Origin: a virus
Lineage: Duplodnaviria > Caudoviricetes
Virus record (IMG/VR): IMGVR_UViG_3300010048_000010
Coordinates: 1-63,610 of that record
Reading direction: 5' to 3' (one strand)
DNA: 63,610 nucleotides
Shown here: piece after piece, positions 1 to 63,610 of the stretch
How positions within the stretch are numbered: the stretch's first letter is position 1
Layout of the letters: every line of letters begins with the position of its first letter
Notes under the pieces: model-generated
What the model was told of the DNA's origin: nothing
Databases searched by the model: none
The model's input: the letters and a program-made list of their open reading frames with translations, nothing else
Program-made: the position numbers and the translations under genes

Positions 1-319
1 GTCCGCGCTCGCGGCGGCTGGGGTTTCTGACTGGGCAGTTGCAGCAGGACCAGCGGTTCTGCCGAAGGCAGACCCAAGTGATAACAAGCCTATCGTACCC
101 CCGCAGCCTGCACCTGCGCCGGATACTGAAGGCAAAGTAGGACCAGCTGTAATCGCTCCGAAAGTGGTGTCATCGCCCCTTGATTCCCTGCCGCAAGCGC
201 AGAACCTCACAGTCGAGCCGACACCCGCTGAACAGCCGCAGGTACTCATCAAGAGCACGCCGGAAGCAGATGCAATCACTGCACACGCAGCAGCTATCGC
301 CGCAGCGCAAGGCAAGTAA
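1..319 (+). CDS. C-terminal part of the secreted protein starting at 63000 (wraps the window junction)
   Basis: Frame starting at nt 2 is open to TAA 317-319 (SALAAAGVSDWAVAAGPAV...AAAQGK*) and joins in frame with 63000..63610 through codon CA|G. Confidence 0.8.
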   Translation, partial: SALAAAGVSDWAVAAGPAVLPKADPSDNKPIVPPQPAPAPDTEGKVGPAVIAPKVVSSPLDSLPQAQNLTVEPTPAEQPQVLIKSTPEADAITAHAAAIAAAQGK

Positions 320-338
320 GAACAACGAGGTGGTCTTT

Positions 339-403
339 GGCGGCTAACTGTAGTTGTACGCAATCCTCACCCCGGAGAAAGCGTACAGTTAGCCGCCCTT
401 TTT
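339..403 (+). terminator. Long inverted repeat followed by a T-tract; probable intrinsic terminator
   Basis: GGCGGCTAACTGTA (339-352) / TACAGTTAGCCGCC (384-397), 14 perfect bp, then CTTTTT. Confidence 0.6.
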
Positions 404-416
404 GACTGGAGATTGT

Positions 417-686
417 ATGGCTAAAAGTACCCGGATGGCTAGCCTCGGGCCATGCGCAATCGATGTGGTAGCGATTAGAGACTTCAGTTCGCGGCGGCTC
501 TCGCGAGAACAGCTTCAGTTCATATGGCGGATATGCGGGCCAGCAGCAGAGAAGAACCTTGAACGCAACCCACTGTGGATAGCGATATGCATGGCCTATA
601 TCGAAGGTCTACAGCATGGCTCAGAGCTTGCCGAAACCGCTAAGCAACAGGGAGAGAACCCAACAGGCCAAGCCGAGCGCGACTAG
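417..686 (+). CDS. hypothetical protein (89 aa)
   Basis: GGAG RBS at 408-411 and ATG at 417 within ORF 402..686. Confidence 0.5.
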   Translation: MAKSTRMASLGPCAIDVVAIRDFSSRRLSREQLQFIWRICGPAAEKNLERNPLWIAICMAYIEGLQHGSELAETAKQQGENPTGQAERD

Positions 687-773
687 ATTGATGCGCGGAA
701 CAGCGACTGGAATTGCAGCCAACACGAAAATTACAAAGGCTGCTACTAGCAAAATCATACTGATCGTAATCAT
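621..773 (-). CDS. small two-TM membrane protein, holin-like (50 aa; not in the ORF track)
   Basis: Hand translation MITISMILLVAAFVIFVLAAIPVAVPRINLVALGLACWVLSLLLSGFGKL*; AAGGAG RBS; last gene of the lysis cassette. Confidence 0.65.
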   Translation of the reverse strand: MITISMILLVAAFVIFVLAAIPVAVPRINLVALGLACWVLSLLLSGFGKL

Positions 774-784
774 ACTTCCACTCC

Positions 785-970
785 TTAATGCAACAAATGC
801 ATCCCATCGCCCACATGGGAATCGCTAGCGGGCTTGGGCTTCTCCGCGCGCTCTAACTTGCCGCTCAAATCTCCACCGGTATCATTGAACCGATTGCTAT
901 CCCCTTCTACGTAGACAAACGTGCAACTGCTGACTAGCCACATCATGCTGGCTAACATTGCTGTCTTCAT
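785..970 (-). CDS. small lipoprotein, possible spanin component
   Basis: ATGA overlap with the endolysin stop; MKTAMLASMMWLVSSC lipobox-like signal. Confidence 0.55.
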   Translation of the reverse strand: MKTAMLASMMWLVSSCTFVYVEGDSNRFNDTGGDLSGKLERAEKPKPASDSHVGDGMHLLH

Positions 971-1464
971 AACTTCGCTAACGCATTCGCTGACGCAGAC
1001 CAATACCCGGGCCATTTATCAGGATGAGGCTTACCTGGACGCCAGACCCGCATATAACAGTTCCATCCATCCTTTTGATTAGTCGGCAACGGCGCAGAAT
1101 CAGTCCATAGGAGCAGTCGCGCAAAAGATGTGGCTAGCAGATCGCAGCCTTCCAAAGCACGCCATACCGCAGATGTATTATGGACGATACTTAAATCGGT
1201 TAACACTCTTGCGGCAGTCGCTTTGCTAGACTGATGATTCATCACGCCCTTGACACCACCGCCTTGCTCGAACTGCCACCAGCCTCGCGCTGGACCAGGT
1301 GTCTCAGACGGACTATTTTGATAACGTGCTCTCAACGCTGTCTCTTGCTGCGCAATGGTCAAAAGATTCTGTCGGGCCAACGGACTAACTGGCGGACCAC
1401 CTAGATCAGCCAGGTACTGAAGTCCGGGGTCGAGGATACGCAAAATGAAGACATTAATGTTCAT
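967..1464 (-). CDS. putative endolysin (lysozyme-like fold)
   Basis: IAQQET...GPARGWWQFEQGGG...YMRVWRPGKP motifs typical of a phage lysin family; flanked by membrane/lipoprotein genes. Confidence 0.7.
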   Translation of the reverse strand: MNINVFILRILDPGLQYLADLGGPPVSPLARQNLLTIAQQETALRARYQNSPSETPGPARGWWQFEQGGGVKGVMNHQSSKATAARVLTDLSIVHNTSAVWRALEGCDLLATSFARLLLWTDSAPLPTNQKDGWNCYMRVWRPGKPHPDKWPGYWSASANALAKL

Positions 1465-1675
1465 TATGGTGATCCTCTACTTTATGTTGAAGCGTATCCA
1501 GTTTATTGGCAATAGCATCAACACGTTGAGAAATCGTGAGTAATGATTCTCCCTTGCGGCCTACCGTGTCTTCTATCTCAGTGGACAATAAGAGTTGAAT
1601 AATCTGTAGGATAACGACCAGAATAGCCGCAATTGAACCAAGCGTGCCTTTCCAGTTCTCCAGAAGCACTTTCAT
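1454..1675 (-). CDS. single-TM protein with coiled-coil tail (holin or inner-spanin-like)
   Basis: Hydrophobic SIAAILVVILQIIQLLL segment; directly upstream of the lysin. Confidence 0.55.
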   Translation of the reverse strand: MKVLLENWKGTLGSIAAILVVILQIIQLLLSTEIEDTVGRKGESLLTISQRVDAIANKLDTLQHKVEDHHNEH

Positions 1676-1683
1676 AACAATAC

Positions 1684-1896
1684 CTAAGAACTAGATGGCT
1701 GACCAGGAGAATTCTTGATAGCTGGCGGATTAGCATGGTCATAGACTTCCGCGGTATTGCCTTCCGCGACCCAATCCAGATACTCAATGTAGTCGCGATT
1801 ACCAGGGTCATCGGGAATCCACGCCCCATCATCATCGCGAAAGATCATACTGTTTTGTGGCATTCCTTCTTGTGGCGGCATTGTATAGTACATCAT
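1684..1896 (-). CDS. small tail-fibre-associated (assembly/chaperone-like) protein
   Basis: IPDDPGNRDYIEYLDWVAEGNT motif commonly seen downstream of phage tail fibres. Confidence 0.6.
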   Translation of the reverse strand: MMYYTMPPQEGMPQNSMIFRDDDGAWIPDDPGNRDYIEYLDWVAEGNTAEVYDHANPPAIKNSPGQPSSS

Positions 1897-2054
1897 TTGC
1901 TCCTATTATGTTTAGCCAACTCTTTCCGGTCCTTAGCTTGTTCGGCTTTGGAACCTTCCTTGAGTTCTGGATGCTGCTTGTCGAGTTTAGCATCCTGTGG
2001 GGATTTTTCCCACTGTGCCATCGACATACGTTTCTTGGCGGCTTTGGTCATCAT
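1893..2054 (-). CDS. small basic hypothetical protein
   Basis: ATGA overlap with the 2051 stop; Lys-rich 53 aa. Confidence 0.5.
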   Translation of the reverse strand: MMTKAAKKRMSMAQWEKSPQDAKLDKQHPELKEGSKAEQAKDRKELAKHNRSK

Positions 2055-2917
2055 AACTCCGCATCGCAAATCCATGTCACTTGTGTGTTAAACGGATAAG
2101 TGCCGTTAAGTACACAATATGCGCCAAGACCAAACGCGCCACCAAGCGCGAATGTTCCTGTTGTCACATTTGCAGTTACAGTCGGCGCAACCCGCATCCC
2201 GACCGGGAAGAAGCACTGCTTGTAGCTGCCATCCTGCGCCGTGTATACTTGATTAAACTGCAGGAAATAACGCTGGCACAAATCAATTTCAAAGCTAACT
2301 AGTTTACGTTCAAATTGAGTAGCCACAGCTCCGACTTCAAGCTGTACATCAGCAAAATAAATCGTCTCACCAGCAAGACAAGCACCGCATGCAAATTCAA
2401 TAGCTGCACCATTATTTGTGCCCGATGGCATCGTAAAAGACCCAGAAAAACGCGTCCACGTATTCACTGCTTGTTGCGGCATCGGCATAACTTGGTAGTT
2501 AGCATTAACAGTACTGAAATTATCTTTAGCCGTTGCTGTATGACAATTTACCGTGATCGGAGTAGTAGCTGTGCGATACATCCATCCGCTAAGCGAAACT
2601 GTCTTACCCATCAAATCTGCGATGTTGATCGACTCAATGCGTTGACCGAGTAACGTTTGCGTATTACCTGCTGCACCACTAATAGCAATTTGATTGCTAC
2701 CAGTAATACTCGGACCGCTTTGAGCAATAGTTACGCCTGCTCCAACTGCAACATTGTACCAACGATCGTATTTATAAATCGCAGCGCCAAGTGTGGCTAT
2801 CAAACCACCACCACGTTGCAATACTCTAAAATCACCATTGATGATACGGTTACGAAATGGAAGCGGCCAGCTAGTAAATAACTGACTCAAGTTTGCAAGA
2901 TTCTGTGCTTGGCTCAT
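2051..2917 (-). CDS. tail fibre/receptor-binding protein, paralogue 4 (CBM-like module)
   Basis: FRNRIINGDF ... ADVQLEVGAVATQFERK ... CQRYF signature. Confidence 0.75.
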   Translation of the reverse strand: MSQAQNLANLSQLFTSWPLPFRNRIINGDFRVLQRGGGLIATLGAAIYKYDRWYNVAVGAGVTIAQSGPSITGSNQIAISGAAGNTQTLLGQRIESINIADLMGKTVSLSGWMYRTATTPITVNCHTATAKDNFSTVNANYQVMPMPQQAVNTWTRFSGSFTMPSGTNNGAAIEFACGACLAGETIYFADVQLEVGAVATQFERKLVSFEIDLCQRYFLQFNQVYTAQDGSYKQCFFPVGMRVAPTVTANVTTGTFALGGAFGLGAYCVLNGTYPFNTQVTWICDAEL

Positions 2918-2919
2918 GG

Positions 2920-3999
2920 CTATATCTCTGCACTAAGTGCAATCAATGAACCGCCGAGGCCCGAGAGAATCGTACCTTGCCCGCCAGTAACGCCTGACAG
3001 TCCGGTTGCCTGCACATATAGCATGGATGGTGTTACTGATGCATTAACCATCGAAGTTGCCGGAAGGTTTTGACCACCCGCTGTTGCTGCACCAAACGTA
3101 AACGTGCCGGAAAATGTGACGGTCGGTGCAACACGCATCACCGGCGAAATTGCCATGATATAAACTGCGCTAGTTAGAGAGTTCTGAACATATCCGGCAC
3201 CGAATAGCTGACCCACTGCATTGTAATAACGCTGACAGATTAGACCTTCAATAGCAATGTTTCTACGCTCAAAAGGCGTAACTACAGTTCCCTGTTCCAA
3301 CTGCAAATCAGCGACTTCGATGAAGTTATTAGCTACAAGATTCCATGCTGTATACCCACTAGCTACTAACCAGTTCCCAGATTGCCATGTATTAACATTT
3401 GCTGTATTATATTGTGCATTATTTTGCGCACCAATTCGCAACACCAAACCAAGAGCATTAGTATTAGGAACACTCATCGCAGTCGGTAACGATGGAAGAT
3501 ATATAACTATACGCTGCGGTGTGTTAGCTACTGCATAATTAAATGTTCCAACAAATGAATAATTTCCAGAGTCAGATAACGAAACACTATGCAATCCAAC
3601 TACATTAGAATTAAACCAAAACGAAATGACTACTGACTGACCAAGCAAATCGTACGCATTGTACCCTTCAATCATTTGTTGGATACCGGACCAATATGCA
3701 CCGCCAGCCATCGTAGTTGGTGGTGTATTACAAGTTTGCCGAATAGTGTAACGCGGTACTCCATTGATACTCATCGTTCCACCAGCAGCTTGAGTCACTT
3801 GACCACCAGCACTACCTCCAATAGTACATTGAAAACGATCGGGTCCACCGTAGCTATTACCAGCAGTAACAACTACTGAGCCACCGCGCGCTGCAATCTG
3901 AAACGCGCCGTTAATAATTCGATTGCGAAACGACAATGCCCCCAAGCTAAATACTTGACTGAAATCAACACCGGCGGATTGTGCTTGAGTCATGGTCAT
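2920..3999 (-). CDS. tail fibre/receptor-binding protein, paralogue 3
   Basis: FRNRIINGAF ... ADLQLEQGTVVTPFERR ... CQRYY. Confidence 0.75.
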   Translation of the reverse strand: MTMTQAQSAGVDFSQVFSLGALSFRNRIINGAFQIAARGGSVVVTAGNSYGGPDRFQCTIGGSAGGQVTQAAGGTMSINGVPRYTIRQTCNTPPTTMAGGAYWSGIQQMIEGYNAYDLLGQSVVISFWFNSNVVGLHSVSLSDSGNYSFVGTFNYAVANTPQRIVIYLPSLPTAMSVPNTNALGLVLRIGAQNNAQYNTANVNTWQSGNWLVASGYTAWNLVANNFIEVADLQLEQGTVVTPFERRNIAIEGLICQRYYNAVGQLFGAGYVQNSLTSAVYIMAISPVMRVAPTVTFSGTFTFGAATAGGQNLPATSMVNASVTPSMLYVQATGLSGVTGGQGTILSGLGGSLIALSAEI

Positions 4000-5528
4000 A
4001 GCTCCGCGCTGGCAACATAATGGAAACTGACACGAAAGTGAGAACCCGCATAAACCTTGAATCCTGATTCCGTTTGGTTATCGATAGAAATACCTGAAGA
4101 AGTACCTGCAGACACACCATCCACAGAGACAAGACCTGCTGCACCTGTGCCGTCATAAACAACGATGGTTGGTTGCGTGCGCATTTCAACTGGAAAGCGA
4201 ACTGTTGCAATTGAAGAATTTACTGTTGAACCTGTTGCATCAATTATCCCTTGTGCTATTCCAGTGTTGGCCCCAGCATAGATGCCGTATGCATACGACT
4301 TGCAGTAATAACGCTGACATTGCGCCAGTTCAAACATAATTGGTCGCCGCTCAAAAAGTGTCGCATTCGCACCCACTTCAAGCTGAACTTCCGCCACAGC
4401 CACATAATTATTTACTGCTGCTGTCCAATTCACGCAACCTGATGCAACTATACCACTGATATTACTCTGCCATGCACCAGGTGCTACAATATTGCCGGGA
4501 CTTGCTGTGTAGGACGCAATCCGCATTGTCAAACCAGCAGAACCATTATCTAGAATGGAAAGCGGTGTCGTTGGCGCAGGAAAAGTCAATGCAACTTTCT
4601 GAGGCACTCCCGCAGCCAGATAATTAAACGTCATCACACATGACTGCGAATTCGAATCCTGCAAAGCGCATGAATATGTGCCAACCACATTCGACTGAAA
4701 GATAAACGACAATGTAATAGGACTATTGACTAAATCATAAGTATTGAAGCCTTCAAGAATCTGAAAAAACGGTGTCCAGAATAAAGTAGTTCCCAAGCTT
4801 GGCACAGTAGTAACCAACGCTTGCAACGCGGCGCGCGTGATACCGCTAAATGTCACAGCCAAAAACTGCGACGTGAAAGCACCGCTACTGCTTGCGTTAC
4901 CTGCCCAGCGGTCATATGGTCCATAAGTTTTACCACCAGTAACGCTGACCGAACTGGCATATTGATTTACACGCATGTCGCCATTAATGAGTCGATTACG
5001 GAACCCTGCAAGCTGACCACTGACTGGAGCCACATTCATGTAGTTTGCATAGCTAACCACACGAAATTGCATACCGGCATTCATGGCTTTGGCGACAACA
5101 ATCTGCGTGCCGCTGCTGTCGTCAAAGTCGCCTACTGACAGATCGTAGCCATTTACTGCTACATCAACCATATTCTGACTGGGTGGATAGCCACCAGGAA
5201 TCGGAATAACCGTTTGCCCTTGCGTTGCTTGCCCCTCGGTCACATTGCGAGAGACTTGTTGAATATGACCACTCGTGCGCAATGTCACAACTACTCGGAA
5301 GCGCGTACCCGCTTGCATCGGTGTGGTCAGTGCGATGCCCATGCCGTCCGCGTCACTGTAATCAGGATTCGGTGCAGCGCTTGACAAATTGCTACCACCA
5401 ACGAACACATCACATGAACCGGGTATAAGACCACCTGGGATCGGAATGTAATTCTGACCCGCAGTCGCGTCTCCCTCCGTGGTCTGCCGAGTCACGGTTT
5501 GCTTGGGATTGCCGCACATGTAGGTCAT
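3996..5528 (-). CDS. tail fibre/receptor-binding protein, paralogue 2, with a duplicated N-terminal ~80 aa module
   Basis: Two TEG.AT.GQ..IPIPGG...M.AG..FRVV repeats, then FRNRLINGDM ... AEVQLEVGANATLFERR ... CQRYY. Confidence 0.75.
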   Translation of the reverse strand: MTYMCGNPKQTVTRQTTEGDATAGQNYIPIPGGLIPGSCDVFVGGSNLSSAAPNPDYSDADGMGIALTTPMQAGTRFRVVVTLRTSGHIQQVSRNVTEGQATQGQTVIPIPGGYPPSQNMVDVAVNGYDLSVGDFDDSSGTQIVVAKAMNAGMQFRVVSYANYMNVAPVSGQLAGFRNRLINGDMRVNQYASSVSVTGGKTYGPYDRWAGNASSSGAFTSQFLAVTFSGITRAALQALVTTVPSLGTTLFWTPFFQILEGFNTYDLVNSPITLSFIFQSNVVGTYSCALQDSNSQSCVMTFNYLAAGVPQKVALTFPAPTTPLSILDNGSAGLTMRIASYTASPGNIVAPGAWQSNISGIVASGCVNWTAAVNNYVAVAEVQLEVGANATLFERRPIMFELAQCQRYYCKSYAYGIYAGANTGIAQGIIDATGSTVNSSIATVRFPVEMRTQPTIVVYDGTGAAGLVSVDGVSAGTSSGISIDNQTESGFKVYAGSHFRVSFHYVASAEL

Positions 5529-6515
5529 TTATATCTCCGCATCAAAAGACCAAACACGCCCATCGGCATAAAGATTACCTGCCGCAGCCGACACAATACG
5601 GTAACCAAATCCAGTGCAATCTCCCCCACCGACTAACCCATAAGCCATGAATTGTTCAGTACTTACATTCATGAGAGTCCCTGCTGTAACATACATACCA
5701 GTCGGAACGCCACGCATGGGCACCGGATAAGTTTGTGAGATACGGAAGTCGACATTAGCGCCAGCCGCCGGGTTACCCGGCCACAATGATAGCGGAATCT
5801 GTACATAATAGCGCTGGCAATCTGCAAATGTATAACGACTAGGTTTCCGTTCAAACACTGGAGCCGGATTGTTGCCTGCTTCCAGTTGAATATCTGCCAA
5901 GCCAAAGTAGTCCCCAGCAAGCAAATTAGGACATTCAAATTCAACTTGAAGTCCATTTATGACAGTCGAAGGAAGTGTAAAATTAAGACGGAATGGAGTG
6001 AACACATTAGCCGGAAGCACTCCAAGACTAACTGTACCTAGACTAGTTGCACTTGCCCAATTATCCAACGTATTAGTGATATAATTCGTTTGCTGTACTA
6101 CACCGCCAAGCGTGCGAATTGCATACCCACTTAGCGTAACCACTTTGCCAGCGAGGTCCATTATGTTCGCGGCTTCGATACGCTGTCCGAAATTAACAGT
6201 CGTATTCCCTGCCACACCAACTGCACGAATGTAACGCGCGTTCCAATTTGTCGAACCTACAACAGATACAGCACATGCTGCACCTGATTGCCACGTGTAC
6301 CAACGATCTACCAAATAAGTAACAGTTCCAACTGATGGAGTACCAGCCGTCCGCTGACTAACGCGAAAGTCGCCATTCATGATCCGGTTGCGAAAACCAG
6401 ATGATGAAGCCACTTGTTGCGTCGTCGCATCCAGATTTGACCAGCCAACAGCACCTGGCTGCAATGCACCAGGTGGAATGCTCAGTGGTACTGCAGGATC
6501 GCCAGCGATATACAT
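5529..6515 (-). CDS. tail fibre/receptor-binding protein, paralogue 1
   Basis: FRNRIMNGDF ... ADIQLEAGNNPAPVFERK ... CQRYY. Confidence 0.75.
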   Translation of the reverse strand: MYIAGDPAVPLSIPPGALQPGAVGWSNLDATTQQVASSSGFRNRIMNGDFRVSQRTAGTPSVGTVTYLVDRWYTWQSGAACAVSVVGSTNWNARYIRAVGVAGNTTVNFGQRIEAANIMDLAGKVVTLSGYAIRTLGGVVQQTNYITNTLDNWASATSLGTVSLGVLPANVFTPFRLNFTLPSTVINGLQVEFECPNLLAGDYFGLADIQLEAGNNPAPVFERKPSRYTFADCQRYYVQIPLSLWPGNPAAGANVDFRISQTYPVPMRGVPTGMYVTAGTLMNVSTEQFMAYGLVGGGDCTGFGYRIVSAAAGNLYADGRVWSFDAEI

Positions 6516-6838
6516 TATGACTGCTCCAGTTTGGATACAATCACGTCTACACTACCAGTGCTACATTGGCCAGTGATGAAATCACCGGGCTGCATGACCA
6601 GTTTATCTGGACCCACGCATTGCAACGTATTGCCCACAGGAACTGGCCCATTGGTAACGATTGAACATTTAGTTGCACCGCGATTGAGCCACGCACTGAA
6701 GTTCAGCGGATTGGCGGTCGTGTTGGATGCAATAAGTCCGATGACTGTAGTAGCGATCAAACCACTACCAGCAGTGTAGATAGTCGAACTGGACGTACCG
6801 ATACCAGGGGCCAATGCTGAGTTCAAGACTGAAGGCAT
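6515..6838 (-). CDS. small beta-rich virion/tail structural protein
   Basis: 107 aa, translationally coupled within the tail module. Confidence 0.6.
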   Translation of the reverse strand: MPSVLNSALAPGIGTSSSTIYTAGSGLIATTVIGLIASNTTANPLNFSAWLNRGATKCSIVTNGPVPVGNTLQCVGPDKLVMQPGDFITGQCSTGSVDVIVSKLEQS

Positions 6839-6841
6839 AGA

Positions 6842-7702
6842 TCACCCCAATGCGATAGCGTAGAGAATGGCGTCGTTTAGAGCGGTGGTATCGACGTATT
6901 GTTTAGTCGATGTTTGCAAGTTCTGCGTTGGATCACCCGCCAATGTGATCGGACCTGTCATGGTGCCACCAGCTAACGGCAAATAATTTCCTACCGGGAC
7001 TCCTGAAACTGCTGCATCCACATACGCTTTATCGGCGGCATCCGTAGGTTTGGTCGGAGCGCCAGACAAAGTCAAAGGACCAGTCATCGGTCTGCTGCCG
7101 TCTAGTGGCACGCAAGTTCCGATATAAGTCGCTGCTTGCTGTGCATAGTACTTGGCCGAATAGTCGATCCCCTGAACCATGCCGGGCAACTGCACAGCCC
7201 ATTCCTGCGCCAGCGTGGCGCTATTACCTGCATTCGTTGCGCTCGTTGCTGCTTGACTAGCCGAAGTAGAGGCATTGCCAGCCTGTGTCGTTGCAGTCGT
7301 TGCGCTACCTGCCGCAGCCGACGCACTACCCGCAGCATTCGACTCGCTAGTCGCCGCTGCTTGCTGTGCCGATTGCGCCGCATTCGCCGCGTTACCCGCA
7401 GTCGTTGCGCTGTTCGCAGAGTTCGTTGCACTGTTCTGCGAATTTTGCGCATAAGTCTGTGAGTTCGTTGCGCTGGTTGCTGATTGCGTAGCACTATTTG
7501 CGCTGTTCGTTGCACTCTGCGCGCTTTGACTTGCACTATTCGCACTGGCGCTAGCAGACTGAGCCGCTTGCGCTGCGCTAGCCGCCGCAGCATCCGCCGA
7601 GGCTTTTGCTTCGACACTTGACGTAGTAACAAACGCCCCTAGAACTCCTTCGAGTCCTTGTATGCCATTACCGTCAGTGAGGATAAGGCGTAGGGTTCCC
7701 AT
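6842..7702 (-). CDS. tail fibre protein with a Ser/Ala/Thr-rich heptad stalk
   Basis: SA(T/Q/N)NSA-type heptad repeats; two GGTMTGPLTL..DP...A..K.YVD-type repeats. Confidence 0.75.
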   Translation of the reverse strand: MGTLRLILTDGNGIQGLEGVLGAFVTTSSVEAKASADAAAASAAQAAQSASASANSASQSAQSATNSANSATQSATSATNSQTYAQNSQNSATNSANSATTAGNAANAAQSAQQAAATSESNAAGSASAAAGSATTATTQAGNASTSASQAATSATNAGNSATLAQEWAVQLPGMVQGIDYSAKYYAQQAATYIGTCVPLDGSRPMTGPLTLSGAPTKPTDAADKAYVDAAVSGVPVGNYLPLAGGTMTGPITLAGDPTQNLQTSTKQYVDTTALNDAILYAIALG

Positions 7703-7703
7703 G

Positions 7704-8015
7704 TCAACCTATCATCGGTGATTGCGCGACTCTGAACCAATCAGGTGGTGATGCTGTTTCTTCGCCATTAGCGAAATATAGAACAAAGTCTATCCGAGCT
7801 TTTCCAACCGGCCATTGACTTGTGTCAGGATAGCTGAGCGTTATCAGACCTTGCGTCAAGTCAACTGGCGAAATAATCATTTTGCCATACAAGTTCAAAC
7901 CCGAGGGATCGAATACGTTAGCCACAAGTGTACAGCCAGTCAAATCCACAGGCACTCCATCTTCCTGCATCTGCCCGATGAATTGAAAAGTCGTACCGCG
8001 GAAATGCGTATACAT
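7704..8015 (-). CDS. tail/baseplate adaptor-like protein (BppU-N-like)
   Basis: RGTTF...PVDLTG...G.ITL...T..WPVG pattern; tail-module position. Confidence 0.55.
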   Translation of the reverse strand: MYTHFRGTTFQFIGQMQEDGVPVDLTGCTLVANVFDPSGLNLYGKMIISPVDLTQGLITLSYPDTSQWPVGKARIDFVLYFANGEETASPPDWFRVAQSPMIG

Positions 8016-8324
8016 TTATTCCTCGATCAACTTGATGTCTTTCATACCATTGATGGCGGGCATGATCTGTGTAGCCACCAATGTAGTATTCAATGCATCC
8101 TGCCGCACAATCGATTCGTTACGAAATGACTCGACCGCAGCTTGCACTCCTTTAGTCATCCGCGCACCTTCAGTCAACATAACTGGAAGCCAACGGATAG
8201 AACAATCCCATGTGTCTAAATCACCGCCAGTTTGCGGATGCTTTCCGACCACATGACAATACCACATACAGTCATGTTCGATGCACGGCTTCTTCAACAG
8301 AGGACAGATCGGACCTTTGCTCAT
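8016..8324 (-). CDS. Cys-rich tail-fibre-associated protein
   Basis: CPLLKKPCIEHDCMWY...WDC...AAVESFRNE; directly follows the HxH fibres. Confidence 0.6.
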   Translation of the reverse strand: MSKGPICPLLKKPCIEHDCMWYCHVVGKHPQTGGDLDTWDCSIRWLPVMLTEGARMTKGVQAAVESFRNESIVRQDALNTTLVATQIMPAINGMKDIKLIEE

Positions 8325-9142
8325 GACTTGATCCCAATAATACAGTCAGCATACTTGACTTGCGGAGTCTTGTAAGTATGAGTATGCGCGGCATTACCGC
8401 CATTGGCCTGAATATTGGCATAACCTGTGGCAATACCGCAGCCCGTGCTAGCCGCATTCAACCAACAGCCAGTGCCGCTACCATTCACATTCTGCATACC
8501 ACCGTTGCCGCCATTGTATCTGCCATACTGGTTGGCATTCGATGCAAATGAGCCACCGCCATTATCCTGACCCGCTTGACCCCAACCGCCAGCCGGGATC
8601 GAGTGAGCATGACCCGGATCGTTGAATCCGTGATTGTGACCAGGATCATTGAAGCCGTGGCCGTGACCTGCATCACCGTGTCCATGTGACGGCATTTCCG
8701 ATACCGTCAACGCATGACCATCGCTGGTAAACGATCCGCCAAAGTTCCAAGCACTCCAATTCGTAGAACCGCCTGAAGTAATGTTCTGATTGAACCGCAT
8801 GGCGCAATCAGTGAAATTCGAACTTCCATCTACCGTCCAACCCACAGGAGCAGCCGCCTGTTGAAATACAACTCGAGTCTGCGCTGGCGCACCCAAAATG
8901 GTATTCACTTGATTCAAGTTTGCCGCATCGGTAGAATTCACACCCGGTGCTAGATTCTGAATCGTTTGGCTGTTAGCGTTTTGCGACTTATTCGGTAATG
9001 CACCACCATCGTATAGCTGACGGATAAAAGCATACGCTGCTTGAAAGTAATCGTTAGCGAACGGACCAACAATCTCTGACCCCTGTGGCGAGTTATTGCC
9101 GGGGATTGGCGACAAGTCAGGCCATCCAGTCGGTACGGGCAT
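8321..9142 (-). CDS. tail fibre with HxH metal-binding repeats, paralogue B (273 aa)
   Basis: Start reassigned to ATG 9142 (GAGGA RBS); LTVSEMPSHGHGDAGHGHG.NDPGH.H repeats like T4 gp12/gp37 tips. Confidence 0.75.
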   Translation of the reverse strand: MPVPTGWPDLSPIPGNNSPQGSEIVGPFANDYFQAAYAFIRQLYDGGALPNKSQNANSQTIQNLAPGVNSTDAANLNQVNTILGAPAQTRVVFQQAAAPVGWTVDGSSNFTDCAMRFNQNITSGGSTNWSAWNFGGSFTSDGHALTVSEMPSHGHGDAGHGHGFNDPGHNHGFNDPGHAHSIPAGGWGQAGQDNGGGSFASNANQYGRYNGGNGGMQNVNGSGTGCWLNAASTGCGIATGYANIQANGGNAAHTHTYKTPQVKYADCIIGIKS

Positions 9143-9150
9143 TATGTCCT

Positions 9151-9936
9151 CTATGACTTGATACCGATGATGCAATCCGCATACTTGCACTGCGGTGTTG
9201 TAAGCGTATGGACGTGACCTGCATTCCCACCATTCGCTTGAATGTTTGCGTAACCTGTCCCAATGCTGATACCAGTCCCGCTTGCAGCAATCGAAATGTT
9301 GCACGCATCATTGCTGGTCCGTGCGCTTTGCATACCAGTCAAGCATTGCGTGCTGCTACCGCTTTGCGGCGCTTGACTGACATACGTGTTATAGGCGTGG
9401 CTGTGACCGCCATCGTTCACTCCGTGCGCGTGACCACCATCGCCAATTCCGTGTCCGTGACCCGCGTCGCTGTGCGCGTGAGACGGCATTTCAGCAACTG
9501 TCAATACGTGAGCAGCCACATTGAACTGCCCACCGAAATTCCATCCACTCCAACCCAACGAACCACCATTGCCAACAGCTTGATTGAAACGCATGGAGCA
9601 ATCACTAAACGCTGCATTGCTATCCACAGTCCAACCAGTTGGTGCCGCGGCCTGTTGAAACACTGCGCGAGTGCCGCTCGGCGCTCCAAGCACCGTGTTC
9701 AATTGCTGCAAGTTAACTGCATCGGTCAATGCGGTGCCAGCCGCCAGATTATTTAGCTGCTGATTGTTATTATTCTGAGCCTTGTTAGGCAAACCGCCAT
9801 TATCGTACAGTTGCCGCAAAAACGAAAATGCAGCCTGTAGATAATCGTTCGAGTATGGACCAACAATCTCTGCACCCTGCGGTGAATTATTAGCCGCAGT
9901 TTGTGATAGATCAGCCCATGACTGGGGTACGGGCAT
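9151..9936 (-). CDS. tail fibre with HxH metal-binding repeats, paralogue A
   Basis: LTVAEMPSHAHSDAGHGHG...; co-linear with 8321..9142, both end KYADCIIGIKS. Confidence 0.75.
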   Translation of the reverse strand: MPVPQSWADLSQTAANNSPQGAEIVGPYSNDYLQAAFSFLRQLYDNGGLPNKAQNNNNQQLNNLAAGTALTDAVNLQQLNTVLGAPSGTRAVFQQAAAPTGWTVDSNAAFSDCSMRFNQAVGNGGSLGWSGWNFGGQFNVAAHVLTVAEMPSHAHSDAGHGHGIGDGGHAHGVNDGGHSHAYNTYVSQAPQSGSSTQCLTGMQSARTSNDACNISIAASGTGISIGTGYANIQANGGNAGHVHTLTTPQCKYADCIIGIKS

Positions 9937-12900
9937 TTAGCGCGCTCCTTGTGCACCAACTGTAGCACTTGCTAAACTACTCAACAAGCCGGGATTATTC
10001 CAACCTGTAGCCGCTCTGCTAGCCACAGTTGGCTTTTGACCGACTCGTTCCAACGCATCCGCCAGTTTGTTTGCATTGCCATGACTCAACAAATCAGCCA
10101 TTGCATTCTCAAGCCGCCCTTGTCCACGCGCCAGAATCTTACCGCCGATCATTCCAGCAACAGCGTGCGGAATAGTATGCGGATGCATAATCATAGACAT
10201 AATACCCGCTGACTCTGCACCGTGACTTATGCCTTGGCCAATTGCGCCACCATACTGTGGCACGCTGCCAGTCGCACCCTTACCGCTTACACCACCGCTG
10301 CGCAGGTCATCTAAAAGACTGCGTGCAGCATCACCCACTTGACCAGGATGGTTTACCAGATCACCGAGCGCTTGTTGCACATTGCGCGCATTCAGCGATT
10401 GGCCGTTAGCAACCATGTTACTAATCTTGTCCTTCGCTGCACCTAATGCATCTTGTTGCGCTTGACGTGCGGAGAGGTACGGTGCTGCATTCGCGGCTGC
10501 GTTATCCCGTGCCATGTATGACGGAGATTGCGCACGTAGATAATTCTTGAACGACCGCAACGCATCCGCAGCGCCAACTTTACCTTTCTCTGCGTTCTGT
10601 TCAAGAGCGGATAGCAGACGAGTCTGACCTTCAGCACTGAGATTCGAAACGTCAAGGTTAGCAGTTTTAGCTTTCGACGCAATATTAGACAAAGCATCAA
10701 TATCAGCTTGAGTAACATTGTCGGCCTTCGTCAAGTACTGCTGCGCCCATTGCTGTTTTACGTAATCAACAGCACCGGTTAGCTTACCGGGGCGCACTTG
10801 ACCCGTTGTCGGATCAATCGCTGTGGCTAGCTTCTGTTGCAACACTTGCATCCGATCAATCGGACCAGACGCCGCAGCCCACGCCTTGTTAGCTTCGTTG
10901 AACTCACCGCTATTCGACTCGAGTGCGTTCTTGAGAATGTTCTTAATACGCATGGCTTGCGCCATGTCACTCGCCGCTGCCGGGTTGCGTGCTAGATTCG
11001 AAATGGTATTGTTCAGATCGGAATACGCAGCTTGCAACGCTTGAATACTAACTTCGTTCTTCGGTTGCCACAGTTGACCGGGAATCGGTTGTGCTGGGCG
11101 AATAGCTTGTGGCCGTACTCCGTTATTGAAGTTAGCAAGGTCATCTAATCCGTTTTCCCATGCCTGATGGAACATCGGACGATTGAACAGCTGCTTCAAA
11201 TACGAGTCAGTAGTCGGAATATACCCAGTGATATTGCCATACTTCTGTGCAGCTTCGGACGAACGCGCAGCCTTCATCGCGTCCAGTTGTTGAGGCGTGC
11301 CGATAACATCGTTGATTTGGTTAGTCAAATCACCATGCGCAGCCTCACCCGCTTCTCTAAACGGGTTAGCTGCTTCACCGAGTTCCTGATCGGCTACCGT
11401 ACTTGCGTCCTTGATGCCTTGAGTGAAACCGGGGCGACCGGCAATATTATTTGCCGCAAAGTCTGCGTCCAGGGGCTTCAGTTCATTCGGCACCTGAGCA
11501 TCAAGTGCAGTTTGCGACTTGGCCAAATCTGCCGTTTCTTGTGGCAGTCCGGTATCAGTAACATTGTCTAGATGTGTCGCGCGTGCTGCGTCATTGGCCG
11601 CTTCTGTACTACCATCAAACGCAGCCTTACCCGCATCAGTCTTACTCACCGCATCGGTCATAGCTTGTAGTGTAGGCGAATTCGCCGCTTCTGCTGCAGT
11701 ACGTTCGACACCAGCTACAGGAGAATTAGCACCAGCACGGAGCGCAGCCACAGTATCTGGCACTGTCTGGCCGTCTGCCGCAAGTCCCCCGGCAATATGC
11801 GCCGCAGCCTGATCTACCGGGTCGCCAATTGCCCCCGCGCCCTTGCTTAACAAGCCCTTCACGGCCCCGCCAGCCGCGCCTATGCCCTTACCCACGATTG
11901 GCCCCGCGCCGCCCGTCACGCCCCCTAAAAGCAGCCCCTTACCGATATCCTCACCTTGTGAAGCCGCTTCGGTCGCACCCATTGCGCCACCCAGTGCAGC
12001 TTGAGCGGGGATCGTTTCAGGTGCAAGGATATACGGGACTACATCAGCAGCGATGCTACCAGCCTTACCCCATCCAGTATTAGCACCAGATTGCTGGCCT
12101 TGTTGCTGAACTTGTTTAAGCTGCTGATTGGCCGCGTCAATGTCCGGCTGACCTTCACCGGGGTTCAACGACTCCGCAGCCATACCAGTTAGTTTCTGTG
12201 CACCATAAACCTTATTCAGCACACTCTGTCTGGCACCAGCGAGGAACGCAGTACCAGGGTTAACATCGGACTGCGCACCCGGAGCATTGGCCGGTTGCTG
12301 TCCTTGCGGACCTAGACCGAGATTAGAATTGAAGTCAGCCATAGACGTATAGCTTGTCTTGATCGGCGCAGCAGAACCCGACGATCCGGTAGCCACAGGA
12401 GGTGGAGGTACACCTTTAGCGGATGGCGGACCGATTTGCGTAGCTACAGGTTGCGCCGGTGCTGACTGTGCGGGGTTGTCTTGGGGCGCGTTGGTATTGC
12501 CACCGAAATCTGTGACATGCTGATCGAAATCGTTCAAATACTTGAGCGTTTCGAGCGGCAACTGGTTGATATTGCCACCATTCGCAGCCCACTTTTGGGC
12601 GTTACCCGGACCCCAGTTATACGCAATCGCGGCGAGGTTTGGATCACCAAAGTGCTGATTCAACGCATTGTAGTAGTCACGACCTGCACGCGCCTTATCA
12701 GCCACAGTACCATCCCACGGCTTAACTCCATAGCCGGGGTCTTTCAGCGTCGCGTCCATTGTTTGCATGGAACCACTCGCGCCACTGCTCGGATTGGTGA
12801 TATTGGATGTATCGCCCTTACCATGAGACTCAATAGCGTTGATAGCGGCAGTATAAATATTGCCGTTTCCGGTACCAATCTGATTGTTCAATGAGTTCAA

Positions 12901-12945
12901 CTGCGTCATTGACAGATTGGCTAGATCGGGTACTGCGCTATCCAT
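9937..12945 (-). CDS. large internal virion/ejection protein with N-terminal lytic transglycosylase (SLT)
   Basis: AIESHG...ASGSMQTM...AAIAYNWGPGN SLT motifs; 1002 aa, Ala/Gly-rich. Confidence 0.8.
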   Translation of the reverse strand: MDSAVPDLANLSMTQLNSLNNQIGTGNGNIYTAAINAIESHGKGDTSNITNPSSGASGSMQTMDATLKDPGYGVKPWDGTVADKARAGRDYYNALNQHFGDPNLAAIAYNWGPGNAQKWAANGGNINQLPLETLKYLNDFDQHVTDFGGNTNAPQDNPAQSAPAQPVATQIGPPSAKGVPPPPVATGSSGSAAPIKTSYTSMADFNSNLGLGPQGQQPANAPGAQSDVNPGTAFLAGARQSVLNKVYGAQKLTGMAAESLNPGEGQPDIDAANQQLKQVQQQGQQSGANTGWGKAGSIAADVVPYILAPETIPAQAALGGAMGATEAASQGEDIGKGLLLGGVTGGAGPIVGKGIGAAGGAVKGLLSKGAGAIGDPVDQAAAHIAGGLAADGQTVPDTVAALRAGANSPVAGVERTAAEAANSPTLQAMTDAVSKTDAGKAAFDGSTEAANDAARATHLDNVTDTGLPQETADLAKSQTALDAQVPNELKPLDADFAANNIAGRPGFTQGIKDASTVADQELGEAANPFREAGEAAHGDLTNQINDVIGTPQQLDAMKAARSSEAAQKYGNITGYIPTTDSYLKQLFNRPMFHQAWENGLDDLANFNNGVRPQAIRPAQPIPGQLWQPKNEVSIQALQAAYSDLNNTISNLARNPAAASDMAQAMRIKNILKNALESNSGEFNEANKAWAAASGPIDRMQVLQQKLATAIDPTTGQVRPGKLTGAVDYVKQQWAQQYLTKADNVTQADIDALSNIASKAKTANLDVSNLSAEGQTRLLSALEQNAEKGKVGAADALRSFKNYLRAQSPSYMARDNAAANAAPYLSARQAQQDALGAAKDKISNMVANGQSLNARNVQQALGDLVNHPGQVGDAARSLLDDLRSGGVSGKGATGSVPQYGGAIGQGISHGAESAGIMSMIMHPHTIPHAVAGMIGGKILARGQGRLENAMADLLSHGNANKLADALERVGQKPTVASRAATGWNNPGLLSSLASATVGAQGAR

Positions 12946-14719
12946 TTGGGTGAGCCTTCTTGTAGTCGATAGCAGCCTGAATGTCTGCTCGACTATACGC
13001 TTTACCGTTAACCATCACTGTACCTTGCGGTGCGTTCGCTTGCAATTGCCGAGGCGCAGGAGCTTGTGGTGTCGCTGGTGCAGGTGCGGGAGCCGGTGCA
13101 GGAGCAGGAGCAGGAGCAGTCCCCGTACTACCGCCGCCTGAACTGATCGGGTTCACCCGCCCAGCGACAATATCATTCAGTGAAGAACCTTTAGAATACA
13201 TCTGTCCGCCAACCATCGTATCTTCGTTCAACGGACCATACTGGCCGCGATTGTGCTGCAAGTAATCAGATGTTGCAGACGCACGCGCCGCTTGAATCTC
13301 TTGCAAGTGACCAACTGCTTGCAAATATGTGGTAAGCGCTTCGTTAGACGGATTGGTCGGAAGACCTTGCATGATGGTTCCATACTCAGTATTCGTGATC
13401 CGTCCACCAATCCCTGCTTTGGCTGCACTAGCCGCGTTGGCTCGCGCATCGCGCATGATTTGCGCCGCAAGGATTTGACCTTGGTTTTGATCCCCTGTCA
13501 GTTTCGTCCAGAAGTTGTAACCTTCCGCGGTCAAGCCACCAGGCAATTTGACCTGATTCGGATTCGGTACGAGATTGCCGTTCGCATCCTTAATGGTAGG
13601 CGACAACATCTGAATGTAACCTTGCGTCCGATTCAACGCATCGGTAGCTGCGCCCTGTGCAACAGACGCTTCTTTCATGTCCTTCTGCTGTGCTTCTGGA
13701 ATCGAAGCATCAGCAGTATAACCAGAACCAAGCACGCGCCCATCATAACCAACAGGCGTCTTGGTAACTGTGCCATCCGCGTTCTTAGTTTCAAGCCAAT
13801 TCGATACAGGCATGCCACCGCCAGTAGTTTGTACGCCACCGGCGATAGTGTAAAATGGTTTTCCGGGTTCGAGTTGATGCGGTTCGAGCCGTTGATTTTG
13901 CAGCGTTTGTTGCTTCTCCCACAAGTTCTGAGCCAGTTCTTGCTGCTTGAGTTTCGCTTGAATCTGGTTCTGAACAATCGTTTGATACGTGTTCATACCC
14001 TGCTCACCACCTTCACCCACAATTTGAGCAAGGTTCTTTCCACCACTGTTCGCAGCCAGCATACCGAGACCAGCAGAAATCAAACCTTGACTGGCGGCTG
14101 GACTCAGATGAGTCAACTTGTCACCAACTTCACTCAAGCCATCAGACAGTTTAGACAAGAAACTTTTCGACTCCTCGGGGCTGCTAGCTGCTTGCTGCGC
14201 ACCACCCATCAAGTTGCCGAGAATACTCATTCCGCTACTTTGTCCCTGATCTGCCGTACCACCTTGATCTGCGGTTACATCTGCCGGTCCAGTAGCCACA
14301 GGAAGACTAACAGGCAAATTCCCGACGCCACCACCACCAGCATCGCTAGGACTACCGGGTGGAGCAAGAACTGGCGGTTGATTGCCCTGAGCATCTGTGG
14401 TAGGTTGATACGCACTTGGATCATTGAAACCTTGTGGACCTGGGCCGTTCGGACCACTCGGCATAGCCGCTTGACTAGCCGTGGGAGGCGCAACACCTAC
14501 CATGCGGGTAGGATTGGCCACATCAAGAGTAGAACCACCAGCAAGATTCCGAAGAATGCTAGTAGGCAAATTGAGCACATCACTTGCGCTAGGCAAATTG
14601 CTAGCCCAGTTCTTAACGCCCTGAACGATACCTTGGTCAGCCTGTGATGCCGCCTGGTTATAGGCCGCATCATTCGGATCACCTTGGTTCGCAGCGACAA
14701 GGTCGGACCACCAACTCAT
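12938..14719 (-). CDS. internal virion/DNA ejection protein
   Basis: 593 aa, Gln/Gly/Ala-rich, (AP)n linker; podovirus ejection-gene position. Confidence 0.6.
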   Translation of the reverse strand: MSWWSDLVAANQGDPNDAAYNQAASQADQGIVQGVKNWASNLPSASDVLNLPTSILRNLAGGSTLDVANPTRMVGVAPPTASQAAMPSGPNGPGPQGFNDPSAYQPTTDAQGNQPPVLAPPGSPSDAGGGGVGNLPVSLPVATGPADVTADQGGTADQGQSSGMSILGNLMGGAQQAASSPEESKSFLSKLSDGLSEVGDKLTHLSPAASQGLISAGLGMLAANSGGKNLAQIVGEGGEQGMNTYQTIVQNQIQAKLKQQELAQNLWEKQQTLQNQRLEPHQLEPGKPFYTIAGGVQTTGGGMPVSNWLETKNADGTVTKTPVGYDGRVLGSGYTADASIPEAQQKDMKEASVAQGAATDALNRTQGYIQMLSPTIKDANGNLVPNPNQVKLPGGLTAEGYNFWTKLTGDQNQGQILAAQIMRDARANAASAAKAGIGGRITNTEYGTIMQGLPTNPSNEALTTYLQAVGHLQEIQAARASATSDYLQHNRGQYGPLNEDTMVGGQMYSKGSSLNDIVAGRVNPISSGGGSTGTAPAPAPAPAPAPAPATPQAPAPRQLQANAPQGTVMVNGKAYSRADIQAAIDYKKAHPNG

Positions 14720-14728
14720 GATAGGCTC

Positions 14729-15304
14729 TCAGAACAATGTGGATAGCAAACCACCCAAGCCGCCAATACCGGCACCAATCGCTGTGCCAATACCCGGCAC
14801 AATTGACCCGATAGCCGCCCCAGTGCCCGCGCCTTTGAGCGCAGCGCCCGCCATATTTCCCGCCGAGTTTCCGCTATGCTGCGGACTAACAGTACCTTGA
14901 ATCGCACTGCCAGCCAAATTACCCAAAATACCTAAACCACCGCCTACACCCGCTGAGCTAAGACCAGACATAATGCCTGATCCCATGCCTGCACCAGTTG
15001 CCGCTACATCACCCACGCCAGCCACAGCTGGAGTCATGCCAGCCGTAGCGGAACTGATATCCGCAGCGCCGGTTCCCGCGCCTAGTCCAGACAGCGCAGC
15101 CGGAGCAGTTGGGCTTGCAGCTAGTCCAGACGACAGCGCGGCACCGGTGTTCGGCCCCATGCCGTTACCCATTGCAGATGCAAGCGCGTTGAATCCACCA
15201 GCAATCGGCTGACGAAACTTCATGAACGCACTGTTCATCGCTTCAGATGGCGTCTGATTCGTGTTTCCGCCACCGCCTTGACCACCACCGCCGAAAGCGC
15301 CCAT
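14729..15304 (-). CDS. Gly-rich hydrophobic internal virion protein
   Basis: C-terminal GAAIGSIVPGIGTAIGAGIGGLGG glycine zipper. Confidence 0.6.
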   Translation of the reverse strand: MGAFGGGGQGGGGNTNQTPSEAMNSAFMKFRQPIAGGFNALASAMGNGMGPNTGAALSSGLAASPTAPAALSGLGAGTGAADISSATAGMTPAVAGVGDVAATGAGMGSGIMSGLSSAGVGGGLGILGNLAGSAIQGTVSPQHSGNSAGNMAGAALKGAGTGAAIGSIVPGIGTAIGAGIGGLGGLLSTLF

Positions 15305-15305
15305 T

Positions 15306-15887
15306 TTATCGCATCCCGTATCCAGAGCCGGTATTTTGACCGACTGTGTTGCCGGGCTGGTAGCGCTGCATCATCTGCAACAAACTGTTGCCAGCCGCCG
15401 ATCCGCTAGCCATCGGTAATGCTACTACCGGTGCGCTAAAATCTTTCGCTTGCATCGTTACGCGCCCAGTGCCACCAGCGGGCGGTTTCGTGTTACTGGT
15501 CAAACCTTGCTTGAGTTTATCACCGGCTGCGATAGCGCCCTGCATCGAACCAGCATTACCTCCACCGACGCCACTCGGCATCGCGAAATTGTAGTTGCCC
15601 GAACCTGAGACGGCATTGCTGAAGTCGGGCATTGTCATACCAGATTGAACTCCAGTAAGACCGGCCATATCTCCCACAGATGTGTCATTATTTACTGCGC
15701 TAGTCACATCTGATGGCAGTTGAAACTGATAGCTGTCACCACCCTGCGTGCCACTGGTTCCAGCTAAAAGTGCGTTGCCCAAACCGCTCTGATCGCCAGT
15801 CTGTGAACCTTGCCATTTCGACAATGCGTCCGCCATACTCGACGAAGTTTGACCATTACCATTCAAAAATGAACTCATGGCTTTCAC
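15306..15887 (-). CDS. Gly/Ser-rich putative internal virion protein
   Basis: 193 aa coupled ORF in the ejection module. Confidence 0.5.
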   Translation of the reverse strand: MKAMSSFLNGNGQTSSSMADALSKWQGSQTGDQSGLGNALLAGTSGTQGGDSYQFQLPSDVTSAVNNDTSVGDMAGLTGVQSGMTMPDFSNAVSGSGNYNFAMPSGVGGGNAGSMQGAIAAGDKLKQGLTSNTKPPAGGTGRVTMQAKDFSAPVVALPMASGSAAGNSLLQMMQRYQPGNTVGQNTGSGYGMR

Positions 15888-16888
15888 CCGTTCTGATAGG
15901 CGTTATACGCACCAAGCGCTGTCGTACCTAGCCCCAACATGTTGCCGAGCGTGCTTGAAGTACCCGGCATTTGCTGCGACACTGACGTACCAGCGCCGGA
16001 ACCGAGTGCACCAGAAAGCGCGCTGGACAATGTGGATAGTCCAGCGTATGGCGCATTGACCTGATTGTACCACTGCTGATACAAAGCGTTGAGTTGATCT
16101 TGAGCGTTCTGCTGAGCCGTGCCGCCAGCAGTCATTTGAGCACCACCAGCACTAGTCGCTCCCTGCTGTGCCTGATTGGCCCCTTGCAGTGAAGATAGAA
16201 TGCTGTTGATATTGTTGAAGTAGTTCTGCGAACCTAGCTGTTGCGTTGCCAGACCCATTTGCGAACCAAGCTGCTGATTGGTCAATGCAACCGCGTTTTG
16301 CTGCTGAGCAACTTGTTGAGCAGTCTGCGCGGCAGTATTGTACCCCGCGTTGTACATGTTCGCAGTATTAGCTGATAAGGAGTCAGCGAGTGACTTCTCT
16401 TGGGCTGCGGTGGCTTGATCCTGTGCGCTTCCCCCGAATGCGCCAGCATTGCGGAACTGCGCAAGTGTGGTCGGCGCAGTAACATTACTGTAGGCGTCGG
16501 TGATCTGCTTGTTGGCCCCGGCGACAGATGCAGCCAGATACGGGTTGTTGGCCGGGTCGGTAAACGGATTTGCAACAGTGGACGCAGTAACATCGCCAGT
16601 ATACGGGTTCGTGGTTTGCGGACCCGACCCTCCGACTAGAGACTGGTAGTAATTCGCGGCAGTATTCGCCATACTCCCCGCATTACTAGCCGCATTGTTT
16701 ATATTGCTAATACCGGCCTGTTGCGTAGGGTCCAGCCCTGCGACCATCTGTCCATTATAGGACGGCATGGTCTGATTTGATAAGTCTGCGCCGCGTGTCA
16801 ATAGCTGCTGCGCATATGGCTGTGCCCACGAAGGGAGTTCGGTAGTGGTGGTCGTTGATTGACCGCCACCGCTTCCTGAACTGCTCAT
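15884..16888 (-). CDS. DNA transfer/pilot-like ejection protein
   Basis: SGGGQSTTTTTELPSWAQPY start; NPYL, AGAFGGS motifs; Gln-rich. Confidence 0.65.
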   Translation of the reverse strand: MSSSGSGGGQSTTTTTELPSWAQPYAQQLLTRGADLSNQTMPSYNGQMVAGLDPTQQAGISNINNAASNAGSMANTAANYYQSLVGGSGPQTTNPYTGDVTASTVANPFTDPANNPYLAASVAGANKQITDAYSNVTAPTTLAQFRNAGAFGGSAQDQATAAQEKSLADSLSANTANMYNAGYNTAAQTAQQVAQQQNAVALTNQQLGSQMGLATQQLGSQNYFNNINSILSSLQGANQAQQGATSAGGAQMTAGGTAQQNAQDQLNALYQQWYNQVNAPYAGLSTLSSALSGALGSGAGTSVSQQMPGTSSTLGNMLGLGTTALGAYNAYQNG

Positions 16889-16900
16889 GTTCGAACTCCC

Positions 16901-16934
16901 AAATAAAAAAGGCGACGAACTCGCGTTCGCCGCC
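16901..16934 (-). terminator. intrinsic terminator (minus strand)
   Basis: GC hairpin GGCGACGAAC-TCGC-GTTCGCCGCC preceded on + by an A-tract (U-tract on minus). Confidence 0.6.
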
Positions 16935-16985
16935 CAACCTGGGTAGACTCGCCAAAAAACTCTGTCTTCGATTATAGGCGATTAA

Positions 16986-17429
16986 TCAGCTAGCATCAAC
17001 TGGCATTTCAAACACCATCATACGGGGTTTGAAACCCAATTCCTCGGCCACCTTGACCCATCCGCGACGCGATGTGCCGAAAGTAATATGCCGCGCGCCT
17101 ACATTCTTACCAAGTTCTTGCAACTCCGGTTTGAACAGATGCATGCAGTCCATACCGGGCTTATTATGCAGTTGCCATAAGTGTAAATCGGGCAAAATCA
17201 AACGAACTACAGCATGCCCAACTGGTTCGCCATCCAGTTTCAGAATGAATAGCGTTGCTTGATTAGTAAAACACATCGCATAAACTTCTTCAGGAATGAC
17301 ATGGTCAGGAGAATCCATGCTAGCCACATCTTCACGGATCGACGGCCATACATCCTTCAGTTTTGCGGGTTGTATCGCCTCGATAGTTTTCACCGGTTCG
17401 CGGCGCTTGTTTTGGTCATCTTCAGCCAT
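16986..17429 (-). CDS. GNAT-fold-like virion assembly protein (147 aa)
   Basis: Start reassigned to ATG 17429; LHLWQL...GARHITFGTSRRGW.K pattern; sits between nozzle and ejection genes as in podoviruses. Confidence 0.55.
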   Translation of the reverse strand: MAEDDQNKRREPVKTIEAIQPAKLKDVWPSIREDVASMDSPDHVIPEEVYAMCFTNQATLFILKLDGEPVGHAVVRLILPDLHLWQLHNKPGMDCMHLFKPELQELGKNVGARHITFGTSRRGWVKVAEELGFKPRMMVFEMPVDAS

Positions 17430-17431
17430 TT

Positions 17432-17758
17432 TCAAGTTCCTGTTAATACGCGACAAGGCACCCATGTTCCCGGCTTTCCTGCTACGGTGCACAACCACCC
17501 GAGAATAATGTACTGTGCCCCTGCCGTCCCCGTTACAGCGGGCGAACTGTTTCGTATAAAGTCGCCTTTCGCGTAAACAGTCGTGGAGTTGGCTGGAGGC
17601 GGACCGGTACTGGCAGAAGTCTGTGCAGAAATCGACCCGTCTCCGAGACCGTTGACCTGCACTTGAACCATTTTCAAATACTTGTTCATTGCTGACACGA
17701 TGGCAGCAAATGGTCCCATAACGCCGGTTGTTGGCAACTCGGGTGAAGGAAGTCTCAT
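17432..17758 (-). CDS. tail structural protein
   Basis: KGDFIRNSSP...ILGWLCTVAGKPGTW motif. Confidence 0.55.
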   Translation of the reverse strand: MRLPSPELPTTGVMGPFAAIVSAMNKYLKMVQVQVNGLGDGSISAQTSASTGPPPANSTTVYAKGDFIRNSSPAVTGTAGAQYIILGWLCTVAGKPGTWVPCRVLTGT

Positions 17759-19224
17759 ATCGCACCTGACGATTCCATACGCGGCATCGCACCGAGGATT
17801 TCATGGTCGCCCGTCATGTTCAAGGTGATAGAAGTCCAACGTGAGGAAAAATCGCACGCAATTTCGCCATCATACCACTGTGGCAATTGAACATAGGACA
17901 CGGGTAAACCCAACGTCTTGCACAGCATCGCTTGGCCCCCACAACTCAATGGGGCTTGATTGAAGCGTGGCAAGATGCCTTGAATATAGGTGAAATCCGA
18001 ATCATCGCCAAACCAACCTGTGGTTAGTGAACTCTGTTGAGACGCTCCTGCTAGAGAAAGAAATTTGTTTGTAGTATCAAAAACAGCCGGAACGACCGCT
18101 GATTGAGACCAATAAGGCGAGTTGTATGCCACTTGCGGCAGTGTATCCCAAGTGCTGACATTAGGCAACGAACCCATCTGATCCCACGTAATTTGTCCTG
18201 TAACAGACTGTGCAGCGCATTCAATCGACATATCCGCGCGACCGAATTTGCCTGTCACATAGTTGTAAACAAGACACATATCTGGAATACCGGTCGTATT
18301 CTGCATGGAGCAGAAGTACCAGTAGATCAGAAAGTGCATCGTGTCCTTGAAGGACTGCACTTGCGCCTGATACAACGGAGACCAATTCGAACGCAGCCAG
18401 CTATTGACTTCATTGCCAATCGGTACTGGTCGAGTTCCATCAAACGAGTACACTTGTGCATCGCTGCCCAAAAATACGAGGCTTGTACCAACGTTTACTA
18501 CACATTCCTGACAGGGCGTGCCGATTTGTGGCGAAATCAGGTTCATCGCCCAGATGACAGGCGGTCCCTGATACGATCCATAAAACATCGAAGCCTTTTT
18601 GAACACGACAATGTTGGTTCCCAACTGCCGTCCGGCCGTAATCGGCCCCGGTGTATCGACAATGACGCCGCGGGCACACTGAGTAGCCTGAGCCGGTGTC
18701 CAGTTCGTCTGATCGTAAAGACCAGAACACCACCAGCCATTCGGATTATTACCATAAGTCGAATCAACTGTATCGAATAGGAAAACGAAGCCAGCAACCA
18801 CTTCAATAATCGACCCAACGGGAGAGTTAGCCACAGGTGCGAAATCACCTGCACTGATCGACTGTTGAAGTGGATCGGCACCATTGACTGCTAGCGAAGC
18901 ATTGCCAAATTGTGCGAAACGCCACGGGTTTTGACCACCTTTGTAGCCTCCAACAGTGGCTGAAACATTAATGTTTGAGTCGTTTTCAATTTCCCATAGG
19001 TCTGTAGCATCGCCTGCGAATGTTCGATAACTTCCGCTTAGAAGTTCGCAAATAGCCGCGCCAGTGACAGGCTTCGGCATGACCGGATTGCCATACGCTA
19101 CAGGCGATGCAGCGCCTTTCATACCGCGCATTGTTGGTACCAAATTGACACAATTAAGAACAGCACCCGGCGTGGTGGGGTCGATGCTAGGCGTAAAGCC
19201 CATAAACGGAATGGTATTGGACAT
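17755..19224 (-). CDS. tail nozzle / DNA stabilization protein (P22 gp10/T7 gp12-like)
   Basis: 489 aa beta-rich, WRFAQFGN motif; follows the adaptor gene. Confidence 0.7.
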   Translation of the reverse strand: MSNTIPFMGFTPSIDPTTPGAVLNCVNLVPTMRGMKGAASPVAYGNPVMPKPVTGAAICELLSGSYRTFAGDATDLWEIENDSNINVSATVGGYKGGQNPWRFAQFGNASLAVNGADPLQQSISAGDFAPVANSPVGSIIEVVAGFVFLFDTVDSTYGNNPNGWWCSGLYDQTNWTPAQATQCARGVIVDTPGPITAGRQLGTNIVVFKKASMFYGSYQGPPVIWAMNLISPQIGTPCQECVVNVGTSLVFLGSDAQVYSFDGTRPVPIGNEVNSWLRSNWSPLYQAQVQSFKDTMHFLIYWYFCSMQNTTGIPDMCLVYNYVTGKFGRADMSIECAAQSVTGQITWDQMGSLPNVSTWDTLPQVAYNSPYWSQSAVVPAVFDTTNKFLSLAGASQQSSLTTGWFGDDSDFTYIQGILPRFNQAPLSCGGQAMLCKTLGLPVSYVQLPQWYDGEIACDFSSRWTSITLNMTGDHEILGAMPRMESSGAI

Positions 19225-19839
19225 TTAGCCCGCTCGAATGGTCAGTGGACCTTCCTGGTATTGTGACTTTTCGCTGTCGCTGATCTTACTGGCAATAGCG
19301 ATATCGCGCAGCGTTTGCCATTGAGTTGCGCGCACATCATCGCGCATATACACGCCAGCATTGTACAGCGCGCCGTACAAGTACGTCGATGGACTATCTT
19401 CCAACAGCCAGTTCGATACGTTGATATCGCTTAAAGGTTCAAGAACAACGTAATAATCGATTTGGCAAATGAGACCAAGCTGCGGCTCATTAATGACGAT
19501 ATTGTTACCGATAATTTGTGCCGTGTTATACTGGTAATAAGGCGAGCCATTAGCGTATGCACCGTTGAAGTCAGCAGGAAAATATTCCATTCTGACTCCA
19601 TTATACCATGCATTGATAATTCTTTTCCAGTCGCTTGGTAGCGGTGTCACGTTTTGGTTCGGTTTGAAAATGTAGCTATCGCGACGAGCGCGAGTATACA
19701 CGTTATCGTCAAACCATTCTTCGGCCAGACTGATGAAGGTCGGGATCAAGTTATTCAAATCCTGTCGCTTCATGTACTGCGCCATGAGAGACTGCAGTTG
19801 GCTGTAGTTCTCAATGATGATAGGGGGCGACGCAGCCAT
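19225..19839 (-). CDS. head-tail adaptor protein
   Basis: NYSQL...R.DL...IPTFISLAE...NWLL..SPSTYLYGAL family pattern. Confidence 0.75.
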   Translation of the reverse strand: MAASPPIIIENYSQLQSLMAQYMKRQDLNNLIPTFISLAEEWFDDNVYTRARRDSYIFKPNQNVTPLPSDWKRIINAWYNGVRMEYFPADFNGAYANGSPYYQYNTAQIIGNNIVINEPQLGLICQIDYYVVLEPLSDINVSNWLLEDSPSTYLYGALYNAGVYMRDDVRATQWQTLRDIAIASKISDSEKSQYQEGPLTIRAG

Positions 19840-20136
19840 TTAGACCTCCCCAGGTGTCACACGAAATGCACTCAGTGCTGGATCGTTACATAATGCTTTC
19901 ATATGCTTCTTGTCAGACCAAAACTCGGCCCACGTGATACCTTTGTCGAAGCAATACTTCTCAATAACGATACCAGGAATCAGTGCTTTCAACTGCATTT
20001 CATCCGTGCCCTGCATGGTTTCCTGTTGTTTCAACAACTCGAGTTCGTCCCAAAAATCGTTGGCGAATTCGACGTGATGAACCACGACCGTTTCCTCTTT
20101 GTCGGGGTTGCTGATGAAATCGGTCGTGTTTTTCAT
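19840..20136 (-). CDS. conserved phage head-module hypothetical protein
   Basis: ALIP..VIEKY...LCNDPALSAFRV.PG pattern usually found between capsid and adaptor. Confidence 0.6.
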   Translation of the reverse strand: MKNTTDFISNPDKEETVVVHHVEFANDFWDELELLKQQETMQGTDEMQLKALIPGIVIEKYCFDKGITWAEFWSDKKHMKALCNDPALSAFRVTPGEV

Positions 20137-20138
20137 GA

Positions 20139-20483
20139 TTAGCTCGTTGTAGCTGTCGCCGGTGCAGCCGCTTTCGAGGTACTAGCACCCTTGAGCATAG
20201 CGATAATTTCTTGTTTGGAATACGTGTCCAGAATACCCGGATGCGTTTGAAGTGCAGCGATAACGCCTTCAGGGGTGCTCAAATCCGGTTCCGATGCCGT
20301 AGGTGCCGCTGCTTGATTCGGATCACCCCACCCCAACGTGCGCCCCATTGTTGATGGGTCCACAGACGGATTCATGGCCGGTTGATCGTCGGTGTGCGGT
20401 CCTTTCTGTTTTTCATCGGCTGCGGTTTCGGGCGGCGAGTCAGCAGCAGCAGCAGTCTTCGAAAACGGCGTTTTGGTTGCCAT
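20139..20483 (-). CDS. hypothetical protein
   Basis: 114 aa with GGAGG RBS. Confidence 0.6.
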   Translation of the reverse strand: MATKTPFSKTAAAADSPPETAADEKQKGPHTDDQPAMNPSVDPSTMGRTLGWGDPNQAAAPTASEPDLSTPEGVIAALQTHPGILDTYSKQEIIAMLKGASTSKAAAPATATTS

Positions 20484-20492
20484 AACAACCTC

Positions 20493-20696
20493 CTAATGGT
20501 TACCTAGTTTCCGGTTCGCCGCAGCCCGTATTTTGGACGCCGCAGCGGGCGACAATTTGCCTTTTGCTACCATTTGAGTTGCTCGCGCCTTGGCATTCGC
20601 CGCATGCGCCTTATCCGGTATCGGGTAGCTTCTACCTGGACCTGCGAAAGTACTGGAAGGCAACGCATTACGCTTTGCGGTAGTCAGCTTAGCCAT
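20493..20696 (-). CDS. small basic protein (67 aa) ending RKLGNH
   Basis: Start reassigned to ATG 20696 (GGAG RBS); LTTAKRNALPSSTFAGPGRSYPIPDKAHA.NA motif. Confidence 0.7.
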   Translation of the reverse strand: MAKLTTAKRNALPSSTFAGPGRSYPIPDKAHAANAKARATQMVAKGKLSPAAASKIRAAANRKLGNH

Positions 20697-20727
20697 GCTA
20701 TACTCCAATCTCCCCACAGGAGGAAAT

Positions 20728-21069
20728 ATGTTTACTATCAAGCCAACAATCGGCCGCAAAGTATGGTTTTTCGTTGGTGACGACCACCAGGAAATGAACG
20801 TCGAATCCAACGACCAACCGCTAGACGCCACCGTTATCTTCGTTCACAACGATACTCACGTCAATCTGTTCATTCTTGACCACATGGGACACCAGCACTT
20901 CGCCAGCAACGTCGAACTTGTGCAACCCGGCGAATATGCCCCCACCAGAGGTAGTTATGCGACTTGGATGGATTACCAAGTCGATCAGGCTCGAAAGAAC
21001 CAAGTCTACGAAGACACAAAAGTACCACGCCCACGCTCCAACGGCGACGAAGTCCACGAACAAGACTAG
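20728..21069 (+). CDS. conserved phage hypothetical protein, antisense to the head module
   Basis: GGAGGA RBS, ATG 20728; IKPTIGRKVWF...PLDATVIFVH...VNL. Confidence 0.65.
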   Translation: MFTIKPTIGRKVWFFVGDDHQEMNVESNDQPLDATVIFVHNDTHVNLFILDHMGHQHFASNVELVQPGEYAPTRGSYATWMDYQVDQARKNQVYEDTKVPRPRSNGDEVHEQD

Positions 21070-21563
21070 CCGCTGTTTCCGATCCTTCCTGACGCAGCAA
21101 ATGTACTCGACGCCGTGGCAGTCTTGCCGCTACCATCCGCAGCCGTAGCTGTCACGGTTACAACCTCAGCCACAGTATCCGTCAACGATACAGTCGCCTG
21201 ACCCGTTGTCGAATTCGTGCTGGTAGTTTGTGTTGCCGTGTAAGCAGTGGACGAATCAAGCGAAATGTTCAAGTTCACTTGCATAGGATTACCCTTCTGA
21301 TCCTGTGCGGTGAACGTCACATTGTTCATCGTCGTGCCATCCGGCGCAGCACCATCAACCGTGGGCTGACCGTTCAATGTGGTCAAAACTGGATTGTACG
21401 GCCCATCGCCGAATGCGTACCACTTACCCAAAATTTTCTGGTAATAGGCACCTGAATTCACATCGACGCCGATCTGACCGAGCATACCGATTGAGTTATC
21501 GGACGGTGGGCCATCGAACGGCACAATGGGCTGAAAACTGTTGATCGGATATGCTGCGGGCAT
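21066..21563 (-). CDS. Ig-like (Big_1-type) domain virion decoration protein
   Basis: A.PDGT..N.VTFTAQDQKGNP...TNS..GQATVSLTDTVAEVVTVTAT. Confidence 0.7.
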   Translation of the reverse strand: MPAAYPINSFQPIVPFDGPPSDNSIGMLGQIGVDVNSGAYYQKILGKWYAFGDGPYNPVLTTLNGQPTVDGAAPDGTTMNNVTFTAQDQKGNPMQVNLNISLDSSTAYTATQTTSTNSTTGQATVSLTDTVAEVVTVTATAADGSGKTATASSTFAASGRIGNSG

Positions 21564-21571
21564 GGTAACTC

Positions 21572-21796
21572 CTACGTGTTCGAGTAGTGATTACCGAGTT
21601 TGCGACCCACATTACCTTTAATGCCGGGCATACGCGGCGGCTTGGCAGGTTTTGTGGACCCTTGCATACTCGGCATGTCCGGTGAAGAACCTGGTAGCTT
21701 TGCAGGCTTCGCAGCCGTCAGCATTGGCGACTTCACCGAACCCGGTGCCGCCACATTAGGGAGCTTGGGCGGCTTCGTACCTGAAAAGCCAGCCAT
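21572..21796 (-). CDS. small Pro/Lys-rich protein ending GRKLGNHYSNT
   Basis: 74 aa ORF directly downstream of 21805..22107. Confidence 0.65.
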   Translation of the reverse strand: MAGFSGTKPPKLPNVAAPGSVKSPMLTAAKPAKLPGSSPDMPSMQGSTKPAKPPRMPGIKGNVGRKLGNHYSNT

Positions 21797-21804
21797 AACG
21801 CCCC

Positions 21805-22107
21805 CTATGTGTTGGAGTAGTGGTTACCGAGCTTTTTACCACTACCCACGCCGCTAACGTCTTGACCGGATTTTGCACCCGGTGCGCCGGACACTTTGTC
21901 CGCTTTGCCGCCACCGACTTGTGGCGGTGGGCTATAACCCTTGCCACTAGTGCCGGTGCTACCCGTATTGGGCGACTTTTTCGCTTTCACGTTCTGCTCC
22001 TTTGGACCGAAGTCCTTCGCCGCACCCTTGGCTTGCGTATATACAGACGCATCCTTGATGCTACCGATGGTGTACTTGCCACCGGCGTTTCCACCACCTC
22101 TTGGCAT
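21805..22107 (-). CDS. small Gly/Lys-rich protein ending GKKLGNHYSNT
   Basis: 100 aa, GAGG RBS; first gene after the capsid gene. Confidence 0.65.
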   Translation of the reverse strand: MPRGGGNAGGKYTIGSIKDASVYTQAKGAAKDFGPKEQNVKAKKSPNTGSTGTSGKGYSPPPQVGGGKADKVSGAPGAKSGQDVSGVGSGKKLGNHYSNT

Positions 22108-22176
22108 GATAACCTCTCGAAAAAAGCCCGGTTTGGCTGTCCCGTCCTCACCGGGTGGACCTAGCTACCGCCATAA

Positions 22177-23133
22177 TCAGTTCAGGTCACGGATTTGCGC
22201 GCTCGACGCTTCGTTGCGGGCTTCCAATGTACCTTCGTACACGATCTGCCAGTTGCGAGCATCACCGGTTTGGGCCAGTTCGGTCTTCTCGAACCCGCGC
22301 AGCGTGGCAAGTGCCCACATGGCCGTATCGATGCAATACACCGACTTGTCCGGGGTCACTTGGGCCGCAAGCACGCGATTCGGAATCATAGCCACATTGC
22401 CGAAGTCGCTAGCATACACGGCGTAAGCCGTTTGCAAGATGGCAGTCTTGCCGTTGCCTTCGACTTCTTGCATACGCGTTGCATTGCCGCTGAATGCGCT
22501 CGACAGCACCTTGTCGGACGGCCGCATATGGACTTGCGTCACATTGCCACCCGCCGTATAGGCGTCCATCAGAGCGGTCTTGAGCATCGGTTCGGTGAAT
22601 GCTACAGCCGTACCTGCTACCGGCGGCGTATTCGTGGGCGGGACCGGAGCGCTGGAACCTGCGCCGCCGACGAAGTTGGTTGCACACCACCCGCCGACGC
22701 CGCGCAGCGTGCGCGCCACCGTTGTCGAGCCAGCAACACTGGTCGTATTGGACAAACTGGCCGCTTCGACGTCTTTCTTCAGTTCGACGGACTTCTTCGC
22801 CGACAGACGCGCAACTTCCTTCGGACCTGCTTTCTTCACCGCTTCCTGCGTATTGGACACAGAAAATGTATCTTTGATGATCTGAGTGCGGTTGCCGATC
22901 CGTGTAGTCGGCGTCTGAGCGTTAAATACCGCATCCGCGCCTTCAACCGAAGCGTTCTGCGCGTTAGGAGCACGCAGTGCATCCGTTTGCCACTCATGAT
23001 ACACCCCGTCGCAGCCAGTCTTGGCGATGGCTGAGGTAAACGGGGTATCCGACGGGGAAATCATGAACACTTTGTCGATCAAGTCTTCACGATTGCCCAC
23101 CGTCGTGTAGGTTGTTACTGTATTTGCAGGCAT
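22177..23133 (-). CDS. major capsid protein (SU10/DUF5309-like)
   Basis: VGNREDL.D...ISPSDTPF...HEWQTDAL...NRTQI...ELAQTGD...EGTLE.RNE. Confidence 0.9.
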   Translation of the reverse strand: MPANTVTTYTTVGNREDLIDKVFMISPSDTPFTSAIAKTGCDGVYHEWQTDALRAPNAQNASVEGADAVFNAQTPTTRIGNRTQIIKDTFSVSNTQEAVKKAGPKEVARLSAKKSVELKKDVEAASLSNTTSVAGSTTVARTLRGVGGWCATNFVGGAGSSAPVPPTNTPPVAGTAVAFTEPMLKTALMDAYTAGGNVTQVHMRPSDKVLSSAFSGNATRMQEVEGNGKTAILQTAYAVYASDFGNVAMIPNRVLAAQVTPDKSVYCIDTAMWALATLRGFEKTELAQTGDARNWQIVYEGTLEARNEASSAQIRDLN

Positions 23134-23156
23134 GATGCCCCCATGTGGATACCTGA

Positions 23157-24185
23157 CTAGCTTTCAAAGAAAGCAGCCAACGTGTTCACACCTGGGTTCT
23201 GTTTGAAGGCTTTGTCCGCCTTTTGAAGTCTCGCGACTTCCTTCGTTGCGGACGTCGGAACACCTCTCCCAGCACCCGGACGCTCGACCCGCGCAGCGAC
23301 TTGCTGGTTCTTCTTGACACCAGCGGTTCGCGCAGCGGCCTGTTTAGCCAACGCTCTGTCATAGAGCATAGCCTTACGGGCGATCAGCACAACCTTAGCC
23401 GTATCGATCTGCGCCCGCATTTCGGGTGGCACACCTTGATCGGAAAGGTACTGATCCAACTCCCGAGCGCCCTGACTAGCTTTTTGAGGGTCCGACCATT
23501 CAGGTATCGCTTGGATAAGAAGTGCTTTCTGTTCCTGAGCGAACTGAGTCATCGATGCCTGTCTAGCTTCCGCATCACGGCGTTGCAACTCCGTCTGAAT
23601 CGCGCGTGCCTGGTTCAACTCGGTTTGCTTGGTTTCCCAAGTGTGCCGTTGACGCACATACTCAGTCGGATTTTCCTCCAGCAACTTAGCCCAATCGGGC
23701 TGTTGAGTCTGCATAAACTGTTGAGACTGCTGGATATAGTACTCGAGTACTTGTCCCAACTGTTTCTCGCGTTCCGGCAGGATAGCCAACTTCTGTTCGG
23801 CGTCCTTTCGAATCGCGGCGGCTTCTTCGAACTTCTTGTTAGCTCCCGCATATTTCTGTGCGTCAGCTTTCAATTGTCCGAAAGTCGTTTGGACTGATGC
23901 ACCATCAATGTTCAATACAACGATGGTTTCGTCCTTGATCGCTCCGGTATCTTGTGGAGCCTCGGCGTTCAAGTCTAGTTCTAACTCTTCGTCTCCTACA
24001 GGTACTTCTTCACCAACTTGTACTTCTTCACCTTCCGGCGTTTCGACAACAACTTCAGTCTCGATCTGTTGGCCTTCCTGATCTACTTCAACTTCGTCTG
24101 GATTGCCGTCAGCCGGGTTCAGAAAGAAGTCTTCGAGTTCAGGTTCAGCGCCCGCTTGTGGGGTAGCTGCGACAGTATCGGCCAT
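23157..24185 (-). CDS. capsid scaffolding protein
   Basis: Acidic N-terminus, coiled coil, PDW..L...P.EY, IPEW.D, KAMLYD; upstream of the capsid gene. Confidence 0.8.
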   Translation of the reverse strand: MADTVAATPQAGAEPELEDFFLNPADGNPDEVEVDQEGQQIETEVVVETPEGEEVQVGEEVPVGDEELELDLNAEAPQDTGAIKDETIVVLNIDGASVQTTFGQLKADAQKYAGANKKFEEAAAIRKDAEQKLAILPEREKQLGQVLEYYIQQSQQFMQTQQPDWAKLLEENPTEYVRQRHTWETKQTELNQARAIQTELQRRDAEARQASMTQFAQEQKALLIQAIPEWSDPQKASQGARELDQYLSDQGVPPEMRAQIDTAKVVLIARKAMLYDRALAKQAAARTAGVKKNQQVAARVERPGAGRGVPTSATKEVARLQKADKAFKQNPGVNTLAAFFES

Positions 24186-24212
24186 GATGGACTCCTAAAA
24201 ATATAATGCATG

Positions 24213-26960
24213 TTACTCTTTTTTTCCACCTTTACTGCTAGGCGGGGGTCTTTGTTTTGCAATCTTCTCTTGTGACTGCAACTGTTGATCCTGCATATCG
24301 GATTCGTGTTCATGCTGCGCCTGTTGCATATCAGCCTCATGCTGCCGCTGTGCATTGGCTTCTTGTGCATCAGCATCTTGTTGCTGCATTTGTTGTGCAA
24401 ACGCAGCCGGAATCGAAATCCGACGACCATTAATGTCTTGCAAGATGATTTGTTCACCCATACCAGCAGTTTGAGCGTCAACACCGGCTTTCATAGCCGC
24501 AGCCTGTAGATTCGACGCTTGTTGGACGTAGAATTTCTCGCGTTCCCATGCTTGTTGTTGAGCAAATTGGTCTTTCTGACGCTGGTCGAGCAGATTTTCC
24601 TTGAAAACTTCCATTTGCATACGGTTTTGAGCATCACGTTGGTCATTTACCGCTTGAGCCTGCATTTTCTGCTGTTCCATCTGCATATCATCTTGATGTT
24701 TTTGCTGTTCAAGCTGTTGCTGACCTTGAACCGCCATCATCTGCGGATTTGGCGGTTGCGGGAACTGTTGTCCGGGCTGCGGCGGTTGAAAATACTGAGC
24801 CGGATCACCGCGTTGCATCGCACGAACAAGGTCAGACAGCGAATTGTACATATTTGCAGGCGTTACAAGGCCGCCCGCGATGGCTTGCTGCTGAACCCCA
24901 AGCAGTTGCAAAATCATTGCGATCATTGCAGCTTGGTCGCCTGTTCCAAGCCCAACTGTGCACTTCATCGTATATTTATTGTGCCAAACTCGCGGATCAA
25001 CGTCCACAAATGACCCGTTCAATTCGAAGGCCATAGCCTTGTCCTGGTGCCGCATAAGCGTTTTCTGCACCAATTCACACAAATCCTTGACACCACCTTC
25101 ACCAAACAGCCGTGCGATCAGCTTAACTCGCATATCCGCGCGCTGAGTAATGCGAGCGAGACCACTAGCAGTATGATTAAGAGTATCGGCATCCATCCCT
25201 TGAGTATATTTCGTAACACCACTCTTCTCTTGCGCCGCCGAGTCCAGGTATTCGAGTAACTGGTAGCCACCTTGCGCATCGGCCATCCCCTGTTGTAATA
25301 CACCAACGGCATTTGCAGACTTCACACGCACAACGCCGCCGGGGCGATTAGTAAGCAAATCGTTGATATTGACTTGTGATTCAATAGCCCAAGTGCGACC
25401 GTTGATCTGAACATTCATGTTGTCGACCAGAGAGCGCAAAACTCCCGTTTTTGCCAGTTGCATCGGCATTTCGAGGTCGGCAATCGAACGTCCGTAGAAA
25501 AGACCCGGGATTGGCACCGGGCAAAGCGCCGCGAACGGTGGCCCATCAACCACCACATTTTCCAGTAGTGCGTTACCAGCACGGACTATTTTGCGCCACT
25601 CACTGATTCCATCACCATCCGCGTCGATCGGTAGGTAACACTCGTATAACCACACGAGTCGCATGGACTCATCACCGTAATCATCGAACTGCGACGGCTT
25701 GTAGACCGTCTGCAAAGACTCCCGTGCAAATAACAGAGCGGAATTGTCGACATTCAACGCGTCTGGATCACTCGAAACCTGGTCGAGGTCAATACCATCA
25801 ACCAAATCGCCATATTTGACACGCAGATCGCTAATGGTCTTGCGCACGCGGTGGGCGCAGAAACCATCACTGATCCGCTTACTACGTTCATCGATCAGAA
25901 AGTCTTCAGGATTCATCGACTCGATAGCCACATGTCCTGATTTCTTACTCCGAGTAACTACCACATTGTGCAACTGAGGCAAGGTTTCCACATTGATCGG
26001 CTGCGGCGGCTTGGGCGGCTGCATTGCCGGACCCTGCGGTGCTGCACCAGGAGGCGGTGCGCCGGGAGTGCCAGGTGGCCGTGGCCCTGCTTGTGGAGGT
26101 GGCATACCCGGTGCCCCACCTTGAAGTGGAGGTGGTGTACCTGGACCCATCGGCCCTTGTTGTGCACCCGGTGCTGGAGGTGGAAACGGCAAACCTTGTG
26201 CCTGTGCCATTGCAGCGGCTTCGTTCCACTGCCGCACGGCGTCCATTTGTTGCTTATACTGCGCCATCGCTGCTTTCTCAGCGTATGGGTCGATGTAGCT
26301 GACGATCTTGGTAATCGTCACATCGTTGTCTTCAGACAGAATGGCAAGATCACCATCTGTCATCTGATTGTATTCCTCACGCGTTACATCTTCGTACAGT
26401 TCCCACCAGACTTTAGCAATGCCAACTTTGTTCAGCAGCGAATTCTTAAACCACTCCAAGAAGAACATGAAGCCCGGATTGTCTTCCATAACAATCCAGT
26501 TCACCAAGTTCGTCATTTGCTGCGCAGCCTGTTCATCGCCAGCCTTGCGCGGGCCATACTTTGTGATGTTGCCGGACGCCAGAAACATTTCCATCAACGC
26601 TGGCATCATCCACTCGATCTGATCCGACACAGTCGTATCGACCAGATTTGAACGTCCCTGAATACCCGGAGGCGCTAAGTCTCCCTCAGCCAGTCCAAGG
26701 TAATACTGCATCGCCTTGACTTGCTGAACCGAGATTGCCGAACCCATCCACGTAGTCGAGTTCCTGATACGGGCCGCGAGGATCGAGTCAATCTCCGCGT
26801 CCGACATTACCAAGTCTTCGTCTTTCAGGTTCGTTGGGTCGTCTTTGGCTTCCTGTATAGTAATCATCTGCACAGGAACACTGGGCAAAGGAATATTTCC
26901 GGGAGCCGTATCTGGTTTACGGTCGTCCCTAAACATCTCCTCCAGTTCGTCCATTTCCAT
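24213..26960 (-). CDS. portal protein
   Basis: Start probably ATG 26960; YYLG...GRS.LVDTTVSDQIEWMMPALM, GI.KVWWE, E.YLPIDADGDGISE, PGGVVRV; long Gln-rich C-terminus. Confidence 0.9.
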   Translation of the reverse strand: MEMDELEEMFRDDRKPDTAPGNIPLPSVPVQMITIQEAKDDPTNLKDEDLVMSDAEIDSILAARIRNSTTWMGSAISVQQVKAMQYYLGLAEGDLAPPGIQGRSNLVDTTVSDQIEWMMPALMEMFLASGNITKYGPRKAGDEQAAQQMTNLVNWIVMEDNPGFMFFLEWFKNSLLNKVGIAKVWWELYEDVTREEYNQMTDGDLAILSEDNDVTITKIVSYIDPYAEKAAMAQYKQQMDAVRQWNEAAAMAQAQGLPFPPPAPGAQQGPMGPGTPPPLQGGAPGMPPPQAGPRPPGTPGAPPPGAAPQGPAMQPPKPPQPINVETLPQLHNVVVTRSKKSGHVAIESMNPEDFLIDERSKRISDGFCAHRVRKTISDLRVKYGDLVDGIDLDQVSSDPDALNVDNSALLFARESLQTVYKPSQFDDYGDESMRLVWLYECYLPIDADGDGISEWRKIVRAGNALLENVVVDGPPFAALCPVPIPGLFYGRSIADLEMPMQLAKTGVLRSLVDNMNVQINGRTWAIESQVNINDLLTNRPGGVVRVKSANAVGVLQQGMADAQGGYQLLEYLDSAAQEKSGVTKYTQGMDADTLNHTASGLARITQRADMRVKLIARLFGEGGVKDLCELVQKTLMRHQDKAMAFELNGSFVDVDPRVWHNKYTMKCTVGLGTGDQAAMIAMILQLLGVQQQAIAGGLVTPANMYNSLSDLVRAMQRGDPAQYFQPPQPGQQFPQPPNPQMMAVQGQQQLEQQKHQDDMQMEQQKMQAQAVNDQRDAQNRMQMEVFKENLLDQRQKDQFAQQQAWEREKFYVQQASNLQAAAMKAGVDAQTAGMGEQIILQDINGRRISIPAAFAQQMQQQDADAQEANAQRQHEADMQQAQHEHESDMQDQQLQSQEKIAKQRPPPSSKGGKKE

Positions 26961-26968
26961 GGTGACCC

Positions 26969-28294
26969 TCAACCTGTAATAAGACGCGGATAATCGAGTT
27001 CGCGCCCCCATCCTGTCTGGTTACCCCAGTCGCCACCATGGAATGAAGTGTCCATGAGCGGTGCATAGACAGAAGCGTATCTGACCATATCTGAGCCGTG
27101 CGAGTGTTCGTCGTGGTCTGGATGACCGTATTTGTTTCGTTTGTAGCGTTTAAGGTGTTCGATAATTTCTGCACATTTCACCTTATCGAAAAACATGCGT
27201 GGCATCGTCTCACGCGTTAACCTAATGCCATTTTCCACCCCTAGATTATCCACAATTTCCACTGGCCAACCATAACCCTGCATCATTTCCTGTGGAGTTT
27301 CGCTAATCAGGATACCGTGGTTGCGTGCGTCATGGGGCATCACGATGATAGAGTTTGAATAACCGCGTCCGCGCAGTTCTTCATCAAACCAAGACAGCTT
27401 GACGCGATTATTTTCGATATAGTCCACGCAACGCAAGTCCATCACAGTTGCTTGCCAGATACCACAAGACATTGCGTCGTTGAAACCAAGATCGAAGATC
27501 GCGTATGGCTGAATCATCGGATCGATGGTAAGCAGACGGATGCGTTCCTGACGCTCCATCTCAACAATCTCATCGAAGTAGATTGCACCCTCAACCGCGG
27601 CGAGTGGATAGCCTAGCCACACATGCTTATGGAGCACCGGATTACGGCCTAGCATGTGCTGTTCTTCCAACTGGAGCACTTTCGGGAACCACGGATTCTG
27701 ATCGAAGTTCACGAAAAGGTTCGCACATTCTGGCAAGCCTTCGGTAATCACTAGCTGATAGATTGGGTCAGTCTCCAGAATTGGGTTCCATGAGAACCAA
27801 ATCTGCGAACCTTCAGCACGGATCGTAGGGAACAGTAAGCGGAGGGACTTAAGTGAAACAGACTGGGCTTCTTCGACCCACGCAATATCAATATCCGCCA
27901 TAGACTTGATACTGTCGATTGTTTCTGTTGCAAGACCGCGGAATATGAACGCTCCACCTTGGAACCTCTTACTCCGAATCTCATTGGTGAGTATATCAAA
28001 GTCGCGTGTCAGCCCTAACTCATTAATCTCATTCACCACATTCATGTAAACGGAGTCACGAATCGATAGCTGAATCTCACGAGTGCAAAGTACGCGCAGC
28101 TTGCGTTCGGCAGACTTCATTACCAACGCTCGCGCAAAGTTCTTGGTTTTACCTGAACCGCGGCCACCGCGCACGCTGATATAGCGCCATTGCGGTTCGA
28201 AGAGTATGCGACTCCACGCAGGCATTTTCGCATTGCTGGATGGTGCCACCACAGGAGCTAAGGTGCGCGACCAAGGAGGGGCTACTTGGTTCAT
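26969..28294 (-). CDS. terL: terminase large subunit (PBSX-like)
   Basis: Walker A GGRGSGKT, Walker B AWVEEAQ, SWNP, nuclease DLGFND and SHGSDMVRY; ATGA coupling at 28291-28294. Confidence 0.92.
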   Translation of the reverse strand: MNQVAPPWSRTLAPVVAPSSNAKMPAWSRILFEPQWRYISVRGGRGSGKTKNFARALVMKSAERKLRVLCTREIQLSIRDSVYMNVVNEINELGLTRDFDILTNEIRSKRFQGGAFIFRGLATETIDSIKSMADIDIAWVEEAQSVSLKSLRLLFPTIRAEGSQIWFSWNPILETDPIYQLVITEGLPECANLFVNFDQNPWFPKVLQLEEQHMLGRNPVLHKHVWLGYPLAAVEGAIYFDEIVEMERQERIRLLTIDPMIQPYAIFDLGFNDAMSCGIWQATVMDLRCVDYIENNRVKLSWFDEELRGRGYSNSIIVMPHDARNHGILISETPQEMMQGYGWPVEIVDNLGVENGIRLTRETMPRMFFDKVKCAEIIEHLKRYKRNKYGHPDHDEHSHGSDMVRYASVYAPLMDTSFHGGDWGNQTGWGRELDYPRLITG

Positions 28295-28533
28295 GAGTAA
28301 CAATCCTGCATCGCAGCAAATAGAATACCGACGCAGCGAGCCAAGTCCTGTGGCAATCCACAAGTTGAATGGTACACGTGCCCATCCATCGGTTCGAGTA
28401 CCAGAATTGCGTTGCGCAATGGCTTAGCATCAGGTTCTTCTAGCCAGTCAGCAAATTCGCGTAAGTGCCTTGCAATGTCGGCATTAGATGGGGCCATGCC
28501 ATTGTTAGGCAATGATTTGAGTTCAGCAGTCAT
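28291..28533 (-). CDS. hypothetical protein
   Basis: 80 aa, coupled to terL. Confidence 0.55.
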   Translation of the reverse strand: MTAELKSLPNNGMAPSNADIARHLREFADWLEEPDAKPLRNAILVLEPMDGHVYHSTCGLPQDLARCVGILFAAMQDCYS

Positions 28534-28749
28534 GGAGTCGGTACATTTTGAATGTTCACGGTTGCTCTCTGCCAGTTGAGCCTATAATAGGTTGACAATA
28601 GGAGGAAATCAACATGGGATATCCTACTAGTTACTGCTTTGGCGTAAGAGTCGGTGGCATGTTCCAAAGCCGTGATGAAAACGGGTCGTTCACAGTAGTT
28701 AATCATGGACCTAAATTGATGCGCGTAACAGTGGAGTTATACGATGACA

Positions 28750-29049
28750 ATGAGCGCGGAAGACAAGGCTTTGCGACAAGGCGAGGTTTGGGCGGGCCAA
28801 CGGATGAGTCAGTTCCTGAACGATGAGTTGATGCAAGAACATTTTAACAACTTACTTCATGGCTGGCAAAATGCGTGGCTGGACGCAACCACAGTAGAGC
28901 AACGGGAGGAATTGTGGGCACGGACGCGTGCTCTACGTGACTTTATCGAATCCCTGCAATCTGTTATCAATACTGGTGAAATGGCGTCGAGACAGTTGCA
29001 AGAGGACAAGTGGGCAAATCAACCAAATGGAGAAGAAAATGAGTCTTAA
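28750..29049 (+). CDS. small helical protein of a type usually found next to portal genes
   Basis: FLNDELM.E.F...W...T.EQREELW.R.RAL..F...LQSVINTG.MA pattern. Confidence 0.55.
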   Translation: MSAEDKALRQGEVWAGQRMSQFLNDELMQEHFNNLLHGWQNAWLDATTVEQREELWARTRALRDFIESLQSVINTGEMASRQLQEDKWANQPNGEENES

Positions 29050-29263
29050 TTTCGGCGAAGCGCTTGACCACATGGTTAGCCGTGAACGCGTTGCACGGAC
29101 AGGATGGAACGGCAAAGGTATGTGGATCGCCATTCAACGTCCCGACCAAAACAGCATGATGGATCGGCCGTACATTTACATGTCCACAGTGGATCAGCAA
29201 CTCGTTCCGTGGGTTGCGTCGCAAACCGATCTGCTGGCAAACGATTGGGAGGTGGTAGAATGA
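29039..29263 (+). CDS. DUF2829 / Tad2-like nucleotide-signal sponge (74 aa)
   Basis: NFGEAL...RVARTGWNGKGMWI...PWVASQTDLLANDW signature; ATG 29039 with GGAG RBS. Confidence 0.85.
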   Translation: MSLNFGEALDHMVSRERVARTGWNGKGMWIAIQRPDQNSMMDRPYIYMSTVDQQLVPWVASQTDLLANDWEVVE

Positions 29264-29805
29264 CTCAGAAGGCTCCCCCGTTCCCACAAGGGATTCCTGG
29301 TCAAGTATTGCAACCAGGAGAAAAGCCGGAACGCATCCGCACGCAGACCGATATTGAAAATGATGAAGTAGTACGTGGCATGCGTGAAGGCGTCGCATTC
29401 GTCGGCGGCGTGATGCTAGGCAATAAAGCGCCCGCCGAGCTAGCAGGGGCGGGTAATGTGGGGAAACCCACATTGGCACCCGGTGAAAACCCATTCAAGA
29501 AGAAGGAAGAAGTGAAACCGGTGGAACAGCCAGAGGTTATCACCGCGCCCGAAGGCACACCCGCGTGGGGCGACTTCGTCAAGTTTGTGATGAAGAACGG
29601 TGACCACATTATGCGAGTAGAGTACCCGAACCCACCAAGGAATGCAGACCTGGAGGAGTTCTTCAAAGGCAAACCGCGTGCGAATGAACAGCCTTGGAAT
29701 GTCATCGACACCCAGTGGAAAGGCATTCCGGTATTCCAAGGGGGAGCCGCACGGATCATGCACGATGTTTACGGGTGGGCGTCGTGGGAGGACTGCCAGT
29801 CATGA
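29260..29805 (+). CDS. hypothetical protein (181 aa)
   Basis: ATGA coupling to the DUF2829 gene; GGAGG RBS. Confidence 0.6.
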   Translation: MTQKAPPFPQGIPGQVLQPGEKPERIRTQTDIENDEVVRGMREGVAFVGGVMLGNKAPAELAGAGNVGKPTLAPGENPFKKKEEVKPVEQPEVITAPEGTPAWGDFVKFVMKNGDHIMRVEYPNPPRNADLEEFFKGKPRANEQPWNVIDTQWKGIPVFQGGAARIMHDVYGWASWEDCQS

Positions 29806-29891
29806 AATACCGACGCATATGGGCCATTCAGTTCACCTTCAGTGGATCATACTGGGTGACCGTGTACGAATGCTTTCGGAGGTAATGGGTC

Positions 29892-30515
29892 ATGTCCACA
29901 CGTGGATACAGTGGTGATAGCGAAGAAGGTCTCGCGCCGAAAGACTTAGGGGTGCCGGAGGACTTGGCGTGCGATGCCACATTTAGGGAGACCACCCCAA
30001 GGGGCACCCGGGCTGAGTTGATTGCACAGATGAATGCAGATAGGGAACAGCGACGGGGGAATAGAAGTGGGTCGCCCAATCGACTAGCACGGTACGACAT
30101 TGGGGCATCGGCCAAAGTATACGGACTGCGTGCGCTGGCCACAATTGTTGAAATCATGGAGAACGAAAAAGAAGCCGCACCCGTCAGGCTAGCCGCTGCG
30201 AAAGAAGTGCTGGACCGTGGGTTCGGCAGACCGAAGCAGATCACCGAGATTGGTGGGCTGGACGGAGACGAAATCAGGAACCGACTGGTAATCGAGTTTG
30301 TGGGAGTGCCAGCGAAGTCGAGCGCTGCGCCAGGTGAGTCATTGCAATCTAGAACCGAAGGAGTGAAAACTGCGAGCCAGGTAAGTGCCACTTGGGCTAA
30401 TCAGGTGGGTGAAGTCCTAGAAAATCAGCACAACGAGTTGGTGCGAGTTGTGGACGCGAACGAAGTGGCACTTCGGCCAGAGTTTGTGAGTGGAAATCCA
30501 TTTTCTAGAAAATAA
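29892..30515 (+). CDS. putative terminase small subunit
   Basis: ALATIVEIM......VRLAAAKEVLDRGFGRPKQ.TEIGG.DG..I helical motif typical of TerS-like proteins. Confidence 0.6.
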   Translation: MSTRGYSGDSEEGLAPKDLGVPEDLACDATFRETTPRGTRAELIAQMNADREQRRGNRSGSPNRLARYDIGASAKVYGLRALATIVEIMENEKEAAPVRLAAAKEVLDRGFGRPKQITEIGGLDGDEIRNRLVIEFVGVPAKSSAAPGESLQSRTEGVKTASQVSATWANQVGEVLENQHNELVRVVDANEVALRPEFVSGNPFSRK

Positions 30516-30677
30516 GCACACTAGAAAAACAGAGTTAGGGGTGAAAGGTACCCGGGTAAAAACAAAGAGGACCCGTGTTCGCTGATTTGGGGTGGTGGGG
30601 TGGTCTGGCCCCCGTTGGCCCGCACCAACTTTGTGCAGCGGGGCGGTATCACGCCCCGTTTTTGTTCAGTAAACAGT

Positions 30678-30887
30678 TCACCAATACTGCATCTCGAACG
30701 AGTGGAGTGAGTGCTTAATGCGCTGTTTCTCAGCCCATTCGCGCGCCTCAGTTTCGTTGGCTTCGCGGATATCCCATTCGCCATTAGGGCCAAATGGGCC
30801 GTCGATCATAGGCGGCTGTTCACGGCAATAATCGCGCACGACTCCATCCGCATTTTTAATCTTGAAGATAATCTGCCAGCATGCCAT
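30678..30887 (-). CDS. hypothetical protein
   Basis: 69 aa ORF with purine-rich upstream RBS. Confidence 0.4.
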   Translation of the reverse strand: MACWQIIFKIKNADGVVRDYCREQPPMIDGPFGPNGEWDIREANETEAREWAEKQRIKHSLHSFEMQYW

Positions 30888-31155
30888 TTTTCCGCCCCTT
30901 CAAATCGTTTAAGAGATTCCATTATGAGGGGATTATAGAAATCTAGCAACATAGGGAAAACCCTAATAGACGAAGTTTCTAAAATCCTATATTCGCGCGC
31001 AGCGCGCATTATTCCTTTCTCCAATATCATCCTATTAGATTTTGCTACTGATAGATATTCTTCATGTGCGAGCATTCGATATTTTCTTTAATATTCTTCT
31101 CATGCCAAGCGCAAGGGGCGCAAGGCAAAATCCGATCATTCAGGAGAGAATCAAA

Positions 31156-31722
31156 ATGGCAAATCGTCGCAATTCCCGCGCAGCGCAAGCCGCTGCAAAT
31201 ATGGCTCAATCCGCCGAAGCGCAAGCCGATGCAATCGTGAATCAAGCCGCGCTTGAAAATGCGCAAGCAATCGAAGCCGCTGAGCAAGCAATCGAAGCGC
31301 ATCAAGCCGAAGCCGCTGAGCAAGCGCCGCAAGCCGCGCAATTCATCGGCCCTTGGCCTTATGCTCAGCCGCAAATCGAAGCGCCTAGCGCCGATGATAT
31401 CGCCGCTGAAGAAAGCGCCGAAGCGGAATTCCAGCGCCTGCAACGCGAAGCCGATGCAAAGATCGAAGCGGCGATCATCGCGGCTCAGAATGCGCCTAGC
31501 GCGCGCAGCGGCGAGAAAAAGCCGTACATCCGTCAATCGTCGATCATTCGTCCGACGAAAGCCGTATGGGCAATCGCGGATGCAATGATCGCGCATGCGG
31601 ATGAAAACGAGTTGCCCCGGCCATCGCGCGGCGAAATTATCGCCCGATGCATCGCGCAAGGGATTGCAAGCGGTACGAGTGCGACTCAGTACCAGGCATG
31701 GAAAAAAGCTATGGGATATTAA
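31156..31722 (+). CDS. Ala/Gln/Glu-rich protein with C-terminal putative DNA-binding domain (family copy 1)
   Basis: CAGGAG RBS, ATG 31156; KAVWAIAD...GIASGTSATQYQAWKK. Confidence 0.7.
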   Translation: MANRRNSRAAQAAANMAQSAEAQADAIVNQAALENAQAIEAAEQAIEAHQAEAAEQAPQAAQFIGPWPYAQPQIEAPSADDIAAEESAEAEFQRLQREADAKIEAAIIAAQNAPSARSGEKKPYIRQSSIIRPTKAVWAIADAMIAHADENELPRPSRGEIIARCIAQGIASGTSATQYQAWKKAMGY

Positions 31723-31736
31723 AATGCATAGCTTTC

Positions 31737-31762
31737 AATGGGGCTTCGGCCCCATTTTTTTT
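31737..31762 (+). terminator. intrinsic terminator
   Basis: AATGGGGC-TTCG-GCCCCATT followed by a T run. Confidence 0.85.
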
Positions 31763-32224
31763 CGCCCGCACGATAGCTACAATCTATCGCAACTGCACTT
31801 CTGATAGCATTATCTCAAGCTCGATTAGAGCGCTTTAGAGCGGCTGGCATTCGCACCCATATAGGCATAAGGGGAAAGCCCCGCTAGGCCCGCCACGGGG
31901 CTAAAAATGGCCTAGATTTTGAAGTTTCGTTCTAATCCCCATGCGATAATCCATCCTTTCCGCTGCAAAGCTCTAGGGTACTCCCCTACTTGATAAATTC
32001 CGCAAAGCGTGATATGCGAGACAGGGTCGTATGCCGACCACGGCTTTCCGAACAAATTAAATACTTCCATACGTTGTTCGAGTGAAGTAAGCAGTTCAAT
32101 GTGTAAACTCATTTTAACCACCTCAAATATGTACAGGAATGAGTTGAGAACTTTTGTTTATTTACAAGTTCATTTTGGTTTGTTTATAAACGCGTGTGGA
32201 TCCACAGAAGTCTCAAAGTCAATT

Positions 32225-32647
32225 TCAAAACAGAGTCTGTTCAATACTCAAATACCAGCACAAAGCGTGAAACGCCTCGCGCCAATCTCGGAATAGCGCG
32301 TAGAGGAAACCTTGAGTTCGTACAAAATCTGCGAACTCCATTTGAGGAACACTTTGCTGACCCTTCTTGTTCTTCATTTCGATGTAGAAGCCATGGTATC
32401 CATGTCGAGCCACCGGCAAGAACAAGTCAGCAACACCCGGCTTGACACCTTCTGCTTTCATGTTAGCAGCAACAACTCGGTTACGGTCGCCACCATTAGG
32501 AATGGCGTGAAGCCAATGAAGTGCTAAAACATTAGAATCTTGTGAGTTAACCGAGTTAACCAATAACTGCGCCACAGCAGACAAAAGTGCCGCCTGTATC
32601 GAATGTTCACTCACACCTGCAATACTGTCTGGATTAGACATGTCCAT
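32225..32647 (-). CDS. VRR-NUC family nuclease (putative junction resolvase)
   Basis: EHSIQ...HAIPNGG.R...KAEGVKPGVADL...GFYIEMK...GQQS..Q. Confidence 0.85.
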   Translation of the reverse strand: MDMSNPDSIAGVSEHSIQAALLSAVAQLLVNSVNSQDSNVLALHWLHAIPNGGDRNRVVAANMKAEGVKPGVADLFLPVARHGYHGFYIEMKNKKGQQSVPQMEFADFVRTQGFLYALFRDWREAFHALCWYLSIEQTLF

Positions 32648-33132
32648 GGTTTTTACCTTCTCATCTTGTGTCAAAACTCACGTACTGTATAAAACTATTG
32701 TTGCAAGCCTAATGCCCGCTAGCCACAGGATTAGTTACCACATGATTCATGATCCCATCGCCACCCGCGTCCATCATACTTACTTCACTATGCCTACCAC
32801 TCTTCTTGTGCAGCAGACATAACTTTGTCTCGATTCTTGTTAATCTTGATATTGTAAATCCACACCCATCAATCACTGCCATTCAGTCTAACTTGCAATT
32901 CCGCATGGCTCGATTGATCGAAATGTACCACCACAATTCTCACATTATGTTCCATGTTGTGCCACCCAGATAAAAAAATAAAATAAAAAATAAAATATTC
33001 GCCGCGCGTTGCACCTGATCGGATAAATAAGCCCCCGCCTAATAGGCTGGGGGGCATTATTATTTAATCCGGGTGCGTGGGTGCCACTCCTGATTTATTT
33101 ATTCCACGCACGGCCATTTATTAATCTAAAAC

Positions 33133-35319
33133 CTATCTCCACAAGCACTCAACATTGCCAATCTCACCTTTCTGAAAGCATCCTTCCACCACGAGTTTGT
33201 CTAGCGCTTTCTTTAGGTTTTTGCGTTCATATTCGGGTGCGCTCTTAGCGGGCAACGCCATGACTGCTTGCTCCAAACGCCAATACTCAACTTCCCGTTT
33301 CCCCAATCCTTTTACCAGTTTATTATACTCGTTGATAATTGCCAACTGGCTCGCGCCACCCCATTTAGGTCGACCCCTTCCACCACCGCTCAATACTGAT
33401 TCTCTCTCACTGCGGGGTGGTCGATCCCCTCCATTCTGCCACGGTACTTCATTGTTGGCTTTTTCTTTCCGTTTACCTTTGCGTACTTCGCGCGGCTTCT
33501 CCTGAACATACGTATCGCCGGTGGCTTCATCGTGTACTTCTTCAGGCTCCCACAACTCGTGAATAGCCACAGAATTGGTGCCTAGCTGCGGTTTCAACTC
33601 GAATGAACCTTTGTCGCCCGACTCCCAATCCTTAACTTTCTCTGCTCGCCACGCGCGTCCAATTACTTTATCGTGTTCATCTGTCTCTGTATATACTTCA
33701 ATTACAGCATCGCATGCAGCCTTGAAACTACCATGACCGCGCATGGACTGATTCTCTTTCGACTTCGTTGCGTGGTGCACTGCTACTACCAGACTTCCTG
33801 TTTGCTGCTGTATCAGTTTCATCCCGTTGATTAACTGATTCATGTCACGGCTCGAGTTTTCGTCTGCGCCTTCACTCGCTTGGTTCAGCGTGTCCACGAA
33901 CACGACGCCTTCAAACCGTTTACCCGCGCGTTCGTTCAGTGCTGTACAAAATTGGGTGATATTTTGGGTGTTCCCCGGCATCATTGGCCGATTGAACTTT
34001 GGCTGTTCATTTTCCGCGCGCAAGCTAAACGGGCCATCGTAAAACGTTACTGAATCGGGGAAGTCTTGTCTATGCTGTTTTTCCCACGCAATCACGCGCT
34101 TTTTCAACCCACCGCTACCTTCGAGTGCTAAACATGCCACAGGCAATTGTGCAACTTTGCGCTTAAACCAGTTGACTCCACGCGCGATAGCGGCTATCAT
34201 GTCTATTGCAACAAACGATTTCCCTGCTCCACTTTCCCCATAAATGGCCGCTAGCCCGCCAATAGGCAAAAGATTATGGACAGCCCACGCTATATCTGGA
34301 CGCAGTTTGAGTTCACTGGCCGTGAAGAATGCGTTCAGGTATGGATTGCTACTCTGTCTTGCATCAAAAGTGCCGATTGGCGCGCTGTTGCCATTTAAAC
34401 CCATGTGGCTAGCAAAAGTGTTCTGCGTCGCCGCTTGCATCTGTGATACGCGCAATTCTTCTGCGTTTACCCACGCCTTGACTTTACCCAATGTTCTAGC
34501 CACATACTGCTGCCAATCTTGTTTGCGCATTAGGTAATGGGTGGCGCGCGGACTGCGCAAGAACATACGGATAGTGGCTCGGTCACGCTGTTCTGGACGC
34601 CACGCGTTGAATTTGTAATACAACTGCAGAAGTGCTGCGTCATCTTCACTGCGTCGCGTATAGTTTGGGTCTAAACAATCATCCCCATAAAACCAACGCT
34701 CAATCTTACTGACATTTGTGAATGTAGCGAACCACTGCAAACACTGGTCGTCGTAATAAAGTTCTTCTTCTGTAGGTGGTGAAGTCCAATCAATAAGTAT
34801 AGGATCAATTTGAACTCCGGGTCCACACCATTCTGCTGCATTATTCAACCAATCCGTGTATGCGCTGCTTATGGGCTGCGATTTAACTACATCGCCAGTC
34901 ATAACCATGAATCGTTCACGGCTATACAACTCAAATGGCGCACGCTTGCGCCCTGCTCCAATATCTCCGCGTACAATCGCGTGCATTCCCAAGCCACTCA
35001 TACTGCGTTCAATATAAGTGTTTAGGATTTCGTAAGTGCCGCGGATTTGTTCGAAGAATTCTGGATTCTGCTGTTTATTGTCCATATCCACAATAGTATA
35101 TGGATCTTCTGAGGACAAACAGTAGCCTATCCACATGCGGTTTTCAGCCGCATATGAATAGGCATCAGCAAATGAACTCCAGTTTCGAGGATCGGTTGGA
35201 TCGCCTCTATATCCGCTCAGGGTAAGCGGTGACTTGTCTTCTATACCCTTACAAACCATCCATTGCGGTCTAGCTTGTAACTCAGTCGGAATACTTAGCC
35301 AATCATCAGGATTCCACAT
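33133..35319 (-). CDS. primase-polymerase/helicase fusion (NrS-1-like prim-pol + AAA_25 RecA-type helicase)
   Basis: IP.EL..RPQW, DP..W, VDMD, TY.E.S.SG.GMH, ELYS..RF...TG; Walker A GESGAGKS, VFVDTL, VHH, RGHGS. Confidence 0.85.
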   Translation of the reverse strand: MWNPDDWLSIPTELQARPQWMVCKGIEDKSPLTLSGYRGDPTDPRNWSSFADAYSYAAENRMWIGYCLSSEDPYTIVDMDNKQQNPEFFEQIRGTYEILNTYIERSMSGLGMHAIVRGDIGAGRKRAPFELYSRERFMVMTGDVVKSQPISSAYTDWLNNAAEWCGPGVQIDPILIDWTSPPTEEELYYDDQCLQWFATFTNVSKIERWFYGDDCLDPNYTRRSEDDAALLQLYYKFNAWRPEQRDRATIRMFLRSPRATHYLMRKQDWQQYVARTLGKVKAWVNAEELRVSQMQAATQNTFASHMGLNGNSAPIGTFDARQSSNPYLNAFFTASELKLRPDIAWAVHNLLPIGGLAAIYGESGAGKSFVAIDMIAAIARGVNWFKRKVAQLPVACLALEGSGGLKKRVIAWEKQHRQDFPDSVTFYDGPFSLRAENEQPKFNRPMMPGNTQNITQFCTALNERAGKRFEGVVFVDTLNQASEGADENSSRDMNQLINGMKLIQQQTGSLVVAVHHATKSKENQSMRGHGSFKAACDAVIEVYTETDEHDKVIGRAWRAEKVKDWESGDKGSFELKPQLGTNSVAIHELWEPEEVHDEATGDTYVQEKPREVRKGKRKEKANNEVPWQNGGDRPPRSERESVLSGGGRGRPKWGGASQLAIINEYNKLVKGLGKREVEYWRLEQAVMALPAKSAPEYERKNLKKALDKLVVEGCFQKGEIGNVECLWR

Positions 35320-35344
35320 TGTCGTATGTCGGGTTGAGAGTCGG

Positions 35345-35557
35345 CTATACGTTGAGTTCCTTGCCGGATAGGCATTCGTACAGTCGTTCGATCTTGTCCA
35401 CGGCCGGGAATTTTGTTCCGTTGTGGCCGCCCTTCAGTGCCATCAACCACGGGTACCCAACATCCGCTTCTTTGCAAATCTGTGCGGCTCCCTTATCCGT
35501 GGTGAGTAGCAGTTCCATAGTTCTATCCAACAGCTTGCATCGCATATGAATCCTCAT
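35345..35557 (-). CDS. small HTH (Cro-like) regulator
   Basis: QICKEADVGYPWL...PAVDKIERLYE.L HTH-like pattern; upstream of the primase gene. Confidence 0.6.
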   Translation of the reverse strand: MRIHMRCKLLDRTMELLLTTDKGAAQICKEADVGYPWLMALKGGHNGTKFPAVDKIERLYECLSGKELNV

Positions 35558-35712
35558 ATCGTAAAAATTGCATCATAAGCCCTTTGAAAGCGTTTAGATA
35601 GGAATCTATTGCATTTGTATGAACAATCGATTGCTATCATCTGCGCTAGCCTATATTATATTAGATAAATAGCCGAGAATTCAAGATTGAACAGGATTCC
35701 TACCAAAAAAGC

Positions 35713-35741
35713 TTGCGCTGCCCTATATAATTTGCTAGAAT
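35713..35741 (+). promoter_or_regulatory. sigma70-type early promoter
   Basis: TTGCGC-17 nt-TAGAAT with TGn extension and an upstream A-tract. Confidence 0.65.
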
Positions 35742-35781
35742 ATAATTATTCGATCAATCGCGACTTTTCAGGAGATAAGCG

Positions 35782-36336
35782 ATGGAAGCAGTAGAACGCA
35801 CCATGATCCTCGACTGGATCAAGCGCAACAACCATCCTTGGGCACTCAAGATGCGCGACTCATTCGCGCGCTTTGGCTCGCTGACTGAGAATCAACTCAG
35901 CACGACTGCTCGAATCATGGAACAGGCAAGCCAACCGACTCCGCAAGCGCCTACTGAAGCGCTCGACATTTCGGCCATCGAATCCGCTTTTGCGCGCGCC
36001 AAGCTTGTTGTCAGGAAACCTAAAATGACACTCAAGCATTTCACCTTCAAATGCGCACCTGAACATGGCAAGAACCCCGGCGCGATCTATATCACGGACG
36101 CGACCAACGATAAATACCTCGGCAAGGTATTTCAGGGCCAGTTCAGCCTTTCGCGCGAATGCTCGCAAGAACAGTTGAGTGAGATTAAACACATCGCTGC
36201 CGATCCGAAACAAGCCGCTATTGCGCATGGCAAGGAGTGGGGAATTTGCTGCGTGTGCAATCGTACTCTTACTGATCCCGACTCTGTGGCAAACGGCATC
36301 GGCCCCATCTGCGCTGAACGCTTCGGCTGGAACTAA
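35782..36336 (+). CDS. DUF6011-like Zn-ribbon protein
   Basis: C-terminal CCVCNRTLTDPDSVANGIGPICA. Confidence 0.75.
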   Translation: MEAVERTMILDWIKRNNHPWALKMRDSFARFGSLTENQLSTTARIMEQASQPTPQAPTEALDISAIESAFARAKLVVRKPKMTLKHFTFKCAPEHGKNPGAIYITDATNDKYLGKVFQGQFSLSRECSQEQLSEIKHIAADPKQAAIAHGKEWGICCVCNRTLTDPDSVANGIGPICAERFGWN

Positions 36337-36348
36337 ACCAGAAAACTC

Positions 36349-36377
36349 TTGCATAAGCGGCGCAAGCCGCTTATAAT
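36349..36377 (+). promoter_or_regulatory. sigma70-type promoter overlapped by a perfect hairpin
   Basis: TTGCAT-17 nt-TATAAT; ATAAGCGGC-GCAA-GCCGCTTAT at 36353-36374. Confidence 0.7.
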
Positions 36378-36409
36378 ATCCTATATCTGAAATTTAGAGG
36401 GAGCAGGAA

Positions 36410-39400
36410 ATGAGCGCACACTACAGCCAAGACGTACGCGCTGGCGGGCCAACTCAAGTTCATCCGAACGATGAAACTGGTGGCATTCTTTGGTTCGATT
36501 GCAATGAAGTGATTGCAGATTGTGGACCCGAGGAATCCCACCAATTGCATTTGACGCGAATGCTTACTGAAGAAGAACACGACCAATTCGATATGCTACT
36601 CGGCGGGCATGGACCTTGCATGCTCACTGACGATGGCGATCGTTGGTGGATTGACTGCGGTGTTCTTACGAGCAGCGCAGCCGCTTATTTGTTGTCACTC
36701 AAAGGCTAAACAATGCCCCGTCCTACTTTAACTCTAAAAAGCGCACTCAACTTGAAATACTACATCATCTTCTATCAGGGACTCTTGTTGAACGGAGTCA
36801 AGGCAAAGGGTGTTCAAGACGCTCTGCGCAAACATCATCAGCAATTCGAACTTGGCAAGTACGTAGCAGTTGCCATTGCAGCCGATGCGAGCCATGAACA
36901 GCTCGACTACGCTCGTGTTCAATCGTTGCAGGAGCGCGAGGCATGACTTCCGATCAAGAACTTGAACGCAAAATGCTCGCAAACGAGCCGTTCACGCGCG
37001 CAGAGTTTGTGCACTGGATGGGACGGATTGCTGATGACTTCTACGCCAACGAAGGCTACGGCTATTGCGACGCACAAGGCACTGCCACCGGTTCACTCAC
37101 CTACACTGATCTTGTTGACGGCTTTGCAACCTACCTGAAGGAGAACTGCCTGTGATCCTCGAACTCAACGACGAAACGGCACTTGCGCTGCAACTGTTCA
37201 TCGAACGCTATAATCGCGGGCATTCGAAGCCGCTTGCTGAACTCCAAGTGCAATTGGAGAAAGAAGCGCGCATTTCGCAAGACCCGATGTTTGCGAACAT
37301 GCATGATATGGCCGCGCACTTCGCATTCGATACTAGCTATTCCGACTTCGAGGGGATGGCCGATCCTTTGGAGGTACTGAAGTTGTGCCGCAATGAGGGA
37401 GGAACATACGTATGGCAAGACATGCCGCTCGATGATCCCGCGCGCAATGAACTTAATCGCTCACTGTTGCTGCATTATCTTTACGAACGCGCCGATACTT
37501 TCGAATTGAGCGATCTTTCGTACAATGATGTTTGCAACTTTTGGGAGCTACTCATGATTACGACGCAATCGCGCCGATTCTCCCGAATCACTGACGATCA
37601 AATCAAGCTGTTGGAGCAAGAGCAATGAAAAGCTTACTTTTGGGCGCGATGCTAGCGCTATGCGCAAGCGCCGAAGTTGGCGCGCAGACCACAAACATCT
37701 ATATCGCACCTGGCTATCAAGGACCGAGCACAGTGGTGACCACAGCTGATATGATTCAGCGCATCACTCCCGAGCAGCAACGTGCGATGGACGCATTTGA
37801 CGACCACAACTTTGATCGCGCGATGCAAGAATACGACAAGATTCAGCAACACGTCTGCGATTCCGATCCCTACGTTTGCAACCGGTGGAAATAATATGTT
37901 ACATCGTGGCGGTGGCGGTAGCATTTTCGCCTTTGCAATCATCTGGATTGCACTGTGGTTAATGGATAAACGCAAAGAGCGTAAACAGAAGGAAAAAGAA
38001 ACCAAAAAACAAGTGAGCTAACAGGCTTTCTGCTATATAATTCTATTAAATCATATCAGGAGGGAAAGATGGAGAAGTACACGTTTGTACGGGTGCCGGA
38101 ATTGCCCAAATGCGACATTTGCGGCGAACCTGCACATTATGATGCGGCATCGCTCGACGGCCGTTGGGGCTACTTTTGCCAGCAACATTTCAATAGCCAC
38201 ACTCGGGGTAAGCTTGGACTTGGTGTGGGCCAGAAACTGATTCTCGACGCAGACAAACATGACAATCATTAAGAACTGGGAGCCATCTGCCAATTCGAAG
38301 AATTGGACGGATGTACTCAGGGATGCTTGCGAACTAAGCGGCGAAAGCGAACTCGATATGGGTGACGGCCGCTTGTTTACACTGATTCGAGATTTGCATC
38401 CAAGCGAAGTACTGCCGCTATCCGACATGGAAACGGCAATCGCTTGTGACCTAGACTTCGGTTATCGCACCATTCGCGTTGACCAACCCTTGGTACTAAT
38501 CGTACATCATTACCTCAATTCGCTGTACTAATCAATCCCGACAATTCAAGATAAACTTTTTTGACCAACAGGAGATAATGACATGGCATTCGCTGTAAAC
38601 GCTCAAGGCACACCGATTCGTTACATTTCTGGCGGGCGAGAATTGCGCCAATATCAGGGCTATTGGTATGTTCGCCTAACGGCGAAGGAACTGGAGGACT
38701 ATCCGGGTGTGAACTGGAGCGGCTACGTTCTTGTCCACAAATGGAAATGGTGGCTGAAACACGGCGAGTGGTTCGGCCAACACGAAGCGCGCTATCGATA
38801 CTTGGATGGCGATACCAACAACATTCGCATCACCAATATCTGCGTCACAGAAGTAGGAACCGGCGCATGGCTGTAATTGTTCAATTTGGGAACATCGGTG
38901 GGACGCATTCCGATCCCATCGTATGCACAAGTCGTACTACGGCCGCGCGGCTTGCGGCCAATCTAGCCTTTGTTATGGGAGGATATGTATCGACTGCACA
39001 TAAAGAAGCGCACTGGACGTTGGACGGAACGACCAAGCGTATCAACTGGGAAAACGCCTCAAGAACTTTTTTCATCGAAGTTAGACGACAAGAATGATAA
39101 AACCGCTTTCAGCCGCAGCAGTGCGGCTGTTTGGTCTCATTTCCGCGAATGCCGCAAAGCTTGGCTACATGCACCTGAACGTGCTTATTCGCTTGGCTAA
39201 TGTATCACGCTCTGAAGTAGAAATTGCGTTGATAGAACTGATGTCAAATGAATACGTGACTTACGATATTCCAACAATGCATGTTTATCTGGTTAGGAGC
39301 AAAAATGAAAAACGGAACAATCGGTTACCTCATTAAGCCACAGGAAGGGATTGTACAACGGGTGCGCTGCAACGATTGGCGCGATATCTACAAATGGATC

Positions 39401-39903
39401 GGCGCAGATACCTTTGACGCTTGTACCGTCACTGAACGTCGCGATGCGATTTATGTAGATGACGAAGGGTTGCTCAAGCAACAAAGTAACGATAACTTTT
39501 TTAAATGCGCTACTTATGATGCGCCCTTGGCTGGCATTGGCTTGATGCTAGGCACCGATGCAGAAGGCGACTCGGTAGCGCCTAGCATCCCTTGGGAGCA
39601 ATTTAAACAGATGGAGTTCGTCAAGCGCGCTTTCATGCTGAACGCAAATACCGCGATGTTGGCCGAATTTCGCTACCTGGATGAGATACTAAAAAGGGAA
39701 TAATCATGAAACGGACACCGGTTCAACTCTGCGCTATCGGCGAAAAGCAGCAACTTTGTGTACTAGCCGATGACGGAACCATGTGGTTACGGGTCGTACA
39801 TCCTGTTATAAACGGAGGAACGAAAACTCAGTTCGTAACTGAATGGAAACAGATTGATCCGCTTCCGTCTGATACTTCCAATCTGACCAAGATTCGTAAC
39901 TAG
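36410..39903 (+). other. cluster of ~13 small, tightly coupled early genes (36410, 36713, 36943, 37152, 37625 with signal peptide, 37896, 38069 Zn finger, 38259, 38583, 38867, 39094, 39305, 39706)
   Basis: Co-oriented short ORFs with RBSs and stop/start overlaps; mostly no recognisable family. Confidence 0.65.
39305..39703 (+). CDS. DUF3846-like protein
   Basis: IYKWIG...IYVDDEGLLK...PLAG.GL.LGTD.EGD. Confidence 0.7.
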   Translation: MKNGTIGYLIKPQEGIVQRVRCNDWRDIYKWIGADTFDACTVTERRDAIYVDDEGLLKQQSNDNFFKCATYDAPLAGIGLMLGTDAEGDSVAPSIPWEQFKQMEFVKRAFMLNANTAMLAEFRYLDEILKRE

Positions 39904-39910
39904 AAAACTC

Positions 39911-39973
39911 TTGCGTCTTGATTTATAATTCTCTATAATAGATTCATGGATCGGGCAATTCCGCCCGATCCAT
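39911..39973 (+). promoter_or_regulatory. sigma70 promoter with an 11-bp 5' leader hairpin
   Basis: TTGCGT-17 nt-TATAAT (39911-39939); ATGGATCGGGC/GCCCGATCCAT (39946-39973). Confidence 0.75.
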
Positions 39974-39994
39974 ACAGACTACTCAGGATAGAAA

Positions 39995-40690
39995 ATGAAC
40001 GAAGAACGCGTACTCAACAAGATTCAGAAACTGCTGGCGCTGGCAAACGATCTGCGCGGCAACGAAACCGAGCGAGATACGGCACTCCGCCAAGCCTACG
40101 CGCTAATGGCGAAACATAATCTCGAACTGGCCGATCTGGAAGCGCATGGCCGAAAGATCGAAGAACAGCGTATCAACTTCACGAACGATTCCTGGTCGTG
40201 GACGTGGGCGCGACAAACCAGCCAAATCGTTGCAAAACTCTTCTTCTGCAAATACTACACTTCGTACAAAATCAACGGCACGCAATGCCGTCACCATTTC
40301 GTGGGACGCGAATCGAACGCTGTTACCGCGGCTGCGATGGCGAACTGGATCGTAAACGCGATCCTGAAAGAAGGCCGCGCGATCTACAAACAGAACACTG
40401 CGCCGGGCACTCGCGCATTCGCTATTGGCGCAATGCACAAGCTACATCAACGCGTCGAGGAAATCATCAAGCAGACGCAAGCCGAAGCTACTCCCGGCAA
40501 CGCACTCGTTCTGGCGAACCTCTATATCACTGAGGCAGACGCCAACGAAGAACTGCTGCCTGACAATCTCAAGACGTGCAAGGCGCGCAACAGTAAAGTC
40601 GACGCAAATGCCTATGCGCGCGGCATGGCATACGGCGCAGGTATCAACTTGAACAGCCAAATCGGCGAAGAAGCGAGAAAACTCAAGTAA
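39995..40690 (+). CDS. DUF2786-domain protein
   Basis: VLNKIQKLLALA...E...AL..A..LMAKHNL; AY..G...G..INLN.QI C-terminus. Confidence 0.8.
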   Translation: MNEERVLNKIQKLLALANDLRGNETERDTALRQAYALMAKHNLELADLEAHGRKIEEQRINFTNDSWSWTWARQTSQIVAKLFFCKYYTSYKINGTQCRHHFVGRESNAVTAAAMANWIVNAILKEGRAIYKQNTAPGTRAFAIGAMHKLHQRVEEIIKQTQAEATPGNALVLANLYITEADANEELLPDNLKTCKARNSKVDANAYARGMAYGAGINLNSQIGEEARKLK

Positions 40691-40921
40691 CCACATGGAG
40701 GCCCGCGAAAGCGGGCTTACTTATGTCAGGCATGCACTTTGAAGACTGGCTCGGTTACGACGACAGTTATGTGTCTACTGAGCAGACTCGCGCCATGTAT
40801 CAGCAAACATGGAACGCAATCCGGTGGCTCCCATGTGGTCACTTGAACCTCACTTCGCAAATCATACTGATCGCCCTTGAAACCACTTCTTATGCTAAAC
40901 AGGTTACGGAGACCATTTACC

Positions 40922-41458
40922 ATGCGCAATAAGACTAATCTCGGCACTGTGCCAGAAGACCTCGTACCGCTTGTCAAGAATCTCATGTGGAATTTGGAGC
41001 GCATGACAAAGGCTGGTGAGTATGTAGAACCAGTGTATTTTATCATCAGTCGAGAACAGCAGGAAATTGTACCAATCGTAACACCATTCGAATCACCGAA
41101 TATGAAGTATGCAGTTGCGAACATGATCCGCAAAATCGTCAAGCAGGAAAGCCCGAAAGCGGATTGTGTCATTTTCATGTGCGAAGCATGGCGTAAGGAG
41201 TACACGAAAAAGAAAGAAGAAGAGTGGAGTGCAGCAGCACTTGATAGAAAAACTCCAATCGCCGATAGACCAGGGCGAGTAGACATAATTTCAATAATGA
41301 TCGAAACATATGATGGAACTTGGGTTGCTGAGCCTCTTATTACTGGTGACCCTGGTGTACCTCGTACATTATCTGATATCAGTTTCGAAAGAATGGACTT
41401 TTTCGAAGGAGACATGTGCGGGTATTTGCCCCCGAAAAACAAAACGGAGATTAACTGA
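40922..41458 (+). CDS. hypothetical protein
   Basis: GGAG RBS, ATG 40922; VIFMCEAW motif. Confidence 0.6.
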   Translation: MRNKTNLGTVPEDLVPLVKNLMWNLERMTKAGEYVEPVYFIISREQQEIVPIVTPFESPNMKYAVANMIRKIVKQESPKADCVIFMCEAWRKEYTKKKEEEWSAAALDRKTPIADRPGRVDIISIMIETYDGTWVAEPLITGDPGVPRTLSDISFERMDFFEGDMCGYLPPKNKTEIN

Positions 41459-41934
41459 TGGCTGACCAATGGGAACGCGGAGTCATGTCTTGGAACGGAC
41501 TACATTCGAAAGTTTACGAGATGCGTCCGTCATGGCCCAGAGTTGTAGGCAACCAGGATGGCTTTGGCAAGTCGCGTGCTTACATCAATGGAGATTCTTT
41601 TATCATCTTTCGGACTTCGGGCCGCGCGCATCGCGAGCAAGGCGCTGAACTTAACCACTATGCTTACTTCGATTATAACAGTAAGCAATACTATTTTCAG
41701 GTGCCAAACGGTCCATTACCGAAAGATATAGCACTGCAGTTCGAGCACTTTTGGGTTCCGGGCGTCTATCCGCCTGATGAACAGGATCAGTCTAATCCGA
41801 ATTATTGGGGGAAGCCAGACCCCGAACCGAGGATCGAACAACACGTCCTGCAAGAACTGACGATCATTATCGAATCACTCGCCCGTGCGAACCTAGCTCT
41901 TACAAGATTGAAGAATTTCTTGGAAGCACGATGA
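41458..41934 (+). CDS. hypothetical protein
   Basis: 158 aa, TGATG coupling. Confidence 0.55.
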   Translation: MADQWERGVMSWNGLHSKVYEMRPSWPRVVGNQDGFGKSRAYINGDSFIIFRTSGRAHREQGAELNHYAYFDYNSKQYYFQVPNGPLPKDIALQFEHFWVPGVYPPDEQDQSNPNYWGKPDPEPRIEQHVLQELTIIIESLARANLALTRLKNFLEAR

Positions 41935-42196
41935 TGCAAATACTTAAAGAGGTAATTGCAACCATTGAGCAACTTCAATCGCTCAAAAGCGATTTTGTGG
42001 AGTTGCACGTCCAGATTCAAGAGTTGATCGACTACATTGATTATCATGAGTCTAGGAACCGGCGACCGGGGCACATGGATATTACCGTCATACAGGAAAT
42101 CAAACATCGACTTCATGCGCTACAAAGAAACATCGGTAAGAAGTGAAAACTAGCAGGAATTAGCCTATAATTCTATTATCGTTTTTGGAGAAAATT

Positions 42197-42667
42197 ATGG
42201 CAGCGCCCCGACCGACAATTGAAACTGAACAAAGCGAAGAACTGGATCGTCTCGTTGCGAATTGGTATGAAGCTTCGCAGAAACTCGCTGTTATCAAGGA
42301 AATGGAAGCCGAGGCGCGCGACAAACTGTTTGCGCACTTCTACAAGCCGGATGATCCCAAGCGTGCTGTTGCAGGAACTGAAAAGTTTGGTATGCCCGGC
42401 GGCTGGACGCTGGAAATCGAACGTCGAATCAACTGGAAGATCGATGAAGCAGCACTTCCAGCTGTTCTACAGACGATCAGTGAACTGAAAGCTGATCCTG
42501 AAACGGGTGAAGAACCGACGGTCGATGCCTGCATCAAATATAAGCCCAACTTCAGCGAAAGCGGCTATCGGGCATTGCGCGATGATGTGCGGTTAATTTT
42601 AAATCAGGCGTTGGAGTCCAAACCAGGTCAACCTGCAATCCAACTGAATAAGCCGAAACAAAATTGA
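42197..42667 (+). CDS. conserved phage protein of the recombination module
   Basis: GGAG RBS; N-terminal coiled coil, IKYKP.FSESGYRAL...KPGQP.I. Confidence 0.65.
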   Translation: MAAPRPTIETEQSEELDRLVANWYEASQKLAVIKEMEAEARDKLFAHFYKPDDPKRAVAGTEKFGMPGGWTLEIERRINWKIDEAALPAVLQTISELKADPETGEEPTVDACIKYKPNFSESGYRALRDDVRLILNQALESKPGQPAIQLNKPKQN

Positions 42668-43237
42668 TGGAGCACATCAACACGCAAATATTTCTCGCGT
42701 GGTGCGAGTACCGGCGATGGAATCAAGAGATTGACTGGCCCGGTACCGTTAAGGATTTTGCCACATGGCGTTCTCTTATGCTTAGGCATTATTCGCTAAT
42801 ACACATGTGGCTATGCAATGGAGTTGGACATGACCAAGATGAAAGCGCTTTTCGAACGACAGGGGGTAGATGACTGGGGCCAATACGCAGAAGCTAAGAA
42901 CGCGCGGCGCAATAAGAACCTCGCCGCAGCCCACGAAGTACTAACTCGTAATGGTATTCCTTACGAGGAACTCGAAACCGAATTGTTTCGTGTCCACAAG
43001 GACGATGGAACAGTTATCCTGTATCATCCGCCCACTGGGGAGTGGAAGGACGAACAACATACGGGATATGGTATTAGAAACCTCGTAAGGCACATAAAGG
43101 GACAAGTGATATGACCAATGGACTGGTGTTTGACTGGCTGCTTTCTTATAAAATGATTGGAGCGCACCCCGATCATATGGCGTTGCGCGAGCGTAATGAG
43201 GCACGGCTCGCGATACTCAAACAAGAGGGTAAACTCT

Positions 43238-44086
43238 ATGAATCGTCCACCGAACGCCTTCCCACTAGCAGGGATGGCACGGCCACCAGCGCCAGTCCAG
43301 CAAGCGCAACAGAACGCTCCGGTGGCCAACTTAGTGTGGTCTACTATCGGTGAGCAGGCTACTGATAGCGGATTAAAAACGCTAGTTTACGGGCAAGCAG
43401 GGGTGGGCAAAACGGTGTTATGTGCTACATTGCCCCTCCCTATCGTGTTCGTTAATGCGGAAAGCGGCGCGCTAAGCTTGCGCGAACAGAATTTGTTCAA
43501 GATATTCGTTGAACATCATGGCATGCACCCCGATCTGGCAACGGATCGGGCAAAAGCGGTGGCGAAGTCGCCTAGCGTGTTGGTGCGCAATGGCGCGGAA
43601 TTGCGAAGAGTTCATGAAGACTTGGTTCGGAATCCGGGCCATTATGCATCCCTCGCACTGGACAGTTTGTCTGAAATCGCCGAGGCGATGTTGGCATCGA
43701 TTATACCAACTACGACGAACTTGCAGAAAGCATACGGGGAAATGGCAGCAACAGTAGACGAGTTTGTCCGCAAATTCAGAAATGGATTGGTAGGCAAACA
43801 CGTTTGCTTCACTGCCAAAATGGAACCAATGAAGGACGAAGTAACCGGCATTGTCAAATGGGGGCCATCGTTTCCCGGTCAACAGCTTGGTAAACTCTCG
43901 CCATATTGGTTGGACGAAACTTTTTTCATGGGGGTGTGGACTGATCCAGCTAACCAACTACCGCCTCAGCGTTATTTGTTGACGCAACCCGATCAGAATT
44001 ACACTGCGAAAGATCGCAGTGGCGCATTAGATGTTATGGAAAGACCTGATTTGTCGTACATTATCGACAAAATCACGAACTCATGA
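43238..44086 (+). CDS. Sak4-like AAA_24 ATPase (ssDNA annealing/recombination)
   Basis: Walker A YGQAGVGKT, AESG, LDSLSEIAE, AKDRSG.L. Confidence 0.85.
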   Translation: MNRPPNAFPLAGMARPPAPVQQAQQNAPVANLVWSTIGEQATDSGLKTLVYGQAGVGKTVLCATLPLPIVFVNAESGALSLREQNLFKIFVEHHGMHPDLATDRAKAVAKSPSVLVRNGAELRRVHEDLVRNPGHYASLALDSLSEIAEAMLASIIPTTTNLQKAYGEMAATVDEFVRKFRNGLVGKHVCFTAKMEPMKDEVTGIVKWGPSFPGQQLGKLSPYWLDETFFMGVWTDPANQLPPQRYLLTQPDQNYTAKDRSGALDVMERPDLSYIIDKITNS

Positions 44087-44093
44087 GGAAATT

Positions 44094-44840
44094 ATGGACG
44101 CCAATCTACTCGCGTTCCCATTCGATGCAACCCAGTACGAACCGTTCGTCGGCGGCTTCAAAGTCTATGAAGCTGGTATCTACTTGATGGCTATTACGGA
44201 TATGGCACCGCAAATGGTCCGCGGTAGTCAAACCAATGGCTTGTTGCGCGTCGAATACACGATTTACAGCGATTCGCATCGCGGCGAAAAGTTCACTGAA
44301 TTCCTGAACCTGTGGAATTACGACAGCGAGCAAGCAGTCGAAATCGCCTACCGGCAACTTTCATCGATTGCCTACGCTGTGGGTAAATTGCAAGTTCAAA
44401 ATCTCGTTGAATTTGCGAACCTACCGATGATGGTCGAACTGGACTACACTGAAGCAGTTCAAGGTGGCGTGGATGGCATGGGGCGCGATATCAAGCCACA
44501 GCCCGCGCGTAACCGTGTGGTTCGTCGTTCGCCATACGATCAGGAGCAAGCCGCGCAAGCGCAGCCCCACCGCCCAATGAACCCGGCTATGCAACCGAAT
44601 CAGAATGCCGCGCAAGCCGCTAGCGCCCCTCCGATGGGCTCCCCTATGCAGAATGCGCAGCAAGCCCAGCAAGCGGCTCCCACGCAGCCCGCGCGGCAAA
44701 CGCCCCCGCCTTTTGCAGCGCGCGGTAATGGCGCAGCAGGAGCGCCACAAATGCCGAATCAACCGGCAGCAATGCAACAAACTGTGGCCGCGCAAATGCC
44801 GGGTCAACAAGCAGTTCCTCCGTGGGCGCAACCGAAATAA
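44094..44840 (+). CDS. DUF669-like single-stranded DNA-binding protein
   Basis: FDATQ.EP...G.Y...LNLWN....AVEIA.RQLSSI..AVG; Gln/Pro tail ending PPW. Confidence 0.8.
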   Translation: MDANLLAFPFDATQYEPFVGGFKVYEAGIYLMAITDMAPQMVRGSQTNGLLRVEYTIYSDSHRGEKFTEFLNLWNYDSEQAVEIAYRQLSSIAYAVGKLQVQNLVEFANLPMMVELDYTEAVQGGVDGMGRDIKPQPARNRVVRRSPYDQEQAAQAQPHRPMNPAMQPNQNAAQAASAPPMGSPMQNAQQAQQAAPTQPARQTPPPFAARGNGAAGAPQMPNQPAAMQQTVAAQMPGQQAVPPWAQPK

Positions 44841-44870
44841 GGAGTGGAGGGGGAAACCCCTCCTAACCAC

Positions 44871-45794
44871 ATGGTCACACTCGCCACGCAGACTCTAGAG
44901 GCTATCGATGCAGCCATTTACAAGGATCAAGGCCGGTTGTTCCGCCACCATTTACGCGAGCATATACTTGATGTTGATGATGCGTACAACGACGAAGAAC
45001 ACGACCAATTCCGTTCCCACCTGGGTATCAGTATGTCAGGGCGCGAATGTGCCCGTGAGCTATGGTATAAGTTCCGATGGGCGACTCCGACTGTACTCAG
45101 TGGCAAGACTCTTAGACTCTTCAACAGGGGACACCTCGAAGAAGCTAGATTTGTCGCAATGCTTCGTACCATTGGATGCGAAGTATGGCGGGAGGAAGGC
45201 CCAAATAAACAGTTTCGCGTTACACTGTACGGAGGCCATTATGGCTCAGCCATCGACGGTGTGGTTCTTGGCATACCTGAAATGCCTACGGTACCGCTCC
45301 TCGCTGAGTTCAAGACACACAATGAGAAATCGTTCAGGAAACTAGCAGGAGGCGAAGGTGTTCCTCCACAAGGTGTTCAAAAGGCTAAGCTCGAACATTA
45401 TGTCCAGATGCAGCAATACACTGGATATTATAACCTCAGTCACGCACTCTATGGAGCCGTCAATAAAGATACCGACGAACTCTACTTCGAAATCGTTCCA
45501 TACGACAAAGCGTGCGATGAACACTTCAGGGACCGATCCCACAAAATCATGTGGGCCAGAGAAGCACCGCCGAAAATTAGTCCAAATCCGACATTCTGGA
45601 AATGCCGTTTTTGCGACGAACGGCGTGTATGCCACTACGACGCGACACCGGCGTTTAATTGCCGTACATGCGCAGCAAGTCGACCTCTTGACGATGGTAC
45701 CTGGTGGTGTGATACGCATCAAGCCACCCTTGATAAACAGCGCCAATTGGCCGGTTGTCCTGACTGGCAGCAACACCACTCATTTCACACGTAG
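44871..45794 (+). CDS. Cas4-like PD-(D/E)xK exonuclease
   Basis: RSHLG.S..G.EC.R.LWY.FRW, GSAIDG, EFKTHN, QMQ.Y, CRFC...C, CRTC. Confidence 0.85.
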   Translation: MVTLATQTLEAIDAAIYKDQGRLFRHHLREHILDVDDAYNDEEHDQFRSHLGISMSGRECARELWYKFRWATPTVLSGKTLRLFNRGHLEEARFVAMLRTIGCEVWREEGPNKQFRVTLYGGHYGSAIDGVVLGIPEMPTVPLLAEFKTHNEKSFRKLAGGEGVPPQGVQKAKLEHYVQMQQYTGYYNLSHALYGAVNKDTDELYFEIVPYDKACDEHFRDRSHKIMWAREAPPKISPNPTFWKCRFCDERRVCHYDATPAFNCRTCAASRPLDDGTWWCDTHQATLDKQRQLAGCPDWQQHHSFHT

Positions 45795-45803
45795 GAGGCT
45801 ACC

Positions 45804-45968
45804 GTGCCTAAAACGTTCGCTTCACAAGCCCAAGCCCGTTTGTTTCACGCGGCTACCGAGAAACCAATCAAAGGTCTCAAGCAATCAGTGGCAAAGAAGG
45901 TGGTGAAAGAGACTGCTGGGAAACCAATCAAGCAGCTACCACAGCATGTCAAAAAGGACAAGAAATGA
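45804..45968 (+). CDS. small basic protein (54 aa; not in the ORF track)
   Basis: AGGAGG RBS, GTG start; MPKTFASQAQARLFHAA...LPQHVKKDKK*. Confidence 0.65.
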   Translation: MPKTFASQAQARLFHAATEKPIKGLKQSVAKKVVKETAGKPIKQLPQHVKKDKK

Positions 45969-46201
45969 GCAAAAACCTCTTACATAAGACCAAGCTCGAA
46001 CAATTCAAGGCATGGCTTGATGCTAACCACATTGAGCATCGACCCGGACGCGGCGATTTTCAAGTACTGCAAGTCAAGACGAAAAATGGACACTGGCAAT
46101 GCGTTTTCGACCGTGTCTACATGCCAGAACATTTTACGGTGGCGTGGCCTTTGGAGAGTATAGTTCATCGGTTCATCAAGGATAGTAAAGCGCTTAGCTA
46201 A
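45965..46201 (+). CDS. hypothetical protein
   Basis: 78 aa, ATGA coupling. Confidence 0.6.
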   Translation: MSKNLLHKTKLEQFKAWLDANHIEHRPGRGDFQVLQVKTKNGHWQCVFDRVYMPEHFTVAWPLESIVHRFIKDSKALS

Positions 46202-46224
46202 TTTACTTTTCTGCTATTTTTAAA

Positions 46225-47889
46225 ATGCTACTTAAACCACGGGATTATCAGGAATTCGGCGTCGACGCGACGTTCCGGTACTTTGAGCAATATGGTGGTA
46301 ATCCGCTGTTGCTCTACCCGACAGCAACTGGTAAATCCGTGGTGGTAGCTGGCATTTGTGTGCGCGCGCTGTCTGAATATCCACAGACACGCATACTAAT
46401 GCTAACCAAGACTCAAGAACTAGTAGAACAAAACTATGACAAACTCAAGTTGGCTTGGAGCGATGCGCCGGTTGGCATCTATTGTGATGGACTGGATCGA
46501 AAGCAGCATCATTATCCCATTACTTTCGGCACTATTGGTTCTGTCTACAGGTGCGGCGATATTTTTGGTTACATTGACTTTATTATTGTCGATGAGTGCC
46601 ACGAAATTAGCCAAAAAGATGAGTCGATGTACCGCAAGCTCATCAACAAACTCAAAGAACGAAACCCATATCTAAAAGTCATCGGGCTGACTGCTACCGG
46701 CTACCGGATGAAGCAGGGCAAGCTAACTGATGGTGAGAATGCGCTGTTCACCGATATCATTGTGGATAGCTGCGGACTTGAAGCCTATAACTGGTACTTC
46801 GATCAGGGTTATCTGGTACCTCCAATACCACGCCCAACTAAGACTCAATACGATCTGGCGAACGTCAAGATAAACGGAGGGGAGTATGAGTCTGCATCGC
46901 TACAGAAGGAAGTCGACAACGATCAGAAAAATGAAGCCGCCGTCCTTGAAATGGTTGAGTGGTCACATGACCGTAACTGTTGTGTGGTATTTAGTTCCGG
47001 CGTGGAACACGCGCGGCATCTGTACGAAATGCTTGAGTACCATGGACAGAACGTCACTTGGGTGGCTTCCAAAAGTATGTCACCAAGCGAACGCACCAAG
47101 CGCATTACGGCATTCAAGAACGGGGAATTCAAATGGATAGTGAACAATGGGATTCTAACGACTGGCTTCGATCACCCACCGATCGACTTTATCGGTATGG
47201 TGCGGCATACCTTGTCGCCGGGGCTTTGGGTGCAGATGTGTGGCCGTGGGACACGACCACTTTATGCACCGGGCTTCGACCTAGAGAGTCAGACTGGTCG
47301 TTTAGAAGCGATATGGAACTCACCCAAGCGAAACTGTATGATCTTGGACTTCGCTCAGAATGTGACTAGACTGGGGCCAATCAACGATCCAAGAGTACCG
47401 CAGCCAAAAGAGCGTAAACGGATGGGTGATGCACCGATCCGTATCTGCGACGCTTGCGGGTGCTACAACCATGCCGCCGCTGCTATCTGCTGGAACTGTG
47501 GTTACGTTTTCCCGCGTACTCTCAAAATCGGACAAGCAGGCACCGCTGATTTGATTCGTACAAATGCTGTTCGTCATGCGCCATTAGAGATAAGAGAGCG
47601 CGCCGTCGACCGCGTAGCTTATACACGCTGGAAGAAAAAAGATAGACCGGATTCGATGAAGGTTATCTATCACTGCGGCGCGAAACAATACACGGAATGG
47701 GTTTGCTTGGAACATGAAGGGTATGCCAAGCATAAGGCGCATGAATGGTGGGACAAGCGCGCGACCACATTGCAGATTCCGCATGATATCACCGAAGCGC
47801 TAGGACTTTGCGGGACTCTCAAGCAACCACGTATCATCAAAGTGGTTGTCAACCAACCGCATGGAGAAATCGTAGACTATGTCTTCTAA
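46225..47889 (+). CDS. SF2 DExH helicase (RadD/YejH-like) with Zn finger
   Basis: PRDYQ, PTATGKS, DECH, GLTAT, LTTGFD, QMCGRGTR, CDAC..CWNC. Confidence 0.9.
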   Translation: MLLKPRDYQEFGVDATFRYFEQYGGNPLLLYPTATGKSVVVAGICVRALSEYPQTRILMLTKTQELVEQNYDKLKLAWSDAPVGIYCDGLDRKQHHYPITFGTIGSVYRCGDIFGYIDFIIVDECHEISQKDESMYRKLINKLKERNPYLKVIGLTATGYRMKQGKLTDGENALFTDIIVDSCGLEAYNWYFDQGYLVPPIPRPTKTQYDLANVKINGGEYESASLQKEVDNDQKNEAAVLEMVEWSHDRNCCVVFSSGVEHARHLYEMLEYHGQNVTWVASKSMSPSERTKRITAFKNGEFKWIVNNGILTTGFDHPPIDFIGMVRHTLSPGLWVQMCGRGTRPLYAPGFDLESQTGRLEAIWNSPKRNCMILDFAQNVTRLGPINDPRVPQPKERKRMGDAPIRICDACGCYNHAAAAICWNCGYVFPRTLKIGQAGTADLIRTNAVRHAPLEIRERAVDRVAYTRWKKKDRPDSMKVIYHCGAKQYTEWVCLEHEGYAKHKAHEWWDKRATTLQIPHDITEALGLCGTLKQPRIIKVVVNQPHGEIVDYVF

Positions 47890-48193
47890 CGAACCTACTG
47901 GCGCGGTTTGGGCTATCAATCCGCCAGCCCCCGCCAAGCATAATGTGCTGGAAAGTCGGAAGCAGTTCGTCATACGCAGTGAGATAGCTATGGTGAACAA
48001 CTTCACGTGGCAATGCTGCTTGAACTGTGATAACTGGACCAAGAGTAGCAGCAAACAGGTGTCTGATGAAACCAAGTATGAAGGCTATAGGCTGGAAGAT
48101 ACCGGCCCCAAGTGCATGAAATTCGATGTACTTCCTCCACCTGAAGTAATCGTTACTGGCTGCGAACACCATGAGGACATGATTCCATTCTGA
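47879..48193 (+). CDS. small Cys-rich protein
   Basis: CLNC...C...PPPEVIVTGC....DMIPF. Confidence 0.55.
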   Translation: MSSNEPTGAVWAINPPAPAKHNVLESRKQFVIRSEIAMVNNFTWQCCLNCDNWTKSSSKQVSDETKYEGYRLEDTGPKCMKFDVLPPPEVIVTGCEHHEDMIPF

Positions 48194-48272
48194 GCACCAA
48201 AAAACTCTTGAGTTAACTAGGAAATTCTTGGATAATATAATCAATCAAAACGATTTCTCAGGAGGGAATCAA

Positions 48273-48944
48273 ATGTATGTTCTAATCGATACAAAAGAAA
48301 TGCGGATGGTTGCCGCTGCCCACAAGCGTAGCCACATGGAACTCATCCGCCTGGTGGATTTTGCAGACCTCGACGATTGCACATGCAACGCGAATGACGG
48401 CGGAAGCTGGACGCATTTCACACGCGAGCAGATGGCACAGCTGTACAAGAATACGAGCGGCTTGCAGGAAGCACTGGAGTATGGTGAAGCAATCGAACAG
48501 CTTCGCAGCTACGTGCTGACCTGGTCCGACTATCCGAAGTCGGAAGAACAGCTGGAAGATGAACTGCGCGATATGCAAGGGGAAGATGACATTCCCAATG
48601 ATGACCCGATCAAGCAACAGATCGCGGCCAACCAGGCAATGCGCAAGGCACATCAAGAGACCATCGCGATTGTTGAGGAAGCCAATGCGCGCGAGGCGCA
48701 TAAACCGGCGGCTGAACGCGCGGTGAAGCCCGCAGCAGAAGCCAAGCCGAAAGTGACACGAAGCGCACCGATGCAAGGCGTGACCAAGCGCGTATGGGAA
48801 ATTGCGGACGCCTGCTATGACCCGAACGTAGAACTGAAAGCGACGCGCAAGAAGATCATGGAGTTGGCTGAACAAGAAGGCATCCACCCGGGTACGGCAG
48901 CGACGCAGTACGGAAAATGGAAGGCCGAGCGAGGCTACGCGTGA
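48273..48944 (+). CDS. protein with C-terminal putative DNA-binding domain (family copy 2)
   Basis: CAGGAGG RBS; KRVWEIAD...GIHPGTAATQYGKWK; promoter-like TTGAGT-17 nt-GATAAT at 48208-48236. Confidence 0.7.
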   Translation: MYVLIDTKEMRMVAAAHKRSHMELIRLVDFADLDDCTCNANDGGSWTHFTREQMAQLYKNTSGLQEALEYGEAIEQLRSYVLTWSDYPKSEEQLEDELRDMQGEDDIPNDDPIKQQIAANQAMRKAHQETIAIVEEANAREAHKPAAERAVKPAAEAKPKVTRSAPMQGVTKRVWEIADACYDPNVELKATRKKIMELAEQEGIHPGTAATQYGKWKAERGYA

Positions 48945-49909
48945 GACATTCTGTCCACATTGATGAACCGGACCTCGATGAACCCGATGGTCCGCTTATG
49001 TTCTGCTCGTACTGCGACTGCGATGTGCACGCAGTGCGAGTTGACGAAGGGATCGGCGCTTATGAGTACTGGGGTTCGAAAGGAGTCCATCACGACTGGC
49101 GCTGGCACTGTCCAACTTGCGATGAGGACTTGGGATAATGGTACAAGATATCGGCGAGGCAATCGAACAGATTCAGAAACTGAGACTGATGCTGCTGACT
49201 GTTCTGGATCAAGTCGACTATACTGCTCAGGCTTGCGCGCCTACTGAAATGGTAGGGGCTTGCTTGCCGCGCGAAGTGATCGACCAAGCCCGTGACATTT
49301 TAGAGAAAACAAAACCATGATTCTGCATGTAATCGGGGTACTGGTTATAATTTACATGTTGATCGGACTCATCGGTCGAGAAGCAACGTTTGCACTAGTC
49401 GCTCTCGTTGCCGGTATCGGGGCAATTGTCGTGGCAATTGGAGTGACATACGCTTTAATGCACTGACTTCTAACTCAGCGCGCGTTCCACGGTTTGCGCA
49501 AGCGGGGGTAAAAGGCAGGTCTGGCCGGCACCTGTGGAAGAAAGCCGGCGTCTCTTACTGGAGAATAAACCGTGCGACCTGAACGACACCCCATGTCCTG
49601 TCCACATTGTGGGAAAATCAATGATTGTCATACGGCTACTGACCAGAGTGATAACAAGCCGGTGGATGGCGATTGTGCTTTATGTATCGGTTGTGGCAAG
49701 TGGTCTATATTCGATCATGAATCACTCAGACTCCCCACCATGCAAGAATGGGCGACCATTCTCGGCGACCCGGAATGTATAAAGACCGAGCGTGCATGGA
49801 GACGCATGGATTACGAACGCGCGAGGGGATTTTTTAATACATAAAAGCGCGTGCATATACAGGCTGGTTGGCATAGCATAGAATAGCCAACATCAGGAGA
49901 GATTAGATC

Positions 49910-50530
49910 ATGGCTAAACGCTCAGCAGCCGCAAAGAAACTTGAACCGGAGGACAATATGGAAGCAGCACAAACACACGATCCTCAAGACCCGAACGAAC
50001 CGGGTGATCCTGTCGATCCGCAACCGAACGGCGACGAACCTGGCCAAGAACAGCCGCAAGGCGAACAACTTCCGGCCCGTGATTTCGACGCCGAAGAAGC
50101 CGAACTGAAAGCGAAACTGGCCGCGCTGAAGTCGGACAAGAAGGCCGCAAACAAAGCCAACGGCACCAAAGCACCCAAGGCCAAGAAAGCACCTGTTGAA
50201 CGACCGCCCAAGGATGAAGCAAACGGCGTCACGCGTCCCGGCACTGGCGTCACGAAACAGGTATGGGATACCGCAGACATGCTGTCGCAGCGTCTCGGTA
50301 CCTACGTCGACCGCGCTACTCTGACCGAAGTGTTGAGCGGCAAAGTCGAAATCGGTACGATCCATACCCAGTACGGTCGCTGGAGGAAGTACTATGGCTT
50401 GACTGAAACAGCCGACCAACGGAAGGCACGCATGGATCAAATCCGCGCAGCCAAGCTTGAACAGATCGGCGTTCAACCGGGGCAAGAACCGGCACCGCAG
50501 GGAGAAGCACAGCAAGGCGCTACGCAATAG
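49910..50530 (+). CDS. protein with putative DNA-binding domain (family copy 3)
   Basis: CAGGAG RBS; KQVWDTAD...GTIHTQYGRWRK. Confidence 0.7.
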   Translation: MAKRSAAAKKLEPEDNMEAAQTHDPQDPNEPGDPVDPQPNGDEPGQEQPQGEQLPARDFDAEEAELKAKLAALKSDKKAANKANGTKAPKAKKAPVERPPKDEANGVTRPGTGVTKQVWDTADMLSQRLGTYVDRATLTEVLSGKVEIGTIHTQYGRWRKYYGLTETADQRKARMDQIRAAKLEQIGVQPGQEPAPQGEAQQGATQ

Positions 50531-50541
50531 CGCTTTTCAAG

Positions 50542-50565
50542 CCTATTCTATTCTGCTAGAATAGG
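50542..50565 (+). promoter_or_regulatory. extended -10 promoter inside a palindrome; likely drives the ncRNA array and Ro60
   Basis: TGcTAGAAT (50554-50562) within the inverted repeat CCTATTCTA/TAGAATAGG. Confidence 0.6.
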
Positions 50566-50568
50566 ATT

Positions 50569-50786
50569 TATCGGTGAGGGATTCATAAGTTGCGCGGGGC
50601 GCACACCTCACCGATACTGAACTCGATGCTCCCCCTCGCGGAGGTTCGCCACCGCCAGTGCATCAGCCAAAAGGGAAGGTGGATACCTGCGGCGCTCAAG
50701 TGCATATGGGTCAGTCGTGCTGAGCCGGGCAACCGGAGATAGCAAACAATGCATAGTCACCCCCTCGGGGGTTTATACCGAGCAGA
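50569..50786 (+). ncRNA. structured leader RNA of unknown class
   Basis: 11-bp stem TATCGGTGAGG/CCTCACCGATA, nested pseudoknot-like region 50619-50664, CCGG-GCAA-CCGG GNRA hairpin, ACCCC-CTCG-GGGGT; no ORF. Confidence 0.5.
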
Positions 50787-50790
50787 TTTT

Positions 50791-50922
50791 GCCGTGGTGT
50801 AGTTATCAGATACTTCGCTTGGGGCGACGATGTTTTAGGTTCGAGTCCTAATGCTCCCCCAATCAATGGGGAGTATAGCTCAATGGTAGAGCACGTACTT
50901 TCTGGTAGCGTTTGTTCCCGGC
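50791..50922 (+). ncRNA. Y-RNA-like cassette 1 carrying a complete permuted tRNA (anticodon TGG)
   Basis: Scaffold GCCG-TGGTG...TTCC-CGGC; cargo order anticodon arm, T arm TTAGG-TTCGAGT-CCTAA, closed acceptor stem, D arm GCTC-AATGGTA-GAGC. Confidence 0.85.
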
Positions 50923-50931
50923 TTGATTTCT

Positions 50932-51020
50932 GGCATGGTGAAGTGACCCGATACTTCGGTTAATACTCTCGTAAGAGCGTAGTGGTTCGAATCCACAATC
51001 GGTTCACGATTATTCCTGCC
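50932..51020 (+). ncRNA. Y-RNA-like cassette 2 (reduced cargo with T arm)
   Basis: GGCA-TGGTG...TTCC-TGCC; inner stem GTGACCCGAT/ATCGGTTCAC; GTGG-TTCGAAT-CCAC. Confidence 0.8.
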
Positions 51021-51030
51021 AATAGTTTTT

Positions 51031-51159
51031 GGCGTGGTGTAGTGAACAGTTCCTCCGACTGCTAATCGGGAAGCCCGAGTTCGACTCTCGGCGGGGCCGC
51101 ATCAATGGCCCCGTAGTGTAACGGTAGCACTCCGTGTCCTGTTTGCGATTGTTCCCGCC
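51031..51159 (+). ncRNA. Y-RNA-like cassette 3 carrying a complete permuted tRNA (anticodon GCT)
   Basis: GGCG-TGGTG...TTCC-CGCC; CCGA-CTGCTAA-TCGG, CCGAG-TTCGACT-CTCGG, CGGGGCC/GGCCCCG, GTGT-AACGGTA-GCAC. Confidence 0.85.
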
Positions 51160-51169
51160 TCACCATCAA

Positions 51170-51239
51170 GCCGTGGTGAAGAGTTCGATTACATCGCTAC
51201 CTCCCTGTTGCGCAAACATCGACCTCGTTTGTTCCCGGC
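51170..51239 (+). ncRNA. Y-RNA-like cassette 4 (minimal cargo)
   Basis: GCCG-TGGTG...TTCC-CGGC; inner stem GAGTTCGAT/ATCGACCTC. Confidence 0.75.
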
Positions 51240-51249
51240 TATCGACTAT

Positions 51250-51338
51250 GCGGTGGTGATTTGGACTGATACATCGCGCTGAAACGCTGGCGGTCTGCGA
51301 AGCCGCTGAAGTACCTTCAGTCTGAAGATGTTCCCCGC
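51250..51338 (+). ncRNA. Y-RNA-like cassette 5 (two hairpins with anticodon-like loops)
   Basis: GCGG-TGGTG...TTCC-CCGC; inner stem TTGGACTGA/TCAGTCTGA. Confidence 0.75.
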
Positions 51339-51356
51339 AACCCCATAGGAGGGGTC

Positions 51357-52772
51357 ATGTCGAAAATGAACCAGAAGGCCAAGACCAAGGCGATTCCACA
51401 GTCGCCTTTTTCTTTTTATGGCCAAACTACCGAAGCCTTACCTGTCCAAGCCCGCACCCATGAGGGTGGTCCGGCCATCACGTTCTCACCACAGGATCAA
51501 CTGCGGCGTGCCGTACTGTCCTGCCTACTGTGGGAAAAGAGTTTCTATGAATCGGGCCAATCGATTGCTGACCGCATCGCGCAACTTGTCAAGGAAGTCG
51601 ACCCGGAATATACCAAAGCTCTTGCGCGTGTTGCTCGCTCGCAGTTTAAACTTCGACATGTTCCACTCTACCTCGTTGTGCAACTACTTGCGAAACGAGG
51701 GGTTCGTGATCTCGACGAACTCATCTATGATGTGGTTCAACGAGCCGATGAACCCGCAGAGTTGGTCAGCATGTACTGGGCCAATGGCAAGCGCCCACTT
51801 GCAGCGGCGCTCAAGCGCGGCTTGGCTGCGGCTATCACAAAATTTGACGAGTACCAAGTTGCCAAATGGCAGGGCAATGCCGACTCGAAGATTAAACTTC
51901 GCGACGTCATGTTCATGGTACACGCCAAGCCACTCATGGATTCCCAAGGGGCCATGTGGAAACGGTTTGTCGCTGGCGAAATCAAGCCGCCTGATACGTG
52001 GGAGGTCGCACTTTCGAGTGGCGCGGACAAAAAGGATACATTCTCTCGACTGATTATGGAGAACAAGCTCGGCTACATGGCGCTGCTACGTAATGTGCGG
52101 AACATGCATGAAGCGGGCGTTGATCCGAACTTGATTGCTACGGCGCTGACCAATGGTGCGCGCAAGAGCCGCGCGCTACCCTTCCGGTTTATCGCCGCTG
52201 CGCGAGCCTGCCCGCCGCTTGAACACATGATCGACCAAGCGATGCAACTGGCGCTGGACGGAGTCTCCAAGCTTGAAGGAGTAACTGATCTGTTGGTTGA
52301 CGTCTCTGGTTCTATGGACCAAAAGCTGTCGGCCAAATCGGACCTGCGCCGGGTAGATGCCGCCTGTGGTCTTGCGATCTTGATGAACGGCCTGTGCGAG
52401 AACGTTCGCATCTGGACATTCAGCGATCAGTTGGTTCGGGTTGCGCCGCGTTCCGGCATGGCATTACGCGATGCGATCATGCACAGCCAACACCACAGCG
52501 GTACCTATCTCGGCGCAGCCCTACGCACGCTAGAAGCCAATGTGACTGAGGCACCAATGCGAACTGTGGTCATCACTGACGAACAGGCCGCGGACGCAGT
52601 CGGGGCACCGCGAGGCTTGGGGTACATGATTAATGTAGCCGGTGATAAGAACGGCGTTGGCTACGGCGCATGGACGTGGATGACCGGTTTCTCCGAAGCG
52701 GTGGTCGCTTACATCGCAGCTATTGAACACCGGGACGACGCAATCCTGCTTCCGTCTGAGAATGTAGAATGA
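51357..52772 (+). CDS. rsr: Ro60 / Rsr RNA-binding protein (TROVE + vWA)
   Basis: THEGG, LRR.VLSCLLWE..FYE, RADE, KFDEYQ.AK, TWE..LS, YMALLRN.RN, LPFRF; MIDAS VDVSGSM, VITDEQ. Confidence 0.92.
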   Translation: MSKMNQKAKTKAIPQSPFSFYGQTTEALPVQARTHEGGPAITFSPQDQLRRAVLSCLLWEKSFYESGQSIADRIAQLVKEVDPEYTKALARVARSQFKLRHVPLYLVVQLLAKRGVRDLDELIYDVVQRADEPAELVSMYWANGKRPLAAALKRGLAAAITKFDEYQVAKWQGNADSKIKLRDVMFMVHAKPLMDSQGAMWKRFVAGEIKPPDTWEVALSSGADKKDTFSRLIMENKLGYMALLRNVRNMHEAGVDPNLIATALTNGARKSRALPFRFIAAARACPPLEHMIDQAMQLALDGVSKLEGVTDLLVDVSGSMDQKLSAKSDLRRVDAACGLAILMNGLCENVRIWTFSDQLVRVAPRSGMALRDAIMHSQHHSGTYLGAALRTLEANVTEAPMRTVVITDEQAADAVGAPRGLGYMINVAGDKNGVGYGAWTWMTGFSEAVVAYIAAIEHRDDAILLPSENVE

Positions 52773-52778
52773 TATAAT
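52770..52778 (+). promoter_or_regulatory. extended -10 promoter for the que operon
   Basis: TGaTATAAT exact match, followed by a GGGGCGG/CCGCCCC hairpin. Confidence 0.6.
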
Positions 52779-52826
52779 TCTATATTAGGGGCGGCTTTTG
52801 TCCGCCCCACTCTTGTAGGAGCAGCC

Positions 52827-53543
52827 TTGAAACAAGTCAATAGACAGACTCCAGTCAAGGCAGATCGCCACGATGACGGCAGTCTACTCATCCACAGCAT
52901 CTTCTTGACTCTACAAGGCGAAGGCCCACACGTGGGCCAACCCGCCATCTTTGTACGCCTAGCTGGATGCAATATCCAGTGCCCCGGATGCGATACTGAG
53001 TATACCGGGAATTCTCTCAAGCGTCTTTACTTCAACGAGCTAACGGATCAAGTTCTGCGCTACGCGCATGGTCCGCACAAGCCGATGATTGTTATCACTG
53101 GCGGCGAACCGTTGCGCCAGAACATTATTCCGTTCGTCAACTGGCTCAGCAAACACGGTTTCTGCGTGCAGATAGAAACCAATGGCACACTTGGCATCGA
53201 CAAAACTGGGCTATCCGATCCGGCCCGGTATAATCTCGAAATCGTTTGCAGTCCCAAGACTGGAAAAGTCGTGGAGTCACTGCACGAGTTCATCATCGCC
53301 TACAAATATGTGGTCAACGAAGGAGATATCGATGGTCAAGACGGATTGCCTATGGGGGTGTTGGGCTTACATGTTCGACCTGCTCGCCCGCATGATGGCT
53401 ACCATAAAAAAGTTTATGTTCAACCCGCTGATGAATATGATCCTATTCAGAACCAACGGAATTTAGATGCCGCAGTTCAATCGTGTCTGCTGTTTGGGCA
53501 TACTCTCTGCATGCAAATCCACAAGTACATCAACATGCCATAG
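52827..53543 (+). CDS. queE: 7-carboxy-7-deazaguanine synthase (radical SAM)
   Basis: IF.TLQGEG...G.PAIFVRLAGCNIQCPGCDT, ITGGEPL, IETNGT, CSPK, QIHK. Confidence 0.93.
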   Translation: MKQVNRQTPVKADRHDDGSLLIHSIFLTLQGEGPHVGQPAIFVRLAGCNIQCPGCDTEYTGNSLKRLYFNELTDQVLRYAHGPHKPMIVITGGEPLRQNIIPFVNWLSKHGFCVQIETNGTLGIDKTGLSDPARYNLEIVCSPKTGKVVESLHEFIIAYKYVVNEGDIDGQDGLPMGVLGLHVRPARPHDGYHKKVYVQPADEYDPIQNQRNLDAAVQSCLLFGHTLCMQIHKYINMP

Positions 53544-53551
53544 GAGTTATC

Positions 53552-54220
53552 ATGGGCAACAAGGCGGTAGTAATGCTATCTGGCGGTCAGGATTCAACGA
53601 CCGTACTTGGTAAGGCACTCTCCGATGGGTTCGAGTGCTACGCTATCGGATTCGATTACGGCCAACGCCACAAGATCGAACTGTTGCAAGCACAGAAGAT
53701 CGCAGAAGACCTCGGCGTCTCATACGAACTGGTACGTCTTGAAGCGCTCGGCAAAATGGTGACCACAGGATTGACGGAATCGACTGGCGACCTGAATGAG
53801 CGCCACCCGAGGTACACGGATTTGCCAGCATCGTTCGTACCCAATCGCAACGCGCTATTCCTCACTTTCGCACATGCTTATGCGCAAGAAATTGGGGCGC
53901 GCATGGTGTGGGGTGGCATGTGCCAGACTGACTATAGCGGTTACCCGGATTGCCGACGCGTATTCATCGACGCGATGCAACATGCGTTGAATGTAGGCTA
54001 TCGCACTGATGTGGTCTTCATCACTCCGCTGATGGACTTGACCAAGGCACAGACTTGGAAGATGGCCGAAGATGTTGGCGTTCTCGAAACCGTTATCACA
54101 GAAACGAATACTTGCTACAACGGTATTCGCGATGAGTTGCACGAATGGGGCTATGGCTGCGGCAACTGCCCCGCGTGCAAAATCCGCGCGAAAGGATGGA
54201 ACGAGTACCGGGGAATGTGA
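53552..54220 (+). CDS. queC: 7-cyano-7-deazaguanine (preQ0) synthase
   Basis: LSGGQDS, FDYGQRH, VPNRN, DYSGYPDCR, TCY...CGNCPAC. Confidence 0.95.
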   Translation: MGNKAVVMLSGGQDSTTVLGKALSDGFECYAIGFDYGQRHKIELLQAQKIAEDLGVSYELVRLEALGKMVTTGLTESTGDLNERHPRYTDLPASFVPNRNALFLTFAHAYAQEIGARMVWGGMCQTDYSGYPDCRRVFIDAMQHALNVGYRTDVVFITPLMDLTKAQTWKMAEDVGVLETVITETNTCYNGIRDELHEWGYGCGNCPACKIRAKGWNEYRGM

Positions 54221-54663
54221 TGTGGCAGATTAAAAAACATTACGGCCATGAACTAGGACTTAGCGCGTGCTTTCGCCAGTGGCGCGCTGACTCCCATTGC
54301 CGACACCTACATGGCTATGCACTGGCGTTCACCTTCACTTTCGAATGCGAGACGCTGAACGATAAACAATGGGTAGTAGACTTCGGCGGCTTGGCTGGAC
54401 TGAAGCAACGGCTAGCGCATGCATTTGACCACAGGCTGTGCGTTGCAGAAGATGACCCTTGTCTAATCCACTTCTTGAACCTATCCGGCGAGGATTGTGC
54501 CAACCCTATTGTGCTTCCACATGTGGGCTGCGAACGCTTCGCGGAGTACGCTTTCGGACTGGCTCAGGAAGAACTGGAGAAGTTGAGCGTCAATCCGCGC
54601 GTGCGCCTTATCTCTTGCGAATGTGCCGAGCATGGCGCGAACTCAGCGGTGTATATACCATGA
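54220..54663 (+). CDS. queD: 6-carboxytetrahydropterin synthase
   Basis: FRQWRADSHC..LHGY, WVVDFG, FDH, EHGANSA. Confidence 0.9.
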   Translation: MWQIKKHYGHELGLSACFRQWRADSHCRHLHGYALAFTFTFECETLNDKQWVVDFGGLAGLKQRLAHAFDHRLCVAEDDPCLIHFLNLSGEDCANPIVLPHVGCERFAEYAFGLAQEELEKLSVNPRVRLISCECAEHGANSAVYIP

Positions 54664-55364
54664 ACGAAGACTGGTTCGAAACTCCTCATCTGACAGCGGG
54701 TGACCAAAATGAAAAGACGCTACAGAACTCGGGAAAGCACCATTGTGCTAAGTGCGGTACCGGATACGCTGGACCGGAGTGCGAGCCGCCACCACAGAAT
54801 TCAATCGACCGAGAGAGTATTATCAGGGATTTGTTGCGCTTCATTGTTGGCGAGAACCCAGACCGGCCAGGTCTACAGGAGACGCCAAGTCGTGTGGTCA
54901 AGGCATGGGAGCATTGGACGGGTGGATATAAGGTCGACACAAAGGCGCTACTCAAATCGTTTGAGGACGGAGCCGACAAGTACGATGAAATGGTGGTTCG
55001 TAAAGGCATTCCTATTTACTCTGTCTGTGAGCATCATTTGTGTCCTATCGTGGGAACTTGTACAATTGCTTATATCCCTGTCGGTCACATTGTGGGACTA
55101 TCTAAACTCGATCGACTGGCTGACGCTTACGCCAGACGGCTTCAAGTACAAGAAAGGCTAACGAACCAGATTGCAGACGACTTGTTTCATAACGTGCAGC
55201 CGCTAGGCGTTGGTGTATATATCAACGCGCGGCACTTCTGTATTGAAACTCGAGGTGTCTGTCATCCGCAATCTGATACGATAACATGCGCGCTACGCGG
55301 TGTAATGCGCAGCGATCCGGCGGCACGGAGCGAATTTTTAGCTCTAGTAAACAATGGATCGTAA
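54660..55364 (+). CDS. folE: GTP cyclohydrolase I
   Basis: RPGL.ETP.RV, CEHH, GLSKL.R, RRLQVQERLT.QIA, H.C...RGV. Confidence 0.95.
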   Translation: MNEDWFETPHLTAGDQNEKTLQNSGKHHCAKCGTGYAGPECEPPPQNSIDRESIIRDLLRFIVGENPDRPGLQETPSRVVKAWEHWTGGYKVDTKALLKSFEDGADKYDEMVVRKGIPIYSVCEHHLCPIVGTCTIAYIPVGHIVGLSKLDRLADAYARRLQVQERLTNQIADDLFHNVQPLGVGVYINARHFCIETRGVCHPQSDTITCALRGVMRSDPAARSEFLALVNNGS

Positions 55365-55449
55365 CCAAATCATTCCCTAAAGGCTAGAAAATTATGAGAT
55401 AATTTAGGGGTCAGGCGAAATTCGCCCGGCACATTTAAAAGGATAAACA

Positions 55450-57098
55450 ATGCATCGTTGTAAATGGAACGGCTGTCATCGTACCATCGCGAGCACGTTG
55501 TACATGTGCGCAGAGCACTGGTTCAGATTGCCTAGAGCACTGCGTAACGAACTGTGGGATGGATACCGCAGGGGGATCACCTCGAACCAGTACGTAGCAG
55601 CAGACGAACAGATCCAAGACTGGGTCGCTCTACATCATCCCGAACCTATTTCAAAGGAGCAATAAATGGGTCTCATTCCCAATTTAATTACTCATTGGTG
55701 GACTGAATGGCAACAGTTCTGGTGGGACTTCTTCATCCCCCGGAACCATGACGTCGACAATCCGTTGGACGAAACTACCGAGTAAGCATTAGCCGCCACA
55801 TGGAGTTGTGAATATGAGCAGCACACCCCATACCTCCGCACCGCGAGGCAAACTGGTTCATATCGAACTCCGTGATGGCGGCACCATTGAAGGCAAATTT
55901 CTGGAACGGACAGGGAAGTTCGTTGTCCTCGAACAATGTAGGATTCCTGCCCGACTGATCGGTAAATTTTACATCGTAAAGGCGCAGCCATGCACTACAT
56001 CACAGTCTTCGACGAACACGAAAACCACCTCGGATGGATCGACGCCCAAGGAAAACTGACCACAGACCCATTGCAGAGCGCGGGGTTCAGCGACAAAGAC
56101 ACTGCGTGGGATATGTGCAGCCAACTGGAAAGCGGAAACCAGACCTGGTATACCCAACTCGTTGAGAACCAAGGAGACAAAGAGTAATGGCTAAGCATCG
56201 GGACTTTGTAGAGCAACTGTTGGATGCGCCCATGAATGTCGCTGCAAAGTTGCTGAGCGGCGGTTTGCCACCGGGCTATGGCTTCGCCTTACTCGTGTTT
56301 GGGATGGACACGAACGAAGGATACATGAACTACATTTCCAACGCCAGCAGGGAGGACATGATCGCAGCACTGAAAGAACTGATCGGAAACTTTGAGGGTC
56401 GCACGTTCGATCCACCAAGGAGCAAACAATGAAGATCATCGACATGCAATTCGTTGGTGGCGATTTGTTCGGACTGGGTGATGATGGCACAGTCTATATT
56501 TATCGCCAAGCCCGCGCACCGTTTGTTGGTCGCGAACCCGTACCAATCAAATCCGCACCTTGCCCGATGCCGGAACAATCACCAATTGTGGGCCGAAAAG
56601 AGTATCTGGCTATGATGGAAAAACAAATGATCGCATCCAATACTCCGTGGCGGCGACCAGAAGCTTGTTACGAAGAACCAGTCGCTCTCGGTCAAATACT
56701 TGGTCAGCCATACCAAGTAGTCAATCAGTGCGAAGTCCAATGGCAAGATACTTACATCGACGGTTGCACTGCTGGGTGGGAACCGTTATCGATGAGTATC
56801 AGCAAGCCGGTTCCGCACCCGAAAGACCCGACCAAAGCCGAACGGAGCTAACCACATGATCCGCGCCCGAATGTCCGATGGCCGTTTCCTGTTTGGAATT
56901 GATGCGGTCAATATCTTCAAGTTGATGGATGGACAACCAATCAAAGTCGACTTGAAGGAAATGGGCGGCAGTGACTCATTCGTCATTGTTTTTGGACCTA
57001 CTTATGCCGACATTATCGAAGACATTGCCAAAGCAGTCGGCACGACTCCAGAAGAACTTTTAAGTCACGCGCAAGAGATTCCGAAAAATAGCGCCTAG
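55450..57098 (+). other. cluster of small hypothetical genes (55450, 55814, 55990, 56187, 56429, 56856)
   Basis: Co-oriented short ORFs with RBSs and overlaps. Confidence 0.6.
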
Positions 57099-57206
57099 TG
57101 ACCGGCTTGGCCTTTCTATCTAATGCTTTGCATTAGATAGATAGCGCCAAGCCCGCCACCAACCGAATACCAGCTTGCCACTTGATGTTTGCTATATAAT
57201 TGATAT

Positions 57207-58121
57207 ATGAATCTCTACATCGCGGGCCTATTCACGGCCAACATTGCACGCGGCTCGACAGCATTCGGTAAACTCAACGAGCGCGAACAACAAGGCATCG
57301 ACTCCATCGATTATCATCTGGAGTCGTACCACTATGTCAAAGACAAAAATACCACTGAACGTATTCGTAACAGCGGCATTCAAGTTTTCATCGACTCCGG
57401 CGCATTCTCGGCGTATACACAAGGAGTCGAAATTGATCTTCCGTCCTACTGCCAATGGCTGCAACAGAATGCAGACCTGGTTAAGGTGGAAGATGGGGTG
57501 TTCATGGCGTCGGTCCTAGACGGCATTGGCGACCCGCTCAAGACGTGGCAGAACCAACGGTACATGGAATCACTTGGCGTTAAACCACTCCCATGCTTTC
57601 ACTGGGGTGAGGATGAACGCTATCTGGAGTACTACCTCGCCAACTATGATTATATCACAATTGGTGGCTTGGTCCCTGTGGCTAAGCCGCAACAGCGAAT
57701 TTGGTTGGACCGTATATGGGATAAGTATTTGGTGGATGGCGCTGGCCGTCCTAAGATACGAGTGCACGCGTTCGGGATGACTAATCCTAATCTAATGGAG
57801 CGATATCCTTGGTGGTCAGTAGATAGTTCAAGTTGGGTTCAAATCAGTGCTCACGGGAACATATTCTATGATAACAAGCCGCTCAACTGTTCGTCGGACT
57901 CTCCCCTGCGAAAAGTCCACAATCAACATCTGGATACTCTACCAGAGATTATCACCTCCTTCATTGACAGTCGTATCATCGCGGACGGTTATGATCCCGA
58001 CCGCATTCGTACCATCACCTATTCCCGTTGGGCATACTGCGCAGACAAGTATGCCGAATTCGGTCGCAATATGGACCCTCATAAAACGTTCATAGCACAC
58101 CAGCAGGAGCTATTTTCATGA
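57207..58121 (+). CDS. dpdA: TGT-fold 7-deazaguanine transglycosylase (DpdA-like)
   Basis: IDSGAFS, LD.IGD, P.FH.GE, IGGLV, VHAFG, SVDSSSW; co-occurs with folE/queD/queE/queC. Confidence 0.75.
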   Translation: MNLYIAGLFTANIARGSTAFGKLNEREQQGIDSIDYHLESYHYVKDKNTTERIRNSGIQVFIDSGAFSAYTQGVEIDLPSYCQWLQQNADLVKVEDGVFMASVLDGIGDPLKTWQNQRYMESLGVKPLPCFHWGEDERYLEYYLANYDYITIGGLVPVAKPQQRIWLDRIWDKYLVDGAGRPKIRVHAFGMTNPNLMERYPWWSVDSSSWVQISAHGNIFYDNKPLNCSSDSPLRKVHNQHLDTLPEIITSFIDSRIIADGYDPDRIRTITYSRWAYCADKYAEFGRNMDPHKTFIAHQQELFS

Positions 58122-58232
58122 CCTTCGAACAGTGGTTTGCTAAGCGCTATCCTAAACTTGCAGAAGCCGCTGAGTTTGGAATGATGGGTCCGAATGAAGT
58201 GTGGCTCTTTAACGCAACAAAGGAGGCATTTC

Positions 58233-59249
58233 ATGCCGGAGAACAATGCGAGAGAGACAACGCTGCTGCAAACGCTGAGGTTTGTGAAGGGAGGAGTGAG
58301 CCGGAAGGAACACCTCCCAGTTCTCCAACACTTCCTGATCCGCAACGGGGAGATACAGAGCAGTAACGGTATCATCGCGCTGTCGTCGCCTTTCCCGCTA
58401 GCGATGGAGTGCCAGCCATTAGCCACCCCATTTATCAGCGCGATAGGCGCGTGCGAGCGCCTAGATGCCATTCCAGCATTTTCCATGCAGAAAAATGGCA
58501 GTTTGAGGCTTGTAGCTGGCAAGTTTCGGGTGAGTATAAATTGCAGCCCCGATGAATATCCGCGCTATCAACCGGAAGGTCATTACATAGAATTGCAGCC
58601 GGGGCTATTAAAAGCGTTCACAATACTGGAGCCGTTCGTCGGTGAGGACGCAAGTCGTCCTTGGGCGCGTGGCATCCTGGTTCGCGATGGTTCAGCCTTC
58701 GCCACAAACAATGTGGTCATCGGCCAGTATTGGCTTGGCTGGAAGTTTAGCTTCGACATGAACATTCCCGACGAGTGTGTTCGGGAGGTGATTCGTGTTA
58801 AGAAAGAACCGATTGGCCTTACTGCGTCTGATCGCTCGATCACCTTTCATTACAACGACGGGCGGTGGATTCGAACTCAGCTACTTACTACTATATGGCC
58901 CGCAGTGGAACCCGTATTGGACAGACCTTCCAATGCTACAAACATTCCATCGGACTTCTTCGATGGGCTTAGCTACCTCGAACCCTATTGTGACCAGCAT
59001 AGGTCCGTACATTTTAAGGATAACCGAACGCTATCCACACATATCGATGATGGACAGGGCGCAACTTATGAACTTGAGACGCCGCTTGGACCTGATGGAA
59101 CGAAGGGTCGTTACAACCTCGACCAGCTTAGACACCTGGATGGATTGGTGGCTGTCATCGACTTCGCTTTATACCCTGCACCCGCAACTTTCTTCAGCGA
59201 TAATGCTACGCCGTTTCGTGGAGCAATTGTGGGTATGCGAGACCTCTAA
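58233..59249 (+). CDS. DNA polymerase III beta-clamp-like protein
   Basis: L.FVKG.VS.K...PVL.HF, ASRPWA.G, ATNN; ~338 aa upstream of the polymerase; GGAGG RBS. Confidence 0.65.
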   Translation: MPENNARETTLLQTLRFVKGGVSRKEHLPVLQHFLIRNGEIQSSNGIIALSSPFPLAMECQPLATPFISAIGACERLDAIPAFSMQKNGSLRLVAGKFRVSINCSPDEYPRYQPEGHYIELQPGLLKAFTILEPFVGEDASRPWARGILVRDGSAFATNNVVIGQYWLGWKFSFDMNIPDECVREVIRVKKEPIGLTASDRSITFHYNDGRWIRTQLLTTIWPAVEPVLDRPSNATNIPSDFFDGLSYLEPYCDQHRSVHFKDNRTLSTHIDDGQGATYELETPLGPDGTKGRYNLDQLRHLDGLVAVIDFALYPAPATFFSDNATPFRGAIVGMRDL

Positions 59250-59260
59250 AGGAGAACAAC

Positions 59261-59491
59261 ATGTCCTGCCCCCGTTGCGGTTCGAGTGACTTGTGGGATG
59301 ATAATCTCTGGTGGGGATGCAATTTCTGTGGTTGGGCTATGGGACCGGATGGTCCAACCATGTTTTTCGCTGTAGATAAACCCGGTCTTGCAAAAGACTT
59401 AAAAGATATACCAACTCCTTACCCATTCATTCGCGTCGTACCCAATGAAAACAATACTGAAAATCCTGAAAGTGACTTGGAGAACGATTGA
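59261..59491 (+). CDS. small Zn-ribbon protein
   Basis: CPRC...CNFC; GGAG RBS. Confidence 0.55.
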   Translation: MSCPRCGSSDLWDDNLWWGCNFCGWAMGPDGPTMFFAVDKPGLAKDLKDIPTPYPFIRVVPNENNTENPESDLEND

Positions 59492-59609
59492 AGTCTGCGT
59501 TATCTTGGCGTTGCTGACTTTAGCATCGCTGCTGTTCTTCTTCTATCCGAAAGACCACGTGACGGCTTGCACATGCGATTCGAACGTCACTAACAAACAG
59601 ATTCACTAA

Positions 59610-60065
59610 ATGTCACATCATCCATATGTCGAAGAAGATTACTACTATAGCGTAGTAAGTGATCGACTGTACGCATGCGGAAGAAGAGTGCATACTCAAA
59701 AATTCGGGAGCGGCGGATACCGAGGCTATCTATTCTGTGGCAAAGTATACGCTGCTCACCGACTTATATGGTATCTTGTTACCGGTGCATGGCCGGAACA
59801 CGATATTGACCATATCAATCGGAATAGATCAGACAATCGCTGGCTAAACTTTCGTGAAGCTGACGATAAAACTCAACCGCAAAATCGCGGAGCGAATAAA
59901 AATAACAAACTTAGAATAAAAGGTATTCGAAAGAACCATGGAAAGTATGAAGCGCGCATAACAAAAGAATATAAAACAATTAGCTTAGGTCTGTTTGATA
60001 CTCTGGAAGAAGCAATCGACGCGCGCAAGAAAGCTGAACAGGAGTATTTCACTCATGCGTTTTGA
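59610..60065 (+). CDS. HNH homing endonuclease with AP2-like C-terminal domain
   Basis: AHRLIW...IDHINRNRSDNR..N; YEARI.....SLG.FDT.EEA..AR..AE. Confidence 0.85.
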   Translation: MSHHPYVEEDYYYSVVSDRLYACGRRVHTQKFGSGGYRGYLFCGKVYAAHRLIWYLVTGAWPEHDIDHINRNRSDNRWLNFREADDKTQPQNRGANKNNKLRIKGIRKNHGKYEARITKEYKTISLGLFDTLEEAIDARKKAEQEYFTHAF

Positions 60066-62040
60066 TGATACGGGTTTATTTTGGAGCGATTGGAAGCCAC
60101 CAAAAGTAGTCAAGACCAAGGTAGTCAGGAACCCGCCGGACCCAGTCTGGCTATCACCTGACTACCTGCCGTATCTTGATGAAGCTCTGGAGTTTGACCC
60201 GCCACAGTTCACCGACGAAGAACTTATACAGGCTGCTCTATTGAAAGAGCGGCTTGTATGGGACATTGAAAGTTATCCCAACTACTGGTGCTGCTGCTTT
60301 CTGTCTATCGACAGCGGCAAATGCATTTATTTTGAGTCTAGCGACGATGAAGAACTCTGGTTCAATAAATCAAAGCTCGACTGGGTGTTACGAAACTTCC
60401 AGCTTATCGACTTCAATGGAGAAAAATACGATAGACACATTGCGGCTATTGCAGTTAAATCTGGAACTGACTGTTGGGATTTGTGGGACGCTACTCAAAG
60501 GATCATCAACTATAACGAACCCGGATGGCTGGTTGCCAGAAGTTACGGCACTCGTAAACTCAATATCAACCACATCGACTTGTATGAACTTACTCCTCTC
60601 GCGCCTAGCCTCAAAACAATGGCCGGGAGACTCGGTTCCCCCTTGATGATGGACCTCCCGTTTAAACCGGGAACTGAATTGAGATACGAACAAAGCCGGA
60701 TCGTGTTCTGGTACTGCTTCAACGACCTTCGCAACACCTGGTTGCTGTATTGCGCGCATCAGGAAAATATTGAACTGCGCCAGTCCATCGGGCCAAGATA
60801 TCAGCTAGACCTCCGGTCTAAGTCTGATGCACAAATGGCCGAAGCAATTTTCCGTAAGGAAACATTTAGGCGCACCGGTGCGCAGCCTACGCCACAAAAA
60901 ATCCGTGCTGGCCACAAGTTCTTTTTCCGCATGCCTGATTGGATCACGTACCTAACCACAGACTTGCAATGGGTACGCTCGATGGTAGCGGATACGCCAT
61001 TCGAAATAAGCGATACCGGATACATCAGGATGCCGGAATTGTTGGCAGACTTGGTAATTCCAATCGGCGGTAATCGCTATAAAATGGGCATTGGTGGCCT
61101 ACATTCACAGGAAGAAAGCAGAGCGGTCGTTGCTAATTCGCAATACATGCTTTTCGACTTCGATGTGCCGAGCTATTATCCTAAGCTCATTCTAGGCAGC
61201 GGCATGTACCCGCCGTCTATTGGACCAATTTTCATTCCCATCTATCAAACGATTGTCGATGAACGGCTAGCAGCAAAAGCCGCTCACTTCAAGGTCAAAG
61301 CAGACGCCTTGAAGATTGTGGTCAACGGTACGTTTGGCAAGACCCTTGATCCCTACTCGATAATGTACTATCCCGAGCTAGGTATTCAGACCACTATCAG
61401 CGGACAGTTGGCCCTTTTGATGTTAATTGAACGGGTCACGCTGGCTGGCTTCGATGTGGTTAGTGCAAATACAGACGGGGTGACGATACGCTGTCGACGC
61501 GATGCAGGAGCGTTACTTCATAAAATCGTCAAAGGATGGGAGCAGGATAGCGGGCTGGAGTTAGAGCCTACTGAGTATGCGGCGCTATACAGTCGTGATG
61601 TCAACAACTATATAGCGGTCAAAGCAGATGGAACAACTAAGACTAAAGGAGTGTTCGGCGAAGCCGGACTGAAGAAGAACCCGCAGATTGAAGTATGCTC
61701 TGACGCGGTAGTGGCTTACCTAACGAAAGGAACTCCACTTCATGTCAGCATTAATGGTTGTCTGGACATTAATAAGTTCGTCAGTGTTCGCAATGTGCGT
61801 GGCGGATGTGCTAAAGTTTATCCGGCGCATACGGAATACATCGGAAAGGTGGCGCGATGGGCGTACTTCAAAGGTGAGACAGGAGAAATAATCACGTGCA
61901 ACAAGGGGCATCTTGTACCGACCACAGAGAATGCGCGACCAATGATGCGCTATGATTCTGAGTTCCCTGTAGGGCTAGATTATGAGTACTATCATAGGGT
62001 CGCTACCGACCATTTGACTTCATTAGGACTCCAAATTTAG
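60055..62040 (+). CDS. DNA polymerase, family B-like, with 3'-5' exonuclease
   Basis: Exo motifs WDIESY, FNG..YD, YC.ND; Pol motifs DVPSYYP, K.VVNGTFGK, NTDG. Confidence 0.88.
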   Translation: MRFDDTGLFWSDWKPPKVVKTKVVRNPPDPVWLSPDYLPYLDEALEFDPPQFTDEELIQAALLKERLVWDIESYPNYWCCCFLSIDSGKCIYFESSDDEELWFNKSKLDWVLRNFQLIDFNGEKYDRHIAAIAVKSGTDCWDLWDATQRIINYNEPGWLVARSYGTRKLNINHIDLYELTPLAPSLKTMAGRLGSPLMMDLPFKPGTELRYEQSRIVFWYCFNDLRNTWLLYCAHQENIELRQSIGPRYQLDLRSKSDAQMAEAIFRKETFRRTGAQPTPQKIRAGHKFFFRMPDWITYLTTDLQWVRSMVADTPFEISDTGYIRMPELLADLVIPIGGNRYKMGIGGLHSQEESRAVVANSQYMLFDFDVPSYYPKLILGSGMYPPSIGPIFIPIYQTIVDERLAAKAAHFKVKADALKIVVNGTFGKTLDPYSIMYYPELGIQTTISGQLALLMLIERVTLAGFDVVSANTDGVTIRCRRDAGALLHKIVKGWEQDSGLELEPTEYAALYSRDVNNYIAVKADGTTKTKGVFGEAGLKKNPQIEVCSDAVVAYLTKGTPLHVSINGCLDINKFVSVRNVRGGCAKVYPAHTEYIGKVARWAYFKGETGEIITCNKGHLVPTTENARPMMRYDSEFPVGLDYEYYHRVATDHLTSLGLQI

Positions 62041-62178
62041 ACCAAAATACAGATGCAAACAAGCCCAGCCCCATTTAAAATAGCTTTATGGAATTAAGCA
62101 ATAACGATTTCTAGGCGAAAGCCTAAAACCGCACGCCGAAGGCGGCTAACTTCGGTATCCTATAGGAGCAGTACAATC

Positions 62179-62538
62179 ATGAAGAAGACCATCATTGCAG
62201 CACTGCTGGCATTCGGTACGGCATCGGCCTTCGCAGCTTCGGCTGTCGGTGGCATCGCTGGTTCGGCATCGGGCGCAAACTCCTTCGCCGCAACGGGCGT
62301 CGTGGGCAACGGCGCTTCCATCGCTGGTACCACGAACGCAACGCAGGGCACGGCGACCGTCGTATCGGTTGCTGGCACGGGGAACGGTGGCGGTGCAGCG
62401 GGCGTGCAAACGACCGCAGGCACGACCTCGACGGGTCTCTCGGTCGGCGCACATACGGGCGGTGGCTTCGATCTGACGGGCGGTGCAGCCGGTTCGCAGT
62501 CGGGTTCGGCAGGCTTCGGCGCATTCCTCAAGTTCTAA
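62179..62538 (+). CDS. secreted Gly/Ala/Thr/Ser-rich protein 1
   Basis: AGGAG RBS; signal peptide MKKTIIAALLAFGTASAFA; ends in Phe. Confidence 0.75.
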   Translation: MKKTIIAALLAFGTASAFAASAVGGIAGSASGANSFAATGVVGNGASIAGTTNATQGTATVVSVAGTGNGGGAAGVQTTAGTTSTGLSVGAHTGGGFDLTGGAAGSQSGSAGFGAFLKF

Positions 62539-62603
62539 TCGGCTGAACGGCGGCGGTGACCGTTTCATGGGCGACGCCGCCGCCTAACCGACTAGGAGCT
62601 ATC

Positions 62604-62951
62604 ATGAGGAAAGCACTCGTCGCAGCACTGCTTGGCGCAGCGGCACTGGGCGCACAAGCACAAAGCCTCACGACTGGCGTCACGACTGGCGTTCTCAACA
62701 ACGGGAGCGTCATTACTGGCACTGCTCAAGCGGCTTTCGGCAATCAGACTCTCACTCTCAATGTTGGGGCTGGCGGTAACAACCTCTCATCGGTGAAGAC
62801 GGGTCCGGGGCCGGGCGTTTCAATCAGTAGCATGTCGGCTGGTCTTTCTATCGGGTCAACACTCGGCGGCGGGGTCGGCGGAACTGGTGGGACTGCGGGG
62901 AATACTTCAGGGCTAAGTCTTCCAGCCTTGGCGTTACCCCCAGGTTTCTAG
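62604..62951 (+). CDS. secreted Gly/Thr/Ser-rich protein 2 (115 aa)
   Basis: AGGAG RBS, ATG 62604; signal peptide MRKALVAALLGAAALGAQA; ends in Phe. Confidence 0.7.
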   Translation: MRKALVAALLGAAALGAQAQSLTTGVTTGVLNNGSVITGTAQAAFGNQTLTLNVGAGGNNLSSVKTGPGPGVSISSMSAGLSIGSTLGGGVGGTGGTAGNTSGLSLPALALPPGF

Positions 62952-62960
62952 CAGGACGGA

Positions 62961-62981
62961 GCCGCCCTACGGGGCGGTTTT
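62961..62981 (+). terminator. putative intrinsic terminator
   Basis: GCCGCCC-TACG-GGGCGGT followed by TTT. Confidence 0.5.
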
Positions 62982-62999
62982 AAATTGAATGGGGTGAAC

Positions 63000-63610
63000 A
63001 TGAAAAAGACCATCTTGATGACCACATTGGCACTTGCGGCAGTCACCGCATTTGGCCAAACAGCAACCTCGGGATCAGATTCGAACTCGACTTCGGGATC
63101 GACTTCTGGCGCGCTGGCGGTCGGTGGCGGACTCGGCACATCGACACTAAACTCCACTATCGGCAACCGTAATAGCAATACCGCGCGAGGCGGGGCGGGC
63201 GGCAACGGATCAGCTACCAACAGCGTGACTGTGAACCTCGGTAGCGCTGGCGACCCGTCGAGCGGAACTGGCTCTGGCGCACAGCCAGTCGCGAACGCAC
63301 AAGACCCTGTTGGGTCGAGCAGCAATCCATACCACGAAAATATTAAGACAGTCGGTAATCCCGGCGCAATGTCTTTCGGGGTCTCATTCAGTCAATACAA
63401 CTGCGCTAACACCGCGGGTGCGGGCGTGGGTTTTATGGGTGGTGTCGTCCAGTTAGGGGGCGGACTGGAGTCGGCACCATGCAATGCACGGGCCAACGCT
63501 TCGGCATTTTTCCAGATCGCACAGACTCTTGCACAATCGAATCCAGCACTTTCTTCGCAGCTTTTTCACGCCGCAATTCTGCTGATTGGCAACTCGACCA
63601 AGGACACGCA
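63000..63610 (+). CDS. secreted protein 3, N-terminal part (309 aa in total if joined to 1..319)
   Basis: Signal peptide MKKTILMTTLALAAVTAFG; Ser/Gly-rich region, then a two-Cys domain (YNCANTAGAGVG...ESAPCNAR); no stop before the window end. Confidence 0.8.
   Translation, partial: MKKTILMTTLALAAVTAFGQTATSGSDSNSTSGSTSGALAVGGGLGTSTLNSTIGNRNSNTARGGAGGNGSATNSVTVNLGSAGDPSSGTGSGAQPVANAQDPVGSSSNPYHENIKTVGNPGAMSFGVSFSQYNCANTAGAGVGFMGGVVQLGGGLESAPCNARANASAFFQIAQTLAQSNPALSSQLFHAAILLIGNSTKDT

Follow-up and report, generated by a model that had tools for sequence, protein, structure and literature searches.

Y RNAs of the YrlA class, found in 22 phages in 2014, look like a circularly permuted tRNA according to published descriptions (Chen 2014; Wang 2018) and are recognised in part by a location within about 4 kb of a Ro60/Rsr gene, on the same strand (text of PMC4201824). 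Their hallmark, as set out in the text of PMC4201824 and of 10.1101/312249, is the order T arm, closed acceptor, D arm; both texts also describe a conserved YUAY motif, and the former defines the motif GNCGAAN0-1G. The crystal structure of a YrlA tRNA-like domain is available (PDB 6cu1, as cited in 10.1101/312249). Which partner the tRNA-like head of Y RNAs binds in bacteria and phages has been a question since 2014: in the published view, these RNAs have no anticodon loop, and their conserved contact lies in the elbow where the D and T loops meet. The definition of the class also includes Rsr binding and modification by TruB and DusA.

The stretch analysed here, referred to as the window, comprises the 63,610 nucleotides of IMG/VR record IMGVR_UViG_3300010048_000010, from a soil phage of the Caudoviricetes. 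It carries five tandem Y RNA cassettes upstream of a phage Ro60/Rsr gene, all on the + strand. A first-pass annotation had described positions 50815-50895 as a permuted tRNA. The permuted order of the arms stands, but the segment is, as far as its sequence can tell, the tRNA-shaped head of a YrlA-class Y RNA (cassette 1) and not a gene for a decoding tRNA. Taken as a whole, cassette 1 is likely a phage-encoded YrlA-class Y RNA that works by the mechanism proposed below. The class itself is known; what appears new, relative to the text of the literature, is an anticodon-like arm kept by most relatives.

A Y RNA array upstream of rsr

The product of the gene following the array possesses a TROVE domain (the HEAT-repeat ring) and then a vWA domain, the order that characterises Ro60/Rsr. 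It matches PHROG 850, "RNA-binding protein" (2.2e-39), and the Ro60 of Thermus phage phiLo (PDB 9KOP/9L5Y, E 1.5e-24, residues 31-414). The gene starts 19 nt after the end of the array and 435 nt after the end of cassette 1, on the same strand, which places cassette 1 within the published distance of about 4 kb. All five cassettes (Table 1) share their 5' (GCCGUGGUG-type) and 3' (UGUUCCCGGC-type) ends, and in Xylella phage Usme and Brevundimonas phage Marchewka an array of the same kind likewise precedes the Rsr gene. A regular expression for the closing stem proved too loose (5 false matches elsewhere in the window), and array sizes were not derived from it; a promoter and terminator scan returned nothing above chance. 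A tie to the adjacent 7-deazaguanine genes was considered as a conserved feature and rejected, Xanthomonas and Xylella phages having a lysozyme gene after rsr. Of the sequencing runs listed with this stretch, four are of soil DNA and none of RNA, and their contigs reveal no RNA ends. A second contig in the probable source run shares positions 50787-50849 and 50924-51119 with the window, 78 other letters replacing 50850-50923.

Table 1. Elements of cassette 1, the other cassettes of the array and the rsr gene, in window coordinates.
Feature	Position	Strand	Basis or remark
Cassette 1, complete YrlA-type Y RNA, ~132 nt	50791-50922	+	Bounds from closing helix of minimum-energy fold and closing-stem rule
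Closing bulged helix, 5' strand: GCCG, bulged U50795, GG	50791-50797	+	Pairs with 50917-50922, minimum-energy fold
GGUGUAG, variant of GNCGAAN0-1G, the presumed Ro60/Rsr contact motif	50796-50802	+	
Second stem, 5' strand	50802-50810	+	Pairs with 50901-50909, minimum-energy fold
UACU linker, YUAY-type conserved motif joining Y stem to hairpin	50811-50814	+	
Anticodon-like hairpin UCG/CUUGGGG/CGA (U50815-C-G / C50818-G50824 / C50825-G-A50827)	50815-50827	+	tRNA positions 29-41; read from sequence
CG, tRNA positions 42-43	50828-50829	+	Pairs with positions 27-28 at 50894-50895
Variable loop AUGUU (44-48)	50830-50834	+	U48 able to form Levitt pair with A15
T arm UUAGG/UUCGAGU/CCUAA	50835-50851	+	Sequence
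Closed acceptor-like hairpin, 8 bp: 3' strand 50852-50859, loop CAAUCAAU 50860-50867, 5' strand 50868-50875	50852-50875	+	Sequence
U8-A9 (U50876-A50877), D arm GCUC/AAUGGUA/GAGC (50878-50892), A26 (A50893)	50876-50893	+	Sequence
CG, tRNA positions 27-28	50894-50895	+	Complete the anticodon-like stem from the 3' half
3' linker UACUU, stem 2 3' strand (50901-50909), internal loop, closing helix 3' strand (50917-50922)	50896-50922	+	
Cassette 2, T-arm-only Y RNA, YrlB-like	50932-51020	+	Same 5'/3' closing motifs; fold with GUGG/UUCGAAU/CCAC hairpin
Cassette 3, second YrlA-type Y RNA	51031-51159	+	Rfam YrlA 27.2 bits at 51043-51158
Cassette 3, anticodon-like hairpin, loop CUGCUAA	51056-51068	+	
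Cassette 4, short Y RNA without tRNA-like module	51170-51239	+	Closing motifs
Cassette 5, Y RNA with two small hairpins, without tRNA-like module	51250-51338	+	Closing motifs and fold
rsr, Ro60 orthologue (TROVE plus vWA), 471 aa	51357-52772	+	Pfam TROVE 2.8e-13, VWA_2 5.5e-6

Sequence and covariation show the ends of cassette 1 paired into a bulged helix and a second stem, a handle of the Ro60/Rsr-binding type. Its far end folds as a tRNA body: T arm, closed acceptor-like hairpin and D arm follow one another in the permuted order with tRNA-type conserved bases, and A15 and U48 are suited to the Levitt pair, as tRNA-type tertiary partners. The GGUGUAG of the handle departs from GNCGAAN0-1G at two positions; its stem is present and covarying, and the aligned relatives have GGCGAAG, GGCGUAG or GGUGAAG at this site.

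At gathering thresholds, Rfam gives no match in the whole window, and ARAGORN finds no tRNA gene in it. In a permissive search, the Rfam YrlA model RF02553 spans cassettes 1 and 3 over its full length (for cassette 1: 50806-50924, model 1-114 of 114, E 2.2e-5 in 901 nt), with scores of 33.7 and 27.2 bits, respectively, that fall below its gathering score of 69 bits. Because these values lie far under that score and 9 of 14 control genomes, E. coli among them, likewise give YrlA matches below the threshold, the Rfam match alone proves little. To note, RF02553 is built on hairpin-less, Salmonella-like members, and its consensus closes with a 4-bp stem and lacks a hairpin at that place. The Rfam tRNA model reaches 21.8 bits on cassette 1 (partial match), as compared to its gathering score of 29.

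The relatives surveyed, from phages and Acidobacteriota with Rsr proteins about 50% identical, comprise 171 Rsr loci and 135 tRNA-like cassettes. An alignment-based Rsr scan of IMG/VR recovered such relatives, whereas an IMG/VR scan with a single Rsr protein yielded none; the Rsr searches reported 421 IMG/VR and 538 genome loci. From 77 non-redundant cassettes, RNAalifold recovers the closing stem, stem 2, the T arm, the acceptor hairpin and the D arm, with compensatory changes in 26 of the 29 predicted pairs. In the unfitted MAFFT alignment of these cassettes (A2), 92.6% of the cells pair, against 67.6% after shuffling (a value reached by none of 500 shuffles) and only 38-47% when the partners are slid. 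Pairing amounts to 96.7% in the closing helix (columns 15-21/180-185, both-side changes in 5 of 6 pairs), 91.7% in stem 2 (columns 26-33/163-170, 8 of 8 pairs), 94.5% in the acceptor hairpin (columns 85-90/113-118, 6 of 6 pairs), 100% in the T arm (columns 68-72/80-84) and 97.4% in the D arm (columns 121-124/137-140). The pairs between positions 27-28 and 42-43 (columns 61-62/142-143) are formed in 92.2% of cells, with both-side changes in 21 and 26 sequences; with the register held constant over the whole set of 135 cassettes, 119 pair at 27:43 and 127 at 28:42. Pair 15:48 covaries as well, being G:C in 100 cassettes, A:U in 28 and another combination in 7. A YUAC(U/A)UC-like motif precedes the T arm by no more than 40 nt in 117 of the 135.

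The anticodon-like arm of cassette 1 and its relatives

Ahead of the T arm, cassette 1 exhibits a 3-bp hairpin with the 7-nt loop CUUGGGG ("anticodon" UGG, then G37 and G38), lengthened to a 5-bp stem by two bases 3' of the D arm. Every segment listed for the head in the first-pass annotation is present where it had been placed, and its view that positions 27-28 are supplied by the downstream half is borne out: C50894-G50895 pair with C50828-G50829, and in cassette 1 the 5' bases cannot substitute for them. The five pairs form in cassette 1 only with a split after 28 or 29, and in cassette 3 only with a split at 0, 1 or 2; as these allowed splits overlap there alone, 28|29 is the sole break common to both cassettes, as had been proposed. 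The predicted "break" is the point where the Ro60-binding stem departs from the tRNA-like body. Two details of the same annotation do not generalise. The ATCAAT acceptor linker is shared by cassettes 1 and 3 but occurs in only 2 of the 135 cassettes, and the G-1:C73 pair, taken for a tRNA-His hallmark, is merely the eighth pair of the closed hairpin, this pair being G:C in only 20 of the 61 stems of 8 bp or more.

Across the relatives, 84 of 135 cassettes have an arm with a 5-bp stem and a 7-nt loop; shuffling the upstream 40 nt of each cassette leaves 8.1 on average (maximum 16). With the 28|29 split, 74 cassettes fit at a loop length of 7 nt, as compared to 0-17 at 3-6 or 8-11 nt; the other 10 arms fit 29|30. 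Among the 84 arm-bearing cassettes, Y32 is present in 74, U33 in 79, R37 in 83 and A38 in 71. The 85% non-redundant set gives the arm in 47 of 77 cassettes, with U33 in 45 and R37 in 46 of these 47. Positions 36 and 37 are coupled in a manner that resembles real tRNA loops, U36 being followed by A37 in 46 of 46 cases and G36 by G37 in 20 of 24. Random break points, or a loop keeping neither U33 nor a purine at 37, had been named beforehand as signs against a selected architecture. Neither is seen, and the claim of a selected and conserved architecture, as opposed to a decaying tRNA, holds because the arm is far more frequent than in the shuffled controls and its 7-nt loop, U33/purine-37 and split position are conserved.

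Positions 34-36 are the most variable part of the arm. The 29 triplets found in these homologous arrays include AUU, AUG and UCA; between related cassettes they differ by 0.53 per site, against 0.11-0.24 elsewhere (646 pairs), and at loci with two arms the two triplets differ in 9 of 9. Neutral drift would likewise yield high variability at these positions. Un-permuted in silico, all 84 arm-bearing cassettes are called tRNA by ARAGORN with the expected triplet, a weakly controlled result in that 58-69 of the 84 are still called when the hairpin part is shuffled. Triplet and body were also compared for a match in tRNA identity: Glu-type D arms occur with CUC loops, and since they also occur with CUG and UGG loops, strict identity mimicry is not retained as an explanation. 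A loop pseudoknot gives no signal, the reverse complement of 34-37 being present elsewhere in 24 of 70 cassettes as compared to 26.9 for random words.

The arm is absent from 51 of the 135 cassettes. At the loci with the closest Rsr proteins (L012, L036), the cassette most like cassette 1 has no arm and keeps the AUGUU variable loop and the D arm of cassette 1; a Y RNA can therefore do without the arm. RNAalifold does not predict the hairpin on the mixed set, in which its columns pair in only 61% of cells. In 53 of the 84 arm-bearing cassettes, positions 42-43 have an alternative partner in the conserved UU/UC on the 5' side of the hairpin; with that pairing, the hairpin would be self-contained and would need no split. 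The minimum-energy fold of the whole of cassette 1 omits both the hairpin and the T arm, and the hairpin in isolation favours closing its loop further, by C32:G38 and U33:G37, to a 5-bp stem and a UGG triloop; C32:G38 is unique to cassette 1 among the 84 loops. A pattern search of IMG/VR, with the hairpin stems and variable loop of cassette 1 fixed and the loop free, returned 13 stretches, mostly inside coding sequence. As all 13 are unrelated chance matches, this search provides no close orthologue of cassette 1.

Proposed mechanism and rival explanations

In the reading preferred here, the two bases following the D arm (27-28) would pair with 42-43 and stack on the 3-bp hairpin, in cassette 1 and in about 60% of the relatives, so that the Ro60-binding stem would exit through the nick between 28 and 29 at a three-way junction. 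Transcription of the five cassettes would take place together with rsr or immediately before it, and cleavage at the 9-10-nt spacers would separate them. Each of them would then bind the phage Rsr ring via its GGUGUAG-bearing helix, and the exposed tRNA mimic would engage a host tRNA-binding factor.

Cassette 1 might also be a YrlA-type Y RNA whose hairpin is a "V" stem-loop, or the tolerated anticodon-arm relic of the first tRNA of a dimeric-tRNA ancestor, with a freely drifting triplet. Such a dimeric-tRNA origin has been laid out in the text of 10.1101/312249, and it agrees with the rapid change of 34-36 and with the armless cassettes, which likely include the orthologue of cassette 1. In the native order, moreover, ARAGORN calls a tRNA in 20 of the 135 cassettes, 19 of them arm-bearing, and the Rfam tRNA model scores 27.2 bits at 51031-51099, in cassette 3, which is what descent of the 5' half from a complete tRNA would predict. 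However, a relic would not retain the 7-nt loop together with U33, R37 and A38 at the frequencies observed across a clade of about 50%-identical Rsr proteins, nor is the tRNA-like coupling of 36 and 37 in its favour. A variable arm would directly precede the T stem, whereas here the covarying 42-43 and then a normal 4-5-nt variable loop intervene, and true long-variable-arm hairpins exist as separate elements in the Leu-like cassettes of Brevundimonas and Caulobacter phages. This reading is thus considered unlikely.

A circularly permuted tRNA gene of the kind known in some algae and archaea, whose transcript would be cleaved, closed into a circle or ligated, and opened again to yield a functional tRNA-Pro(UGG), is highly improbable, even though all the tRNA parts are present, un-permuted cassette 1 is called tRNA-Pro by ARAGORN, the window has no tRNA genes of its own and the YrlA of M. 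smegmatis is cut by RNase P and receives CCA (text of 10.1101/312249). The join would fall inside the anticodon stem, between 28 and 29. The acceptor-like stems of the relatives range from 4 to 12 bp and are capped by tetraloops in 67 of 135 cassettes, so that there is no uniform 7-bp acceptor with a free 3' end; the occurrence of the triplets AUU, AUG and UCA also argues against decoding. In every locus examined, the flanks of the head form the Y-RNA handle, conserved and covarying, beside rsr, and neither an RNA ligase nor a kinase is found among the 37 ORFs scanned, a subset of those of the window. It is scarcely credible that cassette 1 is a decayed tRNA or tandem-tRNA pseudogene devoid of function: the silence of ARAGORN and the sub-threshold Rfam tRNA and YrlA scores would suit such a remnant, but the compensatory changes in the consensus pairs make it unlikely and the array form is kept upstream of rsr in distant phages and bacteria.

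For a Y RNA with an anticodon-like arm, the hallmarks retained by most tRNA-like Y RNAs of this Rsr clade (7 nt, U33, purine-37, 36-37 coupling) narrow the search for partners to factors in contact with the anticodon arm. Tentatively, the Rsr-bound mimic may act as a decoy or competing ligand of host enzymes by which this arm is attacked or inspected, for example the anticodon nucleases used in anti-phage defence. Competitive inhibition of an anticodon nuclease has been suggested for YrlA (text of PMC7790460), and phage Bas63 has a Ro60-like protein that counters the Ppl defence (text of PMC11482910). It is as conceivable that the mimic tethers Rsr, and through Rsr an exonuclease such as PNPase, to the tRNA-handling machinery, the Ro60 and Y-like RNAs of phage phiLo being described as binding host PNPase (text of PMC12135203). 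That the arm has another role, or none, is only a little less probable. In a bolder and rather unlikely extension, a large clade of Y RNAs from phages and soil bacteria would be whole-tRNA mimics showing a genuine anticodon arm on Ro60, with a triplet that evolves fastest and differs between paralogues of one array. Their arrays would be isoacceptor-specific decoys or baits, evolving in an arms race with nucleases of defence systems or toxins that cleave tRNA, or with enzymes that modify the anticodon loop. If true, such arrays would represent the long-sought effector logic of YrlA. In databases, cassettes of this type are sometimes annotated as tRNA genes, for example as tRNA-Thr in Xanthomonas phage 10KY502B and as tRNA-Ser in Brevundimonas phage Gurke, and phage tRNA counts are too high as a result.

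Comparison with described Y RNAs and tRNA mimics

Cassette 1 resembles the YrlA of Salmonella Typhimurium and other bacteria and phages, as described in the published texts, in its position next to rsr on the same strand, its end-paired handle, the T/acceptor/D head, the 15:48 pair and the YUAY motif. The solved Salmonella YrlA, however, "lacks the anticodon loop", and its anticodon-stem equivalent continues straight into the handle (text of 10.1101/312249), whereas in cassettes 1 and 3 a 3-bp hairpin with a 7-nt loop branches off. A "V" stem-loop has been noted in many YrlA RNAs and read as a variable arm (text of Chen et al. 2014). It likewise lies between the YUAY motif and the T arm, and is probably the same physical element as the anticodon-like hairpin. 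The text on this stem-loop, as distinct from figures and supplements, mentions neither a 7-nt loop, U33/R37, covarying 27-28:42-43 pairs nor a variable triplet, and the text of the YrlA literature examined, again apart from figures and supplements such as Supplemental Fig. S1 of Chen 2014, does not mention the features of an anticodon-like arm.

Among other Rsr-bound Y RNAs, a potential "anticodon arm" with a 5-bp stem has been noted in Yrn1 of Deinococcus radiodurans (text of PMC4201824). According to the same text, Yrn1 differs by its 6-nt loop, a doubtful D arm, another order of the arms relative to the RNA ends and the absence of a V arm. In Thermus phage phiLo, Yrl1 and Yrl2 are located just upstream of the Ro60 gene (PDB 9KOP, 9L5Y for its product), as in the window; the text of PMC12135203 describes them as stem-bulge-stem RNAs with a CGAA motif and mentions no tRNA-like head.

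Outside the Y RNAs, the permuted tRNA genes of red algae and of one archaeon share the closed acceptor and have ends that meet in the anticodon arm (text of 10.1101/312249). Genes of this kind are marked by flanks that form a bulge-helix-bulge splice motif and depend on a splicing endonuclease and a ligase. They give rise to decoding tRNAs via splicing enzymes, whereas the flanks in the window form a Y-RNA handle with no sign of processing. tmRNA and the TYMV TLS are tRNA-shaped mimics outside decoding, the latter also possessing a mimic of the anticodon domain (text of 10.1101/312249). Both have a free CCA end and are aminoacylated, whereas the acceptor end of cassette 1 is sealed.

The Y RNA array and its Rsr neighbour

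The stretch at 50815-50895 lies in cassette 1, the first of five tandem cassettes located directly 5' of rsr, which encodes an orthologue of Ro60. From the 5' to the 3' end, it is formed by a 3-bp hairpin (loop CUUGGGG), CG, a 5-nt variable stretch, a T arm, an acceptor-like hairpin of 8 bp closed by CAAUCAAU, UA, a D arm, A, and CG. All the parts listed by the first-pass annotation are in place, and the permuted tRNA-like order that it described stands. What it took for a permuted tRNA is, however, a rediscovery of YrlA (cf. PMC4201824, 10.1101/312249), the known class of tRNA-mimicking Y RNAs, of which cassette 1 is a member. ARAGORN finds no tRNA gene in the whole window, and Rfam gives no match there at curated thresholds. 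At permissive thresholds, cassettes 1 and 3 align with the YrlA model (RF02553) over its whole length, scoring 33.7 bits (E 2.2e-5) and 27.2 bits, respectively, where the gathering score is 69; since 9 of 14 control genomes also give sub-threshold matches, this is supporting evidence only. The identity is decided by context, namely the five-cassette array and the adjoining TROVE/vWA gene.

Each of the five cassettes opens with a GCCGUGGUG-type word and closes with a UGUUCCCGGC-type word, which pair with each other into a helix containing a single bulged base; a second stem comes next. The 471-aa ORF harboring the TROVE and vWA domains begins 19 bases past the last cassette; its product, Rsr, matches PHROG 850 and also, with E 1.5e-24, the Thermus phage phiLo Ro60, whose structure is solved. 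The record originates from soil metagenomes and is a complete virus of 63,610 bp (CheckV estimate 100%) with a G+C content of 51%. The genes around the array encode phage replication and recombination functions and a 7-deazaguanine cluster, a gene set typical of phage DNA modification. The proximity of this gene set to rsr is not a conserved feature in Xanthomonas phages.

Two ORFs just upstream of the array and a third elsewhere in the window are of unknown function and have PHROG families 7864 and 18634 in common. The 260-nt non-coding segment 5' of cassette 1 folds into strong hairpins (z = -2.1 for 50531-50680) and includes GATAC and GGTTCG words. The word ATGCTCCCCC, which makes up the acceptor 3' strand in cassette 1 (50851-50860), is repeated in it at 50626-50635. 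This segment may represent a leader or the remnant of a sixth cassette. A second, low-depth contig of the probable source run (X1) matches the 5' part of cassette 1 with 3 differences in 63 nt, as well as cassettes 2-3. Where cassette 1 has its acceptor hairpin, D arm, and 3' handle (50850-50923), this contig carries 78 unrelated letters; a co-occurring relative in which the module has been swapped would account for it.

Features of the array, its surroundings and related cassettes (L-numbers, surveyed Rsr loci)
Feature	Record	Positions	Strand	Remark
Cassette 1	window	50791-50922	+	tandem array, first of five
Cassette 2	window	50932-51020	+	tandem array
Cassette 3	window	51031-51159	+	tandem array
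Cassette 4	window	51170-51239	+	tandem array
Cassette 5	window	51250-51338	+	tandem array, last
7-deazaguanine gene set	window	52827-58121		directly downstream of rsr; radical-SAM QueE-like, QueC, QueD-like, GTP cyclohydrolase I (FolE), queuine tRNA-ribosyltransferase-like (TGT/DpdA-type)
ORFs, PHROG 7864/18634	window	48228-48944, 49910-50530, 31042-31722		function unknown
Non-coding segment	window	50531-50790		5' of cassette 1
Y-RNA cassettes annotated as tRNA	L003; L005	1792-1859; 1769-1843		GenBank records
Leu-type cassettes	L002; L006; L008; L009	2362; 1836; 1668; 1669		Brevundimonas and Caulobacter jumbo phages

Conserved fold of the cassettes

Rsr was found by tblastn in 90 phage records, while alignment-based scans returned 421 relatives in IMG/VR (80 kept) and 538 in GTDB genomes (80 kept, mainly Acidobacteriota), all 47-59% identical to the protein of the window. 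Like arrays lie upstream of rsr in Xylella phage Usme and Brevundimonas phage Marchewka. A script that searched for a T stem of five perfect pairs capped by a TTCRA loop and, after it, a closed hairpin, U8, and a GG-containing D arm identified 135 distinct tRNA-like cassettes in 103 of 171 loci, leaving out L007 (genuine tandem tRNAs) and L011 (the window's own copy); closing stems are recognisable in 112 of them. For 77 cassettes that are non-redundant at 85%, 115-142 nt long and with recognisable closing stems, the consensus fold from RNAalifold includes closing helix, stem 2, T arm, acceptor hairpin, and D arm, and 26 of its 29 pairs show compensatory changes. In the unfitted MAFFT alignment of these cassettes, 92.6% of cells are paired, added helices included, as compared to 67.6% in shuffles (0/500 as high as observed) and 38-47% with slid partners. 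The 15:48 pair is G:C in 100 of the 135 cassettes, A:U in 28, and other in 7; it is A:U in cassette 1. In actinophages Atuin and Neville and in Rhizobium phage TM30 (L176, L178, L174), the Ro60 gene lies within or beside large tRNA clusters, and Y-RNA cassettes are interspersed among genuine tRNAs.

The acceptor stems are 4 to 12 bp long (mode 8) and 67/135 loops are tetraloops, most commonly UUCG, GAAA, and GCAA. The ATCAAT linker, proposed as a shared trait, is indeed present in two cassettes of the window and is not general: these two are the only ones among 135 acceptor hairpins, and it therefore looks like a within-genome trait. The putative G-1:C73 hallmark of tRNA-His has to be abandoned, as the eighth pair is G:C in just 20 of 61 stems of at least 8 bp and therefore carries no histidine signal. 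The acceptor loops of cassettes 1 (50860-50867) and 3 (51099-51105) contain a CA(A)UCAA word that reappears in the spacer separating cassette 3 from cassette 4 (51163-51169); because the 133 other acceptor hairpins surveyed lack ATCAAT, this word may serve as a processing or recognition site specific to the phage.

The anticodon-like arm

An arm of five pairs closing a 7-nt loop, immediately 5' of a 4-5-nt variable loop, is present in 84/135 cassettes when bases 3' of the D arm may supply the first 0-3 bases of its 5' strand; after shuffling of the upstream 40 nt (200 shuffles), the average count is 8.1 and the highest 16. When the 3' half supplies two bases, a 7-nt loop fits 74 cassettes, and loops of 3-6 or 8-11 nt fit 0-17. 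Random break points, or a loop without conserved U33 and purine-37, would have refuted the first-pass annotation, and the homologues show neither: 74 of the 84 arm-bearing cassettes can be split at 28|29 and the remaining 10 only at 29|30; U33 is found in 79/84 and purine-37 in 83/84. Positions 34-36 are occupied by 29 different triplets. In 53/84 the hairpin could be self-contained, since wobble pairing is possible between 42-43 and the conserved UU/UC of the YUACUU linker. In a fixed register with no class assignment, 27:43 is paired in 119/135 and 28:42 in 127/135, as compared to 31-77 in slid registers; in the alignment, this helix is 92.2% paired, both sides being changed in 21 and 26 sequences. 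The loop also displays pyrimidine-32 in 74/84 and A38 in 71/84, U36 being followed by A37 in 46/46 and G36 by G37 in 20/24. The non-redundant set retains the arm in 47/77, with U33 in 45/47 and R37 in 46/47.

Several observations limit this reading. The arm is absent from 51/135 cassettes, which adopt a Salmonella-like form where the halves make a 4-5-bp stem running into the handle. In the two loci whose Rsr proteins are closest (L012 and L036, 58-59% identity), the cassette that most resembles cassette 1 shares its D arm and AUGUU variable loop and has no hairpin. The loop of cassette 1 is itself atypical, the sole one among 84 with C32 and G38. Its hairpin, when folded by itself, favours a UGG triloop on a 5-bp stem; it is not drawn in the minimum-energy fold of the whole cassette, nor is such a hairpin predicted by RNAalifold on the mixed set of 77. 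Drift would also yield variability at 34-36; these positions differ at 0.53 per site versus 0.11-0.24 in all other segments (646 pairs of related arm-bearing cassettes), and the two triplets are unlike each other in all nine loci with two arm-bearing cassettes. The UGG and GCU combination of the window recurs in L005 and L075. Un-permuted in silico, 84/84 are called by ARAGORN as tRNA with the expected triplet, a weak test as 58-69/84 are still called with the hairpin shuffled; in native order, 20/135 are called, 19 of them arm-bearing. The conserved arm geometry and variable triplet are consistent with a putative decoy or bait for enzymes touching the anticodon arm.

In GenBank, some arm-bearing cassettes are listed as genes for tRNA, namely tRNA-Thr in Xanthomonas phage 10KY502B and tRNA-Ser in Brevundimonas phage Gurke. 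Brevundimonas and Caulobacter jumbo phages also have Y-RNA cassettes whose D arm is of the Leu type (GCGGAA..GGTAGACGC) and in which a separate hairpin resembling a long variable arm precedes the T arm; these cassettes have no 7-nt-loop hairpin. They are another flavour of tRNA mimicry within the same arrays.

Relation to described YrlA RNAs

The present analysis establishes the fold, its covariation, and its linkage to rsr. By analogy with the family, Rsr would bind the bulged helix of each Y RNA, the array would be processed at its 9-10-nt spacers, and the tRNA-shaped head may be offered to a tRNA-binding partner. In the YrlA/Y-RNA literature searched, the hairpin before the T arm was not found to be read as a conserved mimic of the anticodon arm, nor were its fixed junction and hypervariable triplet found there; an earlier description may exist elsewhere.

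YrlA RNAs, known from 254 bacteria and 22 phages, are described as encoded at most 4 kb from rsr on the same strand, with a GNCGAAN0-1G motif close to the 5' end, the domain order T, closed "acceptor" stem, D, and a covarying 15:48 pair (Chen et al. 2014, PMC4201824). The structure of the Salmonella YrlA tRNA-like domain has been solved (Wang et al. 2018, bioRxiv 10.1101/312249). On what the head may bind, the literature offers some leads. TROVE proteins of jumbo phages are generally viewed as part of RNA repair (PMC7824862), and phiLo Ro60 with its Y-like RNAs binds the host PNPase (PMC12135203). It has been suggested that YrlA could inhibit an anticodon nuclease competitively (PMC7790460), and the Ro60-like protein of phage Bas63 counters the Ppl defence, its neighbouring "tRNA" genes having been suggested as possible Y RNAs (PMC11482910).

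What the first reader, a model, noticed from the sequence alone, without database searches (positions are those of the whole stretch)
51056..51133. Cassette 3 holds a complete circularly permuted tRNA with a GCT anticodon on a non-Ser body
Seen: genomic order is the 3' half (CGA-CTGCTAA-TCGGG, variable loop AAGC, T arm CCGAG-TTCGACT-CTCGG, acceptor CGGGGCC-G), linker CATCAAT, then the 5' half (GGCCCCG-TA-GTGT-AACGGTA-GCAC-T-CC). Joining 51133 to 51056 gives a perfect cloverleaf with a 5-bp anticodon stem CC|CGA/TCGGG and loop CU-GCU-AA. Known: described YrlA RNAs have the permuted T/acceptor/D arrangement, but as I recall the Ro-binding stem takes the place of the anticodon arm. Canonical tRNA-Ser needs a long variable arm, whereas this one has 4 nt. 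Inference: either a whole-tRNA mimic tethered to Ro60, or a permuted pre-tRNA matured by excision, ligation and opening of the acceptor loop, as for permuted algal/archaeal tRNAs. That route could give a tRNA whose charging does not match its anticodon.
Basis: partly seen in the sequence, partly recalled or inferred. Interest (0 to 1): 0.9.

Follow-up and report, generated by a model that had tools for sequence, protein, structure and literature searches.

The report
Phage Y RNA mimicking a whole tRNA
This stretch lies inside a phage Y RNA that sits beside the phage's Ro60 gene and folds like a complete tRNA, anticodon arm included, a feature shared by many related Y RNAs; it is most likely a tethered tRNA look-alike and not a decoding tRNA.

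Summary
Bases 51056-51133 read as a circularly permuted cloverleaf with a 5-bp anticodon stem and the loop CUGCUAA.

It is the core of a 129-nt YrlA-type Y RNA (51031-51159). This is the third of five tandem Y-RNA cassettes upstream of a phage Ro60 gene.

Both outer pairs are Watson-Crick in 61 of 63 related cassettes and in 41 of 43 of a second set. The all-local alternative reaches 1 of 63 and 0 of 43.

The feature is not special to cassette 3. More than half of the parsed Ro60-linked cassettes have it, with U33, a purine at 37 and about 30 different "anticodons".

Published work calls this hairpin a variable-arm "V" stem-loop and says Salmonella YrlA lacks an anticodon loop.

The maturation model (excision and ligation into a real tRNA) is not supported. 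RNase P opening of the acceptor loop remains possible, with an M. smegmatis precedent.

ARAGORN's acceptance of the re-joined sequence is weak evidence, because 279 of 415 shuffled controls also pass.

The parts
50534..50562 (+). Promoter-like site TTTTCA-17-TAGAAT upstream of the cassette array.
   Evidence: There were 2 sites in the region against 1.8 expected from shuffles, so the evidence is weak. A similar TTGCAA...TAGAAT lies upstream of the array in L082 (read by eye).
50791..50922 (+). Cassette 1: YrlA-like Y RNA with a T arm, a closed acceptor hairpin and a D arm. Its split anticodon-position arm has core UCG/CGA, loop CUUGGGG, and 27-28 CG pairing with 42-43 CG.
   Evidence: Rfam YrlA 33.7 bits against a gathering score of 69. 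R1 68 bits. Parse.
50932..51020 (+). Cassette 2: shorter Y-RNA-like module. It has the Ro-type stem, a T-arm-like hairpin and one further hairpin, but no acceptor or D arm.
   Evidence: R1 33.2 bits. Inner hairpins read by eye.
51031..51159 (+). Cassette 3: the complete Y RNA that contains the finding.
   Evidence: Rfam YrlA 27.2 bits at 51043-51158. Model R1 was built from it. Orthologues are L082:2159-2295 and L083:2098-2225.
51031..51049 (+). 5' strand of the terminal stem, carrying the Ro-type motif GGUGUAG (51036-51042), plus the 5' strand of the middle helix (51042-51049).
   Evidence: Pairs with 51139-51159. In alignment A7 the stem and middle helix show compensatory changes in most pairs. 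The motif is a variant of the GNCGAAN0-1G motif of Chen 2014.
51056..51070 (+). Anticodon-arm mimic: positions 29-31 (CGA), the 7-nt loop CUGCUAA (51059-51065), positions 39-41 (UCG) and positions 42-43 (GG, 51069-51070).
   Evidence: Identical in all three orthologues except one stem position. Family statistics.
51071..51091 (+). 4-nt variable loop AAGC (51071-51074) and the T arm CCGAG-UUCGACU-CUCGG (51075-51091).
51092..51113 (+). Acceptor-like hairpin: a 7-bp stem closed by the 8-nt loop G+CAUCAAU. The predicted RNase P site lies between 51106 and 51107 (inference).
   Evidence: Precedent for cleavage of a 7-bp YrlA acceptor stem in Chen 2014.
51114..51133 (+). U8 A9, the D arm GUGU-AACGGUA-GCAC (51116-51130), N26 = U (51131), and positions 27-28 = CC (51132-51133), which close the anticodon stem onto G51070 and G51069.
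   Evidence: Covariation of 27-28 with 42-43.
51139..51159 (+). 3' strand of the middle helix (51139-51146) and of the terminal Ro-type stem (51154-51159, within UGUUCCCGCC).
51170..51239 (+). Cassette 4: short YrlB-like module without a tRNA-like domain.
   Evidence: R1 27.6 bits.
51250..51338 (+). Cassette 5: short Y-RNA-like module without a tRNA-like domain.
   Evidence: R1 23.3 bits.
51357..52772 (+). Ro60 (Rsr) orthologue, 471 aa.
   Evidence: Pfam TROVE 2.8e-13 and VWA_2 5.5e-06. 7930 relatives at E<=1e-20 among the 8000 candidates scored.

Best explanation
Bases 51056-51133 are the tRNA-like module of a 129-nt YrlA-class Y RNA (51031-51159). It is the third of five tandem Y-RNA cassettes transcribed towards a phage Ro60 gene.

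The 5' and 3' ends pair into the Ro60-binding stem. The interior folds as a circularly permuted cloverleaf with a T arm, a closed acceptor hairpin and a D arm. Unlike the published Salmonella YrlA, it also has a full anticodon arm.

That arm is composite. Three pairs and the 7-nt loop come from a local hairpin. The two outer pairs are made by the strand returning from the D arm. The Ro-binding stem therefore branches off between positions 28 and 29.

Shown here: the sequence, the Ro60 adjacency, and covariation for every helix including the split stem.

Inferred: Ro60 binds the terminal stem. The module acts as a non-decoding whole-tRNA mimic that brings a tRNA-recognising partner to Ro60, or competes for it. 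The GCU triplet is a loop sequence and not a decoding identity.
For: Context:
- The Ro60 gene lies directly downstream.
- There are five cassettes with a shared terminal stem.
- Rfam YrlA gives sub-threshold hits on cassettes 1 and 3.

Orthologues in L082 and L083 (Ro60 82% and 64% identical):
- They keep the hairpin and the CUGCUAA loop while the T stem and acceptor diverge.
- Stem position 42 changes G/A/G together with position 28, C/U/C.

Set 1 (216 distinct model hits from the window and 160 viral or metagenome loci; 112 parsed):
- 63 have a 3-bp core and a 7-nt loop at the tRNA distance. Shuffles give a mean of 15.2 and a maximum of 24.
- In 61 of these 63, both 27:43 and 28:42 are Watson-Crick. 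The types are CC/GG 25, CU/AG 20, CG/CG 9, GC/GC 3, CA/UG 3 and UC/GA 1.
- Register shifts give 0-6 of 63.
- Re-dealing partners among sequences gives a mean of 27 and a maximum of 37 in 2000 trials.

Set 2 (129 further distinct hits from 80 genome loci and one phage; 75 parsed; 43 with the hairpin): 41 of 43.

MAFFT alignment A7, which was not fitted to the structure: the split helix is 99.1% paired. Pair 39:141 reads GC 26, AU 21, CG 8, UA 3. Controls slid by 1-3 columns give 15-48% paired.

Loop signature:
- U33 in 61/63 and 42/43.
- Purine at 37 in 61/63 and 41/43.
- A38 in 55/63 and 34/43.
Against: - Single-sequence folding does not give the cloverleaf. The MFE is another fold with z = -1.54.
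- Nearest-neighbour energies favour an all-local 5-bp hairpin (-45.2 kcal/mol) over the split stem (-40.3) for this cassette. In cassette 3 the local version (U51054.G51070, C51055-G51069) cannot be excluded.
- RNAalifold on A7 predicts no anticodon arm at all.
- On the raw model alignment A4, which mixes all architectures, the split pairs are only 65% paired against 81% for the local ones. The local ones, however, show almost no double changes: 3 cells against 29.
- Set 2 adds little covariation, since 38 of 43 are CC/GG.
- The sequences are related, so counts are not independent events.
- There are no expression, binding or probing data.
- Cassette 3 scores 27.2 bits against the Rfam YrlA gathering score of 69.
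Confidence: 0.8

Rival explanations
1. Opened two-piece form. RNase P cuts between 51106 and 51107, the 5' piece is trimmed and receives CCA, and the two pieces stay paired on Ro60 as a nicked tRNA-like RNA with a free acceptor end that might be charged. This can coexist with the best explanation.
For: Cassette 3 has a 7-bp acceptor stem, G73, U at -1 and a single-stranded linker. Chen 2014 report that M. smegmatis YrlA, the one with a 7-bp stem, is cut by RNase P in vivo and in vitro and gains CA, and that both halves are recovered with Rsr (passages). Cassette 1 and its L082 orthologue share a ...UCAAU linker before the 5' acceptor strand.
Against: The L083 orthologue closes the same stem with a GCAA tetraloop and has no discriminator or linker. 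The L082 orthologue has an irregular 33-nt hairpin. A 4-nt cap closes 32 of the 63 class-I cassettes. No aminoacylation identity elements for Ser are present, since the variable loop is short. No RNA data are available.
Confidence: 0.2
2. Permuted pre-tRNA. The flanking stem is excised, 51133 is ligated to 51056, the acceptor loop is opened, and a real tRNA(GCU) on a non-Ser body enters translation.
For: The re-joined sequence is accepted by ARAGORN. The phage has no other tRNA.
Against: ARAGORN also accepts 279 of 415 constructs with a shuffled arm. The flanks are the Ro-type stem shared with cassettes that have no tRNA part. Acceptor closure is not conserved. The record holds no RtcB, tRNA_int_endo or RNA_ligase domain. 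About 30 different triplets sit on near-identical bodies, including Leu, Ser and Tyr triplets on short-variable-loop bodies. Bacterial splicing endonuclease is not known (recalled).
Confidence: 0.02
3. The hairpin is a variable-arm mimic, the 'V' stem-loop of Chen 2014, and the middle helix is the anticodon-stem equivalent.
For: This is the published reading for many YrlA RNAs (section 6 read). RNAalifold predicts no separate anticodon arm.
Against: The topology is wrong for a variable arm. The two nucleotides that covary with 27-28 lie 3' of the hairpin, so the hairpin sits inside the anticodon stem and not after it. The loop is 7 nt with U33 and R37. A normal variable loop of 4-5 nt (AGGUC in 30 of 63) follows it.
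Confidence: 0.05
4. A conventional tRNA gene read in genomic order (51031-51099), as GenBank annotates the equivalent place in some phages.
For: Rfam tRNA scores 27.2 bits on 51031-51099. Equivalent stretches are annotated as tRNA-Thr, tRNA-Gln and tRNA-Ser in 3 of the 4 phage records looked at.
Against: The score is below the gathering score of 29. Only 3 acceptor pairs form. The supposed 5' part is the Ro-type motif common to all five cassettes. ARAGORN finds nothing in the native window. A true D arm and the covarying 27-28 lie downstream.
Confidence: 0.02

Closest known systems
YrlA, the bacterial and phage Y RNA-like A (Rfam RF02553; Chen et al. 2014, PMC4201824; Wang et al. 2018, bioRxiv 312249)
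   Same: It is encoded next to Ro60/Rsr. The 5' and 3' ends form the Ro-type stem with a GNCGAA-like motif. The T arm, closed acceptor stem-loop and D arm come in the same permuted order. The conserved YUAY (here UUCC, and UUAC in most relatives) is present. Several Y RNAs occur per locus.
   Different: Salmonella YrlA 'lacks the anticodon loop', and its anticodon stem runs straight into the Ro module. Here, and in 63 of 112 plus 43 of 75 parsed relatives, a 7-nt loop with the anticodon-loop signature sits on a split 5-bp stem. The paper labels a hairpin at this place 'V' and equates it with the variable arm. Cassette 3 is below the Rfam gathering score.
M. smegmatis YrlA (Chen et al. 2014)
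   Same: It has a 7-bp acceptor stem. It is cleaved by RNase P and receives CCA in vivo, and both halves are recovered with Rsr. This is the precedent for opening the acceptor loop of cassette 3. A primer printed in that paper for its 5' half contains a CUUCUAA stretch followed by UGGUC. This suggests the same hairpin, but that is my inference; the full sequence was not seen.
   Different: No processing data exist for the phage RNA.
D. radiodurans Yrn1
   Same: It is a Y RNA with tRNA-like features and a potential 'anticodon arm' with a 5-bp stem.
   Different: Its loop is 6 nt. Its arm lies between the T and D elements, which is a different permutation. Chen et al. consider it of independent origin.
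Circularly permuted tRNA genes of the red alga Cyanidioschyzon merolae (recalled, not read here)
   Same: The 3' half is encoded upstream of the 5' half, and the acceptor ends are joined by a short linker.
   Different: Those are matured through a bulge-helix-bulge cut, a circular intermediate and RNase P/Z, and they become decoding tRNAs. Here the flanks are a conserved Ro-binding stem and no such enzymes are encoded. The breakpoint, inside the anticodon stem at 28|29, is conserved in a family of non-tRNA RNAs.
Other tRNA mimics: the tmRNA tRNA-like domain and the TYMV TLS (mentioned passages)
   Same: An L-shaped mimic used outside decoding.
   Different: Those have free CCA ends and are charged. 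This RNA has a closed acceptor end in its gene form.

Membership tests
YrlA / bacterial Y RNA | Encoded next to a Ro60 (TROVE) gene. | tested here: met
   The Ro60 ORF at 51357-52772 lies 198 nt downstream on the same strand.
YrlA / bacterial Y RNA | The 5' and 3' ends pair into a stem carrying the Ro-type motif (GNCGAAN0-1G in Chen 2014). | tested here: inconclusive
   The stem is present and covaries. The motif here is GGUGUAG, which departs from the strict published pattern at two letters. Relatives show GGCGAAG, GGCGUAG and GGUGAAG.
YrlA / bacterial Y RNA | A T arm, a closed acceptor-like stem-loop and a D arm, in that order. | tested here: met
YrlA / bacterial Y RNA | Score at or above the Rfam RF02553 gathering score. 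| tested here: not met
   27.2 bits for cassette 3 and 33.7 bits for cassette 1, against 69. No hits at gathering threshold. The Rfam model has no hairpin at this place.
YrlA / bacterial Y RNA | Bound by Ro60/Rsr in vivo. | not testable with these tools
   No RNA or binding data were available.
Functional tRNA | A contiguous cloverleaf detected by tRNA finders in genomic order. | tested here: not met
   ARAGORN finds 0 in the window. The Rfam tRNA hit read in genomic order scores 27.2, below 29.
Functional tRNA | A free acceptor end, either with encoded CCA or a processable trailer. | tested here: not met
   The acceptor strands are joined by an 8-nt loop. The orthologues are closed by a tetraloop or a long hairpin.
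Functional tRNA | A body matching the anticodon. Bacterial tRNA-Ser has a long variable arm (recalled rule). | tested here: not met
   The variable loop is 4 nt.
Permuted tRNA genes (algal or archaeal type) | Flanks form a bulge-helix-bulge substrate for a splicing endonuclease, and a ligase is available. | tested here: not met
   The flanks form the conserved Y-RNA stem. The 63.6-kb record has no tRNA_int_endo, RtcB or RNA_ligase domain. The bulge-helix-bulge motif itself was not searched for formally, and host enzymes are unknown.
Permuted tRNA genes (algal or archaeal type) | A circular intermediate or a junction-joined mature tRNA. | not testable with these tools
   No RNA data were available.

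The most novel reading that the evidence does not exclude
The anticodon arms of these Ro60-tethered mimics may be read by anticodon-loop-directed proteins.

Support:
- They keep U33 and R37.
- They keep the coupling of positions 36 and 37 seen in real tRNAs: U36-A37 in 32 of 32 and 17 of 18, and G36-G37 in 13 of 16 and 14 of 17.
- All 7 loci that hold two such cassettes carry two different triplets.

Proposed reading: phage and bacterial Ro60 particles would carry a panel of anticodon-specific decoys or sensors for tRNA-targeting nucleases or modification enzymes. This would protect real tRNAs, or recruit Ro60 and its exonuclease partner to damaged ones. Hughes et al. 2020 already suggested that YrlA might competitively inhibit an anticodon nuclease (passage). 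An actual anticodon loop would make that idea directly testable.
Probability: 0.15. Interest if true: 0.85.

Novelty: new variant of a known kind. Interest (0 to 1): 0.6.

Why it matters
YrlA is the textbook example of a tRNA mimic of unknown purpose. The solved Salmonella structure and the Rfam model lack an anticodon loop, and the hairpin seen in other species was filed as a variable arm.

In this phage and in most of the Ro60-linked cassettes I could parse, that hairpin is part of a covarying 5-bp anticodon stem. It carries a 7-nt loop with the universal anticodon-loop signature.

This changes what partners should be looked for: enzymes that read anticodon loops, and not only the tRNA elbow. 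It also gives a concrete mutate-and-rescue test.

It explains why annotation pipelines place spurious tRNA-Thr, tRNA-Gln and tRNA-Ser genes next to Ro60 genes in phage genomes.

The more dramatic idea, a mischarging permuted tRNA, is not supported.

Tried and rejected
Searches and folds that led nowhere or did not help:
- Rfam at gathering threshold gave nothing in the window.
- A single-protein locus search in viral contigs gave no relative.
- An exact 30-mer search in viral contigs gave 0 hits.
- A blastn 'distant' search of the array against GenBank phages matched only a 58-nt T-arm/D-arm stretch to adjacent phage tRNA genes. I treat this as generic tRNA similarity.
- RNAfold on cassette 3 alone gave an MFE fold that is not a cloverleaf, with z = -1.54.
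- RNAalifold on 58 cassettes recovered the terminal stem, middle helix, T arm, acceptor and D arm, but no anticodon arm.

ARAGORN as a test of the re-joined sequence was rejected as a discriminating test. It called 73 of 83 eligible re-joined cassettes, but also 279 of 415 constructs with a shuffled arm.

Body-versus-anticodon concordance was looked at by eye only. One Xanthomonas-phage cassette has a Glu-like D arm with a CUC triplet, but others with that D arm carry Pro, Gln or Asn triplets. There is no consistent match.

Sequencing runs: no RNA holder listed.

Infernal scoring of the re-joined sequence against the tRNA model could not be done, because the tools score only the window and loci.

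Rows dropped or left aside:
- My parser missed cassettes with irregular arms. The L082 orthologue of cassette 3 was mis-parsed and is absent from the 63.
- 104 of the 216 set-1 hits were not parsed: 67 shorter than 100 nt and 37 longer with other architectures.
- The 49 parsed cassettes without the strict hairpin were classified by eye only. Some are one-mismatch versions; others are Salmonella-like with a continuous stem.
- Alignment A7 holds 57 of the 63 plus the L082 orthologue. I left out L013:1538, L011:2296, L096:2304, L155:1769, L135:1640 and L105:2279 without a formal criterion (atypical or near-duplicate).

Literature limits:
- Supplements of Chen 2014 (Fig. S1, Tables S1-S2) were closed and may show this hairpin in more detail.
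- The 2020 Annual Review by Sim et al. is not held.
- My statement that an anticodon-arm reading is not in print rests on three searches: YrlA + anticodon, 8 papers; YrlA, 37 papers.
Full report
OBSERVATION

A script joined 51107-51133 to 51056-51099, and ARAGORN called a 71-nt tRNA(gct). That model has a 7-bp acceptor stem, a 4-bp D stem, a 5-bp T stem and five Watson-Crick anticodon-stem pairs around the loop CUGCUAA. The native window holds no tRNA by ARAGORN.

I tested how much that call is worth. Re-joined versions of 73 of 83 eligible related cassettes were called. So were 279 of 415 constructs in which the 17-nt anticodon arm had been shuffled. With such strong T, D and acceptor arms ARAGORN accepts almost anything, so its verdict is weak evidence. 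The case rests on comparative data.

CONTEXT

The window is a whole virus record of 63,610 bases. Positions 50531-51356 hold no ORF of 80 aa or more on either strand. This region is followed by a 471-aa TROVE + vWA protein, a Ro60 orthologue (7930 relatives at E<=1e-20 among the 8000 candidates scored). After that come radical-SAM (QueE-like), QueC and GTP cyclohydrolase I genes.

A covariance model built from cassette 3 finds five tandem modules with the same terminal stem:
- 50791-50922 (68 bits)
- 50932-51020 (33.2 bits)
- 51031-51159 (the model's own source)
- 51170-51239 (27.6 bits)
- 51250-51338 (23.3 bits)

Rfam places YrlA on cassettes 1 and 3, but far below its gathering score: 33.7 and 27.2 bits against 69. 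It reports nothing at gathering threshold. The finding is therefore the inner part of a Y RNA of the YrlA kind, one of five next to a phage Ro60 gene.

CLOSE RELATIVES

Two metagenome contigs encode Ro60 proteins 82% and 64% identical to this one (L082 and L083). Both have an orthologue of cassette 3.

In a three-way alignment the terminal-stem 5' strand and the hairpin with its CUGCUAA loop are invariant except for one stem position. The T stem and the acceptor differ. Position 42 reads G/A/G and position 28 reads C/U/C in window/L082/L083, so the outer pair is kept through a double change.

The local alternative (51055 with 51069) reads C-G, U-A, U.G. Three sequences therefore cannot separate the two readings.

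The acceptor closure is not conserved. It is an 8-nt loop here, a GCAA tetraloop directly on a 7-bp stem in L083, and an irregular 33-nt hairpin in L082.

THE FAMILY

I built model R1 with only the three inner hairpin pairs in its structure, leaving both candidate outer pairings unpaired. I searched the window plus 160 loci around Ro60 relatives from viral and metagenome contigs. This gave 229 hits and 216 distinct sequences.

A script then located the T arm, the acceptor hairpin and the D arm by their own pairing, without using the region in question.
- 112 cassettes were parsed.
- 67 were unparsed and shorter than 100 nt.
- 37 were unparsed and longer, with other layouts.

Of the 112, 63 have a 3-bp core with a 7-nt loop placed so that two more nucleotides and a 4-5-nt variable loop precede the T stem. 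Shuffling the upstream 26 nt gives a mean of 15.2 and a maximum of 24 in 200 trials.

These 63 were selected only on the inner hairpin. Results for them:
- The two nucleotides after N26 (positions 27-28) are Watson-Crick to the two nucleotides after the hairpin (43, 42) in 61 of 63.
- Six pair-type combinations occur: CC/GG 25, CU/AG 20, CG/CG 9, GC/GC 3, CA/UG 3, UC/GA 1.
- Moving the 27-28 register by -2, -1, +1 or +2 gives 6, 0, 0 and 0 of 63.
- Re-dealing partners among sequences gives a mean of 27 and a maximum of 37.
- The local alternative, the two nucleotides 5' of the hairpin, is Watson-Crick in 1 of 63. It forms any standard pair in 41 of 63, only because those nucleotides are the nearly invariant UU of the UUACUU motif, which wobble-pairs with G or pairs with A.

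Replicate set. From 80 genome contigs (mostly Acidobacteriota MAGs) and one Xanthomonas phage there were 129 further distinct hits. Of these, 75 were parsed and 43 have the hairpin. The split pairs are Watson-Crick in 41 of 43 and the local pairs in 0 of 43. Covariation is slight there, with CC/GG in 38 (shuffle control 10.6, maximum 18).

MAFFT alignment A7, not fitted to any structure, holds 57 of the 63 plus the L082 orthologue.
- The split helix is 99.1% paired.
- Pair 39:141 reads GC 26, AU 21, CG 8, UA 3.
- The five-pair arm is 94.3% paired, against 73.1% in shuffles (0 of 500 reach it) and 15-48% when slid by 1-3 columns.
- The local outer pairs show only U.G and U-A, with no double change.

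RESULTS THAT CUT THE OTHER WAY

- On the raw model alignment A4, which mixes every architecture, the split pairs are 65% paired and the local ones 81%. Double-change cells are 29 for the split pairs (against 14.3 in shuffles, 0 of 500 reaching it) and only 3 for the local pairs.
- RNAalifold on A7 predicts all other helices but no anticodon arm.
- For cassette 3 itself, nearest-neighbour energies favour the local 5-bp hairpin (-45.2 kcal/mol) over the split stem (-40.3). The unconstrained MFE (-48.0) is a different fold.
- The sequences are related, so the counts are not independent events.

I conclude that the split stem is the conserved structure of the family. In cassette 3 the local hairpin remains a possible competitor. 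Either way an anticodon-arm mimic is present.

THE LOOP LOOKS LIKE AN ANTICODON LOOP

Figures are for set 1 / set 2:
- U33: 61/63 and 42/43.
- Purine at 37: 61/63 and 41/43.
- A38: 55/63 and 34/43.
- C32: 44/63 and 39/43.
- Positions 34-36 vary, with 30 different triplets in set 1 (GCU commonest at 8) and 18 in set 2.
- U36 goes with A37 in 32/32 and 17/18.
- G36 goes with G37 in 13/16 and 14/17.

These couplings are the ones seen in real bacterial tRNAs, where U36 goes with t6A37 and G36 with m1G37 (recalled rules).

The bodies are nearly constant, with GCUCAGUGGUAGAGC-type D arms. Leu, Ser and Tyr triplets all sit on short-variable-loop bodies. All 7 loci with two such cassettes carry two different triplets. 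The window, L083 and L025 each pair an NGG with GCU.

LITERATURE

Chen et al. 2014 (section 6 and other passages read; figures and supplements not seen):
- They describe T, D and acceptor-like stem-loops.
- They say the conserved YUAY begins the V loop.
- 'Anticodon' is used only for D. radiodurans Yrn1.

Wang et al. [quoted passage not shown] The nucleotides that covary with 27-28 lie 3' of the hairpin, and a normal 4-5-nt variable loop (AGGUC in 30 of 63) follows.

I found no paper in the held library giving the anticodon-arm reading. The closed supplements and the unheld 2020 Annual Review could contain it.

The tethered whole-tRNA mimic fits.

The excision-ligation-maturation model does not:
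- The flanks are the Ro-type stem shared with cassettes that have no tRNA part.
- Acceptor closure is not conserved among the orthologues.
- Only 29 of 63 class-I cassettes have 7 or more consecutive acceptor pairs, and 32 of 63 end in a 4-nt cap.
- The phage record encodes no RtcB, splicing endonuclease or RNA_ligase domain (with positive controls ringing).

One step does have a precedent. M. smegmatis YrlA, with a 7-bp acceptor stem, is cut by RNase P and gains CCA in vivo, and both halves are recovered with Rsr. Cassette 3 has 7 bp, G73, U-1 and a single-stranded linker. A nicked two-piece form is therefore possible, which I put at about 0.2. There is no evidence that it would be charged.

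MECHANISM I COMMIT TO

Ro60 binds the terminal stem. This is inferred from the motif and from Chen 2014.

The interior folds as an L-shaped tRNA look-alike. Its anticodon arm is completed by coaxial stacking of the 2-bp closing helix on the 3-bp hairpin, with the Ro-binding stem leaving sideways at 28|29.

The module recruits, or competes for, a protein that recognises whole tRNAs including the anticodon loop. It does not decode.

Hughes et al. 2020 proposed that YrlA may competitively inhibit an anticodon nuclease (passage). A real anticodon loop makes that the most attractive specific version, but nothing here tests it.

NOVELTY

This is a new variant, or re-reading, of a known kind. I set interest at 0.6. 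It is a real, family-wide structural feature that contradicts the current description of YrlA.

Noticed in passing
window 50608-50792: A hairpin-rich element of about 170 nt lies between the promoter-like site and cassette 1. It is conserved in L082 (1973-2160), where it sits between cassettes 1 and 3. RNAalifold gives 32 pairs, 4 of them with compensatory change. There was no Rfam match at E<=10. Its 20-mer occurs in only 2 of the 245 fetched loci. Its function is unexplained.
   Followed up: partly
L242:1792-1859; L244:631-698; L245:1269-1343: GenBank annotates tRNA-Thr (Xanthomonas phage 10KY502B), tRNA-Gln (Caulobacter phage CcrColossus) and tRNA-Ser (Brevundimonas phage Kikimora) just upstream of the Ro60 gene. 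Each overlaps the 5' half of a YrlA-like cassette found by model R1. The Kikimora one has the same CUGCUAA loop as cassette 3. These look like annotation artefacts. The fourth record checked (phage Olaya) has none annotated.
   Followed up: partly
L136:2300-2424, L150:2285-2407, L151:1092-1227, L124:538-668 and others listed: A second permutation class. The Ro-type stem enters in the D loop: the D-stem 3' strand comes first and the D-stem 5' strand last. The anticodon position is then a fully local 5-bp stem capped by a 4-5-nt loop, with no anticodon-like loop. Read by eye only.
   Followed up: no
L119:768-890, L153:2229-2354, L242:1334-1462: Salmonella-like cassettes without any loop at the anticodon position. 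A continuous stem runs into the Ro module. They occur in the same loci as the loop-bearing class.
   Followed up: no
window 52827-55364: Radical-SAM (QueE-like), QueC and GTP cyclohydrolase I genes lie directly downstream of Ro60. This is the usual set for 7-deazaguanine synthesis. Whether it serves DNA or RNA modification here is open.
   Followed up: no
window 50836-50893: The T arm, acceptor and D arm of cassette 1 match, at 86% over 58 nt, the junction between adjacent tRNA-Tyr and tRNA-Ile genes of Cronobacter phage GAP31 and relatives. This is compatible with an origin of YrlA from tandem tRNA genes, or with generic tRNA similarity.
   Followed up: no
window 50932-51020: Cassette 2 keeps the Ro-type stem and a T-arm-like hairpin (GUGG-UUCGAAU-CCAC), plus a 4-bp hairpin with a CGUA loop. 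It has no acceptor or D arm, so it is an intermediate form between YrlA-like and YrlB-like modules.
   Followed up: no
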